The notes beneath the pieces were generated by a model. That model did no database searches. It saw only the letters and a program-made list of their open reading frames with translations, and was not told where the DNA came from. Position numbers and translations under genes: made by a program. This document shows positions 1-64,000 of a DNA stretch of 64,000 nucleotides, one piece after another (the first letter of the stretch is position 1; each line of letters begins with the position of its first letter). Source of the DNA: an uncultured Solirubrobacterales bacterium (GTDB taxonomy: Bacteria; Actinomycetota; Thermoleophilia; Solirubrobacterales; JBBDJG01). The stretch spans positions 5,479 through 69,478 of the forward strand of contig CAVXJX010000015.1 of assembly GCA_963762195.1 (NCBI GenBank), read 5' to 3'.

Positions 1-37
1 CGAGTGCGGGCGGCATCGAGCTAGCGTAGCGGCCGGT

Positions 38-814
38 TTACGTCTGGCAGGTGGGGCACCAGTACGTCATCCGGTTCTCGTCCCACTGCCCGCGGACCCG
101 GATCTCCCTGCCGCAGCGGCGGCATCGCTTCCCGCCCTGCTCGAACACCTCTCCCCCGGACAGCCGTCCGCCGTGTCGGACCTCGCGGCGCATCATGTCG
201 CGCGCGGTGCGCACCACCCGCTCGAGGTCCTCGTCGCTCACGTCGGACATCGGGCGCCAGGGGTCGATCCGGCACTCGTAGAGGCTCTCGTTCTTCCAGA
301 GGTTGCCGATGCCCGCGAGCGTGCGCTGGTCGAGCAGGGCGTCGGCGACCGGCCGGGTCGGGTCGTCAGAGCGGAGGCGCATGAGGATCGCCGGCCAGTC
401 CAGCTCGTCGGCGAGGATGTCGGGTCCCAGCCGCCGCAGGTACGGGTCGTATCCCAGCCGGCTGTCCCTGATCAGCTCGAGGATCGGGCCCCTGAACTGA
501 ACGACCGTGTGGGTCGCCGTCTCCAGAACGAGCCACGCGGCGCGCGCGCGGCGCCCGACGTCGAACGGCCGCTCGAAGATCCGCCAGCGCCCGGACATCC
601 GCAGATGGGAGTGGATCGTGAGGCCGTTGTCCCAGCGCAGGAAGAGGTGCTTGCCGTGGGTGTCGATCGAACGGACGGAGGATCCGGCAAGTTTCTCGGG
701 CCACCGGTCAAGCGCGTGCCGGCGCTGCGGAGTCTCGATCTTTTCCAGCGGTTTCTCGACGAGTACGGGGCGCAGCCGACCGGCGATCGAGAGGATCGTG
801 TCTCCCTCGGGCAT
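38..814 (-). CDS. nei: Fpg/Nei family DNA glycosylase/AP lyase (endonuclease VIII-like)
   Basis: N-terminal catalytic (M)PEG, HLRMSG, H2TH motif LLDQ..AGIGNLWKNESL, C-terminal zinc finger CRRCG...YWCPTCQ; start placed at ATG 814, not the ORF-track 910. Confidence 0.9.
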   Translation of the reverse strand: MPEGDTILSIAGRLRPVLVEKPLEKIETPQRRHALDRWPEKLAGSSVRSIDTHGKHLFLRWDNGLTIHSHLRMSGRWRIFERPFDVGRRARAAWLVLETATHTVVQFRGPILELIRDSRLGYDPYLRRLGPDILADELDWPAILMRLRSDDPTRPVADALLDQRTLAGIGNLWKNESLYECRIDPWRPMSDVSDEDLERVVRTARDMMRREVRHGGRLSGGEVFEQGGKRCRRCGREIRVRGQWDENRMTYWCPTCQT

Positions 815-923
815 GAGATCGATGATAAACGTACGGTTCGGGCGCGGATCCGAAGATTTGGCTCTCCAGAGCCGTTCGGTCGAGAAACCTCGGCCGACCC
901 GTGTAACCATTTGCTGCCCTCAG

Positions 924-939
924 ACAAACATGTGTTCGA
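924..939. promoter_or_regulatory. Probable LexA (SOS) box
   Basis: acAAAC-atgt-GTTCGA resembles the actinobacterial TCGAAC-N4-GTTCGA consensus (right half exact); lies upstream of a DNA-repair gene. Confidence 0.6.
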
Positions 940-1006
940 CCTGTTAGATTCTGGGTAGCTTAGATGTAAGTTTGTTACCCTTAGCTCCAGAGGAGGCCCT
1001 ACCGAG

Positions 1007-1778
1007 ATGGCAACTACCAACTCAAATGCTTCGCGCCCGAAGCGCAGCGCCGCCGCCAAGCGTGGCCAGGCGACGCGTCGTCGGACGACCGCTGCATCGA
1101 CCAGCGCCCGCACGACCAGCAAGCGGACGACCAGCCAGCGCACCACCAGCCGCCGGCCGACCACCAACACGGCTGCTGCCCGCGCCCAGCGCAGCGCAGC
1201 GGGCAAGCGCGGTGAGGCCACTCGTCGCCGTCAGACAGCCCGCCGTCGCACCACCGCGGCTCAGCGGACCGTTCGTGCGGCCGCCTCGCAGCGGATCGCT
1301 GCCGAGACCAAGCAGGCCGAGAGTGTCCTGACTCAGGTCACCGGCGTCGCCGAGAGCGCGCTCCTGGTGCCTGTGGGCGCCGCGCTCGAGGTGCGGGACC
1401 GCGTCGTGAACGCGATCCAGCCTTGGACCAGCCGTCCCAGCGCCGAGAAGGAGCTGACCCGCGTGCGCCGCGACGTGCGCCGGTTCGAGCGCCGCGGCTC
1501 GGTTGCTCGCAACCGCGTCCTGCGCGAGCTGCGCAAGCGCCGCAACACGGCGAACCGCGAGCTGCGCAAGCGCCGCAACGACCGCGGCCCGCTTCCTGCG
1601 GCTGCAGCGCAACAGCACGCAGCGCACGATCAAGACCAACGGCAAGCACGCCCAGGCCCGGACGGCCCGGTTCCGCACGGAGCTGGAGAAGGCCGTGAAG
1701 CCGCCGGTCGACCGCGTCCAGAAGGAGCTGCAGACGCAGACGAAGCAGGCAAGGGACCGCGTGCAGCAGTTCGTCTAA
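1007..1778 (+). CDS. Arg/Thr/Ala-rich basic protein with helical C-terminal half (histone-like or HBHA/phasin-like); one frameshift near 1585
   Basis: AGAGGAGG RBS; low-complexity RRTT N-terminus, ALLVPVGAALEVRD core, 11-aa repeat NR..RELRKRRN; continues in the frame of ORF 1503..1778 to TAA. Confidence 0.6.
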
Positions 1779-1783
1779 GTCTT

Positions 1784-1878
1784 TCGGCTGCTTGCAGCCG
1801 ACCCAAGTTTCTGTCGGCCACATAGGACCCTCTGGGTCACGCCGGCAGAAAGCAACAAAGCAACCTCTCCTCCCTCAG
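1784..1878 (+). ncRNA. Candidate structured RNA (3' UTR element or sRNA)
   Basis: Hairpin TCGGCTG-CTTG-CAGCCGA; nested stem TTTCTGTCGGC/GCCGGCAGAAA enclosing GACCC-TCT-GGGTC; then unpaired (AAAGCAAC)2 and CTCTCCTCCCT. Confidence 0.4.
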
Positions 1879-1915
1879 CCGTCGGGCCCCCGTCAAAAGG
1901 GGCCCGTCGGTCTTT
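1879..1915 (+). terminator. Rho-independent terminator
   Basis: CCGTCGGGCCCC...GGGGCCCGTCGG stem followed by TCTTT, between convergent genes. Confidence 0.65.
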
Positions 1916-1929
1916 AACCCCCCAGCGGG

Positions 1930-2448
1930 TTACGCCTTGCGCCCTTCGGCTTCGTACTCCCTGAGGAAGCCTTCGAACAGGCGCTTGTGGCCCTGCTCGT
2001 CGCGCAGGATGTCGATCATCATGTCCTGCGTCACGAAGTCGAGGCCGTCGCAGAACTCGACGATCTTCTGGTAGTGGTCGATCGCTCCGTTCTCGGCCTC
2101 GATCACGCCGCGGATGACGTGCACGATGTCGGTCTGGGCCGCCGGCGGCTGGAGGTATGTCTGCTCGGCGGTGAACTCCAGGCTGCCGGGCACGACGCCG
2201 TACAGCTCCTTGATCCGCTCGCCGAACTGCTGCGCGTGCCCGAGCTCCTCCTGGATGTCCTGCTGGAGGTTCTCGACGACCTCGCGCGCTCGCACGCCGT
2301 CCGGGTTGATCGTGTTCGCGATGTAGCTCATCACGGTCTCGATCTCCATCCAGTACGCCTTCTTGAGCATCTCGATGAGCTGCTCACGTTCGTCCTTGTT
2401 CTCTTCGGCGAAGACGCCGGTCTCTCCATATCTCGTGTCTACAGCCAC
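1930..2448 (-). CDS. Ferritin-like (bacterioferritin/rubrerythrin-type) di-iron protein
   Basis: Paired E...ExxH motifs (MEIET, EELGH, EAENGA, DEQGH). Confidence 0.85.
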   Translation of the reverse strand: MAVDTRYGETGVFAEENKDEREQLIEMLKKAYWMEIETVMSYIANTINPDGVRAREVVENLQQDIQEELGHAQQFGERIKELYGVVPGSLEFTAEQTYLQPPAAQTDIVHVIRGVIEAENGAIDHYQKIVEFCDGLDFVTQDMMIDILRDEQGHKRLFEGFLREYEAEGRKA

Positions 2449-2501
2449 TTTCTGACCTCCCGCTAGAGTTGAGGCCTGCGTATTTGAAACTGATACCCAG
2501 G

Positions 2502-3643
2502 ATGCCTACACAAGAACAGATAACTGAAGCCCTGCGGACGGTGATCGACCCCGAGCTGCGGCGGTCGATCGTCGAGCTGGACATGGTCCGCTCGATCGAG
2601 ATCGGCCCGGACGGAGCCGTCAGCGTGATGGTGTCGCTGACGACGCCCGGCTGTCCCATCCGCAGCCACTTCGAGAACGCCGTCCGCAGTCAGGTCTCGG
2701 CGCTCGACGGCGTGACGTCCGTGGCCGTCGCGTTCGACGTCCTGAGCGCGGACGAGAAGGGCCAGCTCCAGCAGAAGCTCGGTCGCAACCGCCTGCCGCA
2801 GGGTGCGCTCGCCAAGGTCCGCAACGTGATCTGCGTGGCATCCGGCAAGGGCGGCGTCGGCAAGTCGACCGTGACCGCGAACCTCGCCGCAGCGCTTGCG
2901 CTCGAAGGGCCACACGGCGGGCGCGCTCGACGCGGACGTGTGGGGCTACAGCATGCCCCGCATGCTGGGCGTGCACGGCAAGCCGCGGGTCTCCGAGGCA
3001 GCGCAAGATCCTGCCGCTCGATTCCGCCGGCGGAGTGAAGGTGATGTCGATCGGGTTCTTCGTCGAGGAGGACGCCGCCGTCGTGTGGCGCGGGCCGATG
3101 CTGCACAAGGCGATCCAGCAGTTCCTCGAGGACGTCGACTGGGGCGAGCTCGACTACCTGCTGGTCGACCTGCCGCCGGGGACCGGCGACGTCTCGATGA
3201 CGCTCGCCCAGCTCCTGCCGCAGGCCAAGATCCTGCTCGTTACGACGCCGCAGCCCGCCGCCCAGAAGGTTGCGCACCGCGCGGCCGAGATGGCGACCAA
3301 GTTCGATCTCGAGATTCTCGGCGTCGTGGAGAACATGTCCGGCTTCACGACCCCGGACGGCACTCGCCACACGATCTTCGGCGAGGGCGGAGGCCAGTTG
3401 CTTGCCGACGAGATCGGGGCGCCGCTGCTCGGCAAGATCCCGCTGCAGGAGGAGCTGCGCGTGCAGGCCGACGTGGGCGTTCCCCTCGTCGCAGAGGATC
3501 CCGACGCGCCCGCGGCCCAGGCGCTGATCCACCTCGCGCGCGGCATCGTCGCCGCGACGCCTCGCGAGCTGCCGGTCGTTCAGATGCCGGCCATGGCCGC
3601 CGCCCCGGGGTTCGGCGGCAAGGAGTTGCCGGTCATCCAGTAG
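2502..3643 (+). CDS. mrp: Mrp/NBP35 (ApbC) Fe-S cluster carrier ATPase with N-terminal DUF59/MIP18 domain; frameshifted
   Basis: VIDPEL..SIV.LDMV, LTTPGCP, Walker A SGKGGVGKS, DADVWG, WRGPML, VDLPPGTGD, VENMS; split across ORFs 2469, 2896 and 3035. Confidence 0.9.
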
Positions 3644-4549
3644 CTCGCAGCGGACGGCAGCGCACCTGTCCGCGGTGCAGCGTCTTGCCGTCCTCGCCGA
3701 CGAACCGGAAGCGCGCCAGGCCGCGGCGCAGGTCGAGCCGCAGGGCGCCGAACACGTCGTCCTCGTCCCACACGAGACGCGGGTCGTTCTCGTTGCTCGA
3801 GTAGAGCCCGTGGCCGCCGGCGCCGGAGATGAGCTGCACCATGCCCTCGGTCCGCTTGAAGTGCTGCATGTTGTGGTCGTGCCCGTTGATCACCAGCACG
3901 GCGTGGTCGCGCACGGCGTTCCACAGCGGCTCGACGTCCGGGCTCGTCGCCGTGGCGTCCCGCGTTCATGAAGGGCCGGTGCCAGAAGGCGATGCGGCAC
4001 GTGCCCCGCTTCGCTCACCTGCTGCTCGGCCCAGCGGACCTGCGGCGTGCCGTTGGCGTGCCGCTCCTCGGAGTTGAGGCTCAGGAACTCCCAGCCTGCG
4101 AGCTTGAAGCTGTACCAGTGGCGGTTCTGCGGTATCCGCGGGTTGGCCTCGTCCCAGTACGGGTCGTAGCCGTCCTCGTGGCGCGGCCATTCGTGGTTGC
4201 CGGGCGTCGGTGCCGTGATCGCGTCGAAGCGGCCGTAGACGGGTCGGTAGTTGTCGTCGAACTCCTCGGCCGTTCCCTGTTCGTAGACGTCGCCGAGATA
4301 CAGCAGCCGGTCCGGCCGCGCCCGCGCGATCACGTCCGCCACTCGCTTGGCGCGATCGCCGCCGTCGCCGCCGTCACCGACGGCCCAGACCGTGGCCGTG
4401 CGCTTGCGTGCCCGACAGCGCTGGCGGGTGCGCGCACCTTCGCCGGCCGGCGAGTCGTCGTCGCCGAGCAACTGTGCAGCCGCGAGCGCGGCGGCGAGCC
4501 CCACCGCCGACACCAATACGAGCACCACGAGAATCCGGCGGCGGGTCAT
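3633..4549 (-). CDS. Secreted calcineurin-like metallophosphoesterase; frameshifted
   Basis: Signal peptide; motifs VGD, LGDVY, PGNHE, GHDHN. Confidence 0.8.
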
Positions 4550-4604
4550 CGGAGCGCGTATGGTCGCAGCGCGTCAGGCGGCTCGCGCCGCAGGGCCGCT
4601 CGGA

Positions 4605-5938
4605 TCAGCGCGCGGCTTGGAGGCTGCCGTGCGGGTTCAGCTGCGACTTGCAGCTGCGCGCTGCGCGACCGGCGACCTCGCGCCGACAACTTCCCTGCAC
4701 CGCCACGAGCATCGCCAGGCCGAACATCGCCGAGCCGGCCATCTCGAGCAGCTCCTCCGGCACGATCGTCCAGCCGTAGTGCTCGTTGAGCGCGAGCGTC
4801 GATGCCCTGGGAGAGCGACCCAGACGCCGGCGGCCAGGATGAGCAGCCGCCCGGCAAGCGACTGCGGTCCGAGCCGCTTCAGCGTGATCCACCAGGCGAC
4901 GCCGCCGGCGATCACGATCGGGATCAGCGTGGCCTGGCCCCAGACGTGGACGCGGTCCTGGACCGCCTCGTGCAGGGCGGTCATCTCGTCGATGCCGAGG
5001 AACGCAAAGACCCCTGCCAGCACGAGCCACCAGCGCGCGGTCGGCGAGTGTTGGGACAGCGCACGCACGCCGTTCAGCAGGGCCAGCGCGCCGGCGCCGA
5101 GCAGCAGGAACCCCGAGAAGGTCGCCGGGAACGTCTGCTCCTTGTTCAGGTCGAAGACGCGCAGCGTCACCGCCGCCCGGGTAGACGATCGATCCGAGGA
5201 TGCCGAACACGATCGTCGAGGGCCGCGATGCCGATCAGGAGCTTGCGCATGTCCAGGCGCGACACGACGCTCGAGACGCGATCGCCAGGTCCTGCTCGCG
5301 CAGGTCGGTGACGGGTGAGCGGGCCAGCGAGAGCTCGCGGGCGTACTGGTAGAGGCCGAGCAGCATCAGCGCGGCGGCCGCCATCTCGAGCAGCTCGCCG
5401 GCGGGCAGCGCGCTCGCGCGGCCGGTGCGCGCCGCGTCGAAGAGGCCCGGCGACCAGCCAGCCGCGCGACGCCCGACGGCGAAGGTCATGCGCGCGCAGG
5501 CGGTGGTCGCCATCATGGCGCGCAGCACCTCGACCCAGACGACCGTCGCCATCGCCAGGAACGGCAGATACGCCACGTTCCAGCTGACGTCCTCGTGGCG
5601 CTGGATCCAGGTGTGGAAGCCGAGGAACTCCTCGACGCGCGAAGAACAGCGAGCACGACGCCGGCGAGGCGCCACCAGGCGACGCCCGTGCGCGGGCTTC
5701 ATCGCGCTGGATCGCGAAGGCCAGCACGCCGGCGCCGGCCAGGAACAGTGCGATCACGACGGCCGGGAAGCTGTTGCGCACGGCCGGGTCGGAGTCCTCG
5801 AGCTGGAAGGCGACCAGCGAGTCGAGCGCGTGCCGGTACACGAGGTCCAGCACCGCGAACGACGCGATCACGCGCAGCCAGGACGAAGAAGACGTGCCGG
5901 GCCTGGAACCGGCGGGCAAGCTGGAGTGGCCAAGTCAC
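4605..5938 (-). CDS. Multi-pass membrane protein(s) of unknown function; heavily frameshifted
   Basis: Hydrophobic segments in ORFs 5167..5919, 5235..5702 and 4637..5170; two similar halves (EE..GFH / DE..ALH; ELLEM) suggest an internal duplication or two paralogues; boundaries approximate. Confidence 0.45.
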
Positions 5939-6035
5939 TCATTCCGTTGAGACTGGGTCGAGGGTCGACGGGAAAATCACCTTAGATCAGTCGGCGCCAG
6001 CGCGCCAGCGCTTTAGGCCGCGGTCGCGCTAACCG

Positions 6036-6302
6036 CTAGGCGCTCTTGGCGAAGTACTCGGCGTTGATCTGGATGTACTTGTCCCACTCCGAGGGGAGCT
6101 GGTCCTCGGCGAAGCAGGCGTCGACGGGGCATGCCTCGACGCATGCGTCGCAGTCGATGCACTCCTCCGGGTCGATGTGGAGCATCTCGACGGCCTCGTA
6201 GTCGGGCTCGTCGGGAGTGGGATGGATGCAATCGACGGGACAGACCTCCACGCAGGAGTTGTCCTTGGTCCCGATGCAGGGCTCGGCGATGACGTAGGTC
6301 AT
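6036..6302 (-). CDS. fdxA: Ferredoxin (7Fe/dicluster FdxA type)
   Basis: MTYVIAEPC..KD.SCVEVCPVDCIH and CIDCDACVEACPV. Confidence 0.93.
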   Translation of the reverse strand: MTYVIAEPCIGTKDNSCVEVCPVDCIHPTPDEPDYEAVEMLHIDPEECIDCDACVEACPVDACFAEDQLPSEWDKYIQINAEYFAKSA

Positions 6303-6455
6303 GTGCTCTCTTTCGAAGCCGGGTTCGTTGCTACTGAGGAGACTGCCGTCCGGTGGACGGGCGCATATTCTTGCGAATCCAGGGGTCGGGCGTTTGTGGA
6401 GGCCCGGACCTAGAGACATTCGCAACTTTCACGATGAACCCCGGATGATCCCGAG

Positions 6456-7368
6456 ATGATCGTTCTGACCGGAGCCACGGGCGTCGTGGGCTCGGCTCTC
6501 CTGCGGCGCCTGCTGGCGCAGGGCGAGCAGGTTCGCGTCCTGGTGCGGGATCCGCGCCGGCTCGGTCCCGACCGGGTGCAGGGTGCAGATCACGCTCGGG
6601 GACCTCTCGAACCCGGTCGCGCTGCGCCAGCTGGTGCGCGGGGCGCGCGAGGTCGTCCACCTGGCGGCGACGATCCGCGATCAGCCCGGCGGCAGCATCG
6701 AGGAGCTCAACGGCGTGGCCACCGCCCGCCTGCTGCGCCATGCCGAGGCGGCCGGCGTCGAGCGCTTCCTGTTCTTCGGGGCGATGGGCGCCACGCCCAG
6801 CTCGCGCACGCGCTTCTTCCGCGCCAAGGCGCTGGCCGAGCAGGCGGTGATGGAGTCGCCCATGAACGCCACCGTGATGTCCCCTTCGATCGTGTACGAG
6901 CCCGGCGACCGGTGGGTGACCCTGCTGCGGCGGATGTCGCTGCTGCCCGTGATGCCGATCGCCGGGAGCGGCCGCGCGTCCTACCAGCCGATCTGGGCGG
7001 AGGACGTGGCGGCCTGCGCCCTCAAGGTCCTGCGCGAGGGCGCGCCGGGCGGGGCCCGCCGGCTCGAGCTGGCCGGGCCCGAGGTGCTCACCTACGAGGA
7101 GATCGTGCGGCTCGCCCTGTCGGCCTGGGGCCGGGACCGCCGGCTCGTGCACGTGCCGCTGTGGATGGTGCAGCGCAGCCTGCGCCTGCTCGAGCGGATG
7201 TTCGGGCCGACGGTGTTCGCCACCTGGGAGGAGGCGGAGCTGATGGAGGTGCCGATGGTGACGGCGGCCGGCACGCGGGACGCTCGCAGCCTCGGCGTCG
7301 AGCCGAAGCCGATGGCGGAGGTGCTGGGCTCGCGGCTACGTGCAGCCGCTGGTGCGGCAGCCGCCTAG
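6456..7368 (+). CDS. NAD(P)-binding atypical SDR/epimerase (NDUFA9-like); frameshift near 6580
   Basis: GATGVVG Rossmann motif, VVHLAA, QPIWAEDVA, ELAGPEVLTY. Confidence 0.85.
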
Positions 7369-7372
7369 GCGC

Positions 7373-7822
7373 TCAGCCGCCGCGCTGGTGGAAGTAGAAC
7401 TCGGGGAAGACGGCCTTGGCGACGTCGGCGGTCATCTGCCGGGCCACCTCGAGGTTGCCGGTGCGGACCGCGATGTCGTCCAGCGTCACGATGCCCACGA
7501 GGTCGCCGCCGTCCATCACCGGCAGCCTGCGGATGCGATGGCCGACCATCAGGCCCGCCGCCTCCTCGAGCGCCATGTCGGCCTCGCCGGTCACGACGGG
7601 CGCCGTCGCGCACTCCTCGGCGTGCGCACCGGTGTCGCTGCGGCCGGCGAGCACGGTGATCGTGAGGTCGCGGTCGGTGACCATGCCCACCGGCTTGCCC
7701 GCCTCGTCGGCGAGCACGACCGAGCCGACGTTGCGGTCGCGCATCAGCTCTGCCACCTGATGCACCGGCGTCGCCGGCGAGGCCGTCACCACGTGCTCGG
7801 TCATGATGTCGCGCAGGAGCAC
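7373..7822 (-). CDS. CBS domain pair protein
   Basis: LMRDRNVGSVV, GMVTDRDL, IRRLPV, GIVTLDDI; start approximate. Confidence 0.88.
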   Translation of the reverse strand: MLLRDIMTEHVVTASPATPVHQVAELMRDRNVGSVVLADEAGKPVGMVTDRDLTITVLAGRSDTGAHAEECATAPVVTGEADMALEEAAGLMVGHRIRRLPVMDGGDLVGIVTLDDIAVRTGNLEVARQMTADVAKAVFPEFYFHQRGG

Positions 7823-7855
7823 GGTGAATAGGTACCACACATAGAATCCCGCCGC

Positions 7856-8044
7856 GTGGCTCCCCTCACTCCCGCCCAGGAGCGCACCCGTGCGCGCGTC
7901 GAGACCGTCATCGGGTTGATGGCGCCCGCGCTGACGCTGGTGCTCGCGGCCGGCGACCGGCTCTCACGGATCGTGGCCCCCGAGGACCACGAGTACTACC
8001 CGGTCCGGCCGATGTCCGAGGAAGACCAAGCCTCGCCGCGGTAG
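7856..8044 (+). CDS. Small hypothetical protein (62 aa)
   Basis: GC-biased codon usage; fills the gap before the 8061 gene. Confidence 0.55.
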   Translation: MAPLTPAQERTRARVETVIGLMAPALTLVLAAGDRLSRIVAPEDHEYYPVRPMSEEDQASPR

Positions 8045-8060
8045 TCGCCGCCGCAGCGCG

Positions 8061-8899
8061 ATGTCCCCCGAACAGCTCTCCCAGGAACGCAGGCGCGGCC
8101 TGTTCGCGGCCGTCGCCGCGATCGTGTCCGGCCTTGCGTTCGTGTCCGGCGCGATCTGGTACCAGGCCGTCAACGCCGACGCCCCGGACGGCAACGACGA
8201 GGACGCCGCACGTCCTGCGCTACTTCGACCGCACACGGCAGCGAGTACCTCGGCTGCCTCGATCCTCCAGGCCTTCGGGATCGCGCTCCTGGTGGTGGTC
8301 GCGGTCCACCTCTACCGCGCCGCCAAGGACCGCAACCCCGACCAGCCGGCGCTCGTGCTGGTCGTCGGCGTGCTTCGGGCCCGCTCGCGTTCGCGGCCAG
8401 CACGCTGATCCGCGCCGTGACCTACACGATCCTGGCCGACGACTTCGCCGGCCGCGCGGTCCAGACGGAGGCGGCCGCCGACGACCTGCTCGACACCCCG
8501 GCCCTCGACATCGCGAACGGGCTCGGTCTCACCGGGGTGCTGGCGCTCGGGTTCTGGCTCGTCAAGGGATCGCTCGACGCGATGCGCATCGGGCTGCTGA
8601 CGCGGTTCATGGGAATCATGGGGATCGCCCTCGGGCCGGCGCTCGTGCTCGGCTTCGGGCTGCTGGTGATGCCGCTGTGGCTCGTCGCGCTGGGGGTCCT
8701 GTTCCTCGGCCGCTGGCCGCGCGGCATGCCGCCTGCGTGGGTCACCGGCAGGGCGGAGCCGTGGCAGAGCGGCGCGAGTGCGCCGGACGAGAGCCGCAGG
8801 AAGCCGACCGCGGCGGGGATCGCAACGGCGAGGTGGATGCGATCGGGCGCGGCGTGCGCAAGCGGTGCCGGCTACGAGTGCGAGCCGCACGACGAATAG
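8061..8899 (+). CDS. Integral membrane protein (DUF4386-like); frameshifted
   Basis: About 6 hydrophobic helices across ORFs 8061..8408 and 8417..8899. Confidence 0.55.
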
Positions 8900-8910
8900 G
8901 CGCACGGCGA

Positions 8911-8980
8911 TCGGCCCCGGGCACGGAGGCACCCGGGGCCGATCACGCGGTCGCGTGACGCGAACGGCGTTACGCGTCAC
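8911..8980. terminator. Hairpins between the convergent membrane gene and MGYRH copy 1
   Basis: CGGCCCCGGG...CCCGGGGCCG (about 8911-8941) and GTGACGCG...CGCGTCAC (8955-8980). Confidence 0.5.
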
Positions 8981-8993
8981 CCGCAGTGTAGAA

Positions 8994-9011
8994 CTAGTGG
9001 CGGTAGCCCAT
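8994..9011 (-). CDS. Pentapeptide MGYRH, copy 1 (MxYxH biarylitide-precursor-like micro-gene)
   Basis: ATG GGC TAC CGC CAC TAG; G7 RBS 5 nt upstream; own ECF-type promoter; duplicated with one synonymous change. Confidence 0.7.
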   Translation of the reverse strand: MGYRH

Positions 9012-9049
9012 GCACACCCCCCCGATAGAACGAAGCGGACGGACGACTA

Positions 9050-9085
9050 CGACCACCAGACGGGGACCGGCGAGGCGATCTTCCC
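9050..9085 (-). promoter_or_regulatory. ECF sigma-type promoter, copy 1
   Basis: GGAAGA (9084-9079) - 16 nt - CGTCT (9062-9058), then GGTGGTCGTA. Confidence 0.7.
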
Positions 9086-9102
9086 CCTGCAAGAAAGCCC
9101 CC

Positions 9103-9136
9103 AACGAAAGAGGGGCCGCGCCGGCCCCTTTTCGTT
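9103..9136. terminator. Strong hairpin/terminator downstream of MGYRH copy 2
   Basis: AACGAAAGAGGGGCCG-CGC-CGGCCCCTTTTCGTT, near-perfect inverted repeat. Confidence 0.75.
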
Positions 9137-9170
9137 TCAAGTCTCTGTGTGTTTCGTATCTAGTGCGGTT

Positions 9171-9188
9171 CTAGTGCCGGTAGCCCAT
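9171..9188 (-). CDS. Pentapeptide MGYRH, copy 2 (MxYxH biarylitide-precursor-like micro-gene)
   Basis: ATG GGC TAC CGG CAC TAG; GGGGG RBS 5 nt upstream; own promoter and terminator. Confidence 0.7.
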   Translation of the reverse strand: MGYRH

Positions 9189-9214
9189 TGTGTCCCCCGT
9201 GTGATCGTTGCTTA

Positions 9215-9250
9215 CGACCACCAGACGGGGGAGCGGCCGGTTTTCTTCCC
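9215..9250 (-). promoter_or_regulatory. ECF sigma-type promoter, copy 2
   Basis: GGAAGA (9249-9244) - 16 nt - CGTCT (9227-9223), then GGTGGTCGTA. Confidence 0.7.
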
Positions 9251-9263
9251 TCCAGGGAAAACT

Positions 9264-9869
9264 TCAGGCGAGCGTTGCCAGGGCGCGCTCGGCGGCGGCG
9301 GTGGCGGACCCGGCGAGGTCCCGCGCGCGAACACCCGCGCGTCGGTGCTGGTGGTGCCGAGGTTGATCTCGACCAGGGTCGCCGCGGTGCGTGCTGCGCC
9401 CTGGGCCAGCAGTGCTCCGGCGACGGCATCGGCGCGCATCGCCTGCTCGCCGCGTTCCGCGACGACGGCGGCCAGCAAGGCGACGTCGACCGCGGCCTGG
9501 GCGATCTCCAGCGGGATCTGGGCCGCATGCTCGAGCAGGATCCCGAGGCCGACCTCTCCAGGCGTGTGCGCCTCGGGCTCGCCCCGGGCGACTCGTCGCG
9601 CGGGTCGCAGCCGGGCGATCGCGCGTCGCGTACGCGTCCACGTTTCGCTGGGCCAGCGGCGCGACGCGCTCGCGCAGGGTGTTGGCCTGTGCCGCGGCGC
9701 CCCTGGCCTCTCCCCACTCCCCGCGCGAGGCGCCGGCCACCATCGCGACCAGGCCCGCCGCCATGGAGAGCGAGACCGCGGCGCAGTAGCCGGCGCCCGG
9801 CATCGGCTCCGGCGTCGCGACCTCGGCCAGGAAGTCCCGCAGCGGCAGGTCGAGGAAGTCGCGGCTCAA
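9264..9869 (-). CDS. Cyclodeaminase/cyclohydrolase (FTCD C-terminal) family protein; compensating frameshifts
   Basis: FLAEVATPEPMPGAG..AA...AAGLVAMVA, then IPLEIA...RADA.AGALLA......LVEINL (frame of ORF 9212..9478); TTG start overlaps the upstream TGA. Confidence 0.75.
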   Translation of the reverse strand: MSRDFLDLPLRDFLAEVATPEPMPGAGYCAAVSLSMAAGLVAMVAGASRGEWGEARGAAAQANTLRERVAPLAQRNVDAYATRDRPAATRATSRPGRARGAHAWRGRPRDPARACGPDPAGDRPGRGRRRLAGRRRRGTRRAGDARRCRRRSTAGPGRSTHRGDPGRDQPRHHQHRRAGVRARDLAGSATAAAERALATLA

Positions 9870-12800
9870 GCCGGGATCTCCCCGCGGCGCGCCGTGATCG
9901 CGGCCGCCTCGTAGCCCTTCACCTCGGCGATGCGCAGCGCCTCCTCCGTGCTCGCGAGCGCGTCGCGCTGGCGGCCGGCAGACATGCATCACGTCGGCGT
10001 GGGCCAGCAGCGCGTCGACCTGCAGGCAGAGCCAGTCCATCGGGCGCACGACGCGCAGCGCGCGGTCGGCCGTCTCCTCCGCGAGCCGCGTCCAGCCCTC
10101 GGCGGCGAGCAGCTTCGCCCGCACGGCCAGGCGCGGAGCGTTGACGCTCGCGTCGTCGCTGGCCCACTCCTCCTTGAGCGCCTTCAGCGTCGAGTCGGCC
10201 TCCTCGAGGCGGCCCTGCGCGTACAGGGCCTCGGCGAGCGGCACCGCGGTCTCGCCGAGCGAGCTCTGCAGGCCCATCTGCGTGAGCACGTCCCAGCTCT
10301 CGCGCAGCGCGCGCTCGGCCGCCACGGCGTCACCCGCCGCCAGCTCCATGCGCCCGCGGCTGCGCTTGGACCACTGCGACATGTAGAGCAGGCCCATGTC
10401 CTCGCTGATCGCCGTCGACTCCGATCAGCGCCGCGCGCGCCTCGTCGAAGCTGCCGCGCCGCCCGAGCGCGACGCCGAGCACGTGGAGCATGTCGGCCTC
10501 CATCGCACGCATGCTGCGCTCGCGGGCGGCGGCGAGGTGCTCCTGCGCGAACGCCACCGCGCGCTCGAGGTGCGCGGGACCGTCGAGCAGGCACATCCCC
10601 ATGGCGAACGAGATCGCGTTCCAGTGGCGGGGAAAGGTGTCGGGATCGGCGTGGCGCAGCGCCTGCTCCAGCGCCTGCTGGCCATCGCTCGCACGCCCCT
10701 CGTACATGCGCGACTCGCCGAGCAGTCGCCACGCGTCGGCGAGGCCACGCTCCTCGTCGGTGTGCTCGAGCAGCCGGATCGCGCGCTCGGTCTCCTCGAC
10801 CAGCTGGGTCGCGGGGATGTCGGGATGTGCGACGAACCACACGTGCGCGCGTCCGAGGCGCGCAAGGCCCTCGATGCGCCGCTCGCCGGCAGACAGCGCC
10901 CGTTCCAGCGCCTCCTCGTAGATCTCTCCCGCCTTGGTGTGGTTCGCGGTGCCCTCCAGCGACTCGCCGATCGCCGGCAGCAGCTCGAGCCTGCCGCGCG
11001 CGGTCACCGGCAGCAGCGCTCCGGCGCGCTCCAGCAGCCCGACCGCCGCGGTGTCCTCGCGCGCGCGTGCCGCGCGCCGTCCCGCGGAGGCGAGGCGTGC
11101 GGCCGCGCGCTGTCCCAGCGCGAACGAGCGCTCGTCGACGAGGCCGAGGTCGGCGCGGTAGCGGTGGGCGCGCTCGAGGTGATGGCCGAGGATCGCCTCG
11201 ATCTCGATCATGCGCTCGGCATGGCGTTGCTCGAGCCAGTCCGCGAGCAGCTCGTGCAGCTCGGCGCGGTCCTCCTTGTTGATCGACTCGTAGGCCGCGT
11301 CACGCACGAGGATGTGGCTGAAGGCGTAGCCCGTCTCGCCCTCGAGGGTCGATTGCTCCGGCGCGACGAGCTGCTTGCGCGTGAGCGTGTCGAGCACGCT
11401 GGTGTGTCTCCCGCGCCGGCGATCGCCGCGACCGCCTCGGCCCAGAACTCGCGGCCGATCACCGAAGCGGCGCCGATGGCGCGCCGCTCGGCGACGGTGA
11501 GGCGGTCGAGGCGCGCGGCGAGCAGCGCATGGATCGTCGGCGGGACGCTGACGTCGGCGGAGTCGCCGGTCTCGCGCAGGAACGCGATCATCTGCTGAAG
11601 GAAGAGCGGGTTGCCCTCGGCGCGGGTCGTCAGCTGCTCGCGCACCTCCTCGGAGGCCGCACCCGCAGGCAGCAGCTGGCGGATCAGCGCGCGGGTGTCC
11701 TTCGGACAGCGGGCCCGAGCTCGAGCATCGAGGAGTCGTGGGTCTCGCGCGCCCACTACGGTCGTTGCTCGATCAGCTCCTGGCGCGCGAGGCAGACCAG
11801 CATCAGCGGGGCACCGGTCGTGTGCTCGAGCAGATGCTCGATCAGGTCGAGGAGCGCCGGCTCGGCCCAGTGCAGGTCCTCGAGCACGAGCACGACCGGT
11901 TGCTCACGCGCCAGCGCCGCGAACAGGTCGCGCACCGCGCCGGTCAGGTCCTCGCGGGCCGCGGTCGGCTCCTCCAGGCCGGCGGCCTGCAGGACGCGGT
12001 CGGCGAGCACGTCGGCGCGCGGGTCGTCGGCGAGGACGCTCTCGAGTGCGGCGAGCGGATCCGTCTCGCCGGCCAGCTGGCGCACGATCTCGGCCAGGGC
12101 CCAGAACGCGATCCCCTCTCCGTAGGGCAGGCATCTTCCGACGAGCACGGTGGCACGCTCGGCGAGGGTGTCGCCGACCTCGCGTGCGAGCCGCGTCTTC
12201 CCGATGCCGGCCGGGCCCATCAGGACGACGCGCTGGGGGCTGCGCTCGTAGGCCACGCGCTCGAAGGTCTCACGGAGCTGGCGCAGCTCTGGCTCGCGGC
12301 CGAGCAGTGGGCCCAGGTTCGCCGTCTGCTGCGCCGCGTGCGGACAGCCGCCAGGCCTTGAGCGGCTCCGACTTGCCGCGCACCGAGAGCGGCTCGACCT
12401 CCTCGGCCTCGACGGCGTCGCCGACAAGCCGCCGCGTCGCTTCGCCGATCAGGGTCTCTCCCGCGGCGGCGCCCTGCTGCAGGCGCGCCGCGATGTTGAC
12501 GGGGTCGCCCGTGACGAGCGCCTGGCCCGCGGACGCGTCGCCGGCCACGACCTCGCCGCTGTTGACGCCCGTGCGGATCGCGATCTGAACACCCCAGCGG
12601 CGCTGGAGCTCGCGGTTCAGCCGGGCCAGCTCCTCCTGCAGCTCGAGCGCCGCCCGCACGGCCCGGCTCGCGTGATCCTCGAGCGCCGTCGGAACTCCGA
12701 AGACCGCCATCACGGCATCCCCGATGAACTTCTCGACCGTGCCTCCGTGACGCTCGACGACCGCCGAGGCCGACTCGAAGTACCGCAGCATCACGCGCCT

Positions 12801-12977
12801 GACGGCCTCGGGCTCGATGCGTTCGCCCAGCGCAGTCGAGTCGGCGACGTCCGTGAACAGGATCGTCACCGGCTTGCGCTCGTCAGACCTCGACACCCCT
12901 CCGAGGCGCGCTCCGCATGCCATGCAGAAAGCCGCATCGGGTGGGTGCGGCTTACCGCATCTCCCGCAGCCTCCCAC
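9866..12977 (-). CDS. Class III adenylate/guanylate cyclase - AAA/STAND ATPase - TPR protein with N-terminal double zinc ribbon; several frameshifts
   Basis: CxxC...FCxxCG; TILFTDVADST, EKFIGDAVMAVFG, RTGVNSGEV, GDPVNIAARL; Walker A GPAGIGKT, Walker B VLEDLHWA, EGNPLF, FSHILVRDAAY; TPR-like helices. Confidence 0.88.
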
Positions 12978-13057
12978 GGAGCCAGTCTATGGGAGCGAAT
13001 CCGTCTACGCAGGTACTTTGCGTCGCCCGCAGGACCCTGTTCAGCCCAGCTGGGCCG

Positions 13058-13318
13058 CTAGGAGGCGGCGAGCCGCTCGCGTAGCTCGGGCAGCAGGCTC
13101 GGGTCCACGTTGTACCCGGCCTGCTCCAGCGCCACCTCGAGGTTGGCGATCGCGGCGGCCCGGAAGTCCGCATCTTCCTGTGCCCGCTGGGCGATCTGGT
13201 CGATCTCCAGCCGGGCCTGCGGCATTTCCTGGGCTGCTTTGACCCATCCTTCGGGGGCGGGCGGCAGCATTCTCAGCAGCGAAGCCAAGCGTTCCTCGTC
13301 GTATCTCTCAGTGGTCAT
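13058..13318 (-). CDS. Small soluble protein (86 aa) directly downstream of ECF sigma; possible anti-sigma or partner
   Basis: GAGGT RBS; MTTERYDEERLASLLRMLPPAPEGWVKAAQEMP; start 1 nt after the sigma stop. Confidence 0.7.
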   Translation of the reverse strand: MTTERYDEERLASLLRMLPPAPEGWVKAAQEMPQARLEIDQIAQRAQEDADFRAAAIANLEVALEQAGYNVDPSLLPELRERLAAS

Positions 13319-13319
13319 C

Positions 13320-13889
13320 TCAATTACCTCGACCATCAGACGGCTCGAACCGGGGTTTTCTTCCCTCGAGTTCCGATCGCATTTTTCGCAGGCAGCGGGA
13401 GATCCGGCTGGCGATCGTACCCGGAGGCAGCTCGAGCGCCTCGCCGATCGCGTGATAGCTCTGGTCGCGGGCGAAGAACCGGTCCAGGATCTCGGCACAG
13501 TGCTCCGGCAGCTGCTTCAGGGCCTCGTGCACCATCAGGGCCTCGTCGATCTGCGCCAGCTCGTCGTTGGGGTCCTCGATCTCGAGATCGTGCTCCGCGG
13601 GGAGCTCCCGGGAGGAGGAACGCAGCTTGTCCACGCACAGCCGCCGCGTCAGGGTCCCGATCCAGGGCCGCACCGCGGTGTCGTCGCGCAGCTCGTCGAG
13701 GTGCTGCCAGGTCCGCGTGAAGACGTCCTGGAAGACGTCTTCGGCGTCGTCGTTCTGCAGGCGGTAGACCCGCGAGGCGATCGCATAGACGTAGCGCGAG
13801 AAGCGGTTGACCAGTTCGTCCCACGCCTGCTGGTCGCCCTTTCTACAGCGGGCGACAAGATCGGCGTCGGCGACCGTCGCAAGTGACAT
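13320..13889 (-). CDS. ECF (group 4) sigma-70 factor
   Basis: DADLVARC..GDQQAWDELV, DAEDVFQDVF, region 4 SY..IGEALELPPGTIASRISRCL. Confidence 0.92.
   Translation of the reverse strand: MSLATVADADLVARCRKGDQQAWDELVNRFSRYVYAIASRVYRLQNDDAEDVFQDVFTRTWQHLDELRDDTAVRPWIGTLTRRLCVDKLRSSSRELPAEHDLEIEDPNDELAQIDEALMVHEALKQLPEHCAEILDRFFARDQSYHAIGEALELPPGTIASRISRCLRKMRSELEGRKPRFEPSDGRGN
13330..13368 (-). promoter_or_regulatory. ECF sigma-type promoter, copy 3 (inside the 3' end of the sigma gene)
   Basis: GAGGGAAGAAAACC...; GGAAGA (13364-13359) - 16 nt - CGTCT (13342-13338), then GATGGTCG. Confidence 0.65.
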
Positions 13890-13973
13890 TACCCAGCTAT
13901 GAAACCACGTTCGACACTGTGTCGGCAAGCGCGGGGCCCGAATTGGCGCGCGGCATTTCCCTGCAAATGGTGC

Positions 13974-15410
13974 TTACGGGACGAAAATGCCCTGCCGCAG
14001 GAACACCTGGTTGGGCTGCGTCGCGGTGTCACCGTCGGGACCGCCGTCGATCACCTGCACCTGGGACAGCTCCACGACCGAGCGCCGGCCTTCGACGATC
14101 GGGCCGGGAATCAGTGTGTCGAGGGTGGTCGTAAGGGAGCACGTCGAGCCGACGTTGGTGGCGACCGTGGGGGTGCACTGGGTAGTGAACAGCAACTGAA
14201 CTTCCGTCGACGTCATCGGCACGCCCGCGTAGCGATCGGTGATGCGCGCACTGGCCTGCGCAGCGACCTCACCCGCGTAGTCGGCGAGCGTTCCCTGTTC
14301 GCTCACGTCGCTGATCTCCATCCGTAGCGCAATATCGGCTTCGTCCTCCGGCGTGGTCGGGTTGCCGGTCACGGTCCGGTAACTCACGAAGCTGTTCGCC
14401 GAGGTACCGACGGTCAGATGACCGGACTCCTGCGCAGGCGGGTTGCACGATCCGACCGCAAGCGGTGGCCCGTGTTGGCGGTTGGGCACGGTGCACTGGC
14501 GATAGCCCGGCACGAGCGAGACGCGCATGGGGGATGCCCCCTTCGGACGAATGTGGCCCGGGTAGGGAACGGGCTGCCAGCTCGGCTGCGACTCGAAGTC
14601 TGAACCGCTGGTGAGGCGCGTCGGGCTCGTGCCGTCTGCGTTCATCGTGTAGACCTTGCTGTTCGACTGGAACGCGATCTTCGTGCCGTCCGGCGACCAG
14701 ACGGGTTGAACGTCCCTGGCTGCGCCGTTTGTGAGGCGCAATGGTGGGGAGCCGGACCCCGCGTACACGTAGATCTCCAGGTTTTGGTTATCCCCTGGGG
14801 CATAAGACGAGTACACGATCTTGCTGCCGTCCGGTGAGTAGTCGGGGTCGATTCCGTAGGGGAAGACGATGACGCGCTCGTCGGTGCCGTCGGGCTGCAC
14901 GGTGCGGAGCTGTCCTTCGCCACCGTTCGCGTTTGTCGCGTTGAACGCGATCAGGGATCCATCGGGCCGCCACGACGCGCCTGACCCGAACGCAATGCGC
15001 TGGCGCGCGGACCCATCTGCCGATGCGGTGTAAAGCTCGATGAAGAGTGGGTCCATCCCGTTGCCAGTGACCGAGGTCGCGGCGATCTGTGACCCGTTCG
15101 GTGACCAGGCGGGCGATCCCCACGTCTGGCCTCCGCCCGCGTCCTGCCATGCACCGTCCAACACTACGGTCTCACTGCTGCCGTCTGCCGGCATCCGCCT
15201 GACGTCATCCTCGTGGGAGAAGAGCAGGTCACGGCCGTTGGGCGACCACGCGGGCGTGTGTCCCGACCGCACCGTCGACTGTCCTGTGCCGTCGGGGTTG
15301 ATCGTCTTGATCACCGGCGGGAACGTCGTGCTGACGGTGAACGCGATCTTCCCGTTCTGGCCAGGGAAGGCGGCGTGCGCCGGAGGCGCCCACGCCCCGA
15401 GGGCTAACAA
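13974..15410 (-). CDS. Secreted TolB-like PD40 beta-propeller protein with Cys-containing C-terminal domain
   Basis: Signal peptide AHA-AFPG.NGKIAF; repeated WSPDG.KI; C-terminus FLRQGIFVP; true start probably slightly upstream. Confidence 0.8.
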   Translation of the reverse strand: MLALGAWAPPAHAAFPGQNGKIAFTVSTTFPPVIKTINPDGTGQSTVRSGHTPAWSPNGRDLLFSHEDDVRRMPADGSSETVVLDGAWQDAGGGQTWGSPAWSPNGSQIAATSVTGNGMDPLFIELYTASADGSARQRIAFGSGASWRPDGSLIAFNATNANGGEGQLRTVQPDGTDERVIVFPYGIDPDYSPDGSKIVYSSYAPGDNQNLEIYVYAGSGSPPLRLTNGAARDVQPVWSPDGTKIAFQSNSKVYTMNADGTSPTRLTSGSDFESQPSWQPVPYPGHIRPKGASPMRVSLVPGYRQCTVPNRQHGPPLAVGSCNPPAQESGHLTVGTSANSFVSYRTVTGNPTTPEDEADIALRMEISDVSEQGTLADYAGEVAAQASARITDRYAGVPMTSTEVQLLFTTQCTPTVATNVGSTCSLTTTLDTLIPGPIVEGRRSVVELSQVQVIDGGPDGDTATQPNQVFLRQGIFVP

Positions 15411-15515
15411 CGCCCCGGCGATCAGCGTCCGGATGACTCGACCTCGAACGACTCCCCCTCGGAGGCGACGACAGAGGACGAAGATTAGTTCATGTTTGAC
15501 TGGCGACCAAACGGC

Positions 15516-17492
15516 CTACTCCTCGTCGCCGCGCGCCGCCACCTTCTCCTTCAACGTGTCCATCACCGTCGGGTCGCGCAGGGTCGTGACGTCGCCCATC
15601 TCCTGGCCCGAGGCGATGTCCTTCAGCAACCGGCGCATGATCTTGCCGGAGCGCGTCTTCGGCAGGTCGTCGGCCCAGATGAACCGCTTGGGGCGTGCGA
15701 GCTTGCCGATCTTGACGCTCACGTGCTCGCGCAGCTCGACGTCGAAGCCGTCGGGCGGGTCGCCGCCGCCCTCCATCGTCACGAACGCGACGATCGCCTG
15801 GCCGGTCGTCTCGTCGGGCTCCGGCACGACCGCCGCCTCGGCCACGTTCGGGTGCGAGACGCACGCCGACTCGACCTCCATCGTCGACAGGCGGTGGCCC
15901 GACACGTTGATCACGTCGTCGGTGCGGCCCACGACCCAGAAGTAGCCGTCGGCGTCGCGCCGCGCGGCGTCGCCGACCACGTACACGTCCGGCCCGTAGC
16001 GCGACCAGTACGTGTCGACGTAGCGCTCGGGCTCCTTGTAGAGAGTGCGGAACATGCCCGGCCACGGTCGCGTGAGGACGAGGATCCCTCCGCCGACGTC
16101 GACCTCCTTGCCCTTGGTGTCGTAGATCGCGGCGCGGATGCCGGGGAACGGCGTCGTCGCCGATCCCGGCTTCAGCCGCGTCAGCGCCGGCAGCGGCGTG
16201 ATCATGATGTGGCCGGTCTCGGTCTGCCACCACGTGTCGACGATCGGGCAGCGCCCGCCGCCGATCACCTCGTGGTACCAGAGCCACGCGCGCGGGTTGA
16301 TCGGCTCGCCGACGCTGCCGAGCAGCCGTAGCGACGAGAGGTCGTGCTTGTCGGGGTACTCGCGTCCCCACTTGATGCACGCGCGGACCGCGGTCGGCGC
16401 CGTGTAGAAGATCGTGCACTTGTAGCGCTCGGCGATGGCCCACCAGCGGTCCTTGTCGGGATAGTCGGGCGCGCCCTCGTAGAGGATCGACGTGCAACCG
16501 TTCGCGAGCGGTCCGTAGACGATGTAGCTGTGGCCGGTGACCCAGCCGATGTCGGCCGAGCACCAGTACACGTCCTTGTCGGGCTTGATGTCGAACACCA
16601 GGTTGTGCGTGGCCATCACGCCGGTGAGGAAGCCGCCGCTCGTGTGCACGATGCCCTTCGGCTTCGCCGTGGTTCCCGACGTGTAGAGCAGGAACAGCAT
16701 CTGCTCGGCGTCGAACGGCTCGGCCGGGCAGTCGGGTGAGGCTTCCTCGACGGCTTCGTGCCACCACACGTCGCGGCCCTCGGTCCAGGGCACGTCGCCG
16801 CCGGTGCGGCGCACGACCACCACATGCTCGATCGAGGGGCACTGGTCGAGCAACGGGTCGACGGCCTCCTTCATCGGGTTCGGCTTGCCGCTGCGCAGCG
16901 AGAAGTCGGCGGTGATCAGCACCTTCGCCTCGCAGTCGACGATCCGGTCCTTGACCGCCTCGGGGGAGAAGCCGCCGAAAACGACGGAGTGGGGAGCACC
17001 GATGCGCGCGCAGGCGAGCATCGCGGCGGGCGCCTCGGGGATCATCGGCATGTAGATCGCGACGCGGTCGTCGCGCTCGACCCCGAGGCCCTTGAGCACG
17101 TTCGCGAACCGCTTCGTCGTGTCGAGCAGCTCGGCGTAGGTGATGTCGCGGCGTTCCTCGTCCTCGCCCTCCCAGTGGAAGGCGACCCGCTCGCCGTTGC
17201 CGGCGTCGACGTGGCGGTCGAGGCAGTTGTGCGAGACGTTCAGCTTGCCGTCCACGAACCACTTGGCCCAGGGCGGGTTCCAGTCGAGCACCTTGGTCCA
17301 CGGCTCGGCCCAGTCGAGCTTCTGCGCCCAGCTCTCCCACCAGCCCTCGGGGTCGCGCTCCGCCTCGTCGTAGATCGCGGGATCGGACGCGTTCGCCTGC
17401 GCGGTGAACTCGGGAGGAGGCTCGAAGACGTGCTCGTCCTCGAGCAGGACCTCGAGCTCGCGTTCGCCGTCGGCGCCGTTTCCGTCGGGCAT
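15516..17492 (-). CDS. acs: Acetate--CoA ligase
   Basis: LNVSHNCLDRH, YTSGTTAKPKG, DTWWQTETG, SGHRLST, LPKTRSGKIMRR. Confidence 0.96.
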   Translation of the reverse strand: MPDGNGADGERELEVLLEDEHVFEPPPEFTAQANASDPAIYDEAERDPEGWWESWAQKLDWAEPWTKVLDWNPPWAKWFVDGKLNVSHNCLDRHVDAGNGERVAFHWEGEDEERRDITYAELLDTTKRFANVLKGLGVERDDRVAIYMPMIPEAPAAMLACARIGAPHSVVFGGFSPEAVKDRIVDCEAKVLITADFSLRSGKPNPMKEAVDPLLDQCPSIEHVVVVRRTGGDVPWTEGRDVWWHEAVEEASPDCPAEPFDAEQMLFLLYTSGTTAKPKGIVHTSGGFLTGVMATHNLVFDIKPDKDVYWCSADIGWVTGHSYIVYGPLANGCTSILYEGAPDYPDKDRWWAIAERYKCTIFYTAPTAVRACIKWGREYPDKHDLSSLRLLGSVGEPINPRAWLWYHEVIGGGRCPIVDTWWQTETGHIMITPLPALTRLKPGSATTPFPGIRAAIYDTKGKEVDVGGGILVLTRPWPGMFRTLYKEPERYVDTYWSRYGPDVYVVGDAARRDADGYFWVVGRTDDVINVSGHRLSTMEVESACVSHPNVAEAAVVPEPDETTGQAIVAFVTMEGGGDPPDGFDVELREHVSVKIGKLARPKRFIWADDLPKTRSGKIMRRLLKDIASGQEMGDVTTLRDPTVMDTLKEKVAARGDEE

Positions 17493-17535
17493 GGTTTCTC
17501 CTCTCCGCCGGGGTCGCGGCGAGTGTAGTGAACCC

Positions 17536-19063
17536 CTACGGGAGAAGATTCCCTGCACCGCCAGCCGGAGGCTGCCGAGTTGTCGTCAGCGCCCCGAACA
17601 CCTGGATCTGCCCGAGCTCCCAGACGGAGCGTCGTCCTTCCTGGACCAGGCGGTCGCTCCCGGTGGGGATCAGTGCGTTCGCCGAAGTGGTCGCCGAGCA
17701 CGTCGAGCCGATCGACGGGTCGGCCGTCGCTGTGCACGGCACGGCCATCCGCAGCGTCTGGTCCTCTACGGTCACCCGATCCTGGTTGAACGTGTCGCTG
17801 TAGCGGTCGGTGAGGCGCAGCGGTATCTGCACTTCGAGGGGGCCGGTCCCATCGCTGAGGTCCGATGTATGCCTTACATCGGTGAGGCTTGCCGCAATGC
17901 GAACGTCGGAGTCGTTCTCCCCGCCCGGCACGCCGCGTACGACGTTGAAGAGCACGTGGCCGGTCGCCTTGGGCGACGCGCCCGGAGGCGCCGCGCCGAA
18001 CGTCATGTGAGCGGCGAACGGCGTCTGCGGCGGCGCGCAGGACGGTTGTGCAAGTGGGGCACCGTGCGTGTGGGTCGGTGCCTGGCAGGGCAGGAACGCC
18101 GGGACAGGGGGACGCGCAGGTGTGCCGCGGCCTTGGGCCGCACATGTCCTGGCCACGGCTGCCAGGCGGGATTGGTTTCGTTCACGGTGGGCGTGTTCGT
18201 GAGGTTGATCTGCCCCGTGCCATCCGCGTTCATCATCCATATGTCCCCGGTGCCGAACAGGATCTTGGTTCCGTCAGGAGACCACGCAGGGTCCCTTCCG
18301 CCACGATTCGACACCAATGTCTCTCCCGATCCGTCGGCATTCATCACGTAGATCCCGTCGGCACCTTCCCGATAGCTGTCGAACACGATCTTCGTGCCGT
18401 CCGGCGACCAGTCGGGCGAGCCAAAGCCGTCTTGCGTCGTTTCCGTCAGGCGGGTCCCGCTGCCCGGAAGCGTGGCGTCGAGGCTGCTCACCCACCGCTC
18501 CGTGGCGGTAAAGGTCTCGCGGAACTCGGCTGTAGGCGATGCGGCCGTTCTGCGACCAGCTGCCGGAGAGCCCGTTGACTGGCCATCCGGATGGGGTCGC
18601 CGCCGTCCGCTGCGTCGATGCGCCAGACCTCCGCGTACATCTCCTCGGGGGCGTGACCGAACGTGAACCTGTTGTCGACGATCAGGTGCTGCGCATCGGG
18701 TGACCAGAAAGGCCGATACTGACTGCCCGGGTAGGCGGGATGAATGTCGAGCACATCGACGGCGGAGCCGTTCGCAGCGGCCGTGCACGTGTTGCCGGAG
18801 AAGTTGTCATCGCCGGTGCAGGTGTACGCGATGCGGCGGCCATCGGGCGACCATGCCGAGTACCGGCCGTTTTCGAGCAGCAACGTCCGGTTCGACCCGG
18901 CAGTGTCCATCTCGTAGATGTCGATGCCTTGGGACGTCTGGACGTCGAACGTGATCTTGCCGTTCGTGCCCGGATATGTGGCGCCGGCCGGACCTGCGGT
19001 CATGACCAGGAGCGCGGCGGCCGTCGCGAGAATCCCGATGGTGCTGCGGTGGCGTGCGCTCAT
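17536..19063 (-). CDS. Second secreted TolB-like PD40 protein with the same C-terminal domain; frameshifted
   Basis: Signal peptide, TYPGTNGKITF, WSPDG repeats; C-terminal HGAPL..PSC...GSTCS.TT...EGRRSVWELGQ..QGIF. Confidence 0.75.
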
Positions 19064-19138
19064 CCCCTGCTCCCTCCTGAGCAACGACAAACTAGCACTC
19101 GGAGGCGCGTCTAGGGGACCGCGTATAGGGTCCGCTCG

Positions 19139-20853
19139 ATGACGACGTTGCTGACAGGCGGGACCGTGCAGCGCATGGACGGCGACCCGCGCACGGACGA
19201 GGCGATCGTCGTCAGCGACGGCCGGGTGAAGGCCAGCGGGTCCGCCGCCGACATGCGCAGCGCCGCCGGCGCCGATGCGCAGGTGATCGACCTTGCCGGC
19301 GCGACCGTGATCCCGGGGCTGGTCGACACGCACCCGCACCTGATGCACTTCGGCGCGCTCGCAGAGGCGCCCGTCGACCTGTCCGATGCCACGTCGCACG
19401 ACGAGATCGTCGAGCGGCTTCGGGCGCGCGCCGCCGAGACGCCGCCCGGCGAGTGGGTCATGGGCACGCCGGTGGGCGAGCCGCACTACTTCATCCGCCG
19501 CTCGTGGCGCGACCTCGCCGAGGGTGCGCTGCCCGGGCGCGACGTGCTCGACCGCGCGTCGCAGGACCACCCGATCTGGATCCAGGCGTGGGCGCCCGTC
19601 ACTCCCAACGTGACCGCGTTCAACAGCGCGGGCCTGCGCCAGATCGGCATCACCGCCGACACGCCGTGCCAGCGTCGGGCACGTGTGGATCGACAAGGAC
19701 GCCGGCGGCGAGCCGACCGGGATCCTGCGCGGCTCGGTCAACACCTACTACAACAACGAGCCGTTCTGGGACGCGATCCTCGCCGAGCTGCCGCTGTTCA
19801 CGCTCGAGCAGGCGGCCACGGGCACGATCAAGGCGATGGGCCTCTACAACGCGCTCGGCGTCACGACCGTCTACGAGGGGCACGTGATGGGGATCGACGA
19901 GATCAACGGCTACCGCATGCTGCGCGCGGGCGACCTGCTGACCGTCCGCGTGCTCGCGGCGCCCGACGCCGAGCCGTACGCGTTTCCGTGGGTGCCGCGC
20001 GCTGACCGACGCGGAGTTCGAGGCGCGCCTCGCAGAGGCGTCGGCGATGGCCGACACGTCCGACGACCTGCTGCGGATCGACGGCATCACGATCTCACGC
20101 GGCGGTCCGTGCTGGCCCGGGTTCATGGTGATGCGCGAGCCCTACCGCGGGCCGTACGGCCACCTCACGACCGGCATCCAGTTCATCCCCGCGAGCAAGG
20201 CCGTGCGCGCGATCGAGTACTGCGCGGAGCACGGGCTGCGGCTCAACATCGTCGCGGTCGGCGACCGCGAGCACGACGAGTACCTCGACCAGCTCGAGCG
20301 CGCCGCCGCCAAGCACGACTTCCGCGAGGCCGGATGGATCCTGCAGCACGCCTTCTTCGTCGAGGAGGGCCACGCCCGCCGCTACGCCGACCTCGGCTTC
20401 GACGTCACCACCAGCATGTCGTTCTCGTGGGGCAAGGGAGATCTGTTCGCCGAGCGCGTGGGCGAGCAGGTCCTGCCCGACCTGCTTCCGCTGCGCCGGC
20501 TGCTCGATGCCGGCATGAACGTCTCCTGCGGCAGCGACTGGGGGCCGAAGAACCTGTTCGAGCACATGGAGCTTGCGTGCACCCACCGGTTCGCGGGCAG
20601 CGGCCGCACGAACCGCGGCCCGGCGCAGGAGGTCACGCGCGAGGAGGCCGTCGCGATGTGGACGCGCGAGGCGGCGAAGGTGCTGCGCTGGGAAGGTGTC
20701 GGCACGCTCGCGCCCGGGCTCGCACGCCGACCTCGTGGTCGTCGACCGCGACCCGCTCGACGTGCGACCTCGACGACCTGCCCGGAGACGCAGGTGCTCG
20801 CCACGATGCTCGGTGGCGAGGCGGTGCACGACGCGGGGCTGGTGACCGCGTAG
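19139..20853 (+). CDS. Amidohydrolase 3 (YtcJ-like) family protein; frameshifted
   Basis: IDLAGATVIPGLVDTHPH, GSDWG, AVAMWTREAA, G.LAPG..ADLVV. Confidence 0.85.
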
Positions 20854-20874
20854 CGGGGTAGCATCGTCGCCCCC

Positions 20875-22459
20875 GTGGACTACCCGCAAGAACAGTTCAA
20901 CGTCGACGAGCAGCGGCTCCTGGAGCCGCATTTCACGAACCTGGACTCGCCGGTCTTCTGCGTCGTGAACCTCCCCGAGGTCGTCAAAGGCGCGCTCTTT
21001 GCGCGCTATTCGCGCTACGGCGGGACGCTGCGGCGCCTCTACCTGGACGAGTTCGCGGGCGAGGATGCGCGGCGGCAGCGAGTCCGCCGCCGGCTCCGAC
21101 GCGCGCCGAGGCGCTTTACGAGCGCGTGTTCCTCGAGTTCGGCGACGACTCGGTCGCGCAGCTGGGCGGTGCCCACCTGGCCTGCGAGTGGTCGTCGAAC
21201 GTGCTCACCAAGATCCTGCAGCGCGGCCGGCTGGCCGCCTACCTCGAGCAGTCCACGCGCTACATCGCCTACGACCGCCGCATGCCGAGCGGCCGCTACC
21301 GCTACTACTGGGACGAGCGTCTCGGCGCAGCCATACGTGGCGGCGATGGAGCGGCTGTTCGACCTGTACTCCGCCGGTCTCGAACAGCTGCGCGGCTGGG
21401 CGGCCGAGCAGCATCCGCGCGGCGACGAGCCCCAGACTGTGTGGGAGCGCTCGATCAAGGCCAAGGCGCTCGACGCGATGCGCGGCCTGCTGCCCGCAGC
21501 CTCGCTCAGCCACGTCGGCATCTATGCGTCGGGCCAGGCCTACGAGCAGCTGCTCCTGCGCCTGCTTGGCCTCGCCGCTCCCGGAGGCGCGCGAGTTCGG
21601 CGCGCGGGCGCTGCCCGAGCTGCGCAAGGTGATCCCCGCGTTCGTGAAGCGCGTCGACATGCCGGACCGCGGCGGTGCCTGGATCGACTACCTCGGCGCG
21701 CTGCGCGAGCGCACCTCGCAGGCAGCCGCCCGCTTCGGGCTCGATGACGCGCGCGCGCGCGAGGAACCGCCCTCCGTGCACCTGCAGCACGCCGAGGGAT
21801 CCGAGGCCGACCTGATCGCGGCGTGTCTGTTCGAGGCGACCGGCGTGAGCGAGGCGGAGTTGCAGGAAGCTGCCCGACGCCTTGACCCCTCCCAGCGGGC
21901 GCAGGTGATCGCCGCGCTCGCCGGCCCGCGCACCAACCGGCGCCACAAGCCCGGGCGTGGCTGGGAGGCGCTGCACTACCGCTTCGAGATCGTGTCGGAC
22001 TACGGCGCCTTTCGCGACCTTCAGCGGCACCGCATGCTGACGTGCCAGTGGCAGCGCCTCGGCACCGACCTCGGAGCTGACGTGCCCGAGGAGGTCGAGG
22101 CGGCCGGGTACGGCGACGCCTACCGCGAGGGCCTCGACGTGAGCCGCGCCGAGCACGATCGCCTCGCCGGCATGGGCCTCACCGAGGAGGCGTCCTACGC
22201 CGTCTCGCTCGCCTACCGGATCAGGTACCTGCTCGACCTCAACGCGCGCGAGGCGATGCACCTGATCGAGCTGCGCTCAGGCCGCGAGGGCCATCCCACC
22301 TATCGCGCGGTCGCGCTCGAGATGCTGGACCGGATCGCCCACGTGCATCCCGCGGTCGCGGCCGCGATGACGTTCGTCGACCACGAGACCGAGGGGCGCC
22401 TGGAGCGCCTGCAGGGCGAGATGCGCCGCCACGGGCGGCTACAGGCGGCGGGCTCCTAG
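20875..22459 (+). CDS. thyX: FAD-dependent thymidylate synthase, long two-domain ThyX type; frameshifted
   Basis: GALFARYSR, FGDDSVAQLG, YLEQSTRYI, DYGAFRDLQRHR, NAREAMHLIELRS...GHPTYR. Confidence 0.8.
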
Positions 22460-22462
22460 GGC

Positions 22463-23972
22463 TCAGCCGAGCCCGAGCGCGCGGCCCGGCGTCCGCTGCG
22501 ACGTCGAGCAGCGGGCTCGGGATGATCCCGAAGAAGACGGTTGCGGCGCCGGCGAGGCCCGCGATCACGATGGTCTCCGCCGTGGCGGGACCGCGGCGCG
22601 CCGGCACGGCGCCCGCCTCGGGCGCGCCGCCGGCCATTACGGGAACCGCTGCGGTCGCGGGTCGCATCCATACTGCCGCGATCACGCGCAGGTAGTAGGC
22701 AAGCGACACCATCGAGCCGACCGCGATCGCGATGCCGAGCCAGATGAAGTTGCCGTCCACCGACGCCTCGATCAGGAAGAACTTGCCCAGGAACCCCGCC
22801 GTCCCCGGCAGTCCGGCGAGGCCGAGCATGGCGATCGTCAGCGCCCAGGCGAGCACGGGACGCGAGGCACCGATGCCGGTGACCGCATCGATGTGGTCAC
22901 CGAAGCCGGTCTCGCGCTCGCGCGCGATCACGACCGCGAAGGCGGCCATGTTCATGAGCAGGTAGACGAACAGGTAGAAGACGGTTGCCTTCACGCCCAG
23001 CTCGGTCGCGACGACCACGCCGGCGAGCATGTACCCGGCCTGCGCGACGCCCGAGTAGGCGAGCATGCGCTTCAGCGAGTCCTGCCCGATCGCGCCGACG
23101 TTGCCGATCACGATCGTGGTGACGGCGAGTACCGCCATGGCCTCTTCCCAGTCGTCCTCGGCGGGCAGCAGCGCGACGTCGAAGAAGCGCAGGAGGATCG
23201 CGAATGCCGCCGCCTTGGTCGCGACCGCCATGAAGGCGGTCACGGAGGTGGGCGCACCCTCGTAGACGTCGGGCGTCCACTGGTGGAAGGGCGCGACCGA
23301 CGCCTTGAACGCCAGGCCCGCGAGCGCGAGCGCGATGCCGGTCAGAAGCAGCGGGTCCCCGGCGATGCCGGCGTCGCCGATGGCGCTCGCGATCTCGCCG
23401 AAGTCGGTCGAGCCGCTCGCCCCGTAGATGAACGCGAGCCCGTACAGCAGCGTCGCCGATCCGACCGATCCGATCACGAGGTACTTGAGCCCGGCCTCGA
23501 GCGAAGCGCGGCGGTGCAGGTCGAGCGCGCACATGACGTAGAGGGGGATCGAGAGCAGCTCGATCCCGAGGAAGAGGGTGACGAGGTTCGTCGCGCCCGC
23601 GAGGACGACCATGCCGGTCACGCTCGCGAGCAGCAGGGCCGAGTAGTCGGCCAGGCTGGTGGTGGGAACGGGCCGCTCACGCAGCGAAAGGACGAGCGCG
23701 ACCGCGGCGGCCGTGTAGAACACGAAGCCGAGCGACAGCGAGAGGTCGTCGGAGCGCATGGCTCCCTCGACGAGGGACTTCGGGTCCCCGAACTGCCAGA
23801 CGGAAAGTCCGAACGCCGTCGCGAGTGTGAGCAGCGCAGCCGCCACCGATAGCGCGCGTCCGGTGCCGCGCGGGAACAGCCCCGCCAGCAGCGTGATGCA
23901 GGTCCCGGCCGTGAGCGCGATCAGCGGGGAGAGGCCCGCGTAGTCGATCGTGGGTGCGTTGAGCTCGTTCAT
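22463..23972 (-). CDS. nuoN: NADH-quinone oxidoreductase subunit N
   Basis: EAGLKY, FKASVAPFHQWTPDVYEGAP, KRMLAYS; indel near the 3' end. Confidence 0.92.
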
Positions 23973-25446
23973 CGGATGACGAGCCGGTTCCCGAGCGTGC
24001 TCGTCTGGACCGCCTGCTCCGACCGATCCAGCACGTATTGCGGATAGAGGGCGAGGAACAGGATCACGGCGATGACCGGCACGATGATGGCTCCGTTCGC
24101 GAAGCTCATCTCGCGCGACTCGGCTCCCGGCGCGAGCGGATTGTGCATCGAGCGCTGGTACAGGCGGATCATGTAAACCGCCGCGAGCGCGACCCCGATG
24201 CTGGCCACGATCGCGAAGACGATCTTCTCCTTGAATGCGCCGGTCAGGATCAGGAACTCGCCCGCGAAGTTCGCGGATCCGGGAATCGCGAGAGTCGCGA
24301 GCGCGACGATCAGGAACATGGCAGCGAGCACCGGAGCGCGCAGCGCCAGGCCTCCCATGCGGCGCAGGTCGTCGGTTCCACCCGCGCGCGCGGCAAGCAG
24401 CGCGATGATGAAGAACAGCGGCACGACCACGAGACCGTGGTTGACCATCTGCAGCACGGCGCCCTGGGCACCCTCGTCGGTGAGAGAGAAGATCCCCAGC
24501 GTGATGAAGCCGAGCTGGGCGATCGACGAGTACCCGACGACGAGCGTCGCCGACGTCTGCGTGAACGCCATCACCGAGCCGTAGAGGATGCTGGCCACCG
24601 CGACGACCAGCAGCAGCTCCTGATATTGGGCGGCCGCATCCGGGTAGAGCGGCAGCGCGATGCGCAGGAAGCCGTAGGCGCCGACCTTCGAGAGCACTCC
24701 GGAGAGCACCGCGACAACCGGGGTAGGCGCGTTCGTGTAGGCGGCCGGCATCCAGCCGTGCATGGGGAACGCCGGCATCTTCACGAGGAACGCGAACGCG
24801 AACAGCAGGAAGATCCACTGCTGGCTGCCTTGCGACAGCGGACGCTGCGCAAGGGTTGACAGCTCGAACGACGTGCCGGCCCCATCGGGCGTCGGCGAGG
24901 ATGCCGGTGGCGGCTGCGGCGGCGAGCATCAGCAGGCTCCCGACCAGTGTGTAGATCACGAACGTCGTCGTCGCGCGCACCCGGTTCGGGCCGCCCCAGA
25001 TGCCGATCAGGAAGTAGAACGGCACCAGCATCAGGTCGAAGAACAGGACGAAGAGCGCAAGGTCCTGCGCGCAGAACGCGCCCAGCACCGCAGTCTCGCC
25101 GAGCGCCAGCATCAGGTAGTAGAGGCGCGGGCGCTCCCAGTCGCTCAGCAGGGACCAAGCGGTGGCAGCCGTCCACAGCAGCGCGCTCATCAGGATCAGG
25201 AACAGGTTGAGGCCGTCCAGCCCGAGCTTGTAGTGGATGCCGAGCTCGGGGATCCATTCGACGTCGGTGACGTGCTGCAGGCCGCCGGCCGATTCGAAGT
25301 CGACGAGCAGCCCGATGCTCACCCCGAGCGTTGCGAGCGCGAACATCAGCGTGACCATCCCGGCGGCGCGCGGGTTCGCTCGCGCAGGTATGAGTGCGGC
25401 CAGCAGGCCACCGGCGAGCGGCAGGAACACGAGTCCCGCTCAGCAT
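23969..25446 (-). CDS. nuoM: NADH-quinone oxidoreductase subunit M; frameshifted
   Basis: LGLDGL, KMPAFPMHGW, KVGAYG, QMVNHG, PGSANFAGEF. Confidence 0.92.
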
Positions 25447-27453
25447 CAGCGGCTCACCACCAGGAAGTACAGGGCGAGCGCGGTGACGCCGGTCATCAGC
25501 AGCAGGGCGTAGTAGCGCAGCACGCCGGACTGCGCGACGCGCACCGCCTGGCTACCGGCGCGCACGACGACCGCCGCGCCGGTCACCACGCCGCCGACCA
25601 CGTACCGCTCGAACACGCTTGCCGACCACGAACCGAGCGCGAGTGTCGGGCGCACGATCGCGCGGTCGTACAACTCGTCGAAGTACCACTTGTGCGCGAG
25701 GAAGTCGTGCAGCCCGCGGAAGCGCTCTGCGAGTCTCAGGGTCGTACCCGGCTGCTTGCACATACAGCAGCCACGCGAGCCCGATCCCGGCGATCGCACC
25801 GAGCGCCCCCACCACCAGCGCCAGCGCCTCGATGCCGCTCGACACCTCGGTCTCGGCGAAGCGCGAGTCCTCGAAGCTCGGGTGCAGGAAGTTCTCCACG
25901 ACATGTGTCACGCCCGGGATCTGCAAGACCCCGGCGACCACGGCGAGGATCGCGAGGATCACCATCGCCCCGCGCATCGGCGCCTGACGCTCGGCGATGT
26001 GGTGCTCCGGGCCGGGATAGCCGACGTCGGTGTCCTCCGGCTCGCCCGTGACGGGGTTCACCGGGTCGGCATGGTGGAGGTGCCCGCGCTCGAGCTCCCG
26101 CGCCTCCTCGTTCGGCTCACCCCAGAAGACGCGGAAGACGATGCGAAACGCGTAGAAGGCCGTCATCACCGCCGCGACCGTGCCTGCGACGTAGAGGATC
26201 CAGTAGCCGCCCCCGCGCTCGGCCGCGAAGGCCAGGATCTCGTCCTTGGAGAAGTAGCCCGAGAAGCCCGGGAACGCGGCGAGCGCCAGCGCCGCCACGA
26301 GAAAGGCCACGTAGGTGAACGGCATCGCGCGCCGCAGGCCGGACATGCGGTCGATGTTCTGGTTGCCCGCCATCGCGGCGATCACCGAGCCCGCGGCCAT
26401 GAACATCAGCGCCTTGAAGAAGGCGTGCGTCATGAGGTGGAACATCCCCGCCCCGTACGCGGCGATCGAGACGCCCATGATCATGTAGCCGATCTGGCTG
26501 ATCGTGGAGTAGGCGACGATCCGCTTGAGGTCGGTGACGACGAGCGCGACGGAGGCGGCGAACACGAGCGTGATCGCTCCGATCGCGGCGGAGATGTCGG
26601 CCGCCGTGGGAGCCAGCTCGAACAGCGGGTGGGTGCGCGCGATCAGGTACACGCCGGCGGTCACCATGGTTGCCGCATGGATCAGCGCGGAGACCGGCGT
26701 CGGGCCCTCCATCGCGTCGGCCAGCCACGTGTGCAGCGGGATCTGGGCGGACTTCGCGAACGCGCCCACCATGATCAGCAGGCAGACCGCGACGATCGTC
26801 CACTCGTTCTGCGAGTAGGTCTCGGGCGCGGACTCGAACACGCGGGCGAAGTCCAGGTGTCCGGTGTCGCGCAGCAGGATGATCGCGGCGAGCACCAGTC
26901 CCACGTCGCCGATGACGTTGATCACGAACGCCTTCATCCCGGCTGCAGTCGCGGTCTGGCGCCGGTACCAGTAGCTGATCAGCGCGTACGAAGCGAAGCC
27001 CACGAACGCCCAGCCGACGATCAGGAAGAAGAAGTTGCCCGCCAGCACGAGCAGCAACATCGAGAAGACGAAGAAGTTCAGGTAGCTGAAGTAGCGCGCA
27101 TACCCGCGGTCGCCGGACATGTACGCGACCGAGTAGACGTGGATCAGGAAGCTCACGCCCGACACGATCAGCGCCATGAACACCGCGAGCGGGTCGACCA
27201 GGATCTCGAGGCGCGCGTCGACGCCGGACGTGCCGACGTAGTCCCACAGCGAGGAGGTCACGTGCCGCTCGGCGGCCGGCTTGTCCTGCAGCTGCACGAG
27301 CGCGCCGATCGCGTTCAGGAAGGCGAGGAAGATCGCGGCCGAACCGATCCAGCCTGCGGTGCGGCCGGACCACACGCGCCACCCGAGCGCGATCACGATT
27401 GAGCCTGCCAGCGGGCACGCGATCACGAGCCAGCCGTAGGTCGTGACGCTCAC
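25446..27453 (-). CDS. nuoL: NADH-quinone oxidoreductase subunit L; frameshift near 25760
   Basis: KSAQIPLHTWLADAMEGPTPVSALIHAATMVTAG, HAFFKA, KWYFDELY. Confidence 0.95.
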
Positions 27454-27749
27454 CCGCGCAGCTCCGACATCTCGTCGACGTCCATCGGCAGCCGGCTGCG
27501 GTACATCGCGACGATCAGCCCGAGGCCGATCACGACTTCGGCGGCGGCGACGATCATCACAATGAGCGCAAAGATTTGCCCGTCATGTGTACCGGTCATG
27601 CGGGCGAACGAAGCCAAAGCAAGGTTGCCGGCGTTGAGCATCAGCTCGAGGCAGATCAGGACCACGAGCGGGCTGCGCCGCGTAAGCACGCCGGCCGCAC
27701 CGATGCAGAAGATGAACGCCGACAGGACGAGGTACCAGACGATGTCCAC
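27450..27749 (-). CDS. nuoK: NADH-quinone oxidoreductase subunit K
   Basis: ELMLNAGNL, GQIFAL, VAAAE. Confidence 0.95.
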   Translation of the reverse strand: MDIVWYLVLSAFIFCIGAAGVLTRRSPLVVLICLELMLNAGNLALASFARMTGTHDGQIFALIVMIVAAAEVVIGLGLIVAMYRSRLPMDVDEMSELRG

Positions 27750-27751
27750 GG

Positions 27752-28270
27752 CTACTGCGCCTCCTCCGCGGGCTCCCGCCTCGCCAGCACGACGGCTCCC
27801 ACCGCGGCGATCAGCAACAGCAGCGACACGACCTCGAACGCGACGAGGAACTTCGTCAGGAACATCTCCCCGATCGCAGACGGCGACCCGAAGCCGGCGG
27901 CGAGGTCGGGCCCTTCACTGTCGAGCGCCTTCAGCCCGGACCCGATGATCGCCACGCACAACTCGACCAGCAGCGCAACCGCGAACACCGGCGCCAGGAC
28001 GCGCAACGTGGGATTGCGCTCCGTCAGCGCGTCCTCGAGGCTGCCGACGTAGGCAACCACGAACACGTACAGCACCATCACGGCCCCCGCGTACACGATC
28101 ACCTGCGCGGCCGCCAGGAACTCCGCCCGCAGCAAGAGGAACAGAACCGCAAGCGCAATCAGATGCACCACCAGCGACAGCACGCTGTAGAACGGATTGC
28201 GCTGCAGCACAACGCCGGCAGCGCCAGCAACGGCCAAAAGCGCGGCTACGAAGAAGACGACGGCTTCCAT
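27752..28270 (-). CDS. nuoJ: NADH-quinone oxidoreductase subunit J
   Basis: AEFLAAAQVIVYAGAVMVL, FEVVSLLLL. Confidence 0.95.
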   Translation of the reverse strand: MEAVVFFVAALLAVAGAAGVVLQRNPFYSVLSLVVHLIALAVLFLLLRAEFLAAAQVIVYAGAVMVLYVFVVAYVGSLEDALTERNPTLRVLAPVFAVALLVELCVAIIGSGLKALDSEGPDLAAGFGSPSAIGEMFLTKFLVAFEVVSLLLLIAAVGAVVLARREPAEEAQ

Positions 28271-28272
28271 AT

Positions 28273-28362
28273 CAGTTACGGAGTTACGGAGTACGGAGTA
28301 CGGAGAAGTGCGGTTCCGGGTCCTACCGACTCCGTAACTCCGTAACTCCGTAACTCCGAACT
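28273..28362. repeat. Inverted arrays of octamer GAGTTACG (dispersed repeat family)
   Basis: CAGTTACGGAGTTACGGAGTACGGAGTACGGAG ... (CTCCGTAA)3CTCCGAA between nuoI and nuoJ. Confidence 0.9.
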
Positions 28363-28894
28363 ACTCACCCTCCCTCCGCAGCGGCGTTCTCTCAACGGGC
28401 TCTGCCAACAGCATCTCCTTCGTAAAGATCAAGTCACTTCGGTCGTAGTCCGAGAGTTCGTAGTCGTGGCCCATCGTGATTGCGTCGAATGGGCACGCGA
28501 CCTCGCAGTAGCCGCAGAAGATGCAGCGCGTCATGTTGATCTCGTAGACCTCGGCGTAGCGCTCGCCGGCGGACACCCGGTGCTCTGGCGTGTTCTCGGC
28601 TGCGACCACGCGGATGCAGTCGGCCGGGCACGCGGCCGCACAGAGCGAGCACCCGACGCACTTCTCCAGGTCGGTGTCCTCGAACTTGTGCAGCTTGTGG
28701 CGACCGCGGAAGCGCGGGTACACGGGCGTCTTCTCTTCCGGATACTGGATCGTCACCGGCCCCTCGACGAGCCGGCCGAAGGTTGTCTTGAGGCCGCGCA
28801 GGGTCTCGCCGAAGGCGCGCGCGACTGATCCGAGACCCCCGGGCTCGGGGCCGCGCTGAACGGCGATCACGTCTGGATCAGGTCGATAGGGCAT
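28361..28894 (-). CDS. nuoI: NADH-quinone oxidoreductase subunit I
   Basis: [32 protein letters not shown]. Confidence 0.96.
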
Positions 28895-28900
28895 GGCACC

Positions 28901-29908
28901 TCATGTCGTCGAAACCAGGACTGCCGTCACGAGCAGGTTCAGCGTCGCGAGCGGCAGCAGAATCTTCCAGCCGAAGCTCATCAGCTGGTCGTAGCGGAGC
29001 CGCGGCATGGTTGCGCGGACCCAGATGAAGAAGACGATGATCGCGAGCATCTTCAGCACCATCCAGAGCGGGTCGAGCCCGCTCGGGCCCGGCCCCATCC
29101 AGCCGCCGAAGAACATCGCGGAGGCAAGCCCCGCGATCACGATCATGTTGATGTACTCGGCCAGGAAGAACGAGCCGAAGCGCATCCCGCCGTACTCGGT
29201 GTTGTAGCCGGCGACGAGCTCGGCGTCGGCCTCCGGCAGGTCGAACGGAGGCCGGTTGGTCTCGGCAAAGCCGGCGACGGTGAAGATCAGGAAGCCGACG
29301 AACTGCGGCAGCACGTACCAGACGGTGTCCTGAGCCTTGACGATGTCGACCAGCGACAGCGAGCCGGCCATCATCACCACCCCGATCAGCGACAGCCCGA
29401 GCGACACCTCGTAGCTGATCAGCTGCGCGGCCGATCGCATCGCGCCGAGGAACGAGTACTTGGAGCCGGAGGCCCACCCGCCCAGCACCAGCCCGTAGAA
29501 GGCGAGCGAGCCGAACGCGAACGCGTACAGGACCCCGATGTTCACGTCGATCCCGTACAGCCCGAACTGCGACCCGAACCCGTTCTCGACGTCCCCGAAC
29601 GGGATGATCGCGATCGACGCGAGGGCCGTGATGATCATGATCGCCGGCGCGATGGCCATCAGTCTCGGCACGCCCGTCGACGGATAGAACGGCTCCTTCG
29701 AGGCCAGCTTCACGACGTCCGCGAGTGGCTGGAGCAGGCCGTACGGGCCTACGCGGTTGGGGCCGTACCGTTGCTGGAAGCGGCCCAGCAGCTTGCGTTC
29801 CAGCAACAGGATCATCGGTACGACGCCCATCACGAAGGCGAAAATTACGAATGACTTGATGATCCACACGCCGGTGGTTTCTATGAATGTGGTGTCGGCT
29901 ATGTACAT
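28901..29908 (-). CDS. nuoH: NADH-quinone oxidoreductase subunit H
   Basis: ERK...GPNRVGP.GLLQPLAD, AETNRPPFDLPEA, PRLRYDQ. Confidence 0.96.
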   Translation of the reverse strand: MYIADTTFIETTGVWIIKSFVIFAFVMGVVPMILLLERKLLGRFQQRYGPNRVGPYGLLQPLADVVKLASKEPFYPSTGVPRLMAIAPAIMIITALASIAIIPFGDVENGFGSQFGLYGIDVNIGVLYAFAFGSLAFYGLVLGGWASGSKYSFLGAMRSAAQLISYEVSLGLSLIGVVMMAGSLSLVDIVKAQDTVWYVLPQFVGFLIFTVAGFAETNRPPFDLPEADAELVAGYNTEYGGMRFGSFFLAEYINMIVIAGLASAMFFGGWMGPGPSGLDPLWMVLKMLAIIVFFIWVRATMPRLRYDQLMSFGWKILLPLATLNLLVTAVLVSTT

Positions 29909-29946
29909 CGCAGTTACGCAGTTACGCAGTTACGCGGTTCGCAGGA
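29909..29946 (+). repeat. (CAGTTACG)3-CGGTTCGCAGG repeat
   Basis: Seen directly; overlaps the nuoG stop codon. Confidence 0.9.
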
Positions 29947-32488
29947 TTTCGACTAGGACTGGAGTGCTGTCGGCTAGCACGTTTGCGTTGCTCTCCGCCG
30001 TGCCCTCTATCAGCGTGGCTGTGCCTCGCTTTGCTCGTTCGCGGATTTGGACTGTTGCTTTGACTGCGTGGCCGTTGCTTCTTACTTGGACTTCGTCGCC
30101 TGATTGGACGGCTAGGCGTTCGGCGTCTAGGGGGCTTAGCTCTACCTGCTGGCCGGTGACCAGGAAGCGCAGTGACGGGGAGTGGTCGGCTACCCACGAT
30201 GCCCACAGGCCGGGCCGTGTCGAGAGCCGCAGCGCGTCGCCGGCGGCGAGGGGCGTGGGAGGCTCTGCGGCTGGGCCGAAGCTGAGTTCGCCGAACGCGG
30301 CGCCGTCGCCCTGCGGGCGGTCCTGCCAGCGCACGCCGCGGCCGCCGATCTCGTCGAGCGTGATGCCGGCGTACATCGGCACCTCCTCCGCGAGCTGCGT
30401 GAGCACCGCACCGGCGGTCACCCATCGGGCCGCGTCGAGCCCGAGCCGCGCCCCGATGTCGGCCAGCACCTGCCACTCGGCGCGCACCTCGCCGGGGTGC
30501 CCGATGCCGGGGCGCAGGCGCTGCAGGCGCCCGTCGGGATGCGTGACGGTCCCCTCCTTCTCGGCGTAGGACTCGGCGGGGAACACGACGTCCGCGTGTT
30601 CGATCGTCGCCTCGCTCAGGAACTGCTGGTGGGCCACGACGAAGGCCGCCTTGCGCAGCGCCTCGTCCCACTGTGCCCGCCCCGGGTAGTCGCGCAGCGG
30701 GTCGCTGTGCAGGAGGTAGAAGGCGGTCACGTCGTCTCCCGCCAGGCAGGCCTCGCGCGCGCCCGCGCCCGCGTGACCCGGTGCCGTGTCGGACAGCCCC
30801 GGGCCGATCCCGGCGACGCATCCCACCTCGCGCAGGCCGCGCCCGTTGGCGCCCGCCGGGACCTCGATCAGGCCCGAGCCCTCGGCGGCGTCGAGGCCGA
30901 GCACGAGTCCCAGGTCCGCGAGCGCCTCCAGGGCGCTCGCCCCGCGCTCGCCCCATCCGAGGCGCTCGCCCCAGATCACGACAACGTTGTCCGCCTCGGT
31001 CAGCAGCGCCGCTGCGTCCCGCAGGTCGGTCAGGTCGACCTCCGCGATCTCGGCGAGCCGTTCGAGGGAGTGCTCTGCGAGCAGGCCGGCGAGGCTCGCA
31101 TGTCCACCGGGCGCGGAGCTCGGCGGGGCGCCCTCCTCCGGGGTGCCGTTCTCGGTCTCGAGGAGCGCCTTCTGCAGCGCCCGCAGCAGCGACTCGGTGC
31201 CGCCGGGCGCGAAGCGCAGGATCTCGGTGGCGCCTCCGTCGAGCGCGGTGGGCGCGCTCGTGGCGATCACGAGCCGGGTGCCGTGGCGGCGCACCGCCTT
31301 GCGCAACCGCAGGTCGAAGATCGGAGCCTCGTCGACGGGGTTGGTCTCCAGCACCAGGACCGCCGACGCGTTGTCGACGTCCGGGAGCGCGGCGGCCAGG
31401 TCGGGGTGTGAGAGCCGGCGGGCCAGCGACGGCGTCAGGTGGCCGCCCTGGCGCGCGTCCACGTGTGGCGAGCCGAGCGCCTCGCGGAAGATGCGCTGCA
31501 GGAGCCATCCCTCTTCGTTGCTGGTCTGCCCGCCGACCACCGCCGCGGCCCCGGAGCCGGCACGCGAGAGCCCCTCGGCCGCGGCGGCGAGCGCGCGCTC
31601 CCAGGTCGCCGGGCGCAGGTGTCCGCCGTCGCGCACCAGCGGCTCGAGCACGCGGCCGTCCGGGCGAGTGGACTGGTAGCCCCAACGACCCTTGTCGCAG
31701 AGCCAGCCGTCGTCGACGGCGTTGTTGTCGCGCGGCTGGACACGCTCGACGCGCTCGTCACGGATCGTCAGCTCCACGTTGCACTGGCTCGGGCAGAGAG
31801 TGCAGATGGTGCCCGCGCCCTCGATGTCCCACGGGCGCGCGCGGAAGCGATAGGAGGTGTTGGTGAGTGCGCCGACCGGGCACAGGTCGATCACGTTCCC
31901 CGAGAACGGTGCCTGGTAGGGACGCCCGTCGAAGGTGCCGACGAAGGTGTGGTCGGCGCGCTCGAGGAACATGAGCTGGTCGTCTTCTGCGACCTCCTGC
32001 GAGAAGCGCACGCAGCGATAGCAGAGGATGCATCGCTCGCGGTCGATCGCGATCAGCGGCGAGAGCGCGATCGGCTTGGGAAAGTTGCGCTTGTCTTCGA
32101 CGAAGCGGCTGCGGCCCGGACCCCATCCGTACGTGATGTCCTGCAGCGGGCACTCGCCTCCCTTGTCGCACACGGGGCAGTCGAGCGGATGGTTTACGAG
32201 CAGAAACTCGACGACCGCGTTCTGCGCGTTCTTCACGCGGTCGGTCTGCGTGTAGACGACCATTCCGTCCTTGACCGGCGTCGAGCAGGAGGTCTGGAGC
32301 TTCGGCATCCCCTCGACCTCGACCATGCACATGCGGCACGCGCCGACCGGCGCCCCGAGCTTGGGCTCGTAACAGAAGTAGGGAACCTCGACGTCCCCGC
32401 GCTTGGCCGCGTCGAGCAGCCATTCCCCCTCCGGCGCCCGCACCTCCCGCCCATCGACGGAAAAGGTGATCCAATCGCCCTGGCTCAT
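29930..32488 (-). CDS. nuoG: NADH-quinone oxidoreductase subunit G
   Basis: CY...GACRMC, NHPLDCPVCDKGGECPLQ, RCILCYRCVRF, C..C...C/WLCDKGR; start at ATG 32488. Confidence 0.95.
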   Translation of the reverse strand: MSQGDWITFSVDGREVRAPEGEWLLDAAKRGDVEVPYFCYEPKLGAPVGACRMCMVEVEGMPKLQTSCSTPVKDGMVVYTQTDRVKNAQNAVVEFLLVNHPLDCPVCDKGGECPLQDITYGWGPGRSRFVEDKRNFPKPIALSPLIAIDRERCILCYRCVRFSQEVAEDDQLMFLERADHTFVGTFDGRPYQAPFSGNVIDLCPVGALTNTSYRFRARPWDIEGAGTICTLCPSQCNVELTIRDERVERVQPRDNNAVDDGWLCDKGRWGYQSTRPDGRVLEPLVRDGGHLRPATWERALAAAAEGLSRAGSGAAAVVGGQTSNEEGWLLQRIFREALGSPHVDARQGGHLTPSLARRLSHPDLAAALPDVDNASAVLVLETNPVDEAPIFDLRLRKAVRRHGTRLVIATSAPTALDGGATEILRFAPGGTESLLRALQKALLETENGTPEEGAPPSSAPGGHASLAGLLAEHSLERLAEIAEVDLTDLRDAAALLTEADNVVVIWGERLGWGERGASALEALADLGLVLGLDAAEGSGLIEVPAGANGRGLREVGCVAGIGPGLSDTAPGHAGAGAREACLAGDDVTAFYLLHSDPLRDYPGRAQWDEALRKAAFVVAHQQFLSEATIEHADVVFPAESYAEKEGTVTHPDGRLQRLRPGIGHPGEVRAEWQVLADIGARLGLDAARWVTAGAVLTQLAEEVPMYAGITLDEIGGRGVRWQDRPQGDGAAFGELSFGPAAEPPTPLAAGDALRLSTRPGLWASWVADHSPSLRFLVTGQQVELSPLDAERLAVQSGDEVQVRSNGHAVKATVQIRERAKRGTATLIEGTAESNANVLADSTPVLVEILRTA

Positions 32489-33804
32489 CAGGCCGCCGTA
32501 TCGGTGATCGAAATGGGCGGGTTTTCCTGCGAACTGCGTAACTGCGTAACTGCGTAACTGGCAGCAGCCGCTTCGATATGCGCTTCGAACTCCGGCCGGA
32601 AGTTCGCAATCATGCTGCCAACGGGCATCGCCATCGAATCGCCGAGCAGGCACAGGCAGTTGCCGATGATGTTGCTCTGCACGTCGACCATGACGTCGAG
32701 GTCCATCGGCGTGGCCTCGCCGCTGTCCACGCGCTCGAGCATCTTCACCGTCCAGTTGGTCCCCTCGCGGCACGGCACGCACTTGCCGCAGGACTCGTGG
32801 CGGTAGAACTCGGCCAGCCGCAGCGCGACCGACACGATCGGCACCGAGTCGTCCACGACGATGATCGCCCCGGAGCCCAGCATCGAGCCGGCCTGCGCCA
32901 TGTGCTCGAAGTCATAGGGCAGATCGAGGTGCTCTTCTGTGAGAACCGGCGCGGAGGACCCGCCCGGGAACCAGGCCTTCAGCCGCCGGCCGTCTGGCGG
33001 CCCGCCCGCGAGCCCGTAGATGATCTCGCGTGACGGGATGCCCAGCTCGATCTCGTAGTTGCCGGGGCGCTGCACGCAGCCGGACACGGACACGACCTTC
33101 GTCCCGGGCGAGCGCTCGGTCCCGAACCTGCGGAACCAGTCGACGCCGTTGGCGATGATGTGCGGGACGTTGCAGAGCGTCTCGACGTTGTTGATCAAGG
33201 TCGGCCCCTGATAGAGGCCCTGGTTGGCGGGGAACGGCGGCTTCAGCCGCGGGTTGCCGCGCTTGCCCTCGAGGGAGTCGAGCAGCGCCGTCTCCTCGCC
33301 GCAGATGTACGCACCGGCGCCGCGATGCACGACCAGGGGACAACCGAATCCGGTGCCGAGGATGCTGTCGCCGACGTAACCGCGCGTGTAGGCCTCCGTG
33401 ACGGCAGCGTCGAGGATGTCCGCCTCCTCCTCGTACTCGCCACGAATGTAGATGAACGCGTGGGTGATCCCGGCCGCATACGCCGCGATCAGGATCCCCT
33501 CGATCAGCTGGTGCGGGTTGCGGTGCATCAGCTCGCGGTCCTTGAACGTTCCGGGCTCGGACTCGTCCGCGTTGCAGCACAGGTACTTCTGGATGTTGCC
33601 GTGAGGCAGGAAGCTGGCCTTCTTCCCCATCGAGAAGCCTGCGCCGCCGCGCCCGCGCAGTCCGCTCGCCTCCAGTTCCTTGAGGACCTGGTCGCCCGTC
33701 ATCTCCGTGAGCGCCTTGCGCAGCGCGCCGTAACCGCCCAGCCGCTCGTACGTCTCGATCCGGTTCAGGTCCGGAACGTCGACGTGCTTCAGCAGGATGC
33801 TCAT
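32488..33804 (-). CDS. nuoF: NADH-quinone oxidoreductase subunit F
   Basis: SGLRGRGGAGF, NADESEPGTFKDR, GAGAYICGEET, ESCGKCVPCREG. Confidence 0.96.
   Translation of the reverse strand: MSILLKHVDVPDLNRIETYERLGGYGALRKALTEMTGDQVLKELEASGLRGRGGAGFSMGKKASFLPHGNIQKYLCCNADESEPGTFKDRELMHRNPHQLIEGILIAAYAAGITHAFIYIRGEYEEEADILDAAVTEAYTRGYVGDSILGTGFGCPLVVHRGAGAYICGEETALLDSLEGKRGNPRLKPPFPANQGLYQGPTLINNVETLCNVPHIIANGVDWFRRFGTERSPGTKVVSVSGCVQRPGNYEIELGIPSREIIYGLAGGPPDGRRLKAWFPGGSSAPVLTEEHLDLPYDFEHMAQAGSMLGSGAIIVVDDSVPIVSVALRLAEFYRHESCGKCVPCREGTNWTVKMLERVDSGEATPMDLDVMVDVQSNIIGNCLCLLGDSMAMPVGSMIANFRPEFEAHIEAAAASYAVTQLRSSQENPPISITDTAA
32520..32560 (-). repeat. (CAGTTACG)3-CAGTTCGCAGGAAAACC repeat inside the nuoF 3' end
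   Basis: Seen directly; translated as SYAVTQLRSSQEN. Confidence 0.9.
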
Positions 33805-34466
33805 GAAGAGGGATCCCTCTCCACCGCGGGCACACCGATCGTCGGCATCTTCTCCGGGAGCAGGTCCGACGCGGCGTTTCCGCGTCGAAGATGTTCGACG
33901 ATCGTGTCCGCATCGTCAGGTGTTAGGGGTCCACGGTAGTTTCCGTCGATGGACGCCATCGGCGCGATGTCGCAGGCGCCGAGGCACTCGAACGAGCGCA
34001 GGTGAAACACGCCGTCTGCGCTCGACCCGCCGACCGGCGCCCCGGTCGCCTCGGAGAGCCCGGCGAGCACGTCTTGTGCGCCGCGCATCTGGCACGACAG
34101 GTTCGTGCACATGTAGATGGTGTGCGTGCCGACGGGCTGTAGCTCGAGCATGTCGTAGAAGCTTGCGACCGACTCGAGGTAAGCGGGACTGAACTGCATC
34201 ACCGCAGCAACCTGAAGCATCGCCTCGGGCGAAAGCCATCCATGCTCACGCTGAGCAGCCGCCAACGCCGGCAGCACCGCCGACCGCCGGTCCGGATACA
34301 GAGACAAGTGGTGCTCGATAGTCGCCCGCAAGTCGTCGGGAACCGCCACATCACTAGGCTCGGGCACAAGCGCCGGATCAGCGTCAACGCGCGCCCCCTC
34401 CCACACCTGCGCAGCCAAACGACTACGCGACCCCGGAGTCCCACGCAAATGGTCAAACTTGCTCAT
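33801..34466 (-). CDS. nuoE: NADH-quinone oxidoreductase subunit E
   Basis: YP..RSAVLP.L..AQ...GWL, CTNLSC, ECLGAC..AP. Confidence 0.95.
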   Translation of the reverse strand: MSKFDHLRGTPGSRSRLAAQVWEGARVDADPALVPEPSDVAVPDDLRATIEHHLSLYPDRRSAVLPALAAAQREHGWLSPEAMLQVAAVMQFSPAYLESVASFYDMLELQPVGTHTIYMCTNLSCQMRGAQDVLAGLSEATGAPVGGSSADGVFHLRSFECLGACDIAPMASIDGNYRGPLTPDDADTIVEHLRRGNAASDLLPEKMPTIGVPAVERDPSS

Positions 34467-35704
34467 CTGTCAATGCCGCCCAAAATGGGATCCAGCATCG
34501 CCAGATTCGTGATCATGTCGGCGATGTAGCCGCCTACGACCATCTCGCGAAGCGCCTGCAGGTTCACGAAAGACGGGTCGCGCATGTGTACACGGGCCGG
34601 CTTGGCAGAGCCGTCGGAGAGCACGAAGCAGGCCATCTCCCCGCGCGGGCTCTCGATCGGCACGTAGGCCTCCCCGGGCGGTACGCGAAAACCCTCTGTG
34701 ACGAGCTTGAAGTGGTGGATCAGGGCCTCCATCGAGGTCGCCAGCTCGTGCCGCGGCGGCAGCGCGACCTTGCGATTGGCAGTAATGACCGGGCCTTCGG
34801 GCAGTCCCTCGATCGCCTGCCGGACGATGCTGCAGGACTCGCGGATCTCGGCGACGCGCACGCGGTAGCGGTCGTAGCAATCACCCACCGTGCCCACGGG
34901 AATCCTGAAGTCGAACTTGTCGTACGAGGAGTAGGGGGATGCCTTGCGCAGGTCCCACGGATTGCCCGCCGCGCGCAGCAGCGGCCCGGTCACGCCGAGC
35001 TCGAGCAGCCGTTCCTGGGAAACGATGCCGACGTCCCTGGTGCGCTGCAGGAAGATCTCGTTGCGGTCGAGGATTGCCTCGTACTGCCCGACACGCTCCT
35101 CCATGTCCCGTGTGAAGCGCAGCGCCTTCTCCGCCCAGCCGGCCGGGATGTCGTCCGCCACCCCCCCGACCTGGATGTAGCGCGTGTGCATCCGCTGTCC
35201 CGACGAGTACTCGAACAGGTCGAGCACCTTGTCGCGCTCGCGGAAGCAGTACCAGAAGATCGAGATCGCGCCGAGGTCGAGCGCGGTCGTACCCAGCCAC
35301 ACCAGGTGCGAATGGATCCGGTTCAGCTCGCAGTGGATCACGCGCAGGTACTGCGCGCGCTCGGGAACGGGCTCGTCGAGCAACCGCTCGACCGACATGC
35401 AGAACGCCATCGCGTTGAAGTAGTAGGCGAGGTAGTCCATGCGCTCGACGAGGGGAATCACCTTCCAGTACGACTTGTCCTCGCACGATTTCTCGATCCC
35501 CGTGTGCACGTAGCCGACGTAGGGAATCGCTTCGAGCACCTCCTCGGCCCGCAGCGTCACGAGCAGCCGCAGCACCCCGTGCGTCGCGGGGTGGTGCGGG
35601 CCGAAGTTGATCGTCATCAGCTCCGATTCCGCCTGGGCGTCGTCGGCCGGCTCCGCGGTTACGCCGACTGCCAGCTGCCGGACGCTGCCGGACGGCTCGC
35701 TCAC
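34463..35704 (-). CDS. nuoD: NADH-quinone oxidoreductase subunit D
   Basis: NFGPHHPATHGVLRL, GYVHTGIEK, RMDY, ESPRGE, DPILGGIDR. Confidence 0.96.
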   Translation of the reverse strand: MSEPSGSVRQLAVGVTAEPADDAQAESELMTINFGPHHPATHGVLRLLVTLRAEEVLEAIPYVGYVHTGIEKSCEDKSYWKVIPLVERMDYLAYYFNAMAFCMSVERLLDEPVPERAQYLRVIHCELNRIHSHLVWLGTTALDLGAISIFWYCFRERDKVLDLFEYSSGQRMHTRYIQVGGVADDIPAGWAEKALRFTRDMEERVGQYEAILDRNEIFLQRTRDVGIVSQERLLELGVTGPLLRAAGNPWDLRKASPYSSYDKFDFRIPVGTVGDCYDRYRVRVAEIRESCSIVRQAIEGLPEGPVITANRKVALPPRHELATSMEALIHHFKLVTEGFRVPPGEAYVPIESPRGEMACFVLSDGSAKPARVHMRDPSFVNLQALREMVVGGYIADMITNLAMLDPILGGIDR

Positions 35705-36231
35705 TCGTACCACCTCGGCGTCTCATGCTCGTTGTGCGTGAACAGCACCGGCTCGCCCCCCATCGGGAAGTCGCGGCGCTGCGGGAAGCCCGCGTATTCG
35801 TCGGGCATCAGGATGCGGCGCAGGTCGGGGTGGCCACGGAACACGATGCCGAACATGTCGTAGATCTCGCGCTCCTGGAAGTTGGCCGTCGGGAACAGCT
35901 CCACGACCGAGTCCAGCTCCGGCAGCTGCGGCTCGCCCGGGTCCTCCAGCAGCGCCTTCACGTGCAGGCGCTCGACGCGCTCCATGTTGAGCAGCTCGTA
36001 GTGGACGCCGAAGCGCGGCTCGTGCGGCAGGTAGTCGCAGCCGTGCACGCTGGCGAGGAAGTGGTAGTCCTGGTTGGGCGTGCGGCGCAGCCAGGTCAGC
36101 ACGGGCAGCACGGCCTCCGGGTCGATCACGAGCGTGGCGGCGCCGCGGTGGTGCTCCGCATCGGTCACGGAGCCGGGGACCTGCTCACGCAGGTCGTGTG
36201 CGATCAGCTCTAGTCCTGTGGCGTCAGGCAA
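35701..36231 (-). CDS. nuoC: NADH-quinone oxidoreductase subunit C
   Basis: ANFQEREIYDMFGIVF.GHPDLRRILMP. Confidence 0.95.
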   Translation of the reverse strand: MPDATGLELIAHDLREQVPGSVTDAEHHRGAATLVIDPEAVLPVLTWLRRTPNQDYHFLASVHGCDYLPHEPRFGVHYELLNMERVERLHVKALLEDPGEPQLPELDSVVELFPTANFQEREIYDMFGIVFRGHPDLRRILMPDEYAGFPQRRDFPMGGEPVLFTHNEHETPRWYE

Positions 36232-36234
36232 GAG

Positions 36235-36867
36235 TCAGCCGTTTGGTTCCGGACCGTCGCCGAGCTCCTCCGTGCCGTGTGCGCCGTATCGCTCCCGCCA
36301 GCCGAGCGTGGGATCTCCCTTGATCTTGGCCTGCAGCTTGATGATGCCGTGGAGCAGTGCCTCGGGCCGGGGCGGGCAGCCGGGCACATGGACGTCCACC
36401 GGCATGAACTTGTCGGCTCCCTGCACGAGCGCGTAGTTGTTGAAGACCCCGGCGCTGGAGGAGCATGCGCCCATCGCGATGACCCACTTGGGCTCGAGCA
36501 TCTGGTCGTAGATGCGGCGCACGACCGGCGCCATCTTGATCGACACGCGCCCCGACAGGATCAGCATGTCCGCCTGACGCGGCGAGGCGCGGAAGACCTC
36601 CGCCCCGAACCTCGCGCTGTCGTAGCGCGCGGTGACGATCGACATCATCTCGATGGCGCAGCAGGCCAGGCCGAACGTGGCGGGAAAGAGCGCGTTCGAG
36701 CGCGCCCAGCTGAGCGCCTTCTCGAGCGTCGTCGTCAGCACCCTCTCCTCGACGTACGCGTCGAGGTCGGCGCCGGACCTGTCGATCCCCCGCAGCATCT
36801 CGCTGGCGCGGTGCTGGCGGGCCAGCAGGTCGGCGGGACCCGCAACTTTCTCCCGCTTCACTTCCAT
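36235..36867 (-). CDS. nuoB: NADH-quinone oxidoreductase subunit B
   Basis: [30 protein letters not shown]. Confidence 0.96.
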
Positions 36868-37214
36868 TCGAGTGCTCCTCTGCGCCACACGTAGACGAAG
36901 GCGACGGCGAGCAATGCGACGAAGATCAGTGTCTCGATCAGGACGAACGTGCCGGCCGCCTTGAGGTGCACTGCGACCGGGTAGAGGAAGATGACCTCGA
37001 TGTCGAACAGGATGAAGAGCATCGCGATCAGGTAGAAGCTGATGCCGAAGCGGAACCCATGCTGCACGTCGGAGGGCAAACCGCATTCGTAGGGCGCCGA
37101 CTTGACCGGCGTTGGATTACGCGGACCGAGGACGCGGTTGAGCATCGTGAAGGCGATACCCACGATCGATCCGAGCGCGAGGAAGACCAGCACCGGCAGG
37201 TAGCTCTCGACCAA
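36858..37214 (-). CDS. nuoA: NADH-quinone oxidoreductase subunit A
   Basis: [25 protein letters not shown]. Confidence 0.95.
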
Positions 37215-37270
37215 CTCGTTACCCCTCCTGGTGCGGGTCTGGGGGAGCCGTATTCCGCACTGGAATCCGA

Positions 37271-37300
37271 GTTATACCACCTTTGTAACAATGTGTTACA
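37271..37300. promoter_or_regulatory. nuo promoter region with palindromic operator TGTAACA-atg-TGTTACA
   Basis: Perfect 7-3-7 palindrome at 37284-37300, 7 nt upstream of a minus-strand TATAAC -10-like hexamer (37271-37276). Confidence 0.5.
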
Positions 37301-37343
37301 TAGTGCTTTCCGTCTCAATCTCACAGCCCTCCGGCGGCCTCAT

Positions 37344-37784
37344 TTGACTGAGGTCCACCTCGTCGTCGGCGTCGCCGTGCTGGCGCTGAACCTGGTCGCC
37401 GGCCTCTGGGGAGCGGGCGCCGCGCTTTTCGGCGCCACGCCCGTGTCGTTCTGGTACGTGTTACGGGCCGCCCAGATATCGGTGGTGGTGCAGGTGCTTC
37501 TGGGCGCGATCCTGCTGATCGCGGGCCGCGAGCCCACGGACGAGATCCACTACATGTACGGCATCGCACCCCTGCTCGTGAACCTGTTCGCGGAGGGCAT
37601 GCGCGCCGGAGCGGCGCAGCGCGAGCTGCCCGAGGACGTGGAGTTCGCAGGCCTGCCGGCCGGGGAGCAGCGCACGATCGCGCTGCGCATCGTGCGCCGG
37701 GAGATGACCATCATGAGCCTGGCCGCGCTGCTGGTGGCCGCCTTCTCGCTGCGCGCCGCCCAGGTCTCGGGCGCAATGTTCTAA
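37344..37784 (+). CDS. Hypothetical membrane protein
   Basis: Four hydrophobic segments, HYMYG motif; TTG start inferred. Confidence 0.65.
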   Translation: MTEVHLVVGVAVLALNLVAGLWGAGAALFGATPVSFWYVLRAAQISVVVQVLLGAILLIAGREPTDEIHYMYGIAPLLVNLFAEGMRAGAAQRELPEDVEFAGLPAGEQRTIALRIVRREMTIMSLAALLVAAFSLRAAQVSGAMF

Positions 37785-38314
37785 GCCCCCGGGCCCTCGA
37801 GCGCGCGGTCGACATCGGGGGGCGCGTCCTCGCGTTCGGTCAGCGACCAGTAATCGCCGCGGAAGAAGACCAGCGGGTCGCCGGCGACCTGCCACAGGTC
37901 GACGACCTCCCCCACGCCGATCAGATGGTCACCGCCGGGGTGAAGGTCGCGCAGCTCACAACCGAGCCAGGCGAGGCAACCTTCGATTGAGGGGACGCCG
38001 GAGCGCTCGGCCCACGTGAGTCCGTCGAACTTCTCTTCCTCCGGCATCTTGGAGGCGAACCGCGCGGCGACCTCCTCCTGGTCATGCGCAAGGAACTGCA
38101 CCCCGAAACGCCGGGAGTGCTCCACCGCTGCAAGGGTGCGCGACGTGAGCGCGAAGCAAACGATCATCAGTGGCGGTTCGAGCGACAGCGACGTGACCGC
38201 ATTTGCGGTCATCCCGCTGGGCCCGTCGGGACCGAGGGCGGTGACTACGCAGACGCCGGTCGCGAAGTATCCGCAGGAGTTCCGGAACTCGTCCGCGTCG
38301 ATCGGGCCCGCCAT
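37781..38314 (-). CDS. Flavin reductase family protein
   Basis: FATGVCVVT, GMTANAVTSLSLEPPL, GGDHLIGVGEV, PLVFFRG. Confidence 0.92.
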   Translation of the reverse strand: MAGPIDADEFRNSCGYFATGVCVVTALGPDGPSGMTANAVTSLSLEPPLMIVCFALTSRTLAAVEHSRRFGVQFLAHDQEEVAARFASKMPEEEKFDGLTWAERSGVPSIEGCLAWLGCELRDLHPGGDHLIGVGEVVDLWQVAGDPLVFFRGDYWSLTEREDAPPDVDRALEGPGA

Positions 38315-38531
38315 AGCGGGGATCTTCGCGGAGTAGAACCGTCCGGCGCCGACCCATTCGCCGCCGTCATGTGCGAGCGCGCCTCTCGAATAGTGGAGGC
38401 CGCACTCGAGGCAGGCAAGCTCTAAGAGCCTGATCCGCCCGACCGGCGCCGGACGTCCTCTAGTTCGCTCCGGGGGCCGCCTTCCCTGCCAGCGGTCCAC
38501 CCAGAGCCGGGGTAACTAATATGCCGCTCCG

Positions 38532-38982
38532 ATGAGGCCTCCCCGCATCGCAATCGGCGTCGCGCTCGTGGCAAGCGCCCTCGCGGGCGCGGGCTGCGGA
38601 CAGGACCAGGAGGTCGACACTCGCGGGGCCACCTTGTTCGCCGAGCGTTGCGCCGGGCTGCCACACGCTGAAGGCCGCGGGCACCGAGGGCAGCAATCCC
38701 GACGAACGCGTCGCCGGGCCGAACCTCGACCAGCGCCGGGAGACGAAGGACCAGGTCCTGTACGCGATCCGCAACGGTGGATTCTCGGGCGCGATCATGC
38801 CCCAGAACATCGTCGTCGGCGAAGACGCCGAGGCGGTCGCCGAGTTCGTCGCCGAGTTCGCCGGCAAGTCCGCGAAAGGCCCGCCCGGCCTGACGCCGGG
38901 AGGCGGGCAGAACGAGGCATCGGGCGGCTCGAGCCCGGACGAGGCTGGTACCACCGGGCAGTCCGGCAGCTCCGACGAGTAG
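38532..38982 (+). CDS. Lipoprotein cytochrome c; 1-nt insertion in the heme motif
   Basis: Lipobox-like AGC; removing one G near 38657 restores CAGCH; GPNLD and IMP axial Met; stop at 38982. Confidence 0.85.
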
Positions 38983-38993
38983 GACGATTCGCC

Positions 38994-40277
38994 ACGCTCG
39001 ACCTAAAGCTGATCCGCAGCGATCCGGACGCCGTCAAGGCCGCCCTCACGCGGCGGGGCGCGGCCGACAGGATCGACGAGCTGCTCGAGCTGGACGCCCG
39101 CCGGCGGGCGCTGCTGCCCGAGGTCGAAAGCCGCCGTGCCGCGAAGAAGAAGGTGTCCGAGGGGATCGCGCAGGCGAAGCGGGCCGGGGAGGGGGCCGAG
39201 GAGGCGATCGCGCAGTCCAATGCGCTCGCCGAGGAGATCAAGTCCCTCGAGGAGGAGCTGTCGCAGATCGAAGCCCGCATCGAGGAGCTGCTCGCGGAGC
39301 TCCCCAACCTGCCGGATCCGACCGCTCCGGACGGCATGACCGAGGAGGACGCCGAGGTGGTCAGGGTCGTCGGAGAGCCGCCCAAGTTCGATTTCGAGCC
39401 GCGCGACCACCTCGAGATCGGGACCGCCCTGGACCTGATCGACATGGAGAGCGCGGCGCGGGCGTCCGGCTCGCGCTTCGCCTACCTGAAGGGAGAATTG
39501 GCCCTGCTCGAGCTGGCGCTGGTCCAGTACGCGATGCGAAAGCTGGCCGGCAAGGGCTTCGAGCCGGTGATCCCGCCGGTCCTGGTGCGCGAGGAGCCGA
39601 TGTTCTGGACGGGCTTCCTGCCGACCGACCGCGCACAGATCTACGAGATCGCCGGCGACGACCTCTACCTCGTCGGCACCTCGGAGGTCGCGCTCGCCGC
39701 GCTGCACGCGGACCAGATCCTGTCCGCGGACGAGCTACCCCTGCGCTACGCGGGCTTTTCGACGTGCTTCAGGCGCGAGGCGGGGGCTGCCGGGAAGGAC
39801 ACGCGCGGCATCTTCCGCGTACACCAGTTCGACAAGGTCGAGATGTTCTCGTTCGTCGAGCCGTCGACCTCGCGCGACGAGCACGAGCGGCTGCTCGCCA
39901 TCGAGGAGGAGATCCTGCAGGACCTCGAGATCCCGTACCGGGTCGTCAACGTCGCCGCCGGGGACCTGGGTGCATCAGCCGCCAAGAAGTACGACTGCGA
40001 GGCGTGGCTGCCGGGGCAGGGGCGCTACCGCGAGCTCACCTCGACGTCTAACACGACGGATTACCAGGCGCGACGGCTGCGCAGCCGCTTTCGCCCGAAG
40101 GAGGGCGACTCGCCGCTGCCGGTCCACACCCTCAACGGAACTGCCGTAGCCGTAGGCCGTACGTTGCTGGCCATCATGGAGAACCACCAGCTCGCCGACG
40201 GCGGATTCCGGGTGCCGCCGGCGCTGCAGGCATTTGGTGCTCCTGAGCAGGTATCGGGCCACACTAAGTCGAAGTAA
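38994..40277 (+). CDS. serS: Serine--tRNA ligase
   Basis: LDLKLIR, LPNLP, GTSEV, FRREAG..GKDTRGIFRVHQFDKVE, HTLNGTAVA.GR; apparent start codon reads ACG. Confidence 0.96.
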   Translation, partial: TLDLKLIRSDPDAVKAALTRRGAADRIDELLELDARRRALLPEVESRRAAKKKVSEGIAQAKRAGEGAEEAIAQSNALAEEIKSLEEELSQIEARIEELLAELPNLPDPTAPDGMTEEDAEVVRVVGEPPKFDFEPRDHLEIGTALDLIDMESAARASGSRFAYLKGELALLELALVQYAMRKLAGKGFEPVIPPVLVREEPMFWTGFLPTDRAQIYEIAGDDLYLVGTSEVALAALHADQILSADELPLRYAGFSTCFRREAGAAGKDTRGIFRVHQFDKVEMFSFVEPSTSRDEHERLLAIEEEILQDLEIPYRVVNVAAGDLGASAAKKYDCEAWLPGQGRYRELTSTSNTTDYQARRLRSRFRPKEGDSPLPVHTLNGTAVAVGRTLLAIMENHQLADGGFRVPPALQAFGAPEQVSGHTKSK

Positions 40278-40617
40278 CGGGAAGAGGGCGCAATTTGCCC
40301 TACGGATGGCGGTAGTTCGAGCCGACACAAGAACCAGATGAAAGAAGGTTCGACGCCACCGGAGTCGTTGTTTAGAATGGCTGTGCTGCCTCCCCGCGAC
40401 CGGGCAAGACGACCGGCTACGGGAGAAGGGGCATGGAGGTCCGTACTGTCGATCGTGATCTTGGCCTGGTCCGCGACGGGGATTCTGAATTCCCTGCGTC
40501 GGCGTGTGCCCAGGGACGGTCAAGCATCAACGGGAATCGGAACCCCCGCCTGACACCGATTCTCGGAATTGAGCAAGTTTCGAACGAGTTCAACGTTTGA
40601 AGGAACGGGCGTTGTAA

Positions 40618-42267
40618 GTGGTCATGGGAACTAACGACCTATTTTCAAAGGAGATCGGCTCGGCACTGAGGCTAGGGCTGCTTCGTGGACCCACGGCAGG
40701 GGCGCTGCGGCTCGGCTGGCAGGCACGCCGGCGCCAGGCCCGGCCGTTCTTCGTCGATCTCCTCATGGTGCTCGTCGCCGGTGGCGCGACGCAGGCGATG
40801 TCCCACCTGCTGGGTGAGCCCGCGATGCCGGTCAAGTGGGTGGCCTTCTTCGGCGTGCTGGTGCTGATCATGTTCGCGATTCGCGGCATGTACAGCAATC
40901 GGCTGCGCTCGCACCTGCTCGACGAGATGCGCTCCATCGTGTCGACCACAGCCGTGGCGACGATGGCCGTGATCTCCCTGCGTGTGGTGCTCGAGAACGA
41001 TCCCTACACGGCCGCACAGACCGCGCAGACCTGCATCCTCGCCGCGGTGGCGCTTTCCGTGGGCCGTACCGGTCTCTTCGTCGCCCGCGCCCGGGCGATC
41101 GCTCGCGGCCACGGTGGTCGCTCCACCCTGATCGTCGGCGCCGGACGCGTCGGCCAGCTCGTGGCCAAGCGGATGACCGACCGGGCCGAGTTCGGCCTGC
41201 GTCCGGTCGGATTCCTCGACAACGACCCGCTCGAGATCGACGGCTCGACCGCGACCCTGCCGGTTCTCGGAGCCAGCTGGGACCTCGAGCGCGTGATTGC
41301 CGAGCACGGCGTCGAGCACGTCGTCTTCACCTTCTCCACAGCGCCGCATGCCGTCATGCTCAGCATGGTTCGCCGCTGCCGTGAGCTGGGCGTCTCCGCA
41401 TCGCTCGTCCCGCGCCTCTTCGAGGTCTCGGTCGAGCGCGTCTCGGTCGAGCACCTGGGCGGCCTGCCGCTGCTCGAGATGCGGCCGATCGACCCGAAAG
41501 GCCTGCAGTTCCTCATCAAGTACGCGATCGACCGGGTGGTCGCCGGAATCGCCGTGATCCTGATCTCGCCGATCCTGATCTCGCTTGCCGCCGCGGTCCT
41601 GATCACCTCGGGCCGCCCGATCTTCTTCCGTCAGCGCCGCATCGGACTCGACGGCCAGGAGTTCGACATGCTCAAGTTCAGGACGATGAAGGGCAGCCCC
41701 GAGGCGTCCGGCCACAATCACGGCCACTGGGTGTTCGAGACCCTTGACGCGGGCGACTCGCTGATCGCCGGCAACGGCAACGGAAGGAACGGCAACGGCG
41801 CCGCGGTGCACGCCAACGGACATTCCAACGGCAACGGTGACGCGGCCGGAGTGGCCGAGGCAGCCGTCTCGACCGCGACCCAGCCGGAGGTCGCGACCGA
41901 GGTCGAGGTGGAGACCGCCGAGGTCGACCGCCGCACCCCGATCGGCCGGATGCTGCGCCGCTACTCTCTGGACGAGCTTCCGCAGCTGCTGAACGTGCTG
42001 CGGGGCGACATGTCGCTGATCGGCCCCCGTCCCGAGCTGGGTACGTTCGTCCGGCTCTTCGAGGAGGCTGTCCACCGCTACGGTGACCGCCACCGGGTGA
42101 AGTCGGGAATCACCGGCTGGGCCCAGGTTCATGGGCTGCGCGGCAACACATCTCTTACCGACCGGGTCGAATGGGACAACTACTACATCGAGAATTGGTC
42201 CCTTTGGCTCGACATGAAGATCGCCGTCATGACCGTCGGCTCGCTCCTGCGCTGGCGGGAGGACTGA
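40618..42267 (+). CDS. Exopolysaccharide priming polyprenyl glycosylphosphotransferase (WcaJ/WbaP-like)
   Basis: N-terminal TM helices, IVGAG, KFRTM, SLDELPQL.NVLRGDMSLIGPRP, GITGWAQV, YIENWSLWLD. Confidence 0.93.
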   Translation: MVMGTNDLFSKEIGSALRLGLLRGPTAGALRLGWQARRRQARPFFVDLLMVLVAGGATQAMSHLLGEPAMPVKWVAFFGVLVLIMFAIRGMYSNRLRSHLLDEMRSIVSTTAVATMAVISLRVVLENDPYTAAQTAQTCILAAVALSVGRTGLFVARARAIARGHGGRSTLIVGAGRVGQLVAKRMTDRAEFGLRPVGFLDNDPLEIDGSTATLPVLGASWDLERVIAEHGVEHVVFTFSTAPHAVMLSMVRRCRELGVSASLVPRLFEVSVERVSVEHLGGLPLLEMRPIDPKGLQFLIKYAIDRVVAGIAVILISPILISLAAAVLITSGRPIFFRQRRIGLDGQEFDMLKFRTMKGSPEASGHNHGHWVFETLDAGDSLIAGNGNGRNGNGAAVHANGHSNGNGDAAGVAEAAVSTATQPEVATEVEVETAEVDRRTPIGRMLRRYSLDELPQLLNVLRGDMSLIGPRPELGTFVRLFEEAVHRYGDRHRVKSGITGWAQVHGLRGNTSLTDRVEWDNYYIENWSLWLDMKIAVMTVGSLLRWRED

Positions 42268-42275
42268 CGAACGCC

Positions 42276-42749
42276 TTGGCCCGCACCCTGGCGGCGATGG
42301 CCGCCCTGCTGACTGTGCTCGTCCTGATGCCCGCGACCCCGGCCGCAGCGGCCGAGTCGCCCGAGGACTTCTCCGCCGCCGACCAGTACGTGGAGACTCT
42401 CCCCACCAACCAGGGACCGAGCCCCACGAAGGACGCCAAGGACGAGCGCACCCGTCTACCGGCGACCGCGAAGGCCAAGCTCGATGCCGAAGGCGGGAAG
42501 GACGCCGCCTCGCTGGAGGAGATCGCGACGTCCGGACGATTCGGTGCGCCTCAGGAAAAGGGCGCGGACGCCGATAAGGGCCGGGGAAGCTCGTCTCGCT
42601 CCGCGACGGCCGTTCCGGCGGCTTCCGTCAAGGCCGTCCGCGAGAGTGGAGAGGACCTCACCTGGCTCCTGTTCGCCCTGATCGCGATCACGGGCCTGAT
42701 GGTCGGGGCAGTCGCCTATCAGCGCCACAAGAACAGCAAGTCCGGCTAG
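42276..42749 (+). CDS. Secreted protein with C-terminal membrane anchor and basic tail
   Basis: Signal peptide AAA-AES, DQYVETLP, C-terminal TM followed by QRHKNSK. Confidence 0.65.
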   Translation: MARTLAAMAALLTVLVLMPATPAAAAESPEDFSAADQYVETLPTNQGPSPTKDAKDERTRLPATAKAKLDAEGGKDAASLEEIATSGRFGAPQEKGADADKGRGSSSRSATAVPAASVKAVRESGEDLTWLLFALIAITGLMVGAVAYQRHKNSKSG

Positions 42750-42795
42750 CCGGACACACGAGCGGTCCACGGACGTCGCCGCGACGTCGCGGCCC

Positions 42796-44775
42796 GTGCT
42801 CCCGCCCGCCCCCCGGCGCATGAACGAGGCGATCGTCGCGGTCGTGGTGACGCTGCTCGTGGGCGCGGCCACCTTCCTGCTCGGCTTCAACGACGGCAGC
42901 TACCAGCTGACCGATCGCTCCGCCATCGGGATCGTCGCGTGGTGGGCGCTCGCCGTGGGCGTCGCCCTCAAGCTCTGGCCGGCCACGCGTGTCCCACGGG
43001 CCGCGATCGTCGCGGGATCGGCACTGGCGGCGCTGGCGATCCTGACCGTGCTCTCGACGGGCTGGGCCGTCTCCGACGAGAAGGCGTTCCTCGAGTTCAC
43101 CCGCGTGTTGACGTATCTCGGCGTGCTCGCGGTGGTCGCGATCGCCGTGCGTGCCCGCCACGCCGCCGCCGTCAGCGACGGGCTTGCGCTCGGCATCGTC
43201 GGCGTCGTGGGCGTGGCCCTGGCGAGCCGCTTCTGGTGGGGTGACATCGGCCCCGGCGCACCGCCTTCGTTCTTCCCGGTGCAGACCCGCCTCCACTACC
43301 CGGTCAACTACTGGAACGGGCTCGCGATCCTGGCCGGCATGGCGCTCCCGCTCCTGCTGCGCGCCGCGGTCGCGCAGCGGCCGGGCATCCTGCGCGCGCT
43401 GGCCCTGGCTCCCATCCCTGCGATCGCCGCGACCATCTATCTCACCTCGTCCCGCGGCGGGGCGGCGGTGGCCATCGTGGGAGTGCTCGTCTTCTGCGCG
43501 CTCACGTCTCGCCGCACGAGCGCTCTGGTGGCAACCGCAATCGGATCTTTGGGCGCCGTCGCCGCGGTCGAGGTGCTGCTCGCCCGCGACGACCTCGTGA
43601 ACGGCCCGCTCTCGGCGCCGGCGGTGGCCGGTCAGGGCCGCAGCGCCGCTTTGCTCGTCGCGCTGCTCGGCGCCGCGTGCGTTGCGCTCTACTGGGCCTG
43701 GTGCCGGTTCGCGGACTGGGACGTGCGACTGCCGCGTGTCGCGCAGGCGGCGCTCGTCGGGGGGATGGCGCTGATCGCGCTGGTCGGGGTCGCGGCGTTC
43801 GACCCGGCCGGCAAGTTCGAGGACTTCAAGCGCCCGCCGGGCGAGACGAAGTACACGGAAGGAGACTTCACTCGCTCGCACCTGCTGAGCTCGACGAGCA
43901 CCGGTCGCTGGCAGCTCTGGGCAGCGGCCGGCGACCAATGGGAGACCAAGCCGGCCTTGGGGCAGGGCGCAGGCTCGTATCAGTCGTGGTGGACCGAGAA
44001 CGCGGACTTCCCGCTGTTCGTGCGCGACGCCCACAACCTGTGGCTCGAGATGCTGGGCGAGCTGGGGGTGGTGGGCTTCGCCCTGATCCTGCTCGTGTTC
44101 GGTACTGGTCTCGTCGCCGCCATGTCACGGCTGCGGAGGGCCGGGCCCGCGCGGCCGCTGATCGCGGGGCTCGTCGGGGTGGTGGTGGCGTTTGCGCTGG
44201 GCGCCGCGATCGACTGGATGTGGGAGCTGACGATCGTCGCGCTCGTGGCCGTCGTGGCGCTCGGGATGCTGGTCGGCCTCGCGACCCTTCCCGAGGACGA
44301 CCGGCAGCAGCTGCAGCGCGCCTCCGACTTCGGCCAGGACACGCGCGGGCGTGTGGTGCGAACCGCTGCCGTTGCCCTGGTACTGGCGGCCGTGATGTGC
44401 GTGACGGTGCCGATGCTCGCGCAGGAGCGCTTGGAGGAGAGCCAGGCAGCGGTCGAGGCAGGTGACGTGCGCAGGGCTTTGGACACCGCCGATGACGCCC
44501 GGTCGCTGGAGCCGTGGGCGTCGTCGCCCTACGTCCAGCTCGCGCTGATCGAGGAGCAGGCAGGCAACCTTCCCCGCGCCAACCGCCACATCAAGGACGC
44601 GCTCGAGCGCGACAGCCGCGACTGGAGCACCTGGCTGGTAGCGGCGCGCATCCAGACCAAGGCTGGTTCCATACGTGAAGGGCGCCGCAGCCTCAGGCGC
44701 TCCAAAGCGCTCAACCCCACCTCCGAGCTGTTCAAGGACCTGCGCGCCAGCGCACGCGACAGGGCCTCCCGGTAA
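42796..44775 (+). CDS. O-antigen ligase/Wzy-like polymerase with C-terminal TPR
   Basis: Multiple TM helices, NYWN, LTSSRGG, R..LW, G.GAGSY, DAHNLWLEMLGELG. Confidence 0.88.
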   Translation: MLPPAPRRMNEAIVAVVVTLLVGAATFLLGFNDGSYQLTDRSAIGIVAWWALAVGVALKLWPATRVPRAAIVAGSALAALAILTVLSTGWAVSDEKAFLEFTRVLTYLGVLAVVAIAVRARHAAAVSDGLALGIVGVVGVALASRFWWGDIGPGAPPSFFPVQTRLHYPVNYWNGLAILAGMALPLLLRAAVAQRPGILRALALAPIPAIAATIYLTSSRGGAAVAIVGVLVFCALTSRRTSALVATAIGSLGAVAAVEVLLARDDLVNGPLSAPAVAGQGRSAALLVALLGAACVALYWAWCRFADWDVRLPRVAQAALVGGMALIALVGVAAFDPAGKFEDFKRPPGETKYTEGDFTRSHLLSSTSTGRWQLWAAAGDQWETKPALGQGAGSYQSWWTENADFPLFVRDAHNLWLEMLGELGVVGFALILLVFGTGLVAAMSRLRRAGPARPLIAGLVGVVVAFALGAAIDWMWELTIVALVAVVALGMLVGLATLPEDDRQQLQRASDFGQDTRGRVVRTAAVALVLAAVMCVTVPMLAQERLEESQAAVEAGDVRRALDTADDARSLEPWASSPYVQLALIEEQAGNLPRANRHIKDALERDSRDWSTWLVAARIQTKAGSIREGRRSLRRSKALNPTSELFKDLRASARDRASR

Positions 44776-44783
44776 CCAGACCT

Positions 44784-46224
44784 TGAATCCCGGCAAGCTG
44801 ATCTCCTCACGGCGCGTCGCGCTGCTCGTCGCAGTGCTGACGGTGCTCGCGCTCCCGTCCACGGCATTCGCGGCACGCCCGCTCGTGACGGGGCTGCAGG
44901 ACTTCGACTTCACCCCGACGCACTTCGAACGGATCAAGGCATCGGCTCGGCGTCGTGAAGATCAGCCTGGTCTGGAAGGACGTGGCGCCGACGGCTCCGC
45001 CGGCCGCGTTCAACCCCACCGACCCGCTCGACCCGAGCTATGACTGGCTGGAGCCACGACAGCCAGGTACGCGCAGCGGTTGTGGCCGGCCTCAACCCGC
45101 TGCTCACCGTCGAGCAGTCGCCCGGATGGGCCGAGCGCGACAAGCGCGGCGCATCCGGGACGGGCAACCCCGACCCCCTGCAGTTCGGCCTGTTCGCCGA
45201 AGCCGTCGCGCGACGCTACAGCGGTGCCGTCGGCGGGCTTCCCCGCGTGCGCATGTTCGAGGCCTGGAACGAGCCGAACGCGAGCTTCTTCCTGTACCCA
45301 CAGCGCAACGCCGACGGGAGCAACTACTCGCCGGGCCTGTATCGCGAGATGGTGAACCGCTTCGCGACCGGGGTGCAGCGCGTGCACGCGGACAACGTGG
45401 TGGTGGCGGGTGCGACGTTCCCCTTCACGCTGAACCGCCCCGGAGCGCAGACCGATCGGCCCCTATCGCTTCATGCGCGAGGTGCTGTGCCTGTCCGAGA
45501 AGCTGCGGGTGATTCCCGGTTGCGGGCCGCAGGTGCAGTTCGACGTGTGGAGCCACCACCCCTACACCTCGGGCGATGCGACCCACAAGGCGGGTCACTC
45601 CCGACAGCATCTCGCTGGGCGATCTGCCGCGCATGCAGAAGGTCTTGCAGGCCGCCGCGAAGCGCGGACGGATCGCGTCACGCGGCTCGGTCAGGTTCTG
45701 GGTCACCGAGTTCGGCTGGGACACGGCGCCCGCCGACCCCAAGGGCGTGCCGCTCGGCCTGCACGCGCGCTGGGTCTCCGAGGCGCTTTACCGCTCCTGG
45801 AGCGCGGGCGTCACCCTGTTCGTGTGGTACCGGCTGCGTGACGGCCCGCCCGACGGCCCCGTGCAGTCCGGGTTGTGGCTGCGGTGCGCCGCGGGAATCG
45901 CCTGCGACCAGCCCAAGAAGGCCTCGTTGCAGGCATTCCGCTTCCCGTTCGTCGGCGTTCCGTTCCGGCAAGCGCGTGCGCGTCTGGGGCCGGACGCCCG
46001 GGGGCGTGAAGGGCACGGTCGTGATCGAGCGCTCCCGGAAGGGCGGCTACACGCGGCTGCGCAAGCTGCGGACCGACTCCACGGGGATCTTCAAGGGCCT
46101 GTTCAAAGGCCCGCGTACAGGTCACCTGCGCGCGCGGATCGGGACGAAGGGCGAGGCCTCGGTGCCCTTCTCGCTGAAGCGGCCGCCCGACCGGCCGGTG
46201 AACCCCTTCGGTTCAACCGGGTAG
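44784..46224 (+). CDS. Secreted clan GH-A glycoside hydrolase (GH5/GH39-like); frameshifted
   Basis: Acid/base EAWNEPN, SHHPY, nucleophile WVTEFGW; basic C-terminal domain. Confidence 0.78.
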
Positions 46225-46242
46225 CGGCCGATAATTCCGGCG

Positions 46243-47274
46243 ATGGCATCTGAATCAAACGGCCGAGTGGACGTGAGCGTCCTGATCCCGGTGCTCAATG
46301 AAGAGCGCGCCATCCGTGACAGCGTGCTGGCGATGCTCGGGCAGCAGTTCGACGGTGAGATCGAGTACCTGTTCATGGACGGGGCGTCCGAGGACCGCAC
46401 GAAGGCGATCCTCGAGGAGATGGCGGCCCACGACCATCGCATCAGGGTGCTCGACAACCCGCAGCAGCGCACGACCTTCGGCCTCAACATCGGGCTCCAG
46501 AACGCACGCGGGGACTACGTGGTGCGCATGGACGCACACACCCACTACCCGGCCGAATACGTCGCGAAGGGCGTCGAACGGCTCGCGCGCGCCGACGGGG
46601 TCGAGTGGGTCACGGGTCCCCAGATCCCGAGCGGCACCGGGAAGTGGTCGCGGCGCGTCGCGATCGCGCTGCGATCGTGGTTCGGGGCCGGGGGATCGAG
46701 CAAGTGGGAGGCCGAGGAGGAGAAGGACATCGACACCGGCGTGTTCACGGGAGTGTGGCGGCGCACGACGCTGGACGAGTACGGCGGCTGGGACGACGGC
46801 TGGCCCGTGAACCAGGACTCCGAGCTGGCGGCGCGGTTCTTCGAGCGCGGCAGCCGGATCGTCTGCATGCCGGAGCTGGGCGCGCTCTACACGCCGCGAG
46901 ACTCGCTGAAGGGACTCGCCAAGCAGTACTGGCGCTACGGGTTCTACCGCGCCAAGACCAGCCGCTACCACCCTTCGAGCATGCGGCGCTCGGCCGTGTT
47001 CCCGCCGGCGCTCGTGATCGCGCTGCTCGGGGCTGTGCTGGCTCCGCGACCGCTGAAGACCCTCTGCAGGGCCGCTGTCGCGACTTGGGCTGCCGCGGTG
47101 ATTGCCGCGAGCGCGCCCACCGCCCGCAGGGACGGTCCTGAGGAGGGTGCGGGGCTGGCCGCCGTGTTTGCGACGATGCACCTGTCTTGGGGAGCCGGAT
47201 TCCTGCGGGGATGCACCTCATTCGGCCCGCCTCTGGCGGCGCTGGCGCGGATCGTCGGCCTGCGCCGGGGTTGA
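46243..47274 (+). CDS. Glycosyltransferase family 2 (ExoA-like)
   Basis: SVLIPVLNEE, DGASEDRT, RMDAH, NQDSEL, KQYWRYG. Confidence 0.9.
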   Translation: MASESNGRVDVSVLIPVLNEERAIRDSVLAMLGQQFDGEIEYLFMDGASEDRTKAILEEMAAHDHRIRVLDNPQQRTTFGLNIGLQNARGDYVVRMDAHTHYPAEYVAKGVERLARADGVEWVTGPQIPSGTGKWSRRVAIALRSWFGAGGSSKWEAEEEKDIDTGVFTGVWRRTTLDEYGGWDDGWPVNQDSELAARFFERGSRIVCMPELGALYTPRDSLKGLAKQYWRYGFYRAKTSRYHPSSMRRSAVFPPALVIALLGAVLAPRPLKTLCRAAVATWAAAVIAASAPTARRDGPEEGAGLAAVFATMHLSWGAGFLRGCTSFGPPLAALARIVGLRRG

Positions 47275-47293
47275 GCCGGCCCGGAGCCGCGGC

Positions 47294-48439
47294 ATGCGCG
47301 TAGGGGTCTACACCGACTACAGCTACTCGTACGACGGCGAGTCGTACTACTCCGAGCGGGCCTTCTTCACGTTCATCACGCAGCTTGCCGGGATGGTCGA
47401 CCGGCTCGTCCTGTTCGGGCGCCTCAACCCGAAGGGCGGACGCTCCCACTACCGCGTTCCGGACGAGATCGACTTCGTGCCGCTCCCTTACTACGAGAGC
47501 CAGGCCGACGCCCGGGCTGCCGTGCGGGCCATGGCGTTCTCGCTGCGGGCGTTCTGGCGCAACCTCGACAAGGTCGACGTCGTGTGGCTGCTCGGCCCGC
47601 ACCCGCTCGCGATCGTCTTCGCGGTGCTGGCGGCGATCCGCCGCAAGCGCGTGGTGCTCGGCGTGCGCCAGGACATGCCGGTCTACACCCGCAGCCGCCA
47701 CCCGGGCAAGCGCTGGATGATGGGCGCCGCGCACGTCCTCGAGCGGGCCTTCCGGCTCATGTCGCGCGTCTTCCCGGTGGTCGTCGTGGGCCCGCAGCTG
47801 GCCGCCAACTACCGCAGCGCCGGGCGCCTGCTGACGCTGTCGGTGTCGCTCGTCGGCGAGGACCAGATCGTCGATCCGCAGGATGCGGCCCATCGCGTCT
47901 GGAACGGCGGGGAGCTGAGAGTCCTGACCGTGAGCCGGCTCGAGACCGAGAAGAACCCGCTGCTGCTGGCCGACGTGCTGGCGCGCCTGCGCGAGCACGA
48001 CCAGCGCTTTCGCCTGCTCGTGTGCGGCGAGGGCCCGATGGAGGGCGACCTGCGACAGCGGCTCGAAGAGCTGGGCGTCACCGACCACGCGGACCTGCTC
48101 GGCTATGTGCCGATCACGGACGGTCTCCTCGACGTGTACCGCTCGAGCCACGCCTTCCTGCACGTGTCCTGGACCGAGGGGCTGCCGCAGACGCTGTTCG
48201 AGGCGTTCGCCGCGGGACTGCCGGTCGTGGCCACCGCGGTCGGCGGCGTGCCGGACGCCGTCGGCGAATCCGCGCTCCTGGTCGAGCCCGGCGACGCGGA
48301 GGCACCGGCCGCGCAGCTCAAGCGCCTCGCGGACGACCCGGCGCTGCGCGGGCACCTGATCGAGTCCGGCGTCGAGCGCGTGCGCTCGCACACGCTCGAA
48401 GCCGAGAGCCAGCGCGTGGTCGACTTCCTCGACGGCTAG
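47294..48439 (+). CDS. Glycosyltransferase family 4
   Basis: VSRLETEKN, EGLPQTLFEAFAAGLPVVAT.VGG. Confidence 0.9.
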   Translation: MRVGVYTDYSYSYDGESYYSERAFFTFITQLAGMVDRLVLFGRLNPKGGRSHYRVPDEIDFVPLPYYESQADARAAVRAMAFSLRAFWRNLDKVDVVWLLGPHPLAIVFAVLAAIRRKRVVLGVRQDMPVYTRSRHPGKRWMMGAAHVLERAFRLMSRVFPVVVVGPQLAANYRSAGRLLTLSVSLVGEDQIVDPQDAAHRVWNGGELRVLTVSRLETEKNPLLLADVLARLREHDQRFRLLVCGEGPMEGDLRQRLEELGVTDHADLLGYVPITDGLLDVYRSSHAFLHVSWTEGLPQTLFEAFAAGLPVVATAVGGVPDAVGESALLVEPGDAEAPAAQLKRLADDPALRGHLIESGVERVRSHTLEAESQRVVDFLDG

Positions 48440-48495
48440 CCAGCGGCGAGCCGGCGGTGCGCGGTTTGACCCACGTATAGCGGGGTCAATGTGTC

Positions 48496-49660
48496 TCACC
48501 GGCGCTGCAAGCTGTGAGTGGTCGACTCGAGCGCCGGTGAGCCGCTCGTAGCGGTCACCATGGCCTCGGCCCACGAGGCCAGGCCGAGGTTCTCGCGCAG
48601 CCACGCGTGTCCGGCCAGTGAGTCGGCGGCGACCTGCGCGGGCTGGCGCTCGAGCAGCTGTCCGGATGGCCGCCGCAATCGCATCCGGGTCGAGCGGCGT
48701 GATCACGCATGCCGGGGCGTGCGCGCCGACGGTGGCGTGTCCCGGGATGTCGCTGACCACGGCAGCCGTTCCGCTCGAGACGGCCTCGAGCACCGAGAAG
48801 GGCGTGCCCTCTGCGCGGCTCGGCGCAACGAACACGTCGGCCGCCGCGTACATCTGCTGCACCTTGTCGGTCGGCTCCAGCACTGTCAGCTCGTCCCCGA
48901 GGCCGAGGCGCTCTCCCAGCGCGCGCGCGTCGTCGCCGCCGCCCACGGTGACGCCGGCAAGGTTCGCGTCGGAGACGCGCAGGCGGCGCAGCGCCTCCTC
49001 GAACACGTCGCCGCCCTTGCGCAGCCAGTCCCAGCCGAAGTGCACCAGCAGCGGCCGGTCCGCGGGCAGCCCGAACTCGTCGCGCGCGGCGTGGCGCTGC
49101 GCGTCGGTGAGCACGGGAAAGCGGTCGACGTCGACTGCGTTGTGGAGGAACTCGACCTTCCCCCGCGGTGCGCCGGCCTTGGTGGTCGTCTCGACGAGGC
49201 CGGGACTGACGCACAGGATCTGGTCCGCGCGGCGCCCGAAGACTGCGCACTTGACGAAGTTGCGTGCGAACGCGGCGGGCCCCGTGAAGTGGGGCGTGTG
49301 GAAGTGCCAGATGACGCTCGTGTCATCGCGTCTGGAGCCGGCAAGCGCAGCCGCCACGTCGAAGTGCCGTGAAGTGCGTGTGCAGGACCACAGGGCCGTC
49401 GTCCTCTGCGAGCAGTGTCCCCGACCCAGGCGGTCAGCTCCCGGCGCGAGGCACCCGGTGACGAGAAGCGGTAGGGGATCTCGTCGTCGTCGAACTCCGC
49501 AAGCCAGGCCCGCTCGCGCGAGATCGGCGTGAACACGGCCTCCGGCTCCCAGCCGCGCTGCGTTGGCGGATCGCATGATCGCGCGCAGCATCGGTATGAA
49601 CGAGCCGGGATACGGGCCTCCGTAGCCCGCCAGGTGGATGAGACGCTTCTTCTTCGCCAC
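48496..49660 (-). CDS. Glycosyltransferase family 4; frameshifted
   Basis: HNAVD, RKG.D, PSRAEGTPFSVLEA..SG..V.SDIPG; 3' end approximate. Confidence 0.82.
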
Positions 49661-49668
49661 GCTGCTCC

Positions 49669-51171
49669 TTAGCCGACACGGCGCGCAAGCGCACGCCTGA
49701 TGGTCAGTAGCTCGGCACGCGTGACCTCGCCCGTGAGGACCAGGGCCACGCAGTAGGTCACGATGCCGGTTGCTCCGCCCGCAAGCCATTCCAGCAGGCT
49801 CAGGTTCTCCGTGCCGAAGCCGACCATCACCGCTGTCATCGCACCCGCGGCGACGAGCGTGCGCACGAATGTGATGACGATCGGGCGCATCGCAAGGCCG
49901 AGCAGCTGCTTGCAGATCCAGAAGTGGGCCGGCACGTAGATCAGGTAGGCGGCGTCCGCACCGAGCGCGCTGCCGACGACGCCGATCTCCTTGAGGAGGA
50001 CGAACGAGACGGCGAAGTTGACGATCAGCGCGGCGATCGCGACCGGGATCCGGCGCCGCGCTTCGCCGAGGTAGTTGACCCCCACCGACACGAGCGGCGC
50101 GAGGCCGAAGAGATAGATGAACGGCGCCATCGCGCGCAGCACGTCGGCCGACTCCTCGAAGTCGTCGCCCAGGATGAGGTCCACGATCGGGCCTGCCCAC
50201 ACGACGACGGGCACGACCAGCGCGGCCTGCAGGATCATCAGGTAGCGGATCCCGTTCTGGAAGGCGTCCACGTTCGGTCCCTCGCGTCCGCGCGCCAGCC
50301 GCGGCGAGATGCCGGCAGACAGCGCCAGCCCGGGGTAGTGGAGGAAGGCGATCAGCTTCGCGGGCGCGGTGAACACGCCGACGGCGGTCGTGCCGAGGAT
50401 CGCGCCGATCAGCAGCGTGTCGACCGTGGTGATCACGGTGAAGACCGCGTCGATGATCAGCAGCGCCCCTGCGTAGCGCGCGATCTCCTTCATGCGCCCC
50501 GTCGTGTTGCCGCGCCGCAGCGAGAGCGTCCGCCGGTCGACCGCGCGGGCGATCAGCACGAACGCGAACAGCATGCCGAACAGGTAGCCGATGGCTCGTC
50601 CGAAAGCCGCGCCGGTGACTCCCGCGCCGGCCAGTACGAGCGCGATGCTCGCTGACGCTTCGATCGCGCTCTCGGTCGAGATCAGGCGCAGCGTGAGCGA
50701 CACCCGGCCCAGCGCCTCGAAAGCCGTGCGGTAGTAGCCGACGATGCTCTGGCCGAACACCGCGAGTGCCACGCCGCGCAACGGCCACGCCATCTCGGGA
50801 GCGTTGTACGCATTCGAGATCGGGCCTGCGAGGGCGAACAGGATCGTGCAGAGCACTCCGGAAGCGATCAGCTTCAGCTTGAGACCGTCGGTCAGCGCGT
50901 CGACGACCTGCTCGTTGTCTCCGCGGTGCTCGGCGACGAAGCGTGCGGTCGACTGCGAGATGCCGAAGTCGGCGGGCAGGAAGACCAGTGAAGCGACACC
51001 GACGGCAAGCGCGAAGACCCCGTAGTCCTCGGGCCCCAGGTACCGCACCAGAAAGATTGTGAGGATTGCCGTAAAGCTCGCGGTGGCGAGCTGGGAGGCG
51101 AGCGCGAACGCGGTGTTGCGCCTGATCGTGTCGCCCCCGTGGGGCTTCGGGGATCGACTGGCCGGACGCAT
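49669..51171 (-). CDS. Polysaccharide flippase (Wzx/MOP family)
   Basis: RYLGPEDYG, DFGIS, D.LLIG......VGVF, 12-14 TM helices. Confidence 0.88.
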   Translation of the reverse strand: MRPASRSPKPHGGDTIRRNTAFALASQLATASFTAILTIFLVRYLGPEDYGVFALAVGVASLVFLPADFGISQSTARFVAEHRGDNEQVVDALTDGLKLKLIASGVLCTILFALAGPISNAYNAPEMAWPLRGVALAVFGQSIVGYYRTAFEALGRVSLTLRLISTESAIEASASIALVLAGAGVTGAAFGRAIGYLFGMLFAFVLIARAVDRRTLSLRRGNTTGRMKEIARYAGALLIIDAVFTVITTVDTLLIGAILGTTAVGVFTAPAKLIAFLHYPGLALSAGISPRLARGREGPNVDAFQNGIRYLMILQAALVVPVVVWAGPIVDLILGDDFEESADVLRAMAPFIYLFGLAPLVSVGVNYLGEARRRIPVAIAALIVNFAVSFVLLKEIGVVGSALGADAAYLIYVPAHFWICKQLLGLAMRPIVITFVRTLVAAGAMTAVMVGFGTENLSLLEWLAGGATGIVTYCVALVLTGEVTRAELLTIRRALARRVG

Positions 51172-51378
51172 TACTGGGTCACATCGGCGTGATCGCCCGC
51201 ATCCCTGACGGGGCGCGGGAAACGTGGGCGCAGGGGACCGAGCGTCCGCAGACGGTCTTCGCACACCCGTCCACGCTGCCGCGCACGGCGGCTCAAGGCG
51301 GGCGCAAGGGTCACCGAGTGCATAGGGGAATGCCGGCGCGCCTGGGAGGGCGCGCAAAACAAGCCAGGGAGGGCTGAA

Positions 51379-52875
51379 ATGGCATCGGGAATCAAAGGCA
51401 GGATGATTGCGCGCGGGTGGATGTTGCTCGCCGCGCTTGCAACGGCGGCCGTCATTGTCGCTGCCGGGGTGGCAGACAGCCCCGCGGCGGTGTCGTGTGA
51501 CAAGGTCGCTGCGCCATCCGGATCGGACTCCGCGGCGGGAACCGTCGCAGCCCCGTACCGGACGGCCGGAAAGCTGGCCGACTCGCTGCAGCCCGGACAG
51601 ACCGGCTGCCTGCGGGCCGGCGTGTACGAGCAGAACGTCGCGATCGAGCGCGGCGGCAGTTCAGGATCGCCGATCACGCTGTCCAGCTACCCGGGCGAGC
51701 GCGCCACGGTGCGCGGGCGCTTCCGGGTGAAGGACTCGGCGAACTTCGTGACGATCGAGGATCTCGACCTCGACGGTCGTCATCCCGGCGACACGCTCCC
51801 CAGTCCGAGCGTGTACGGGGACGATGTCGTGTTCCGCGGCAACGACGTGACGAACTACCACAACGGCATCTGCTTCCTGCTCGGATCGAACGACTACGGG
51901 CGAGCGGTGCGGGTGACCATCGAGCAGAACCGGATCCACGACTGCGGAAACCTGCCGGCCGAGAACCACCACCACGGGATCTACATCGAGCACGCGGACA
52001 ACACCCGCGTGGTCGACAACTGGATCTACGACAACGCCGATCGCGGTGTGCAGATGTTCCCTGATTCACAGAACGCATACATCGCGCGCAACGTGATCGA
52101 CGGCAACGGACAGGGCGTGATCTTCACGCGCGTGTCCGCGAACAACGTCGTCGAGCACAACGTCATCTCGAACTCGGTGCTGCGCTGGAACATCGAGGAC
52201 TGGGAGCTGACGGGCGGCGGCAACGTCGCGCGGCGCGAACTGCGTGTGGACGACCCGCACCGGCTCGCTATGCGCGAGAGGGCGGAGTCATGGTCACCCG
52301 CGACTTCATCGCGTCGCAGAACCTGATCGCGGACCCGCAGTTCGTGAATCGCACGGCGAAGGACTTCCGCCTCGCTGCAGGCAGCCCGTGTGCGGCGCTG
52401 CTGACGGGCGGCGGAACACCTCCGCCGCCGGCACCACAGCCGGGGCCTGCACCAGCGCCGGTTCCGCAGCCGGAGCCACAGCCACAACCGGCTCCCCAGC
52501 CGGAGCCCGCTCCGCAGCCGGCCCCCGCTCCGGACGTGGACGAGCCACCGGTCGTGGAGATCACGAGCCCCGGCAACGGTGCCTCGTTCCGACGGACGCT
52601 GGCGATGTCGGCCTCGGCCAAGGACGACAAGCGCATCACGAGGGTCGACTTCTACGTCGACAGCCGGCTCGTGGACCGCGACACGTCCGCTCCCGTACCG
52701 GGAGACCTGGCGGGTGCGAAACCTCGGCTACGGGCCCCACACGATCGTCGCCAAGGCATACGACAGTGCCGCGCAGCTGGATGCCGATGCGGTGTCCGTG
52801 AGGCGCGTACGCGGCGGGGTGGAGGCAAAGTCGAAGGGCAGGGGGACGAAGCGCAAGGCCGGTAGCCGCCGCTAG
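51379..52875 (+). CDS. Secreted right-handed parallel beta-helix protein with Pro/Gln linker and Ig-like (Big) domain; frameshifted
   Basis: CDKVA.P.GSD...GT..APY, NRIHDCG, HGIYIE, DNWIYDNADRG, (PAPQ)n linker, V.ITSPGNG. Confidence 0.78.
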
Positions 52876-53023
52876 CGGCCCGGTTTGAGGCATCCAGGCG
52901 GCGCCGTGGCTGGGAAACGGCTCGCGGCGCCGCCAGCCTGAGCAGTCCATTGCAGCCCTCAAGGGGGTATGCGTGGGCCCGCCGATGGGTTGCCTCGCAA
53001 GCGACTTAGGGGGAAACCCAAGG

Positions 53024-54381
53024 ATGAAGCTCAAGACGCAAGTTGCGATGTACACAGGAATGGCTGCAATCGCAGTTGGTGCCATGGGAGGAGCTCAGGC
53101 CGGCGCGGCAGGCTGCGACAAGGTCGCCTCGCCGCTCGGGTCAGACGCATATCGACGGCACCACCGCCGCGCCGTACGCGACGGTCGAGCATCTCGCGAA
53201 CTCGCTGTCCGCGGGCCAGACCGGGTGCCTGCGCGCCGGGATCTTCCAGGGAGACGTGGATGTCAGAGAGGGAGGCAGCGGAAGCGCACCGACCACGGTC
53301 ACGAGCTACCCGGGCGAGCGGGCGACGATCGTCGGCCGCGTCCAGGTCACCGACGAGGCGAACAACGTCGTGTTCCAGGGGCTGGACCTGAACGGGCGAA
53401 ACGGCGACAACCTGCCGAGCCCGAGCATCTACGGGGACGGCGTCGCGTTCCGCGACAACGACGTCACGAACGACCACACGACGATCTGCTTCATCGTCGG
53501 GAGCGACTCGTACGGACGCGCCCGGGGCACCGTGATCGAGCGCAACCGCATTCACAACTGCGGCGAGCTGCCCGCGACGAACCACCACCACGGGATCTAC
53601 GTCGAGGCCTCGGACGGGGCGCGCATCACCGACAACTGGATCTATGACAACGCGGACCGGGGAGTGCAGATGTACCCCGACGCGCAGGGCACGCTACGTG
53701 GCCCGCAACGTGATCGACGGCAACGGCCAGGGCGTGATCTTCACGCGCACGTCCGCGAACAACGTCGTCGAGAACAACGTCATCTCCAACCCGGCCCTGC
53801 GCTACAACATCGAGGACTGGGAGCTGAGCGGCGGCGGCAACGTCGCACGGCGCAACTGCCTGTGGAGCGCTCGCCACCAGGGTGCTGGGCTGCAGCCGGG
53901 TCTCACGGTGTCTGTTCTCCAGAACGTCGTGATCGAGCCGCCTTTCGTGAACCGGCGAGGAAAGGACTTCCGCGTGCCGGCGGGCTTCCCGTGCACGAAC
54001 AACTTCGCGGGAGCGCCTGCCCAGAGGGTGGCGAAGCCAAAGAAGCGTGCCCGGCCGGTGCGGCTGCGCGCCGTGACCCGTGCCGTGTGGCCGGGTGGCC
54101 GCCTGCGCCTGCGGGCGAAGGTGAAGTCCGTGAGCGCGCGTGCCTCCGCCTCGAAGAAGGCGGTGCTGAAGGTGCGAGTCGGCAACCGCTGGCGCCGTGT
54201 CGCGACGATGCGACTGCGCGGGGTGCCCTACGTCGCGAAGCCGCAGCTCGGCCGCATCGGGCGGCGGGCGCGTCCCTTCGGGATGACGCGTGTGAGGCGC
54301 CACTCCGGGACGCTCAAGCTGCGGGCATACGTGCCCGGCGTCGGGCGTAGCAACATCGTTCGGGTGCGTGTAGGGAAGTAA
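53024..54381 (+). CDS. Second parallel beta-helix paralogue with basic C-terminal domain; frameshifted
   Basis: Highly similar core to the 51379 gene (SYPGERAT, LPSPS.YGD, HHHGIY, NIEDWEL.GGGN). Confidence 0.78.
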
Positions 54382-54384
54382 GGG

Positions 54385-54464
54385 GAGTACGCGAGTTACG
54401 GAGTTCGGAGTTACGCAGTTACGCAGTTCGCAGGAAAACCAAAAACCTGCGGACTGCGGACTGC
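54385..54464 (+). repeat. Octamer repeat array with inverted arm
   Basis: GAGTTACG GAGTTCG GAGTTACG CAGTTACG CAGTTCGCAGGAAAACC ... CCTGCGGACTGCGGACTGC. Confidence 0.85.
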
Positions 54465-54795
54465 CGTGCGCTCCGCTAGCCGGCGGAGTGTCACGAGACT
54501 TCAAGGAAAGGTCGCGATCACGGGCGACAGCCTGCCGCGTTGCGCATTGGCCACTGAACTTTCCCCCTGGCCATGCGTGGAAGTGGACCCAACGGGGGAA
54601 AGTTCGGCGATCGCCGCCAGGCGCTCACCGCACCCCACACGCCTAGCGCGCAGACGGCTCATTTGCCACCCACGCGTGCGCCTTGCATTGCAGATCAGGT
54701 GTCGCTCGCGAACCCGCGCAGGCGGCCGGACCCTCTCCCTTACCCACCCGGTTTTCCGGACTCGCAAGACGAAACAACGTCTTCGGAAACTACAG

Positions 54796-55563
54796 CTAGC
54801 CGCGACGTAGCTTCCGGCGCGCGCGGTCGACTGTGTCCCATGCTCGGGAGGAGCGCAGCCGTCGCAGCGTCGGCGACACCTTCAGGCGGAACCGGCGGTC
54901 GTCGTCGGTGTGGTAGACGCCCACCCGCGGCCACTCGAGCGGGCGCGCCTCGTGAAAGCGCGCGGGCAGCGTGCAGGCGGCCTGATACCCGGCCCTTCCC
55001 GCCGCCTCCGCGACGCGCTCGTCGTAGTCCCCGTACGGGTAGGCCACGGTGAGGCAGGGACGCCCGAGGTGGCGCTCGCACTCCGTCCGCGACACGATCA
55101 GCTCACGGTCGAGCGAGTCGATGTCGAGCTCGGTCAGGTGCGGGTGCGAGCACGTGTGGGAGCCGATCTCCCAGCCTGCCTCGGCGAGGCGGCGCAGCTG
55201 CTCCCAGCTCATCGGTCGCAGCTCCGCCTCGTGCGGGCCGCCGGCCCACTGATCGATGCCGGGCCACACCATGGGCCCGTCGCGCTCGGGGTAGTCCGTG
55301 GGCACGAACACCGTTCCCACCAGGCCGAGCCGGTCCATGATCGGCTTCGCCAGATCCAGCACCGACAGGTAGGCGTCGTCGAAGGTCACGACCATCGTGC
55401 GCTCGCCCTGCGGCGACGACACGGCCTCGCGGAATGTCGCGCCGCGATAACCACGGTCCACCAGCAGCTTCAGCTGGCGCTCGAACGTCTCGGGGGTGAC
55501 CGACAGGGCAGCGGGCCAGCTGGGACTGACCGCGTGGTAGCAGAGGACGAGTACGTCGGCCAC
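54796..55563 (-). CDS. Polysaccharide deacetylase (NodB/CE4)
   Basis: LCYHAV, VTFDDAY, IGSHTCSH, AYPYG. Confidence 0.92.
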   Translation of the reverse strand: MADVLVLCYHAVSPSWPAALSVTPETFERQLKLLVDRGYRGATFREAVSSPQGERTMVVTFDDAYLSVLDLAKPIMDRLGLVGTVFVPTDYPERDGPMVWPGIDQWAGGPHEAELRPMSWEQLRRLAEAGWEIGSHTCSHPHLTELDIDSLDRELIVSRTECERHLGRPCLTVAYPYGDYDERVAEAAGRAGYQAACTLPARFHEARPLEWPRVGVYHTDDDRRFRLKVSPTLRRLRSSRAWDTVDRARRKLRRG

Positions 55564-55569
55564 TGGTGC

Positions 55570-56541
55570 CTAGGCGCGTCGCAGCCGCCGCATGCGCTTC
55601 GACATGAACTCGTTGCGCGGAACGGCGAGGCGGAACAGCACCTTGCGCGCAAACGCCCGGTTGCGGCACAGGCGCGACTCCGCGTAGGCGGCGAACCGCT
55701 TTGCCGTCTCGGCGAACTCGGGCCGCGGCGCGATCACGTGCATCGCCTCGAGCTGGCTCGTGTGAAGCGCGTGGTAGAAGGAGCTGGCGACGTTCAGGAC
55801 CGGATGCGGGAAGAGGTCGTAGCGCGACCAGTAGCCCGTGTCCCAGCGGTGGAGGTTCGCGGCCAGCATTTCCGCGCCCTGCTCGAACGCGGCCGTGGCC
55901 TGCGCATCCTGGAGGCCCATCCCGACGTCGTAGTAGCCCCACAGGGCGAAGATGCCGCCGTTCAGGACGAACGAGGGGGGCGCGGTCGGGTACTCCTCGG
56001 GCCAGGGGCGACCGTCGAGCGTCGCCTGCACGCCGCCGGCCTCGCTGGGCAGCGACATCGCGCGCACGGCCCGCCGCGCGGCCGCGGCGTAGCGCTCGTC
56101 GCGCGTCTCGAGGTACAGGCGGGTGAGCAGGCTGGCGCCCTCGCCCTGCGCCATCGCCGACGGCCAGCCGGCGGGCAGCTGGAAGGTCTTCGTGTAGGGG
56201 AGGCGGTTGAGCCACATTCCGTCGCGCTCGCCACCCTCGACCTGTTGCGAGAGGGCGTACTCGCCCACGTCGACGGCGTTCCGCAGCCACTGCTCGCCTT
56301 CGCCGGCCAGGTAGCGCTCGTAGGCGCCGAGCCCCCACTGGTGCACGCGCACCCAGAGCCGGTCCTCCAGCCGGCCCAGCGACGGGTGCGGCCACACGGC
56401 CTCCTCCGCCTTCACGGTCAGGTCGATGTAGTAGCCGCGCACACCCGCGGGATCGAAACGCGTTCCGGCCGGCAGCGAGAAGCTGCGCGCACTCGAGAAG
56501 AAGTCGGGGTAGCTGCGGCTTGGCTGGGCAGTAGAGGCCAT
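55570..56541 (-). CDS. D-glucuronyl C5-epimerase family protein
   Basis: WPSAMAQGEGASLL.R, EEYPT.PPSFVLNG.IFALWG, D.GYWSRYDL, YH.LH..QL. Confidence 0.88.
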   Translation of the reverse strand: MASTAQPSRSYPDFFSSARSFSLPAGTRFDPAGVRGYYIDLTVKAEEAVWPHPSLGRLEDRLWVRVHQWGLGAYERYLAGEGEQWLRNAVDVGEYALSQQVEGGERDGMWLNRLPYTKTFQLPAGWPSAMAQGEGASLLTRLYLETRDERYAAAARRAVRAMSLPSEAGGVQATLDGRPWPEEYPTAPPSFVLNGGIFALWGYYDVGMGLQDAQATAAFEQGAEMLAANLHRWDTGYWSRYDLFPHPVLNVASSFYHALHTSQLEAMHVIAPRPEFAETAKRFAAYAESRLCRNRAFARKVLFRLAVPRNEFMSKRMRRLRRA

Positions 56542-56597
56542 GAGAACGGAACGAGGAATACATCGGCCGCCGGGGGCTGGGTCATGATATTCAGCGC

Positions 56598-57743
56598 ATG
56601 TCCCCCCAAAAGCTGCGGGTGGTGACGCTGGTCGATCGCCTGGGGACCGGCGGCGCCGAGCGCCTCGCGATCCAGACCACCACGCGGCTCGACCCCGAGC
56701 GCTTCGACCGCACGCTGTGCGCAAGCCGGCGCTTCGACGTCGCGATCTCCAAGCGCCACGTGGCGAATGCGCTCGCCGACCTGGAGGCCGCAGACGTGCA
56801 CGTCATGGGGCTGAAGCGCACCTCGGCGCGTCAGCTGTGGGCGTGGTGGCCCCTGTACCGGTTCCTGCGACGCGAGCGGGTCGACGTGCTGCACGCGCAC
56901 AAGTTCGGCTCCAACCTGTGGGGCACCGTGATCGGGCGCCTTGCCCGCGTCCCCGTGATCGTCGCGCACGAGCACACTTGGTCCTATCAAGGGCAGCCGT
57001 TACGGAGGTTTGGCGATCGTGAAGTCATCGCGCGTGGTTCATCGGCCTTCATCGCGGTCTCCCGCGAGGACCGTCGCCGCATGATCGAGGTCGAGGGGAT
57101 CGATCCCGAGGACGTGATGTTCATGCCCAACGGGATTCCGACGCCACCACCGCCGACCGGCGCCGACGTGCGCGCCGAGCTCGGGATCGCACCGGACGCG
57201 CCGGTGATCGGCACGGTCAGCGTGATGCGTCCGCAGAAGGCGCTCGACGTGCTGCTGCGCGCAACTCGGACGCTGGTGGACGAGTTCCCGGGCCTGCGCG
57301 TGCTGATCGCCGGTGAAGGGGACGAGCGAGTGGCACTCGAGGAGCTCACGGCGGAGCTCGGCATCGGCGACAACGTGGTGTTCCTGGGAGTGCGCACGGA
57401 CATTCCCGACGTGCTCGACGCGCTCGACATCGCGGTCAGCTCGTCCGACTTCGAGGGCAGCCCGCTGTCGGTGATGGAGTACATGGAGGCCGCGCGTCCC
57501 GTCGTGGCCACGCGCGTCGGGGGAGTGCCCGACCTGATCGACGACGGCGTGCACGGCCTGCTCGTGGAGCCGCAGGATCCAGATGCCTTCGCCGCGGCGG
57601 TGGCGAAGCTGCTGCGCGACCCGGCCCGGGCGGCGGACATGGGCCGGCGAGGACAGGAGCGCCGCCGAGCGGAGTTCGACATTGACGTGATGGTGAAGCG
57701 GCTCGAGGAGTTGTATGTGAGGCTTCGGGCGGAAGCGAGCTAG
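56598..57743 (+). CDS. Glycosyltransferase family 4
   Basis: GGAER, HEH, PNGI, QKA, EGSPLSVMEYM.A.RPVVATRVGG. Confidence 0.92.
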   Translation: MSPQKLRVVTLVDRLGTGGAERLAIQTTTRLDPERFDRTLCASRRFDVAISKRHVANALADLEAADVHVMGLKRTSARQLWAWWPLYRFLRRERVDVLHAHKFGSNLWGTVIGRLARVPVIVAHEHTWSYQGQPLRRFGDREVIARGSSAFIAVSREDRRRMIEVEGIDPEDVMFMPNGIPTPPPPTGADVRAELGIAPDAPVIGTVSVMRPQKALDVLLRATRTLVDEFPGLRVLIAGEGDERVALEELTAELGIGDNVVFLGVRTDIPDVLDALDIAVSSSDFEGSPLSVMEYMEAARPVVATRVGGVPDLIDDGVHGLLVEPQDPDAFAAAVAKLLRDPARAADMGRRGQERRRAEFDIDVMVKRLEELYVRLRAEAS

Positions 57744-57775
57744 TTACGCAGTTACGCAGTTACGCGGTTCGCAGG
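57742..57775 (+). repeat. (AGTTACGC)3-GGTTCGCAGG repeat between convergent genes
   Basis: Nearly identical to 29909-29946. Confidence 0.9.
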
Positions 57776-58834
57776 GCTTTCACTACTGCCGCCGTGACTT
57801 CTGATGTGGGCGTGGGGTGCGATGGCTTTAGGTCGTACGTCAGGGTTTGGCCCTCTTCTATGACCGCGGCTATGGCTCCCTCGAGGCGCGTCGGCTGCTT
57901 CCTGCTCTCCGACGTGGCGCAGCAGCATCACTCCCGACAGCATCAGTGCGAACGGGTTTGCGCGGTCTTGGCCGGCGTGGCGGGGGGCTGAGCCGTGCAC
58001 GGCTTCGAACACGGCTGCGGTATCGCCGACGTTTGCGCCGGGGGCCATGCCGAGGCCGCCCACGAGTCCGGCGGCGACGTCGGACACGATGTCGCCGTAC
58101 ATGATCGGCGACAGCAGCACGTCGCACTGCTCGGGATGCGAGACGAGCTGGTGGCAGACGTTGTCCACGAGCCGGTCGTCGAACTCGACGTCGGGGTAGC
58201 CGTCGGCGACATCGCGACAAGCGTCGAGAAAGACGCCGTCGGTGAACCGCATGACCGTCGCCTTGTGCACGGCTGTGACCTTGCGGCGTTCGTTGGCATG
58301 CGCGTACTCGAACGCGCGCTTAGCGACACGCGCCGACGCGGGTCCCGACAGCGGCTTCAAGGAGACACCCGTTTCGGGTGACAACTCGACTCCACGCGTC
58401 TCGCGCACCAGCCGCCGCAGCTCGTCCGTGGCCGCCTCGTCGTGGCGATACTCGATGCCTGCGTAGAGGTCCTCGTGGTTCATGCGGACCACGACGACGT
58501 CGGTACCGGGGAACGGCGAGCGCACACCCGCGTAGTGCTTGCAGGGCCGGATGCCCGCATACAGGTCGAGCTCCTTGCGCAGCGCGATGTTGAGGGAGCG
58601 AAACCCCTTGCCGGCCGGTGTCGACGTGGGCCCCTTGAGAGCCACCCCGCGCTCCCTCACCGAGGCGATCGTGCGCTCGAGCAGCGGCGGCCCCTCGCGG
58701 GCGTAGGACTCCGCGCCCATCTCCTGGACGTCCCACTCGAACGGGACTCCGGTCGCCTCCAGCGCGCGCCTGGCAGCAGCGGAGACCTCGGGCCCGATGC
58801 CGTCGCCCGGGATCAGGGTTACGTGGTGGGTCAC
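57752..58834 (-). CDS. Isocitrate/isopropylmalate dehydrogenase family beta-decarboxylating dehydrogenase
   Basis: IPGDGIGPEV, ALKGP, SLNIALR, VHKA, YGDIVSD, FEAVHGSAP; indel near the 3' end. Confidence 0.9.
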   Translation of the reverse strand: MTHHVTLIPGDGIGPEVSAAARRALEATGVPFEWDVQEMGAESYAREGPPLLERTIASVRERGVALKGPTSTPAGKGFRSLNIALRKELDLYAGIRPCKHYAGVRSPFPGTDVVVVRMNHEDLYAGIEYRHDEAATDELRRLVRETRGVELSPETGVSLKPLSGPASARVAKRAFEYAHANERRKVTAVHKATVMRFTDGVFLDACRDVADGYPDVEFDDRLVDNVCHQLVSHPEQCDVLLSPIMYGDIVSDVAAGLVGGLGMAPGANVGDTAAVFEAVHGSAPRHAGQDRANPFALMLSGVMLLRHVGEQEAADAPRGSHSRGHRRGPNPDVRPKAIAPHAHIRSHGGSSESPANRVTA

Positions 58835-59018
58835 GGGTCACAAGGTACGGCCCTGTACGGGGGAATCCTCTACCCTGGAGCGGCACGGATCGCCCCCCGA
58901 GAAAGGCGCTGTTCAGGTCCTCCGCCGCACGGATCTGACCGTCTGGAGCCCAATGCGCTCAAGTGTTCGCCCGCCGGTGGCGAAACAAGACGGGTACGGC
59001 GTCAAATGGAGGTTTCTG

Positions 59019-59747
59019 ATGGTTGGTAAGCCGCAGTCAGCCGAGATGCACCCCGGTCCGGGATTCCGCCTGCGTTACGAGATCGAGCGCCCCGACCCGG
59101 AGACAGTGTCGGGATTGAGCCGGCATCAGACGCCGGACATCTCCGACCTGATGAACCGGCTCTACGCAATGGAGCCGGAAATCAGGAACATGACCGACCC
59201 GGACCTGCGCCTCGTGGGACCGGCGTGCACGGTCAAGGTGTACCCGGGGGACAACCTGATGGTCCACAAGGCCCTCGACATCGCCCAGCCCGGTGATGTG
59301 ATCGTCGTGGACACGAGCTCTTCCTCGCTGACCGCCGTGCTCGGCGACCTGGTCTGCACCAAGGCCCGGCACCGCGGCGTCGCGGGCTTCATCGTCGACG
59401 GCCTGATCCGCGACCTGCCTGCCATCAAGCGCCTCGGTGACTTTCCTGTGTTCGCACGGGACGTGACGCCGAAGGGCCCGCTGCACCGCGGCCCTGGCGA
59501 GATCGGTTACCCGATCTCCTGCGGCGGAATCGTCGTGAACCCCGGTGACGTGGTCGTCGCCGACCTCAATGGCGTCGTGATCGTCCCCAGAGACATCTCG
59601 GACGAGCTGCTCTCACGCCTCGACTCGAAGGCCGCGAAGGAGTCGGATTACGTCACGGCCGTCGCGCGCGGCGACTTCAACAACGACTGGGTCGACGCGA
59701 TGCTCGAGGCGAACGGCGTCGAGGTCCGGCAGCCCGCCAAGCACTAG
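59019..59747 (+). CDS. RraA/HMG-CHA aldolase family protein
   Basis: GPACTVKV.PGDNL, PGDVIVVD, A.LGD, VDG.IRD, V.PGDVVVAD.NGVV. Confidence 0.85.
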   Translation: MVGKPQSAEMHPGPGFRLRYEIERPDPETVSGLSRHQTPDISDLMNRLYAMEPEIRNMTDPDLRLVGPACTVKVYPGDNLMVHKALDIAQPGDVIVVDTSSSSLTAVLGDLVCTKARHRGVAGFIVDGLIRDLPAIKRLGDFPVFARDVTPKGPLHRGPGEIGYPISCGGIVVNPGDVVVADLNGVVIVPRDISDELLSRLDSKAAKESDYVTAVARGDFNNDWVDAMLEANGVEVRQPAKH

Positions 59748-59793
59748 CCGCCTCGGCGGTTTCAGGGAAGACAGCAGAAGGTACGGAGCGCCA

Positions 59794-61047
59794 ATGGCGA
59801 AGGTGGCACCACGACACGTAGGCCGGCCGCGGCTGCGCCGCAACCCGCTGCGCTCCGCGACCAGCCCGCCCGCCGTCATTCTCGGCGGAGGCGGCACCGC
59901 GCTCCCCGTGGCGCGCAGCCTCGGGGACGCCGGCATTCCGGTCTATGCGCTCGGGAGCGAGCGTGACCCGGTCCGCCACTCGCGGCGCTGCACGAACTTC
60001 ATCAGCCTCGGGCGTGAGCCGGGCATGCAGGAGCGCTGGCTCGAGTGGCTGCGCAGCGCACCCGCCGGGTCCGTCGTGCTCCCGTGCGAGGACGAGGCGC
60101 TCGATCTGATCGCCCGCAACCGCGGCATGTTGCTCGACCTCGGCCTGGTCCCGTTCGAGGCGAACGACGAGGTGCTGCTCGCGATGCTCGACAAGCACGA
60201 GACCTACCGCCTGTGCGCAAAGCTCGGCATCGAGGCGCCGCTCAGCTTCGAGGTTCACACGGAGGACGACATCGCGCACGCACTCGAGCGGCTCTCGTAC
60301 CCATGTGCGCTGAAGCCGGTCCACTCCCACGAGTTCGTGCGGCACTTTCCCGGTATGAAGGCCTTCGAGGTCAACTCCGATGTCGAAGCGCACAATGCGC
60401 TCTCTCGCACGGTCGCGCTCGGGATCGAGATGATCGCGACCGAGATCATTCCCGGAGCCGACGACCAGTTCTTCTCCTACTACTCGTATCTCGACGAGGA
60501 CGGCCAGCCCCTCCTGCACGTGACCAAGCGCAAGCTGCGCCAGTACCCGATCCGGTTCGGATCCGGGTGCTTCCACACGACGAACTGGGACCCGGAGTCG
60601 GTGGAGCTTGGACTGCGCTTCTTCGAAGGCGTCGGGCTACGCGGCCTCGGGAACGTCGAGTTCAAGCGCGACTCGCGCGACGGGCGCCTGAAGCTGATCG
60701 AGTGCAACCACCGCTTCACCGCGGCCACCGGGCTGCTGCGCGCGGCCGGCGCCGACCTGCCGCTGTTCGTCTACAACAAGCTCACGGATCGTCCGCTGCC
60801 CCAGACCGCGGACTACGACACCGATCTGACGATGTGGTATCCGATGCGTGACGTGCGGGCCTTCTTCGCGTACCGCCGCAGCGGCCAGATGACGTTCCGG
60901 ACCTGGCTGCGCAGCGTCATGCGCCACCACCACTATCCGGTCGGCAGCACCTCTGATGTACGACCCGCGCTCGTGAACTGCCTGCGTGTGGTCAGCCGCC
61001 TGAACGGCCTGCTCGGTCGCACGCGCGCAAAGCGCGCCGTGAGCTGA
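59794..61047 (+). CDS. ATP-grasp carboxylate-amine ligase (D-aspartate ligase-like)
   Basis: RSLG..GI, LDK, YPC.LKP, EIIPG.D, KLRQYP..FG, NVEFKRD.RDG..KLIECN.R. Confidence 0.85.
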   Translation: MAKVAPRHVGRPRLRRNPLRSATSPPAVILGGGGTALPVARSLGDAGIPVYALGSERDPVRHSRRCTNFISLGREPGMQERWLEWLRSAPAGSVVLPCEDEALDLIARNRGMLLDLGLVPFEANDEVLLAMLDKHETYRLCAKLGIEAPLSFEVHTEDDIAHALERLSYPCALKPVHSHEFVRHFPGMKAFEVNSDVEAHNALSRTVALGIEMIATEIIPGADDQFFSYYSYLDEDGQPLLHVTKRKLRQYPIRFGSGCFHTTNWDPESVELGLRFFEGVGLRGLGNVEFKRDSRDGRLKLIECNHRFTAATGLLRAAGADLPLFVYNKLTDRPLPQTADYDTDLTMWYPMRDVRAFFAYRRSGQMTFRTWLRSVMRHHHYPVGSTSDVRPALVNCLRVVSRLNGLLGRTRAKRAVS

Positions 61048-61051
61048 GCCC

Positions 61052-61939
61052 CTACGAAGCCTTGAGCGCGGAGATGTATAGATGCCAGCCGATCCCGGTT
61101 TCCAGCCGCTTGGCCAACGCTGTTGCCGCGAGGCGCTCGCCACCGGGATAGATCCTCAGGTTCAGGTAGCGGGTCTCGGTCGAGACGGCCTGAAACTCAT
61201 GGCACATTTCTCTTGCCTGTCGCCGTGAGAAGACCTTGGACAAAGGGTTTCTGGGCCCGTCGGTGTTGTTCGACAGGAACAGCTGCTTGTCGCGGACGTA
61301 GCCTAGCCCGTGCTGCAGGAGCAATTCCCGCTGGCCGTCCAGAATGGCCTGGTCTTCGCCTAGAAGCCTTGAGAGGACGCGCGCGATCCCGGGCACGAGC
61401 AGGAGCGCAATCAGGGTTCGCCTCAAGACCATGATGTTGACGCGGTAGTTGAGGGAGTCGCGGTGGTAGACCATGGCCAGCATTCTTCCGCCGGGCCGTA
61501 GAACCCGGTGGAACTCGTGAATTGCCTTCTGGGTGTCGGGCACATGGTGGATCACGCCGTGTGAGTAGACGAAATCGAAGGACTCGTCCTCGAACGGGAG
61601 CGCGGTGACCGATCCCTCGACGAACCGACCCTCCTGTCCATCTAGGTCGAACCGATGCGAAGCAAGGGCCAGGGCGCTCGGACTCATGTCGAGGCCTGTG
61701 TAGTGGGCACCTGCGCGAGCGAACTGGATGCCGTCCGTGGCAATCCCACACCCGGTCTCGAGTACGTCGCGGTCCTTCCAGGAGTCGAATTGCGCCAGCT
61801 CAGGCACGTGGGGCTCGAGCTTGTAGCGGTGGGCCTCGACCTCAACGAAGAAGCCTGGCGAGCCGATCTCGGCCGAACTGAAGCGAAACCCTGGCTGGTT
61901 CTGGGACCAGAACTCCGTCCTCTCGTTCACGGATGCCAC
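61052..61939 (-). CDS. Class I SAM-dependent methyltransferase
   Basis: VLETGCG, LPFEDESFDFVYSHGVIHH, RVLRPGG. Confidence 0.88.
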   Translation of the reverse strand: MASVNERTEFWSQNQPGFRFSSAEIGSPGFFVEVEAHRYKLEPHVPELAQFDSWKDRDVLETGCGIATDGIQFARAGAHYTGLDMSPSALALASHRFDLDGQEGRFVEGSVTALPFEDESFDFVYSHGVIHHVPDTQKAIHEFHRVLRPGGRMLAMVYHRDSLNYRVNIMVLRRTLIALLLVPGIARVLSRLLGEDQAILDGQRELLLQHGLGYVRDKQLFLSNNTDGPRNPLSKVFSRRQAREMCHEFQAVSTETRYLNLRIYPGGERLAATALAKRLETGIGWHLYISALKAS

Positions 61940-62030
61940 CGGTCCGACCCTATCCGGATCCCGGGACCACCGCGGCGGCCCGAGGAGCTTGTCGCCCCCC
62001 GGACCGCCGTGTACTGCTCGAAGACGACTT

Positions 62031-63011
62031 CTAGTTCGTGATCAGGTCGAGCACGCCGCGCTCGGCGAGGCGCTTGACCGCCGCCTGTACCTGCTCGGGG
62101 GTCACGCCGTCGTTCTGCAGGCGGTCGGCGACGCCCTGGACGGACCCGCCGCTGAGGCTCTGGAGGACCTTCAGGTCGACGTCCTCCAGCGGCACCGGCG
62201 GTGCGTCCCACACCTCAGCGACACGCGTGTGGTCCCACAGGCGGCTGAACTGCTCGGTGACGGACTCGAAGCGCCGCGCCAGCACGGGCTTCGCGGTCGC
62301 GAGCTGGCCGTTGCCGTTCTGCACGAGCTTCATCGTCTCCTCGCGCCGCTGGTCGGTCGAGGGGTCCTCGCCCAGCGGGTCGGAGTTGAAGTCGTTCAGC
62401 TTCAGGTACAGGTTGCGCGCGTTGGCCGCGTTGTGGCGCACGTGCCAGATCGCGGAACCCTCGAACATGACGACGTCGCCGTCGGTGTCGTGGATCTCGA
62501 CGCGCTCGGCGCCCTTCACGATGTTCTCGGGCCGCTCCTCGAGCGGAATCTCCTTGCGCATGTGCGTCGAGACGTTGAACGGCGTCCGGCCGCGGTCCGT
62601 GTGCGGGTAGAGCACCAGGTAGGAGCCCTCCGGGATCGTGATCGACAGGCCCATCGAGACCTGCGACGCAAACCGGTCCTTGTGCGGCGCCGGCTCGGCG
62701 GGGACGTCGTCGTCGTACGCCTTGATGTGGCGCTCCGACAGGGTCATGGTCTCCCTGTTGAGCCCGCATACGGCTGCGACGGAGTCGAACAGCTCGCCCG
62801 GGAACTCGGTCTCTGAAGGGAACTCGTACAGCGCCTGCTGCTTGTTCCCGCCGATCGTGGCGCCCTCGACCTTGTGGGAGCCGAACTCCTGGTCGATGAA
62901 GCCCTTCAGGGCCGCGAGGAAGTCTGGGTGCTGGCCGTTCTTGATGTGGACCCAGCCGTGCTTTGCGTAGTGCTCGGCGTAGTCGGCGGGGTCGAAGTCG
63001 AACACCTTCAT
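62031..63011 (-). CDS. Putative Fe(II)/2-oxoglutarate-dependent dioxygenase with C-terminal winged-helix-like domain
   Basis: GWVHI start, HKD (HxD), GDVVMF.G..IWH.R; C-terminal LQSL..GSV..VADRL...V.RLAERGVL. Confidence 0.55.
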   Translation of the reverse strand: MKVFDFDPADYAEHYAKHGWVHIKNGQHPDFLAALKGFIDQEFGSHKVEGATIGGNKQQALYEFPSETEFPGELFDSVAAVCGLNRETMTLSERHIKAYDDDVPAEPAPHKDRFASQVSMGLSITIPEGSYLVLYPHTDRGRTPFNVSTHMRKEIPLEERPENIVKGAERVEIHDTDGDVVMFEGSAIWHVRHNAANARNLYLKLNDFNSDPLGEDPSTDQRREETMKLVQNGNGQLATAKPVLARRFESVTEQFSRLWDHTRVAEVWDAPPVPLEDVDLKVLQSLSGGSVQGVADRLQNDGVTPEQVQAAVKRLAERGVLDLITN

Positions 63012-63018
63012 GGTGGGG

Positions 63019-64000
63019 TCATCTCCTTGACTCTTCGAGCAGTCTCCTCAGGATGGGGACCGCTACACGGGTGGCATTTCCTTGATCGGCGACTTGGTAG
63101 TGATAGTGAAGCCCGGGAGTCCCGTTTACCTCGATAATCACGCCGCCACTCTCCTTTAGTGATCGGCTCAAATCGGCGGTTATTAAGTCCACTCCGGCCA
63201 GGCGCACCCCCACTTGCGCTGCGGCCAGGCGGGCTTCCTCGACGAGCTCGGGGGCAACCGGCTCGCGGACCGTCTCGTTGTCCTCGATCCGGTTCTGGCT
63301 GGTGACCGTCTTGACGGCCACGGTCTTGCCCTCGGGCAGCACGGAGCGCAGCGACAGCCCGGCGGCCTCGAGCGCGAACAGGCAGTCCAGGTCGACACGC
63401 AGGATCGGCATCGACACGGGATGCTCGGGGTCCAGGCGCGAGGCGTTCTCGGCCGCGATCAGCTCACGGATCGTGCGGTGCCCGTCACCGGTGACGCGTG
63501 GCGGACGGCGCCGGACCGCGTCCAGCAGCTCGCCGTCGCAGAACAGGAACCGGTACATGTCGCCCTCGGCCTGGCGCTCGATCAGCAGGCGCCGCGCGAC
63601 CCGGGCGCCGCGCAGGCGCGCGCGCAGCAGCTGCTCGCGCGTGCGCACGCCCGTCGTGGTGCCCGAGCCCGAGGCGCCGCCGGTCGGCTTCACGACGCAC
63701 GCGGCATCGGTCTGGGCCATGAAGTCGATCGCGCCGTCGAGCCGGCCCGCGTCGAACTCGTGGTGCTCGGGCAGCGGCAGCCCGGCCGCGCTCAGCATTT
63801 CGTGCACCGCCAGCTTGTCGAGCGCGAGGCGCAACGTGACCGCGTCGTCGAGCGGCACCCAATGGCGCCAGACCCGGGCGCTCGCGCCGTTGGAGCGCAG
63901 CTCGAAGAACTCGCCGGTCACAACGGACAGCTCGGCGCCGACCGTGTCGGCCGCCTCCTGCCAGATCACGCGGTAGGCCGACTTGCTGGGATCGGCGGCG
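63019..64000 (-). CDS. Cyanophycin synthetase-like ATP-grasp ligase; 5' end beyond the window
   Basis: DK....L..AGLP.P, VVKP..G.SG.G, LIERQ.EG..YR, V.GDG..TI.ELI..EN, GVDLI, IEVNGTPGL. Confidence 0.82.
   Translation of the reverse strand, partial: AADPSKSAYRVIWQEAADTVGAELSVVTGEFFELRSNGASARVWRHWVPLDDAVTLRLALDKLAVHEMLSAAGLPLPEHHEFDAGRLDGAIDFMAQTDAACVVKPTGGASGSGTTTGVRTREQLLRARLRGARVARRLLIERQAEGDMYRFLFCDGELLDAVRRRPPRVTGDGHRTIRELIAAENASRLDPEHPVSMPILRVDLDCLFALEAAGLSLRSVLPEGKTVAVKTVTSQNRIEDNETVREPVAPELVEEARLAAAQVGVRLAGVDLITADLSRSLKESGGVIIEVNGTPGLHYHYQVADQGNATRVAVPILRRLLEESRR

Follow-up and report, generated by a model that had tools for sequence, protein, structure and literature searches.

Genes of five codons are invisible to annotation. 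In a window of 64,000 nucleotides from an uncultured Solirubrobacterales bacterium (the window is the whole stretch of DNA that was analysed), a first-pass annotation pointed to two 18-nt open reading frames (ORFs), located on the minus strand and encoding the same pentapeptide, MGYRH. To our knowledge, the only characterised 18-bp genes are precursors of P450-dependent RiPPs, and the peptide was first read as a biarylitide-type product with the motif MxYxH. Are these two frames genes, and what would their product do? Here, we describe both units, their homologues in related genomes and the locus that they follow.

Two five-codon units

Copy A (ATGGGCTACCGGCACTAG) is found at 9188-9171 and copy B (ATGGGCTACCGCCACTAG) at 9011-8994, both on the minus strand. 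Each is composed of the codons ATG, GGC, TAC, an arginine codon, CAC and the stop TAG, which gives MGYRH. The arginine codon is CGG in copy A and CGC in copy B, and this wobble base is the sole difference between the copies, as reported earlier. The pattern ATGNNNTAYNNNCAYTAG has 2 matches in the window, against 0.00 expected from 100 shuffles. The looser pattern start-NNN-TAY-NNN-CAY-stop matches the 2.87-Mb genome at just 4 places, each of which encodes MGYRH and has a Shine-Dalgarno sequence (SD). The genome has 4 units in total, copies A and B in the window and two more on another contig.

The promoter of copy A (9213-9250, minus strand) consists of the -35 element GGGAAGA (9250-9244), a 15-nt spacer and CCGTCT plus GGTGGTCGTA (9228-9213). 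The promoter of copy B (9048-9085, minus strand) has GGGAAGA (9085-9079), a 15-nt spacer and CCGTCTGGTGGTCGTA (9063-9048). The two promoters had been described as identical and of the ECF type. Indeed, the same 16-nt block, CCGTCTGGTGGTCGTA, follows the spacer in both copies (9228-9213 and 9063-9048), and the motif resembles the general ECF consensus. No sigma-70-type promoter was found in the segment 8800-9400. The motif is present, with equal spacing, at all 4 units of the genome and once inside a sigma factor gene, and it is kept at the units of relatives. A G-run that serves as the SD ends 5 nt before the ATG of each copy, at 9198-9194 for copy A and at 9023-9017 for copy B (both minus strand), in agreement with the ribosome-binding sites noticed before.

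Copy A is followed by an intrinsic terminator (9101-9136, minus strand), in which a terminator scanner located a stem at 9129-9111 and a T-rich tail; the hairpin is seen in both the minimum free energy and the centroid folds. Two hairpins, which have no U-tract, follow copy B (8909-8980, minus strand; 8980-8955 and 8943-8909), and they are strong, with a fold z of -3.5 relative to 200 shuffles. This terminator and these two hairpins correspond to the downstream hairpins of the first-pass annotation. The hairpins of copy B face the 3' end of a convergent gene (8417-8899, plus strand). The predicted unit transcripts would be about 100-150 nt long and carry a 5' hairpin and the terminator. The small 5' hairpin persists among units despite its changed sequence and length and, besides the terminator, is the sole recurrent structure. 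The spacer between the ORF and the terminator varies among units in both length and sequence.

Longer ORFs that run over this region, one on the plus strand (8778-9914) and a 48-aa frame (8994-9140) that ends at the stop of copy B, were rejected because they failed the GC3 criterion, because the flanks are unconserved and because indels in the flanks are not multiples of three between relatives. Other short frames were set aside as chance matches. MGWRH on contig C2 has no promoter or SD and is missing from the 4 relatives searched; MGFSV, MGYRP and MGFRA (L112, L116 and L181) lack the promoter and SD context or lie within coding sequence. The sole match to the MGWRH search in those 4 relatives was an unrelated MGWSA in G003.

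Conservation of the reading frame

Of the 18 genomes of the window's family of Solirubrobacterales, 14 have homologous units, and the copy number per genome ranges from 2 to 9. A second family, f4, has them in 13 genomes, where the unit is single-copy and the promoter is different. The position of copy A is orthologous in 7 of 7 genomes of the genus. The conserved part comprises only the SD and the frame (A/G)TG-GGY-T(A/T)Y-(CGN/AGG)-NNN-TA(G/A), which encodes the peptide family M-G-[Y/F]-R-[H/N/K/R/S]. In f4, the upstream region, the UTR and the terminator are wholly different from those of the window's family, so that the SD and the ORF alone are common to both. Single matches in families f2 and f3 were about as frequent as those of the reversed pattern, which served as a control (8 matches in 401 genomes, 6 of them in f2). 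The genus g2 has the sigma factor locus described below and no units.

When segments were defined by the promoter only, 42 of 54 had an SD and a five-codon ORF starting with MG. The remaining 12 consist of 5 sigma-internal promoters, 1 other small unit and 6 loose matches within coding sequence. Furthermore, an unbiased promoter-only scan of metagenome contigs found the ORF unit at 27 of the 32 assessable sites. In 37 non-redundant units, the information content is about 0.15 bits per position in the flanks on both sides, peaks at 1.3-1.6 bits at -10 to -8, in the SD, and averages 1.64 bits over exactly +1 to +18, with dips at the third positions and at codon 5; as this set was chosen by an ORF pattern, the non-circular support is that of the promoter-only scans. 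For comparison, an RNA-library contig of a relative has 0 changes from copy B in the 18 nt and 26 differences in the 185 flanking nt. Such contigs carry neither strand, ends nor expression level, and runs X19 and X20, which contain an identical 203-nt contig, are possibly not independent. In the sequencing-run search, no run had half of the query words, and two RNA runs had 0.05 of them.

The variation is codon-like throughout: ATG/GTG, GGT/GGC, TAC/TAT/TTT/TTC, CGC/CGG/CGT/AGG and TAG/TAA. In codons 1-4, the change from Tyr to Phe is the sole amino acid change, and a start (ATG or GTG) and a stop (TAG or TAA) are preserved in every unit. Decayed copies deviate as would be expected, which counts for selection on the ORF: in the genus, just one copy has an aberrant fifth codon (MGYRY), and its -35 box is gone, and a copy in G013 is frameshifted and has a GTG start. 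The first-pass annotation had suggested a search of homologous loci for codon-wise constraint, and the outcome favours a coding ORF; its mini transcription units proved to be conserved, codon-constrained micro-ORFs. These micro-ORFs are very probably translated and, judged from the comparison of sequences, selection acts on the peptide itself. Even if their function differs from the one proposed below, they show that 18-bp genes can be kept by selection as separate multi-copy transcription units.

The units could instead be sibling small regulatory RNAs that depend on an ECF sigma factor, whose ORF has no role of its own or serves only to keep the RNA stable. The short transcripts with their 5' hairpin and terminator, the retention of that hairpin in different sequences and lengths, and the tandem and dispersed copies, an arrangement known from sibling small RNAs, would suit this explanation. 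However, between genera nothing outside the SD and the ORF is conserved (about 0.15 bits), the spacer before the terminator is variable, and the variation within the conserved block is codon-wise, with the start and stop always kept. Moreover, the CGC/CGG and CGG/AGG changes could not both pair with one target. With a permissive threshold, Rfam gave only sub-threshold matches in the segment 8800-9400 (best E = 0.023, 18 bits against a gathering score of 123), and no Rfam family matches the units. We consider regulatory RNAs of this kind highly unlikely.

Concerted switching of the fifth residue

The intact copies agree at position 5 within each genome of the genus: His in 4 of 4, 4 of 4 and 8 of 8 copies, Asn in 5 of 5 and 4 of 4, and Lys in 4 of 4 and 3 of 3. 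Synonymous differences among the copies are found in all 7 of these genomes. The rpoB tree, ((G001 K, G002 K), ((G000 H, G003 N), (G004 H, G005 N))), has support of 100/97, where G000 is the window's genome. AU tests, in which the groups were named only after the identity values were known, reject a clade of the His genomes (p = 0.0004) and a clade of the Asn genomes (p = 0.0001). Between G000 and G003, the change is CAC versus AAC at four orthologous loci. The fifth residue is thus uniform per genome yet differs, His versus Asn, between sister species, a pherotype-like pattern. The presumed specificity variants cut across the phylogeny and are uniform inside a genome, as is found for RRNPP-type signals.

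In each of G000, G003 and G005, copies A and B have different bases immediately ahead of the switched position, an observation that speaks against a gene-conversion tract. The whole of unit A also tracks the peptide state, with 7 state columns versus 1 species column and a common 11-nt deletion, so that point selection would be joined by allele exchange or lineage sorting. A cognate receptor that co-varies with the fifth residue was not found in the sigma-STAND locus, the MFS gene or the HD-GYP gene (the latter two described below), a comparison of low power. Outside the units, the sigma-STAND locus was not enriched in state-tracking sites, with 157 state versus 136 other-incongruent columns overall. 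At the nucleotide level, neither the MFS gene (22 versus 16) nor the HD-GYP gene (22 versus 18) was enriched, and the HD-GYP protein was not enriched either (1 state, 2 other and 7 species columns).

The sigma factor and cyclase-STAND locus

The tandem units follow a locus of three genes, all on the minus strand. The first gene (13320-13889; start picked from the ortholog alignment) encodes an ECF sigma factor of 189 aa with Sigma70_r2 and r4 domains, and matches TIGR02937 (sigma70-ECF) with 85 bits versus a cut-off of 42.9. Its last codons contain the promoter motif of the units, GGGAAGA, 15 nt and CCGTCT (13338-13365, minus strand), just ahead of the gene for an 86-aa protein. This internal motif occurs at an equal position in 5 loci, in further genera and in another family, into which the motif accompanies the sigma orthologues.

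The 86-aa protein (13058-13318), whose matches to family profiles were all sub-threshold, is a candidate soluble anti-sigma factor. It is predicted to bind the sigma factor: the modelled complex has an ipSAE of 0.82, versus 0.08 for the best of 3 controls, at least 91% of the contacts recur among its runs, and the partner pLDDT is 84 or more. The mark of 0.82 is reached by 58 of 80 solved complexes and by 2 of 110 mismatched pairs, counts that are only roughly valid here because we used our own alignments for the prediction.

The third gene (9264-12977) encodes a STAND protein with, according to Pfam, an adenylate/guanylate cyclase, an AAA_16, a MalT-like TPR and an FTCD_C-like region. In relatives it is a single ORF of 1044-1384 aa. 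In the window's genome it is split into 4 frames by at least 5 single-base indels unique to G000. The neighbour that was first described as a separate cyclodeaminase-like protein is in fact the FTCD_C-like C-terminal part of this cyclase-AAA16-TPR gene, or lies directly behind it.

The motif of the units recurs in the sigma gene, upstream of the 86-aa gene, and on this ground the units would seem to be outputs of the sigma/anti-sigma/cyclase-STAND locus; their transcription probably depends on the neighbouring ECF sigma factor. The link between the micro-ORFs and this sigma factor, already considered in the first-pass annotation, is supported by the shared motif. The further idea of a peptide that signals to the TPR sensor or the sigma partner is the one towards which the evidence points, although it is unproven.

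Genomic context in the two families

All 13 f4 units are flanked by a divergent operon on one side and by the gene for a 466-aa HD-GYP protein on the other. The operon encodes an MFS_3 exporter, SBP_bac_5, OppC- and OppB-like permeases and an oligo_HPY ATPase. In the 466-aa protein, the N-terminal half is hydrophobic, and the HD and HHE...GYP residues are invariant. None of the units in the window's family adjoins a transporter, and the MFS/HD-GYP pair of the window's genome has no micro-ORF between its genes.

This context bears on the possibility of a cis-acting leader or arrest peptide, whose translation, perhaps with ligand-dependent stalling at a stop read by RF1, would control the hairpin or terminator and the expression of what lies downstream. 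In f4, about 330 nt separate the unit, with its hairpin and terminator, from the HD-GYP gene that lies downstream on that strand, and f4 is the only family with a co-oriented gene downstream of the unit. Conservation at the amino acid level, as seen here, is typical of arrest peptides. The stops are exclusively TAG or TAA (0 TGA in 43 units), while among 1012 long ORFs of the genome TGA accounts for 47% and TAG for 44%; this bias is weak evidence, since TAG is common here and the copies share ancestry. However, in the window copy A is followed by its terminator and then by copy B's own promoter. All 3 unit loci of the window's genome end against convergent genes, so that there is nothing downstream to control, and neither dispersed multiple copies nor the genome-wide uniformity of residue 5 would be expected of a cis element. 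We regard a leader or arrest peptide as unlikely.

Alternatively, the units may be a minigene device: translation of many short ORFs, when the sigma factor is on, would tie up the tRNA of the last codon, RF1 or ribosomes and slow growth. Minigenes are known to sequester tRNA. Such a device is compatible with the strong, optimally spaced SDs, the number of copies, the stable RNA flanked by hairpins and the stops, which only RF1 reads; with codon 5 uniform in a genome, a single tRNA would bear the effect. It would leave unexplained, however, why Gly2, Tyr/Phe3 and Arg4 are strictly conserved through four Arg codons, and why f4 has a single copy in a transporter/HD-GYP context. We judge this device very unlikely.

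The units and biarylitide precursors

In a review, bytA is described as the smallest characterised coding gene, of 18 bp, which encodes a pentapeptide, has an SD upstream and lies directly upstream of bytO; BytO is called there the only constantly associated enzyme, and P450s were mined within +/-500 bp of the precursor (PMC12002111). The units resemble bytA in the 18-bp ORF, the pentapeptide and the upstream SD, and the peptide of the window's genome fits MxYxH. Unlike bytA, they have their own promoter and terminator, are present in 2-9 copies per genome and are probably members of a sigma factor regulon.

Such a size and layout, as the review gives them for bytA, would also suit a precursor of a RiPP or cofactor that is modified in trans by an enzyme encoded elsewhere, as would the Tyr and His at positions 3 and 5 in the window's genome. 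A further point in its favour is that this genome has about 10 matches to PF00067. However, none is near the units, and the smallest distance between a P450 and a unit is 48 kb. As first noticed, there is no P450 in the window, and PF00067 is absent from the whole of its contig, C15, too. No bytA-like ORF lies closer than 1.5 kb to one of the 10 P450 matches, and 5 P450 queries had no match in the unit loci that were searched. Furthermore, no other tailoring enzyme is syntenic with the units in either family.

In orthologous units, position 5 is Asn, Lys, Arg or Ser and position 3 can be Phe, substitutions that remove both cross-link partners. With a variable His5, a Tyr3 that Phe may replace and no P450 near any unit, the biarylitide reading of the first-pass annotation fails. 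Modification in trans is quite unlikely, and a P450-orphan biarylitide, as one form of it, extremely so. The conserved residues are Gly, Tyr or Phe, and Arg, and His is dispensable; metal binding, another option considered at first, is thus unlikely too. A search of full-text literature gave no paper on MGYRH and, among the matches listed, nothing relevant on MGYRN, MGYRK, MGYRR, MGFRR or MGFRS, and no description of the system was found in the searchable literature, in line with the first impression that it may be undescribed; the supplementary precursor lists of biarylitide papers might hold related peptides.

A possible pentapeptide signal

We tentatively favour the reading in which the M-G-[Y/F]-R-X units encode a pentapeptide signal directly, together with the partners proposed here. 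Each copy would be a complete free-standing gene, whose promoter the neighbouring ECF sigma factor recognises and whose transcript ends at its own terminator; the conserved tandem pair of A and B would follow the sigma / 86-aa anti-sigma / cyclase-STAND locus as its output. The peptide would be made when the sigma factor is active and would most likely act in trans as a small signal, whose specificity is set by the fifth residue. It may be exported and then sensed or re-imported. The signal could feed cyclic-nucleotide signalling, through the TPR-STAND cyclase here and through the membrane HD-GYP protein in the sister family. Several findings weigh against this reading: no co-varying partner turned up in the genes compared, the STAND gene is broken by frameshifts in the window's genome, g2 keeps the locus without units, transporters do not adjoin the units of the window's family, the MFS/HD-GYP pair of the window's genome encloses no micro-ORF, and unit A tracks the peptide state over its whole length. 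A bolder claim is more doubtful, though possible: that these are a new class of signals, pheromones encoded at their final length of five residues by the smallest free-standing genes known, each with a promoter and terminator of its own, in 2-9 copies under an ECF/anti-sigma switch, with residue 5 flipping in every copy together between sister species, and with a cyclic-nucleotide readout through the TPR-STAND cyclase, or through the membrane HD-GYP protein combined with the MFS exporter and the Opp importer.

The coding status of this five-codon family is deduced from comparative evidence, in which the start, the stop, the four Arg codons and the synonymous wobble are preserved. Between families, the promoters and UTRs have been swapped; there is no tailoring enzyme, and one residue is switched concertedly genome-wide. 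Should the peptide be a signal, uncultured soil Actinomycetota would provide the first pentapeptide pheromone that is encoded directly and needs no processing, with ties to an ECF sigma factor and to enzymes of cAMP or c-di-GMP. The combination of an SD, a five-codon frame and a terminator gives a search recipe for more genes of this kind.

Comparison with known systems

The previous smallest gene, according to the same review, was mccA of microcin C7, with 21 bp (PMC12002111). The units are like mccA in being very small stand-alone peptide genes. By contrast, mccA shares an operon with the genes for its modification and export and yields an antibiotic; the units have no operon of this type. 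In enterobacteria, short terminator-ended small RNAs that depend on sigmaE are main outputs of this ECF sigma factor, alongside feedback on the sigma module. The units would share both the short terminator-ended outputs and the feedback, but their conserved element is a presumably translated frame and not a base-pairing seed. Leader and arrest peptides and pentapeptide minigenes can work through a nascent chain only a few residues long or through its translation as such. These elements are located ahead of the gene that they control or inside rRNA, whereas the units of the window have no co-oriented gene downstream.

The RRNPP-type systems of Firmicutes, such as Phr/Rap, use signals of five to eight residues, Opp-type import and receptors with TPR-type repeats. 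Their peptides are cut from longer secreted precursors, and the distribution of their specificity variants cuts across the relatedness of species. Unlike these, the five residues of the units are encoded directly, without a leader or signal peptide, and in another phylum, Actinomycetota. An MFS protein is the putative exporter, a cyclase-STAND protein and a membrane HD-GYP protein are the putative effectors, and any receptor is only a candidate. The units resemble the RRNPP systems in the short peptide, in the TPR-type repeats of the STAND protein and in variants that cut across relatedness; an Opp-type importer adjoins the units in f4 and not in the window's family.

Two complete micro-ORF units

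The two 18-nt micro-ORFs of the first-pass annotation were confirmed on the minus strand, copy A at 9188-9171 (ATG GGC TAC CGG CAC TAG) and copy B at 9011-8994 (ATG GGC TAC CGC CAC TAG), and their sole difference is the wobble base of the Arg codon. The surrounding elements that it described are also present. The G-run of the ribosome-binding site ends 5 nt ahead of both ATG codons, and both copies have a common promoter, composed of a GGGAAGA heptamer, 15 nt, and an identical CCGTCTGGTGGTCGTA block. Downstream of copy A is a terminator detected by a terminator scanner (stem 9129-9111, minus strand), while copy B is followed by two strong hairpins that lack a U-tract (z = -3.5 on folding). No sigma-70-type promoter was found in the micro-ORF region. 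The ATGNNNTAYNNNCAYTAG pattern has two matches in the window versus 0.00 expected from 100 shuffles. Convergent on copy B are two small genes (8061-8899, plus strand) of 115 and 160 aa, which are syntenic with the tandem pair in its genus and in G013, and not in other genera. The 115-aa gene has weak CbtA/cytochrome-b561-like matches; a family search gave none for the 160-aa gene.

The window corresponds to 5479-69478 of contig C15 in genome G000 (assembly of 2.87 Mb, 75.7% complete, 18 contigs). G000 contains only four start-NNN-TAY-NNN-CAY-stop sites. All four encode MGYRH and have a Shine-Dalgarno (SD) sequence; the two besides copies A and B sit on contig C7. The unit promoter is present at all four, a near-identical terminator at three, and the neighbours of the dispersed units are unrelated. 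An MGWRH ORF (G000:C2:186681-186698, plus strand) overlaps the stop codon of the gene upstream; it has neither promoter nor SD, was not found in the four relatives searched, and is probably a chance occurrence.

Conservation and coding status

Whole-unit BLAST against 61 genomes of relatives identified homologues in 12, namely all six other members of the genus and three further genera of its family, f1. The ORF position reads MGYRN, MGYRK, MGYRR or MGFRR, in every case five codons ending on a TAG or TAA stop. A scan of 185,579 species genomes with the promoter and ORF pattern returned 30 stretches, all titled Solirubrobacterales MAGs. Two tests did not assume the ORF. Among promoter-bearing segments from the collected loci, an SD and an MG... 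five-codon ORF were found in 42 of 54; the other 12 comprise five sigma-internal promoters, one other small unit and six loose matches within coding sequence. When metagenome contigs were scanned for the promoter alone, 36 sites emerged; four are truncated by contig ends, and the ORF is present in 27 of the other 32; two of the five exceptions are an unrelated identical sequence and three have none. In 37 non-redundant units, both flanks have an information content of about 0.13-0.17 bits and the SD one of 1.3-1.6 bits. The stretch from +1 to +18 averages 1.64 bits; it is sharply bounded and dips at third positions and at codon 5. This set was chosen by an ORF regex, so independence rests on the promoter-segment and promoter-only tests.

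The variants seen are ATG/GTG starts, GGT/GGC, TAC/TAT/TTT/TTC, CGC/CGG/CGT/AGG, and TAG/TAA stops. Read from the homologous sequences, all of this variation is codon-like, always with a start, a five-codon frame and TAG or TAA, which favours the coding status first ascribed to the ORFs. Tyr to Phe is the sole amino-acid change in codons 1-4, and codon 5 is His, Asn, Lys, Arg or Ser; the peptide family is thus M-G-[Y/F]-R-[H/N/K/R/S]. In an RNA-library contig of a relative, the 18 nt of copy B have no changes versus 26 differences over 185 flanking nt. Two aberrant copies are apparently dead, as relaxed selection predicts: an MGYRY copy in G006 (L117, G006:C17:42003-42020), the sole deviant fifth codon in the genus, has lost its -35 box, and a GTG-start copy in G013 (L095, around 5638) has its frame broken by a 1-nt deletion. 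That the units act purely as small RNAs we consider improbable, given the codon-like variation throughout. Directly 3' of the tandem pair in G011, a third unit with promoter and terminator (L093, around 4116, minus strand) has no SD or five-codon ORF, and represents a degenerate copy or else an independent small RNA. Long ORFs here end with TGA (47%), TAG (44%) or TAA (9%), so the restriction of the units to TAG and TAA is only mildly unusual. A minigene that ties up a tRNA or RF1 is as improbable as the pure small RNA.

The ECF sigma module

Upstream of the tandem pair, on the same strand, are an ECF sigma gene (13889-13320), an 86-aa gene (13318-13058) and a cyclase - AAA_16 - MalT-type TPR - FTCD_C-like STAND gene (12977-9264). 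The genus keeps this order throughout, as do three other genera. The only other site of the unit promoter motif with the same spacing in G000 is within the final codons of the sigma gene, directly before the 86-aa gene. This placement recurs in other genera and in a second family, where further small genes also stand behind the motif.

A family search with the 86-aa protein gave nothing above threshold. Its predicted complex with the sigma factor has an ipSAE of 0.82, versus 0.08 for the best of three controls, and passes a mark that 58 of 80 solved complexes attained, as did 2 of 110 mismatched pairs, counts that hold only roughly because own alignments were used; as solved sigma/anti-sigma complexes exist, the pass may partly reflect likeness to those. 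Contact agreement between runs is at least 91% and the partner pLDDT at least 84. The N-terminal 36 residues are predicted to touch the region-2 and region-4 parts of sigma, which in the model is an anti-sigma geometry. We infer that the units are targets of the neighbouring ECF sigma, and that the putative anti-sigma under the same promoter would provide feedback.

Among the 18 genomes of f1, units and the 86-aa/STAND genes occur together in 13. Units without these genes are found in G016 (57% complete), the module without units in G007, G012 and G014 (the last 58% complete, with its STAND gene at a contig end), and neither in G010. The 86-aa candidate has a sub-threshold likeness to NHLP-type RiPP leaders (PF14407, 26 bits versus a cut-off of 48; NF038399, 25 versus 40). 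In G025, from another family, the motif drives a 77-aa acidic protein starting with MGVRF (L090:5091-5400), and a similar acidic ORF stands behind it on metagenome contig L164; such proteins may belong to the same regulon or be related to the ancestor of the micro-ORF.

A second family with different wiring

The SD and ORF pattern was scanned over 401 genomes of the order. It matched in 13 of 17 other f1 genomes, and in 14 of 122, 1 of 123 and 1 of 122 genomes of families f4, f2 and f3, respectively; the reversed pattern, used as control, gave eight matches (six in f2, one in f3, one in f4). Thirteen of the 14 f4 matches are real units, one per genome, encoding MGYRH (4), MGFRH (5), MGYRK (2) or MGFRN (2), and their upstream region, UTR and terminator all differ from those of f1. 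The same two gene sets flank all 13. On one side is a divergent operon of an MFS_3 exporter, an SBP_bac_5 binding protein, OppC- and OppB-like permeases and an oligo_HPY-domain ATPase. Downstream is the gene of a 466-aa protein with a hydrophobic N-terminal half and invariant C-terminal residues H296-D297 and H349-H350-E351...G357-Y358-P359, which we take to be the HD-GYP signature. A conserved direct repeat of TGCACAAGTTT, in two copies about 130 to 60 nt before the micro-ORF (L182-L194), sits in the intergenic region common with the divergent operon and is likely a regulator binding site. A GntR-family gene is found two genes downstream. A cis-acting leader or arrest peptide would fit this arrangement, but it misfits G000, where every unit faces a convergent gene, and we regard it as unlikely overall.

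The MFS_3/HD-GYP pair is retained on contig C3 of G000 (53% and 63% identity), with no micro-ORF between the two genes. The HD-GYP-type protein has 15 matches across G000, a paralogue set of unusual size for a 2.9-Mb genome.

Concerted switching of residue 5

Whole-genome inventories of the seven genus members show residue 5 to be His in G000 (4/4), G004 (4/4) and G006 (8/8 intact copies), Asn in G003 (5/5) and G005 (4/4), and Lys in G001 (4/4) and G002 (3/3), with synonymous differences between copies inside each genome. At four orthologous loci (tandem A, tandem B and two dispersed), G000 has CAC and G003 has AAC. The topology recovered from the rpoB locus is ((G001 K, G002 K), ((G000 H, G003 N), (G004 H, G005 N))), supported at 100, 100 and 97. 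By AU tests, a clade of the H genomes is rejected (p = 0.0004), as is one of the N genomes (p = 0.0001); these values are indicative only, since the groups were named after identity values were seen. Flank trees of the tandem pair and one dispersed locus agree with rpoB in placing G003 as sister to G000.

In unit A, seven columns follow the state and one the species pattern, and an 11-nt deletion is common to the His genomes; the unit tracks the peptide state as a whole, which implies that unit alleles were exchanged or sorted. Copy B has mixed flanks (4 species, 5 state and 3 other columns); among the columns that track state is 8999, the first base of codon 5. In G000, G003 and G005, copies A and B do not share the base that directly precedes it, which speaks against a conversion tract.

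By whatever route, genomes end up uniform at residue 5, as would be expected if one partner reads all copies. That the units yield a translated pentapeptide acting in trans as a specificity-bearing signal is the reading we favour, tentatively and short of calling it probable. In the window's lineage, ECF sigma activation would lead to the pentapeptide being made, and the signal would be tied to cyclic-nucleotide enzymes. Several observations count against this signal. A search of the sigma-STAND locus for a co-varying partner gave none (157 state versus 136 other-incongruent versus 366 species columns; a state excess is seen only in the units themselves), and neither did the MFS and HD-GYP genes. 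Another genus, g2, retains the module and has no units. The G000 STAND gene (9264-12977, minus strand) is split over four frames by at least five unique single-base indels, missing from at least five of the six other genus genomes, while the sigma, acetyl-CoA synthetase and propeller protein genes beside it are intact; the splits reflect either recent decay or a local assembly error. The FTCD_C-like segment is fused in a single 377-aa frame in G000 (9264-10397, minus strand). In most relatives it and the STAND protein occupy different frames or ORFs, and the break falls close to residue 140 of this ORF; in G033 the segment has a gene of its own, placed behind the unit promoter motif. The rest of the probability belongs to functions beyond the readings weighed here.

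Comparison with biarylitides

The first-pass annotation took MGYRH for a biarylitide-type MxYxH motif. This was not borne out, and the assignment is rejected: His5 and Tyr3 are not conserved across homologues, and no unit has a P450 nearby. Its observation that the window lacks a P450 extends to the whole 70-kb contig, which has no PF00067 match. Across the genome, bytA-like ORFs are lacking within 1.5 kb of all 10 P450 matches. Five valid P450 queries gave zero matches in the unit loci first collected. A RiPP or cofactor precursor modified in trans is quite unlikely, and its P450 biarylitide form very remote. Full-text literature searches returned no paper for the MGYRH string and nothing relevant for other peptide variants, and the available part of PMC13417212 holds nothing relevant to this taxon.

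According to the accessible part of PMC12002111, the biarylitide class is defined by an 18-bp bytA (MxYx[Y/H]), BytO is the only constantly associated enzyme, and mining spanned +/-500 bp. In that class the P450 gene bytO lies directly downstream of bytA, whereas the P450 nearest to any MGYRH unit of G000 is 48 kb away.

Follow-up and report, generated by a model that had tools for sequence, protein, structure and literature searches.

Within the window (the whole stretch of 64,000 nucleotides of DNA that was analysed, from an uncultured soil bacterium of the Solirubrobacterales), a two-block motif lies in the last codons of an ECF sigma factor gene and again in front of two ORFs of only five codons. 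We think it likely that the adjacent sigma factor uses this motif as its target promoter, driving the partner gene (here called p85) and the five-codon minigene units, with the sigma gene under another, non-ECF promoter. We infer the promoter function and, from linkage and co-occurrence, the choice of this sigma as its reader. This is broadly the circuit suggested by an initial annotation, in which the sigma switches on its partner operon and the MGYRH genes together, and the evidence that supports it (conservation and co-occurrence) is all comparative.

Scanning the window for GGAAGA-N16-CGTCTGRTGGTCG, with up to 2 mismatches permitted, gave exactly three matches, all on the minus strand and all with 0 mismatches (Table 1), reproducing the copies and identical spacing of the initial annotation; the pattern occurred in 0/100 dinucleotide-preserving shuffles. 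Copies 2 and 3 do share additional sequence, GAGGGAAGAAAACC, as had been noticed. The motif had, however, been drawn too long: what all sites have in common is GGGAAGA-N16-CGTC and no more than a weak nnGT, whereas the TGGTGGTCG tail is kept only in front of minigenes and lies around or past the predicted transcription start. By this comparison part of the extended motif is leader or discriminator sequence, not core promoter, and the core promoter would be GGGAAGA, a 16-nt spacer and CGTC, often followed by nnGT. ECF promoters commonly have a GGAAC-like -35 (usually GGAAC itself) and a CGT-containing -10, 16-17 nt apart; GGAAGA-N16-CGTC, with its fixed spacer, has this two-block form and departs from GGAAC at the fifth base.

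When the whole assembly (75.7% complete) was scanned with a position weight matrix (PWM), a check that had been proposed, five sites ranked at the top (scores 33.1, 33.1, 32.5, 23.1 and 23.0), above a reversed-genome control maximum of 16.4. These are the partner operon and four minigene units, two of which lie on another contig (C7), where an MGYRH ORF comes after each of two further exact motif copies and the genes on either side are unrelated, convergent or divergent; the motif is thus upstream of 4/4 MGYRH ORFs in this genome. The predicted regulon is small, with its motif tied to the adjacent sigma, but it extends beyond this locus.

Table 1. Features of the sigma-p85 locus and its minigene units, with positions in the window.
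Feature	Position	Strand	Details and basis
Conserved element GTGGTTTCATAGC, 5-9 nt before sigma start codon	13896..13908	-	Alignment of 15 family loci
ECF sigma factor gene, 189 aa	13320..13889	-	Pfam Sigma70_r2 (E 2.9e-13) + Sigma70_r4
Predicted promoter copy 3, within last codons of sigma	13330..13364	-	-35 GGAAGA 13359-13364; -10 CGTC 13339-13342
Partner gene p85, 86 aa with Met	13058..13318	-	Adjoins sigma in 16/18 family genomes
Zinc-ribbon + adenylate/guanylate cyclase + AAA_16 (STAND) + TPR gene	9866..12977	-	Pfam
FTCD_C (cyclodeaminase/cyclohydrolase-like) gene, frameshifted	9264..9869	-	Pfam PF04961, E 8e-9
Predicted promoter copy 2 (unit A)	9215..9249	-	-35 9244-9249; CGTC 9224-9227; PWM score 33.1
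Five-codon ORF MGYRH (unit A)	9171..9188	-	Ribosome-binding site GGGGGA 6 nt upstream
Predicted intrinsic terminator, unit A	9100..9136	-	GC-rich hairpin then CUCUUUCGUU; fold; same layout in other units
Predicted promoter copy 1 (unit B)	9050..9084	-	-35 9079-9084; CGTC 9059-9062; PWM score 23.0
Five-codon ORF MGYRH (unit B)	8994..9011	-	Promoter motif (copy 1) upstream
Two strong hairpins ending unit B	8907..8980	-	Hairpins at 8955-8980 and 8907-8946

The sigma factor has the composition of an ECF (group 4) protein: it carries sigma2 and sigma4 domains only (Sigma70_r2 at residues 26-94, Sigma70_r4 at residues 123-171), its length falls within the expected range of about 170-220 aa, and it scores 85.1 bits against the NCBIfam sigma70-ECF model TIGR02937 (cut-off 42.9). 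No NCBIfam equivalog or subfamily model reaches its cut-off, the best being PRK09645 (87.7 vs 202), and the closest solved relatives by profile search are 6in7, 5wuq, 2q1z and 1or7 (E 8e-18 to 2e-16). One supplementary text file of an ECF study (PMC7826278) makes no mention of PF14407, NHLP, Guanylate_cyc, Conexibacter or Thermoleophilia. Orthologues of the sigma (54-97% identity) lie directly upstream of p85 in 74 of the 80 loci compared.

Copy 3 lies inside the end of the sigma gene and not upstream of it, and the suggestion that this sigma does not autoregulate fits what we found. Positive autoregulation from an upstream ECF promoter is typical of ECF sigmas, if not obligatory, and here no such promoter was seen: GGAAGA-N16-CGTC stood upstream of sigma in 0/15 aligned family loci, was absent within 1.2 kb upstream in 69/73 wider loci, and the PWM scan of this assembly gave no motif elsewhere near the sigma gene. 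In this family a different element, GTGGTTTCATAGC, is conserved before the sigma start codon, a candidate non-ECF promoter element from which a nearly leaderless sigma mRNA would be transcribed.

The reading frame at copy 3 runs ...L-E-G-R-K-P-R-F-E-P-S-D-G-R-G-N-stop, and one could argue that the copies are not promoters at all, the sigma-internal one being kept for its L-E-G-R-K-P tail and the others being recent duplicates of one repeated element. E-G-R is indeed conserved as protein (across 44 sequences, E175 and G176 reach at least 90%), so that coding constraint contributes to conservation of the -35 at this site, and some units within one genome, such as G057, are near-identical. Invariant rare codons are, however, unexpected from protein constraint, and the -35 is written GGA-AGA-AAA, in codons that are rare in this genome (GGA 18/117 Gly, AGA 3/91 Arg, AAA 2/41 Lys), as is the TCT also found at copy 3 (2/85 Ser), which argues for a constraint on the DNA and not on the protein alone. 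Conservation in orthologous loci, whose absence the initial annotation had named as refuting its reading, points the same way: GGAAGA lies at most 130 nt before p85 in 78/80 p85 loci of Solirubrobacterales and Gaiellales (Thermoleophilia), and [C/A/G]GTC follows exactly 16 nt past it in 78/78 (72 CGTC, 4 AGTC, 2 GGTC), although loci differ in spacer sequence and in the tail residues that it encodes, and in some of them CGTC overlaps the sigma stop codon. Likewise, the minigene units conserve the two hexamer blocks around a variable 16-nt spacer, type A and type B units share the blocks despite unrelated leaders and terminators, and the blocks also precede unrelated genes in Gaiellales. We therefore give a non-promoter origin hardly any credence. 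As a promoter, the sigma tail (L-E-G-R-K-P-R-F-E-P-S) would double as the start of p85 transcription; the p85 start codon lies 8-12 nt past CGTC in many relatives, and for another family of small genes the distance is 11 nt, which fits leaderless mRNAs beginning at the expected ECF start site.

Which sigma reads the motif is addressed by its distribution. Our class-wide sample of 201 genomes (32 p85-positive, 169 p85-negative), searched with a strict motif pattern, gave 101 hits, 74 in p85-positive genomes and 27 in p85-negative ones, against 31 for the control; per genome this is 2.3 with p85, 0.16 without it and 0.15 for the reversed-pattern control. At least one strict hit was present in 29 of the 32 p85-positive genomes, and three had none. 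Within family f4, hits number 2 and 3 in the two p85-positive genomes and 1 in total in the 15 p85-negative ones; in family f9, two genomes that lack a p85 match nevertheless carry 2 hits apiece. The co-occurrence shows phylogenetic clustering, with f9 accounting for most of the genomes that have p85. Another ECF sigma could be the reader, with the neighbouring sigma its target or a bystander: this genome encodes other ECF sigmas (a first look gave 24 sigma-70-family candidates), and one of the two C7 units has an ECF-like gene nearby. We consider this highly unlikely, given that the motif is embedded in the sigma gene in nearly all of the p85 loci, that in distant lineages further copies surround the sigma gene, on either strand and before other small genes, and that where p85 is absent it falls to control level genome-wide, so that any other reader would need the same patchy distribution.

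For p85 itself, modelling suggests a role as a candidate soluble anti-sigma factor. Three runs of the sigma-p85 complex prediction gave an ipSAE of 0.82, and the best of 3 controls 0.00; the mark used is reached by 116/157 solved complexes and 2/215 mismatched pairs, a calibration that holds only roughly here since the complex was predicted from our own alignments. The runs share at least 96% of contacts, with a partner pLDDT of at least 85, and place p85 residues 4-35 against sigma residues 18-61 and 113-175; the N-terminal 35 residues of p85, as cognate anti-sigma, would thus clamp sigma domains 2 and 4. Sequence searches found no solved relatives of p85, and neither Pfam nor NCBIfam gave a match to a class I anti-sigma domain (zf-HC2 or RskA). 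Such domains often carry an H-x3-C-x2-C zinc motif, and the aligned p85 sequences contain no Cys. The C-terminal region is helical and NHLP-like, residues 38-83 resembling the NHLP leader and the N-terminal part of nitrile hydratase alpha. We also considered p85 as an NHLP/PF14407 RiPP precursor and rejected this, as all three scores fall under the curated cut-offs (PF14407 26.3 vs 48, NF038399 25.1 vs 40, TIGR03793 16.6 vs 50.9); there is no maturase gene among the annotated neighbouring genes, and the alignments, in which p85 is highly conserved from end to end (columns average 69% identity), show nothing like a variable core-peptide tail. If p85 is the inhibitor, the placing of the ECF promoter inside the sigma gene means that active sigma would raise its own inhibitor and not itself, giving negative feedback without positive autoregulation.

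In the family the p85 transcript would also cover the cyclase-STAND-TPR and FTCD_C genes. The former is split over 5 reading-frame segments in this genome and is intact, at about 1033 aa, in 11/15 family loci; an intact FTCD_C form in G007 has 195 aa and ends just before the unit A promoter. Together the two genes carry 8 single-base indels that are specific to this genome. No co-variation signal was found within the locus.

Beyond p85, the same promoter would fire four free-standing short units, a tandem pair at the operon's end and a further pair on C7. Both MGYRH ORFs of the initial annotation proved real, and each unit consists of a promoter, a 30-45 nt leader, a ribosome-binding site, the five-codon ORF and a terminator. 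The hairpin region of unit B folds at -79.7 kcal/mol (z -3.12; 0/200 shuffles as stable) and faces a convergent gene ending at 8899. A leader-peptide/attenuator uORF was considered and rejected: a strong hairpin 20-45 nt past the stop codon ends each unit, which would leave no regulated gene on the same transcript. Across the family we found 46 promoter-plus-ORF matches in 12/18 genomes (controls 0), and none in the two family genomes without sigma and p85. The pattern gave no match in the sigma-bearing genomes G047, G081, G072 and G027; G072 is 58% complete with its locus cut at a contig end, and G027 later proved to have a unit whose leader is long and whose spacer measures 17 nt. Copy number is 3-8 per genome, with GGGGGA or GAGGGGA 6-9 nt upstream of the ORF and TAG or TAA as its stop.

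The units might instead be small regulatory RNAs, or decaying 5′ remnants of larger sigma-dependent genes, with the five-codon ORF incidental. In Gaiellales the promoter, with a similar leader of roughly 40 nt, precedes full-length exported proteins starting M-K-Y/F-R-R (ATG AAG TAC CGG AGA vs ATG GGT TAC CGG AAC TAG in minigenes), and many units have an A/C-rich stretch with AGACTT(G/C)AA past the stop codon. Nevertheless, all 43 units that encode M-G-[Y/F]-R-x across the family have exactly five codons, and 4 of the 5 variable sites in codons 2-4 are synonymous (GGC/GGT, TAC/TAT, TTC/TTT, CGC/CGG/AGG, plus a conservative Tyr/Phe exchange). The leader and trailer around it are free to vary, the ORF is common to types A and B but the flanking RNA is not, the units are multi-copy, and Rfam 15 gave over 8700-14100 only three chance-level matches (18-23 bits vs gathering thresholds of 40-123). 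An RNA or remnant origin thus seems unlikely to us; we infer that the minigenes are translated, and they appear to be the main output of the sigma.

The fifth residue is uniform within a genome, identical between the two paralogous locus units in 7/7 genus genomes, and differs (His, Asn, Lys, Arg) among close relatives. We tentatively suggest, as one possibility, that fMet-Gly-Tyr/Phe-Arg-X is the main product of the sigma response, the translated peptide or its making being the effector and residue 5 a lineage-specific determinant; a role for that residue in specificity would explain the joint His/Asn/Lys/Arg switch of all copies, including types with unrelated flanks. The peptide could be a directly encoded ligand of a co-evolving receptor (the TPR-STAND cyclase, p85, or a partner elsewhere), or the minigene could act at the level of translation by loading ribosomes or one tRNA species. 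We found no published counterpart of sigma-driven five-codon MGYRH genes in the literature; if this suggestion is right, they would be a new kind of sigma-factor output and, to our knowledge, the shortest known conserved, independently transcribed protein-coding gene family.

Comparison with known systems places the sigma-p85 pair, as predicted, beside E. coli RpoE-RseA, B. subtilis SigW-RsiW and R. sphaeroides RpoE-ChrR, the modules of the closest solved relatives named above, where a two-domain sigma (sigma2, sigma4) lies next to a small inhibitor; p85 is likewise predicted to sit between its sigma's two domains. Unlike RseA, RsiW and ChrR modules, p85 lacks any anti-sigma Pfam domain, be it zf-HC2, RskA or another, and any transmembrane part. 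CnrY and NepR are short class II anti-sigma factors, and CnrH is among the profile-search hits of our sigma (4cxf); as in CnrY and NepR, some 30 residues of p85 would, by the prediction, touch sigma2 as well as sigma4, but p85 has no detectable sequence relationship to them and has an additional NHLP-like helical region. That region resembles the NHLP/‘Frankia_peptide’ (PF14407) RiPP precursors, from which p85 differs in its scores, its neighbours and its conserved tail. The two-block promoter, with its CGTC -10 and 16-nt spacer, is like that of ECF modules, although its -35 is GGAAG in place of GGAAC. ECFs usually autoregulate their own expression (PMC7826278), whereas the predicted sigma-dependent promoter here, internal to the sigma gene, would drive only what follows.

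Toxic minigenes, such as phage lambda bar, load ribosomes and release peptidyl-tRNA. The units described here are like them in being very short ORFs (five codons, within the 2-8 of bar-like minigenes) with their own ribosome-binding site and stop; engineered toxic minigenes have 3-8 codons (PMC2490762), and a minigene is described in axe-txe (PMC8708949). Ours differ in being chromosomal and multi-copy and in keeping their amino-acid sequence throughout a bacterial family, each with a dedicated predicted sigma-dependent promoter and terminator.

In RRNPP/arbitrium systems a TPR receptor binds a peptide of 5-7 residues cut from a secreted precursor. The MGYRH genes differ in having only five codons and no export signal, and the TPR protein here is a cyclase-STAND fusion, frameshifted in this genome, with no co-variation signal in the locus. 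Nonetheless, as in those systems, a pentapeptide gene adjoins a TPR-containing sensor gene and, as in pherotypes, the last residue of the peptide differs between close relatives while being uniform within each genome.

All three copies of the GGAAGA-N16-CGTC-type element that the initial annotation had described were recovered: GGAAGA-N16-CGTCTGRTGGTCG matches exactly three times in the 64-kb window, always on the minus strand and with no mismatch (two were tolerated), and 100 dinucleotide-preserving shuffles gave no match. The placement of copy 3 in the last codons of the ECF sigma gene was likewise confirmed. Downstream of copy 1 and of copy 2 lies an 18-nt ORF, ATG GGC TAC CGS CAC TAG, which reads MGYRH; we refer to such five-codon ORFs as minigenes, and to each of the two sets of promoter, leader, minigene and terminator at the operon end as a unit (A or B). 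The assembly of this genome, G000 (18 contigs, 2.87 Mb, 75.7% complete), holds five exact motif copies: besides those in the window there are two on contig C7, both with a further MGYRH ORF behind them; thus all four MGYRH ORFs of the genome are downstream of the motif. The genome scan that the annotation had called for, with a position weight matrix (PWM) built from the -35 and -10 blocks only of 44 distinct sites, ranked the five known sites top (33.1, 33.1, 32.5, 23.1 and 23.0), with further candidates above the reversed-genome control maximum of 16.4. This, together with the C7 sites, means that the regulon is small, yet not restricted to the locus. The proposal of a local regulon is therefore supported for the partner operon and both MGYRH units of the window, which all carry the motif, but has to be widened by the two units on C7. 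One of the lower-ranking candidates, on contig C9, starts TTCGAGGGAAGAAAG, resembling a sigma-gene tail, with TGTC instead of CGTC.

Features of the locus and of other contigs of G000 (window positions unless a contig is named; locus in 5' to 3' order)
Feature	Position	Strand	Remarks
Box TTGCAGGGAAA(A/T)G	13930-13950	-	~75 nt upstream of sigma gene
ECF sigma gene, 189 aa	13320-13889	-	Sigma70_r2, Sigma70_r4; TIGR02937 above cut-off
Promoter copy 3	13330-13364	-	within 3' end of sigma gene
p85 gene, 86 aa	13058-13318	-	next after copy 3
Gene for zinc-ribbon + adenylate/guanylate cyclase + AAA_16 + TPR protein		-	3' of p85
FTCD_C gene		-	3' of cyclase gene
Region of private single-base indels	9264-12977	-	near 12345, 12334, 11711, 11404, 10425, 9982, 9625 and 9332
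Motif copy 2	9215-9249	-	
Unit A		-	3' of FTCD_C gene; promoter, 31-nt leader, GGGGGA, MGYRH (9171-9188), terminator
Private 16-nt insertion in unit A	~9155-9171	-	directly after stop codon
Motif copy 1	9050-9084	-	
Unit B		-	last element of locus; promoter, 43-nt leader, MGYRH, two hairpins
PWM candidate	C2:175647-175690	-	score 22.3
PWM candidate	C9:54727-54770	-	score 21.4
PWM candidate	C5:45194-45237	+	score 19.7
ECF-like sigma gene, 322 aa	C7:81281-82249	-	C-terminal extension; ~0.8 kb from one dispersed minigene unit

We consider it very likely that the motif is a promoter read by the adjacent ECF sigma factor. The sigma gene and p85, its small partner gene, are adjacent in 16 of the 18 genomes of the family (a count that includes the unpublished genome G052), and the sigma gene ends in CTCGAGGGAAGAAA...CCGTC in the 14 family loci first examined. 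A p85 profile found 255 loci among GTDB species representatives; in the best 80 of these 255, from Solirubrobacterales and Gaiellales MAGs, a sigma orthologue lies immediately upstream of p85 in 74. Conservation in orthologous loci, a test that the annotation had named, was borne out: GGAAGA occurs within 130 nt before p85 in 78 of the 80, and in all 78 [C/A/G]GTC follows exactly 16 nt later (72 CGTC, 4 AGTC, 2 GGTC). Neither the spacer sequence nor the tail residues encoded after E-G-R are constant across loci, and in some CGTC overlaps the stop codon. The sigma-internal site alone is not conclusive, because E-G-R is also conserved as protein; the codons that make up the -35 are nonetheless rare in this 69% G+C genome (GGA 18/117 Gly, AGA 3/91 Arg and AAA 2/41 Lys codons in three window ORFs). 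The p85 start codon is found 8-12 nt after CGTC in most Gaiellales-type loci, and a second small-gene family (..ARxRHADLLREA..) starts 11 nt after it, a geometry which, judged from these distances, is that of leaderless mRNAs from an ECF-type start site.

The association extends to co-occurrence across the class. In one class-wide sample of 201 genomes, 74 of 101 matches to GGGAAGA-N16-CGTCNNGT fell in the 32 p85-positive genomes (2.3 per genome, with at least one match in 29 of the 32), leaving 27 in the 169 p85-negative genomes (0.16 per genome); the reversed pattern gave 31 matches over the whole sample (0.15 per genome). In family f4, matches number 2 and 3 in the two p85-positive genomes and one in the 15 p85-negative genomes together. 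The signal is phylogenetically clustered, so that the 32 p85-positive genomes are not independent observations, and there are exceptions: three p85-positive genomes lack a match, and two genomes of family f9 without a p85 match have two motif matches each. This comparative evidence of conservation and co-occurrence supports the earlier reading of an ECF promoter tied to its adjacent sigma factor.

The partner p85 is probably the anti-sigma factor of the adjacent sigma. Its predicted complex with sigma (alignments of 44 rows for sigma and 45 for p85) reached an ipSAE of 0.82 in three runs, the best of three controls being 0.00; of 157 solved complexes 116 come up to that mark, as do 2 of 215 mismatched pairs, a calibration that is only rough because our own alignments were used for the prediction. 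At least 96% of contacts were common to the runs, with a partner pLDDT of at least 85, and the predicted interface sets p85 residues 4-35 against sigma 18-61 and 113-175, i.e. against both sigma domains. The modelling thus supports sigma-p85 binding. For the sigma side the PDB holds ECF/anti-sigma complexes; a sequence search there for a solved relative of p85 found none. Homologues of p85 in metagenomes (234) are mostly labelled hypothetical or unnamed, a few bearing generic labels. In its C-terminal half p85 is similar to NHLP leaders and to the N-terminal part of nitrile hydratase alpha, with all scores below the family cut-off; we rejected a RiPP precursor on account of these scores, of conservation over the full length without a variable core-like tail, and of the predicted sigma binding. 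On the sigma side, an alignment of 44 orthologues has C15, C131 and C166 invariant and C85 in at least 90%, spread across sigma2 and sigma4; these cysteines could serve metal, Fe-S or redox control of sigma.

The earlier proposal that this sigma does not autoregulate is also supported: no motif lies upstream of sigma in the 15 family loci, which share another conserved element, GTGGTTTCATAGC, 5-9 nt ahead of the sigma ATG. Of 73 loci in a wider set, 69 lack a same-strand motif over the 1.2 kb upstream of sigma; three have one ~750-820 nt upstream, ahead of an exported-protein gene that precedes sigma, and one has a match inside the gene. According to PMC7826278, ECFs 'usually autoregulate their own expression', and some groups are known to do without autoregulation. 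We propose that the internal promoter would drive p85, often as a leaderless mRNA, and leave the sigma gene itself outside its own regulation; with p85 as a short soluble anti-sigma factor, the outcome would be negative feedback. In several Gaiellales loci (L130, L138, L140, L144, L155 and L171-L173) a divergent sigma-dependent promoter, the reverse complement of GGGAAGATTACG..CGTC, overlaps the sigma start-codon region, and transcriptional interference with sigma expression is possible there. The genus loci have a box upstream of sigma that resembles the TTGCAGGGGGAAGATCG preceding unit B but lacks CGTC at the required spacing; we read it as a possible relic or weak -35.

The minigenes are a family-wide feature. 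Promoter followed by RTGGGNTWY, searched in the 18 family genomes, gave 46 matches, of which two are coding-sequence false positives, in 12 genomes, and none in controls; the two family genomes that lack sigma and p85 gave none. Of 45 distinct sequences, 43 have exactly five codons: MGYRH (16 units), MGYRN (17), MGYRK (5), MGYRR (2, both from G052), MGFRR (2, one from G052) and MGFRS (1); one G067 unit resembles MGFRR with a 1-nt deletion. Three additional units lay beyond this search, two MGYRK with a GGTC -10 and one MGYRN in G027 with a long leader. Codons vary (GGC/GGT, TAC/TAT, TTC/TTT, CGC/CGG/AGG, TAG/TAA), and at codons 2-4 four of the five variable sites are synonymous, the remaining one being a Tyr/Phe exchange. 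There is free variation of leaders and trailers, in their sequence as well as their length. A trailer stretch, AGACTTGAA, is conserved. Every unit is closed by a GC-rich hairpin that carries a U-rich tail and lies 20-45 nt past the stop codon. Types A and B share the ORF, with unrelated leaders and terminators, and the two C7 units are flanked by unrelated genes. A riboswitch or other known RNA at the locus was considered and rejected. We consider it likely that the minigenes are translated and that selection acts on them at the level of the peptide or of translation. In five more complete genomes of the family, 32 motif matches stand against 5 in the control; except for roughly one stray per genome, a rate close to that of the control, they are minigene units or the sigma-internal site, and therefore the family regulon consists of the p85 operon and the minigenes. 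The strict MGYRH-TAG pattern occurs in three of 201 genomes of the order, all of one genus, an undercount since the peptide varies; a strict-RBS pattern run on 401 class-wide genomes recovers only one of the four copies in G000, and so says nothing on absence. The insertion in unit A of G000 repeats the ORF end (..CACTAGAACCGCACTAG..).

In the seven genomes of the genus the fifth residue is uniform across all copies within each genome: His in G000 (4 units), G057 (8) and G007 (4), Lys in G022 (4) and G032 (3), and Asn in G042 (5) and G062 (4). Outside the genus G001 has Asn (4 units), G017 Asn (3) and G052 Arg (3), and G067 is mixed. The locus tree places the Asn genome G042 as sister to the His genome G000, with the His genome G057 beside them, and joins G007 (His) and G062 (Asn) at an unresolved node, which implies at least two switches between His and Asn. 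Each time the two locus units, type A and type B, changed together, and they agree in 7/7 genus genomes. Such joint switching suggests concerted evolution, or else selection that keeps the peptide uniform. From sigma to FTCD_C, 30 DNA columns separate His from Asn genomes, within the 16-43 of other tree-incongruent splits and hence no excess, in a comparison of low power. Minigenes acting at the level of translation, for example through ribosome occupancy or the loading of a single tRNA, would likewise account for the uniform last codon, but the conserved M-G-Y/F-R is not obviously accounted for in this way.

It is attractive to see the peptide instead as a ligand for the TPR-STAND cyclase of the locus, as minigenes and cyclase extension are both restricted to the family of G000. 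Of 15 family loci, 11 carry an intact cyclase gene (~1033 aa). The ligand reading is weakened by G000, where the cyclase gene is split into five frame segments and the minigenes are intact, and by genus g5, which has the cyclase without the units. In a comparison with two relatives, eight single-base indels in the coding sequence of cyclase and FTCD_C are private to G000; none of these indels lies in a long homopolymer. Sigma and p85 have no such indel and are intact, as are the neighbouring ORFs of 680 and 478 aa. The indels are either gene decay or a local assembly error.

In more distant lineages (loci L119-L188 and L219-L223, Gaiellales and other Thermoleophilia) both motif blocks are found on both strands around the sigma gene, ahead of other genes. 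Their products are small acidic proteins bearing DVE(G/A)H repeats; proteins of 57-68 aa that contain ..RHADLLREA.. and whose genes are often leaderless; and exported proteins of ~190-220 aa starting M-K/E-Y/F-R-R-R. These loci also hold 21-aa ORFs starting MR[YHI]RYRR. Thirteen regulon proteins from Gaiellales loci matched no Pfam family. The 5' ends of the Gaiellales exported-protein genes share with the minigene units a layout of promoter, ~40-nt leader and ribosome-binding site, and their coding starts read ATG AAG TAC CGG AGA..., against ATG GGT TAC CGG AAC TAG in minigenes. The minigenes may descend from such exported-protein genes; their fixed length, copy number and selection pattern suggest that they are now kept in their own right.

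ECF sigma factors count among the major signalling devices of bacteria, and the prediction of their regulons usually starts from an autoregulated promoter upstream of the sigma gene. The sigma described here is an ordinary ECF by domain content, claimed by no curated subfamily; it differs from the usual ECF module in that the promoter it probably reads is embedded in its own C-terminal codons, autoregulation is predicted to be lacking, and the partner is short, soluble and without a known anti-sigma domain. Our findings support an extension of the initial reading to a class-wide module with a likely anti-sigma partner and, in one family, a regulon of multi-copy pentapeptide minigenes. This module of uncultured soil Thermoleophilia departs from the rule of an upstream autoregulated promoter, and searches for upstream motifs only would label such sigmas 'motif-less'. 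A promoter in the sigma's last codons with an anti-sigma output would be a clean negative-feedback design. Literature searches for the peptides MGYRH, MGYRN, MGYRK and MGFRR, for Franean1_4349 and for pentapeptides or minigenes with ECF returned no relevant report; those on PF14407-linked sigma factors (covering one text file of the supplements of the ECF reclassification paper) and, among the best matches, on ECF systems of Thermoleophilia found nothing. In one family, sequence comparison suggests a regulon made up almost wholly of five-codon genes that occur in several copies and are under selection at the amino-acid level. If translated and functional, these genes would extend the lower size limit of conserved genes, and would pose the testable question of what role a dedicated stress-inducible pentapeptide, or its synthesis, has in the cell. 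Known minigenes, as described in PMC2490762 and PMC8708949, are phage, plasmid or engineered elements and, unlike the present units, not conserved members of a chromosomal regulon.
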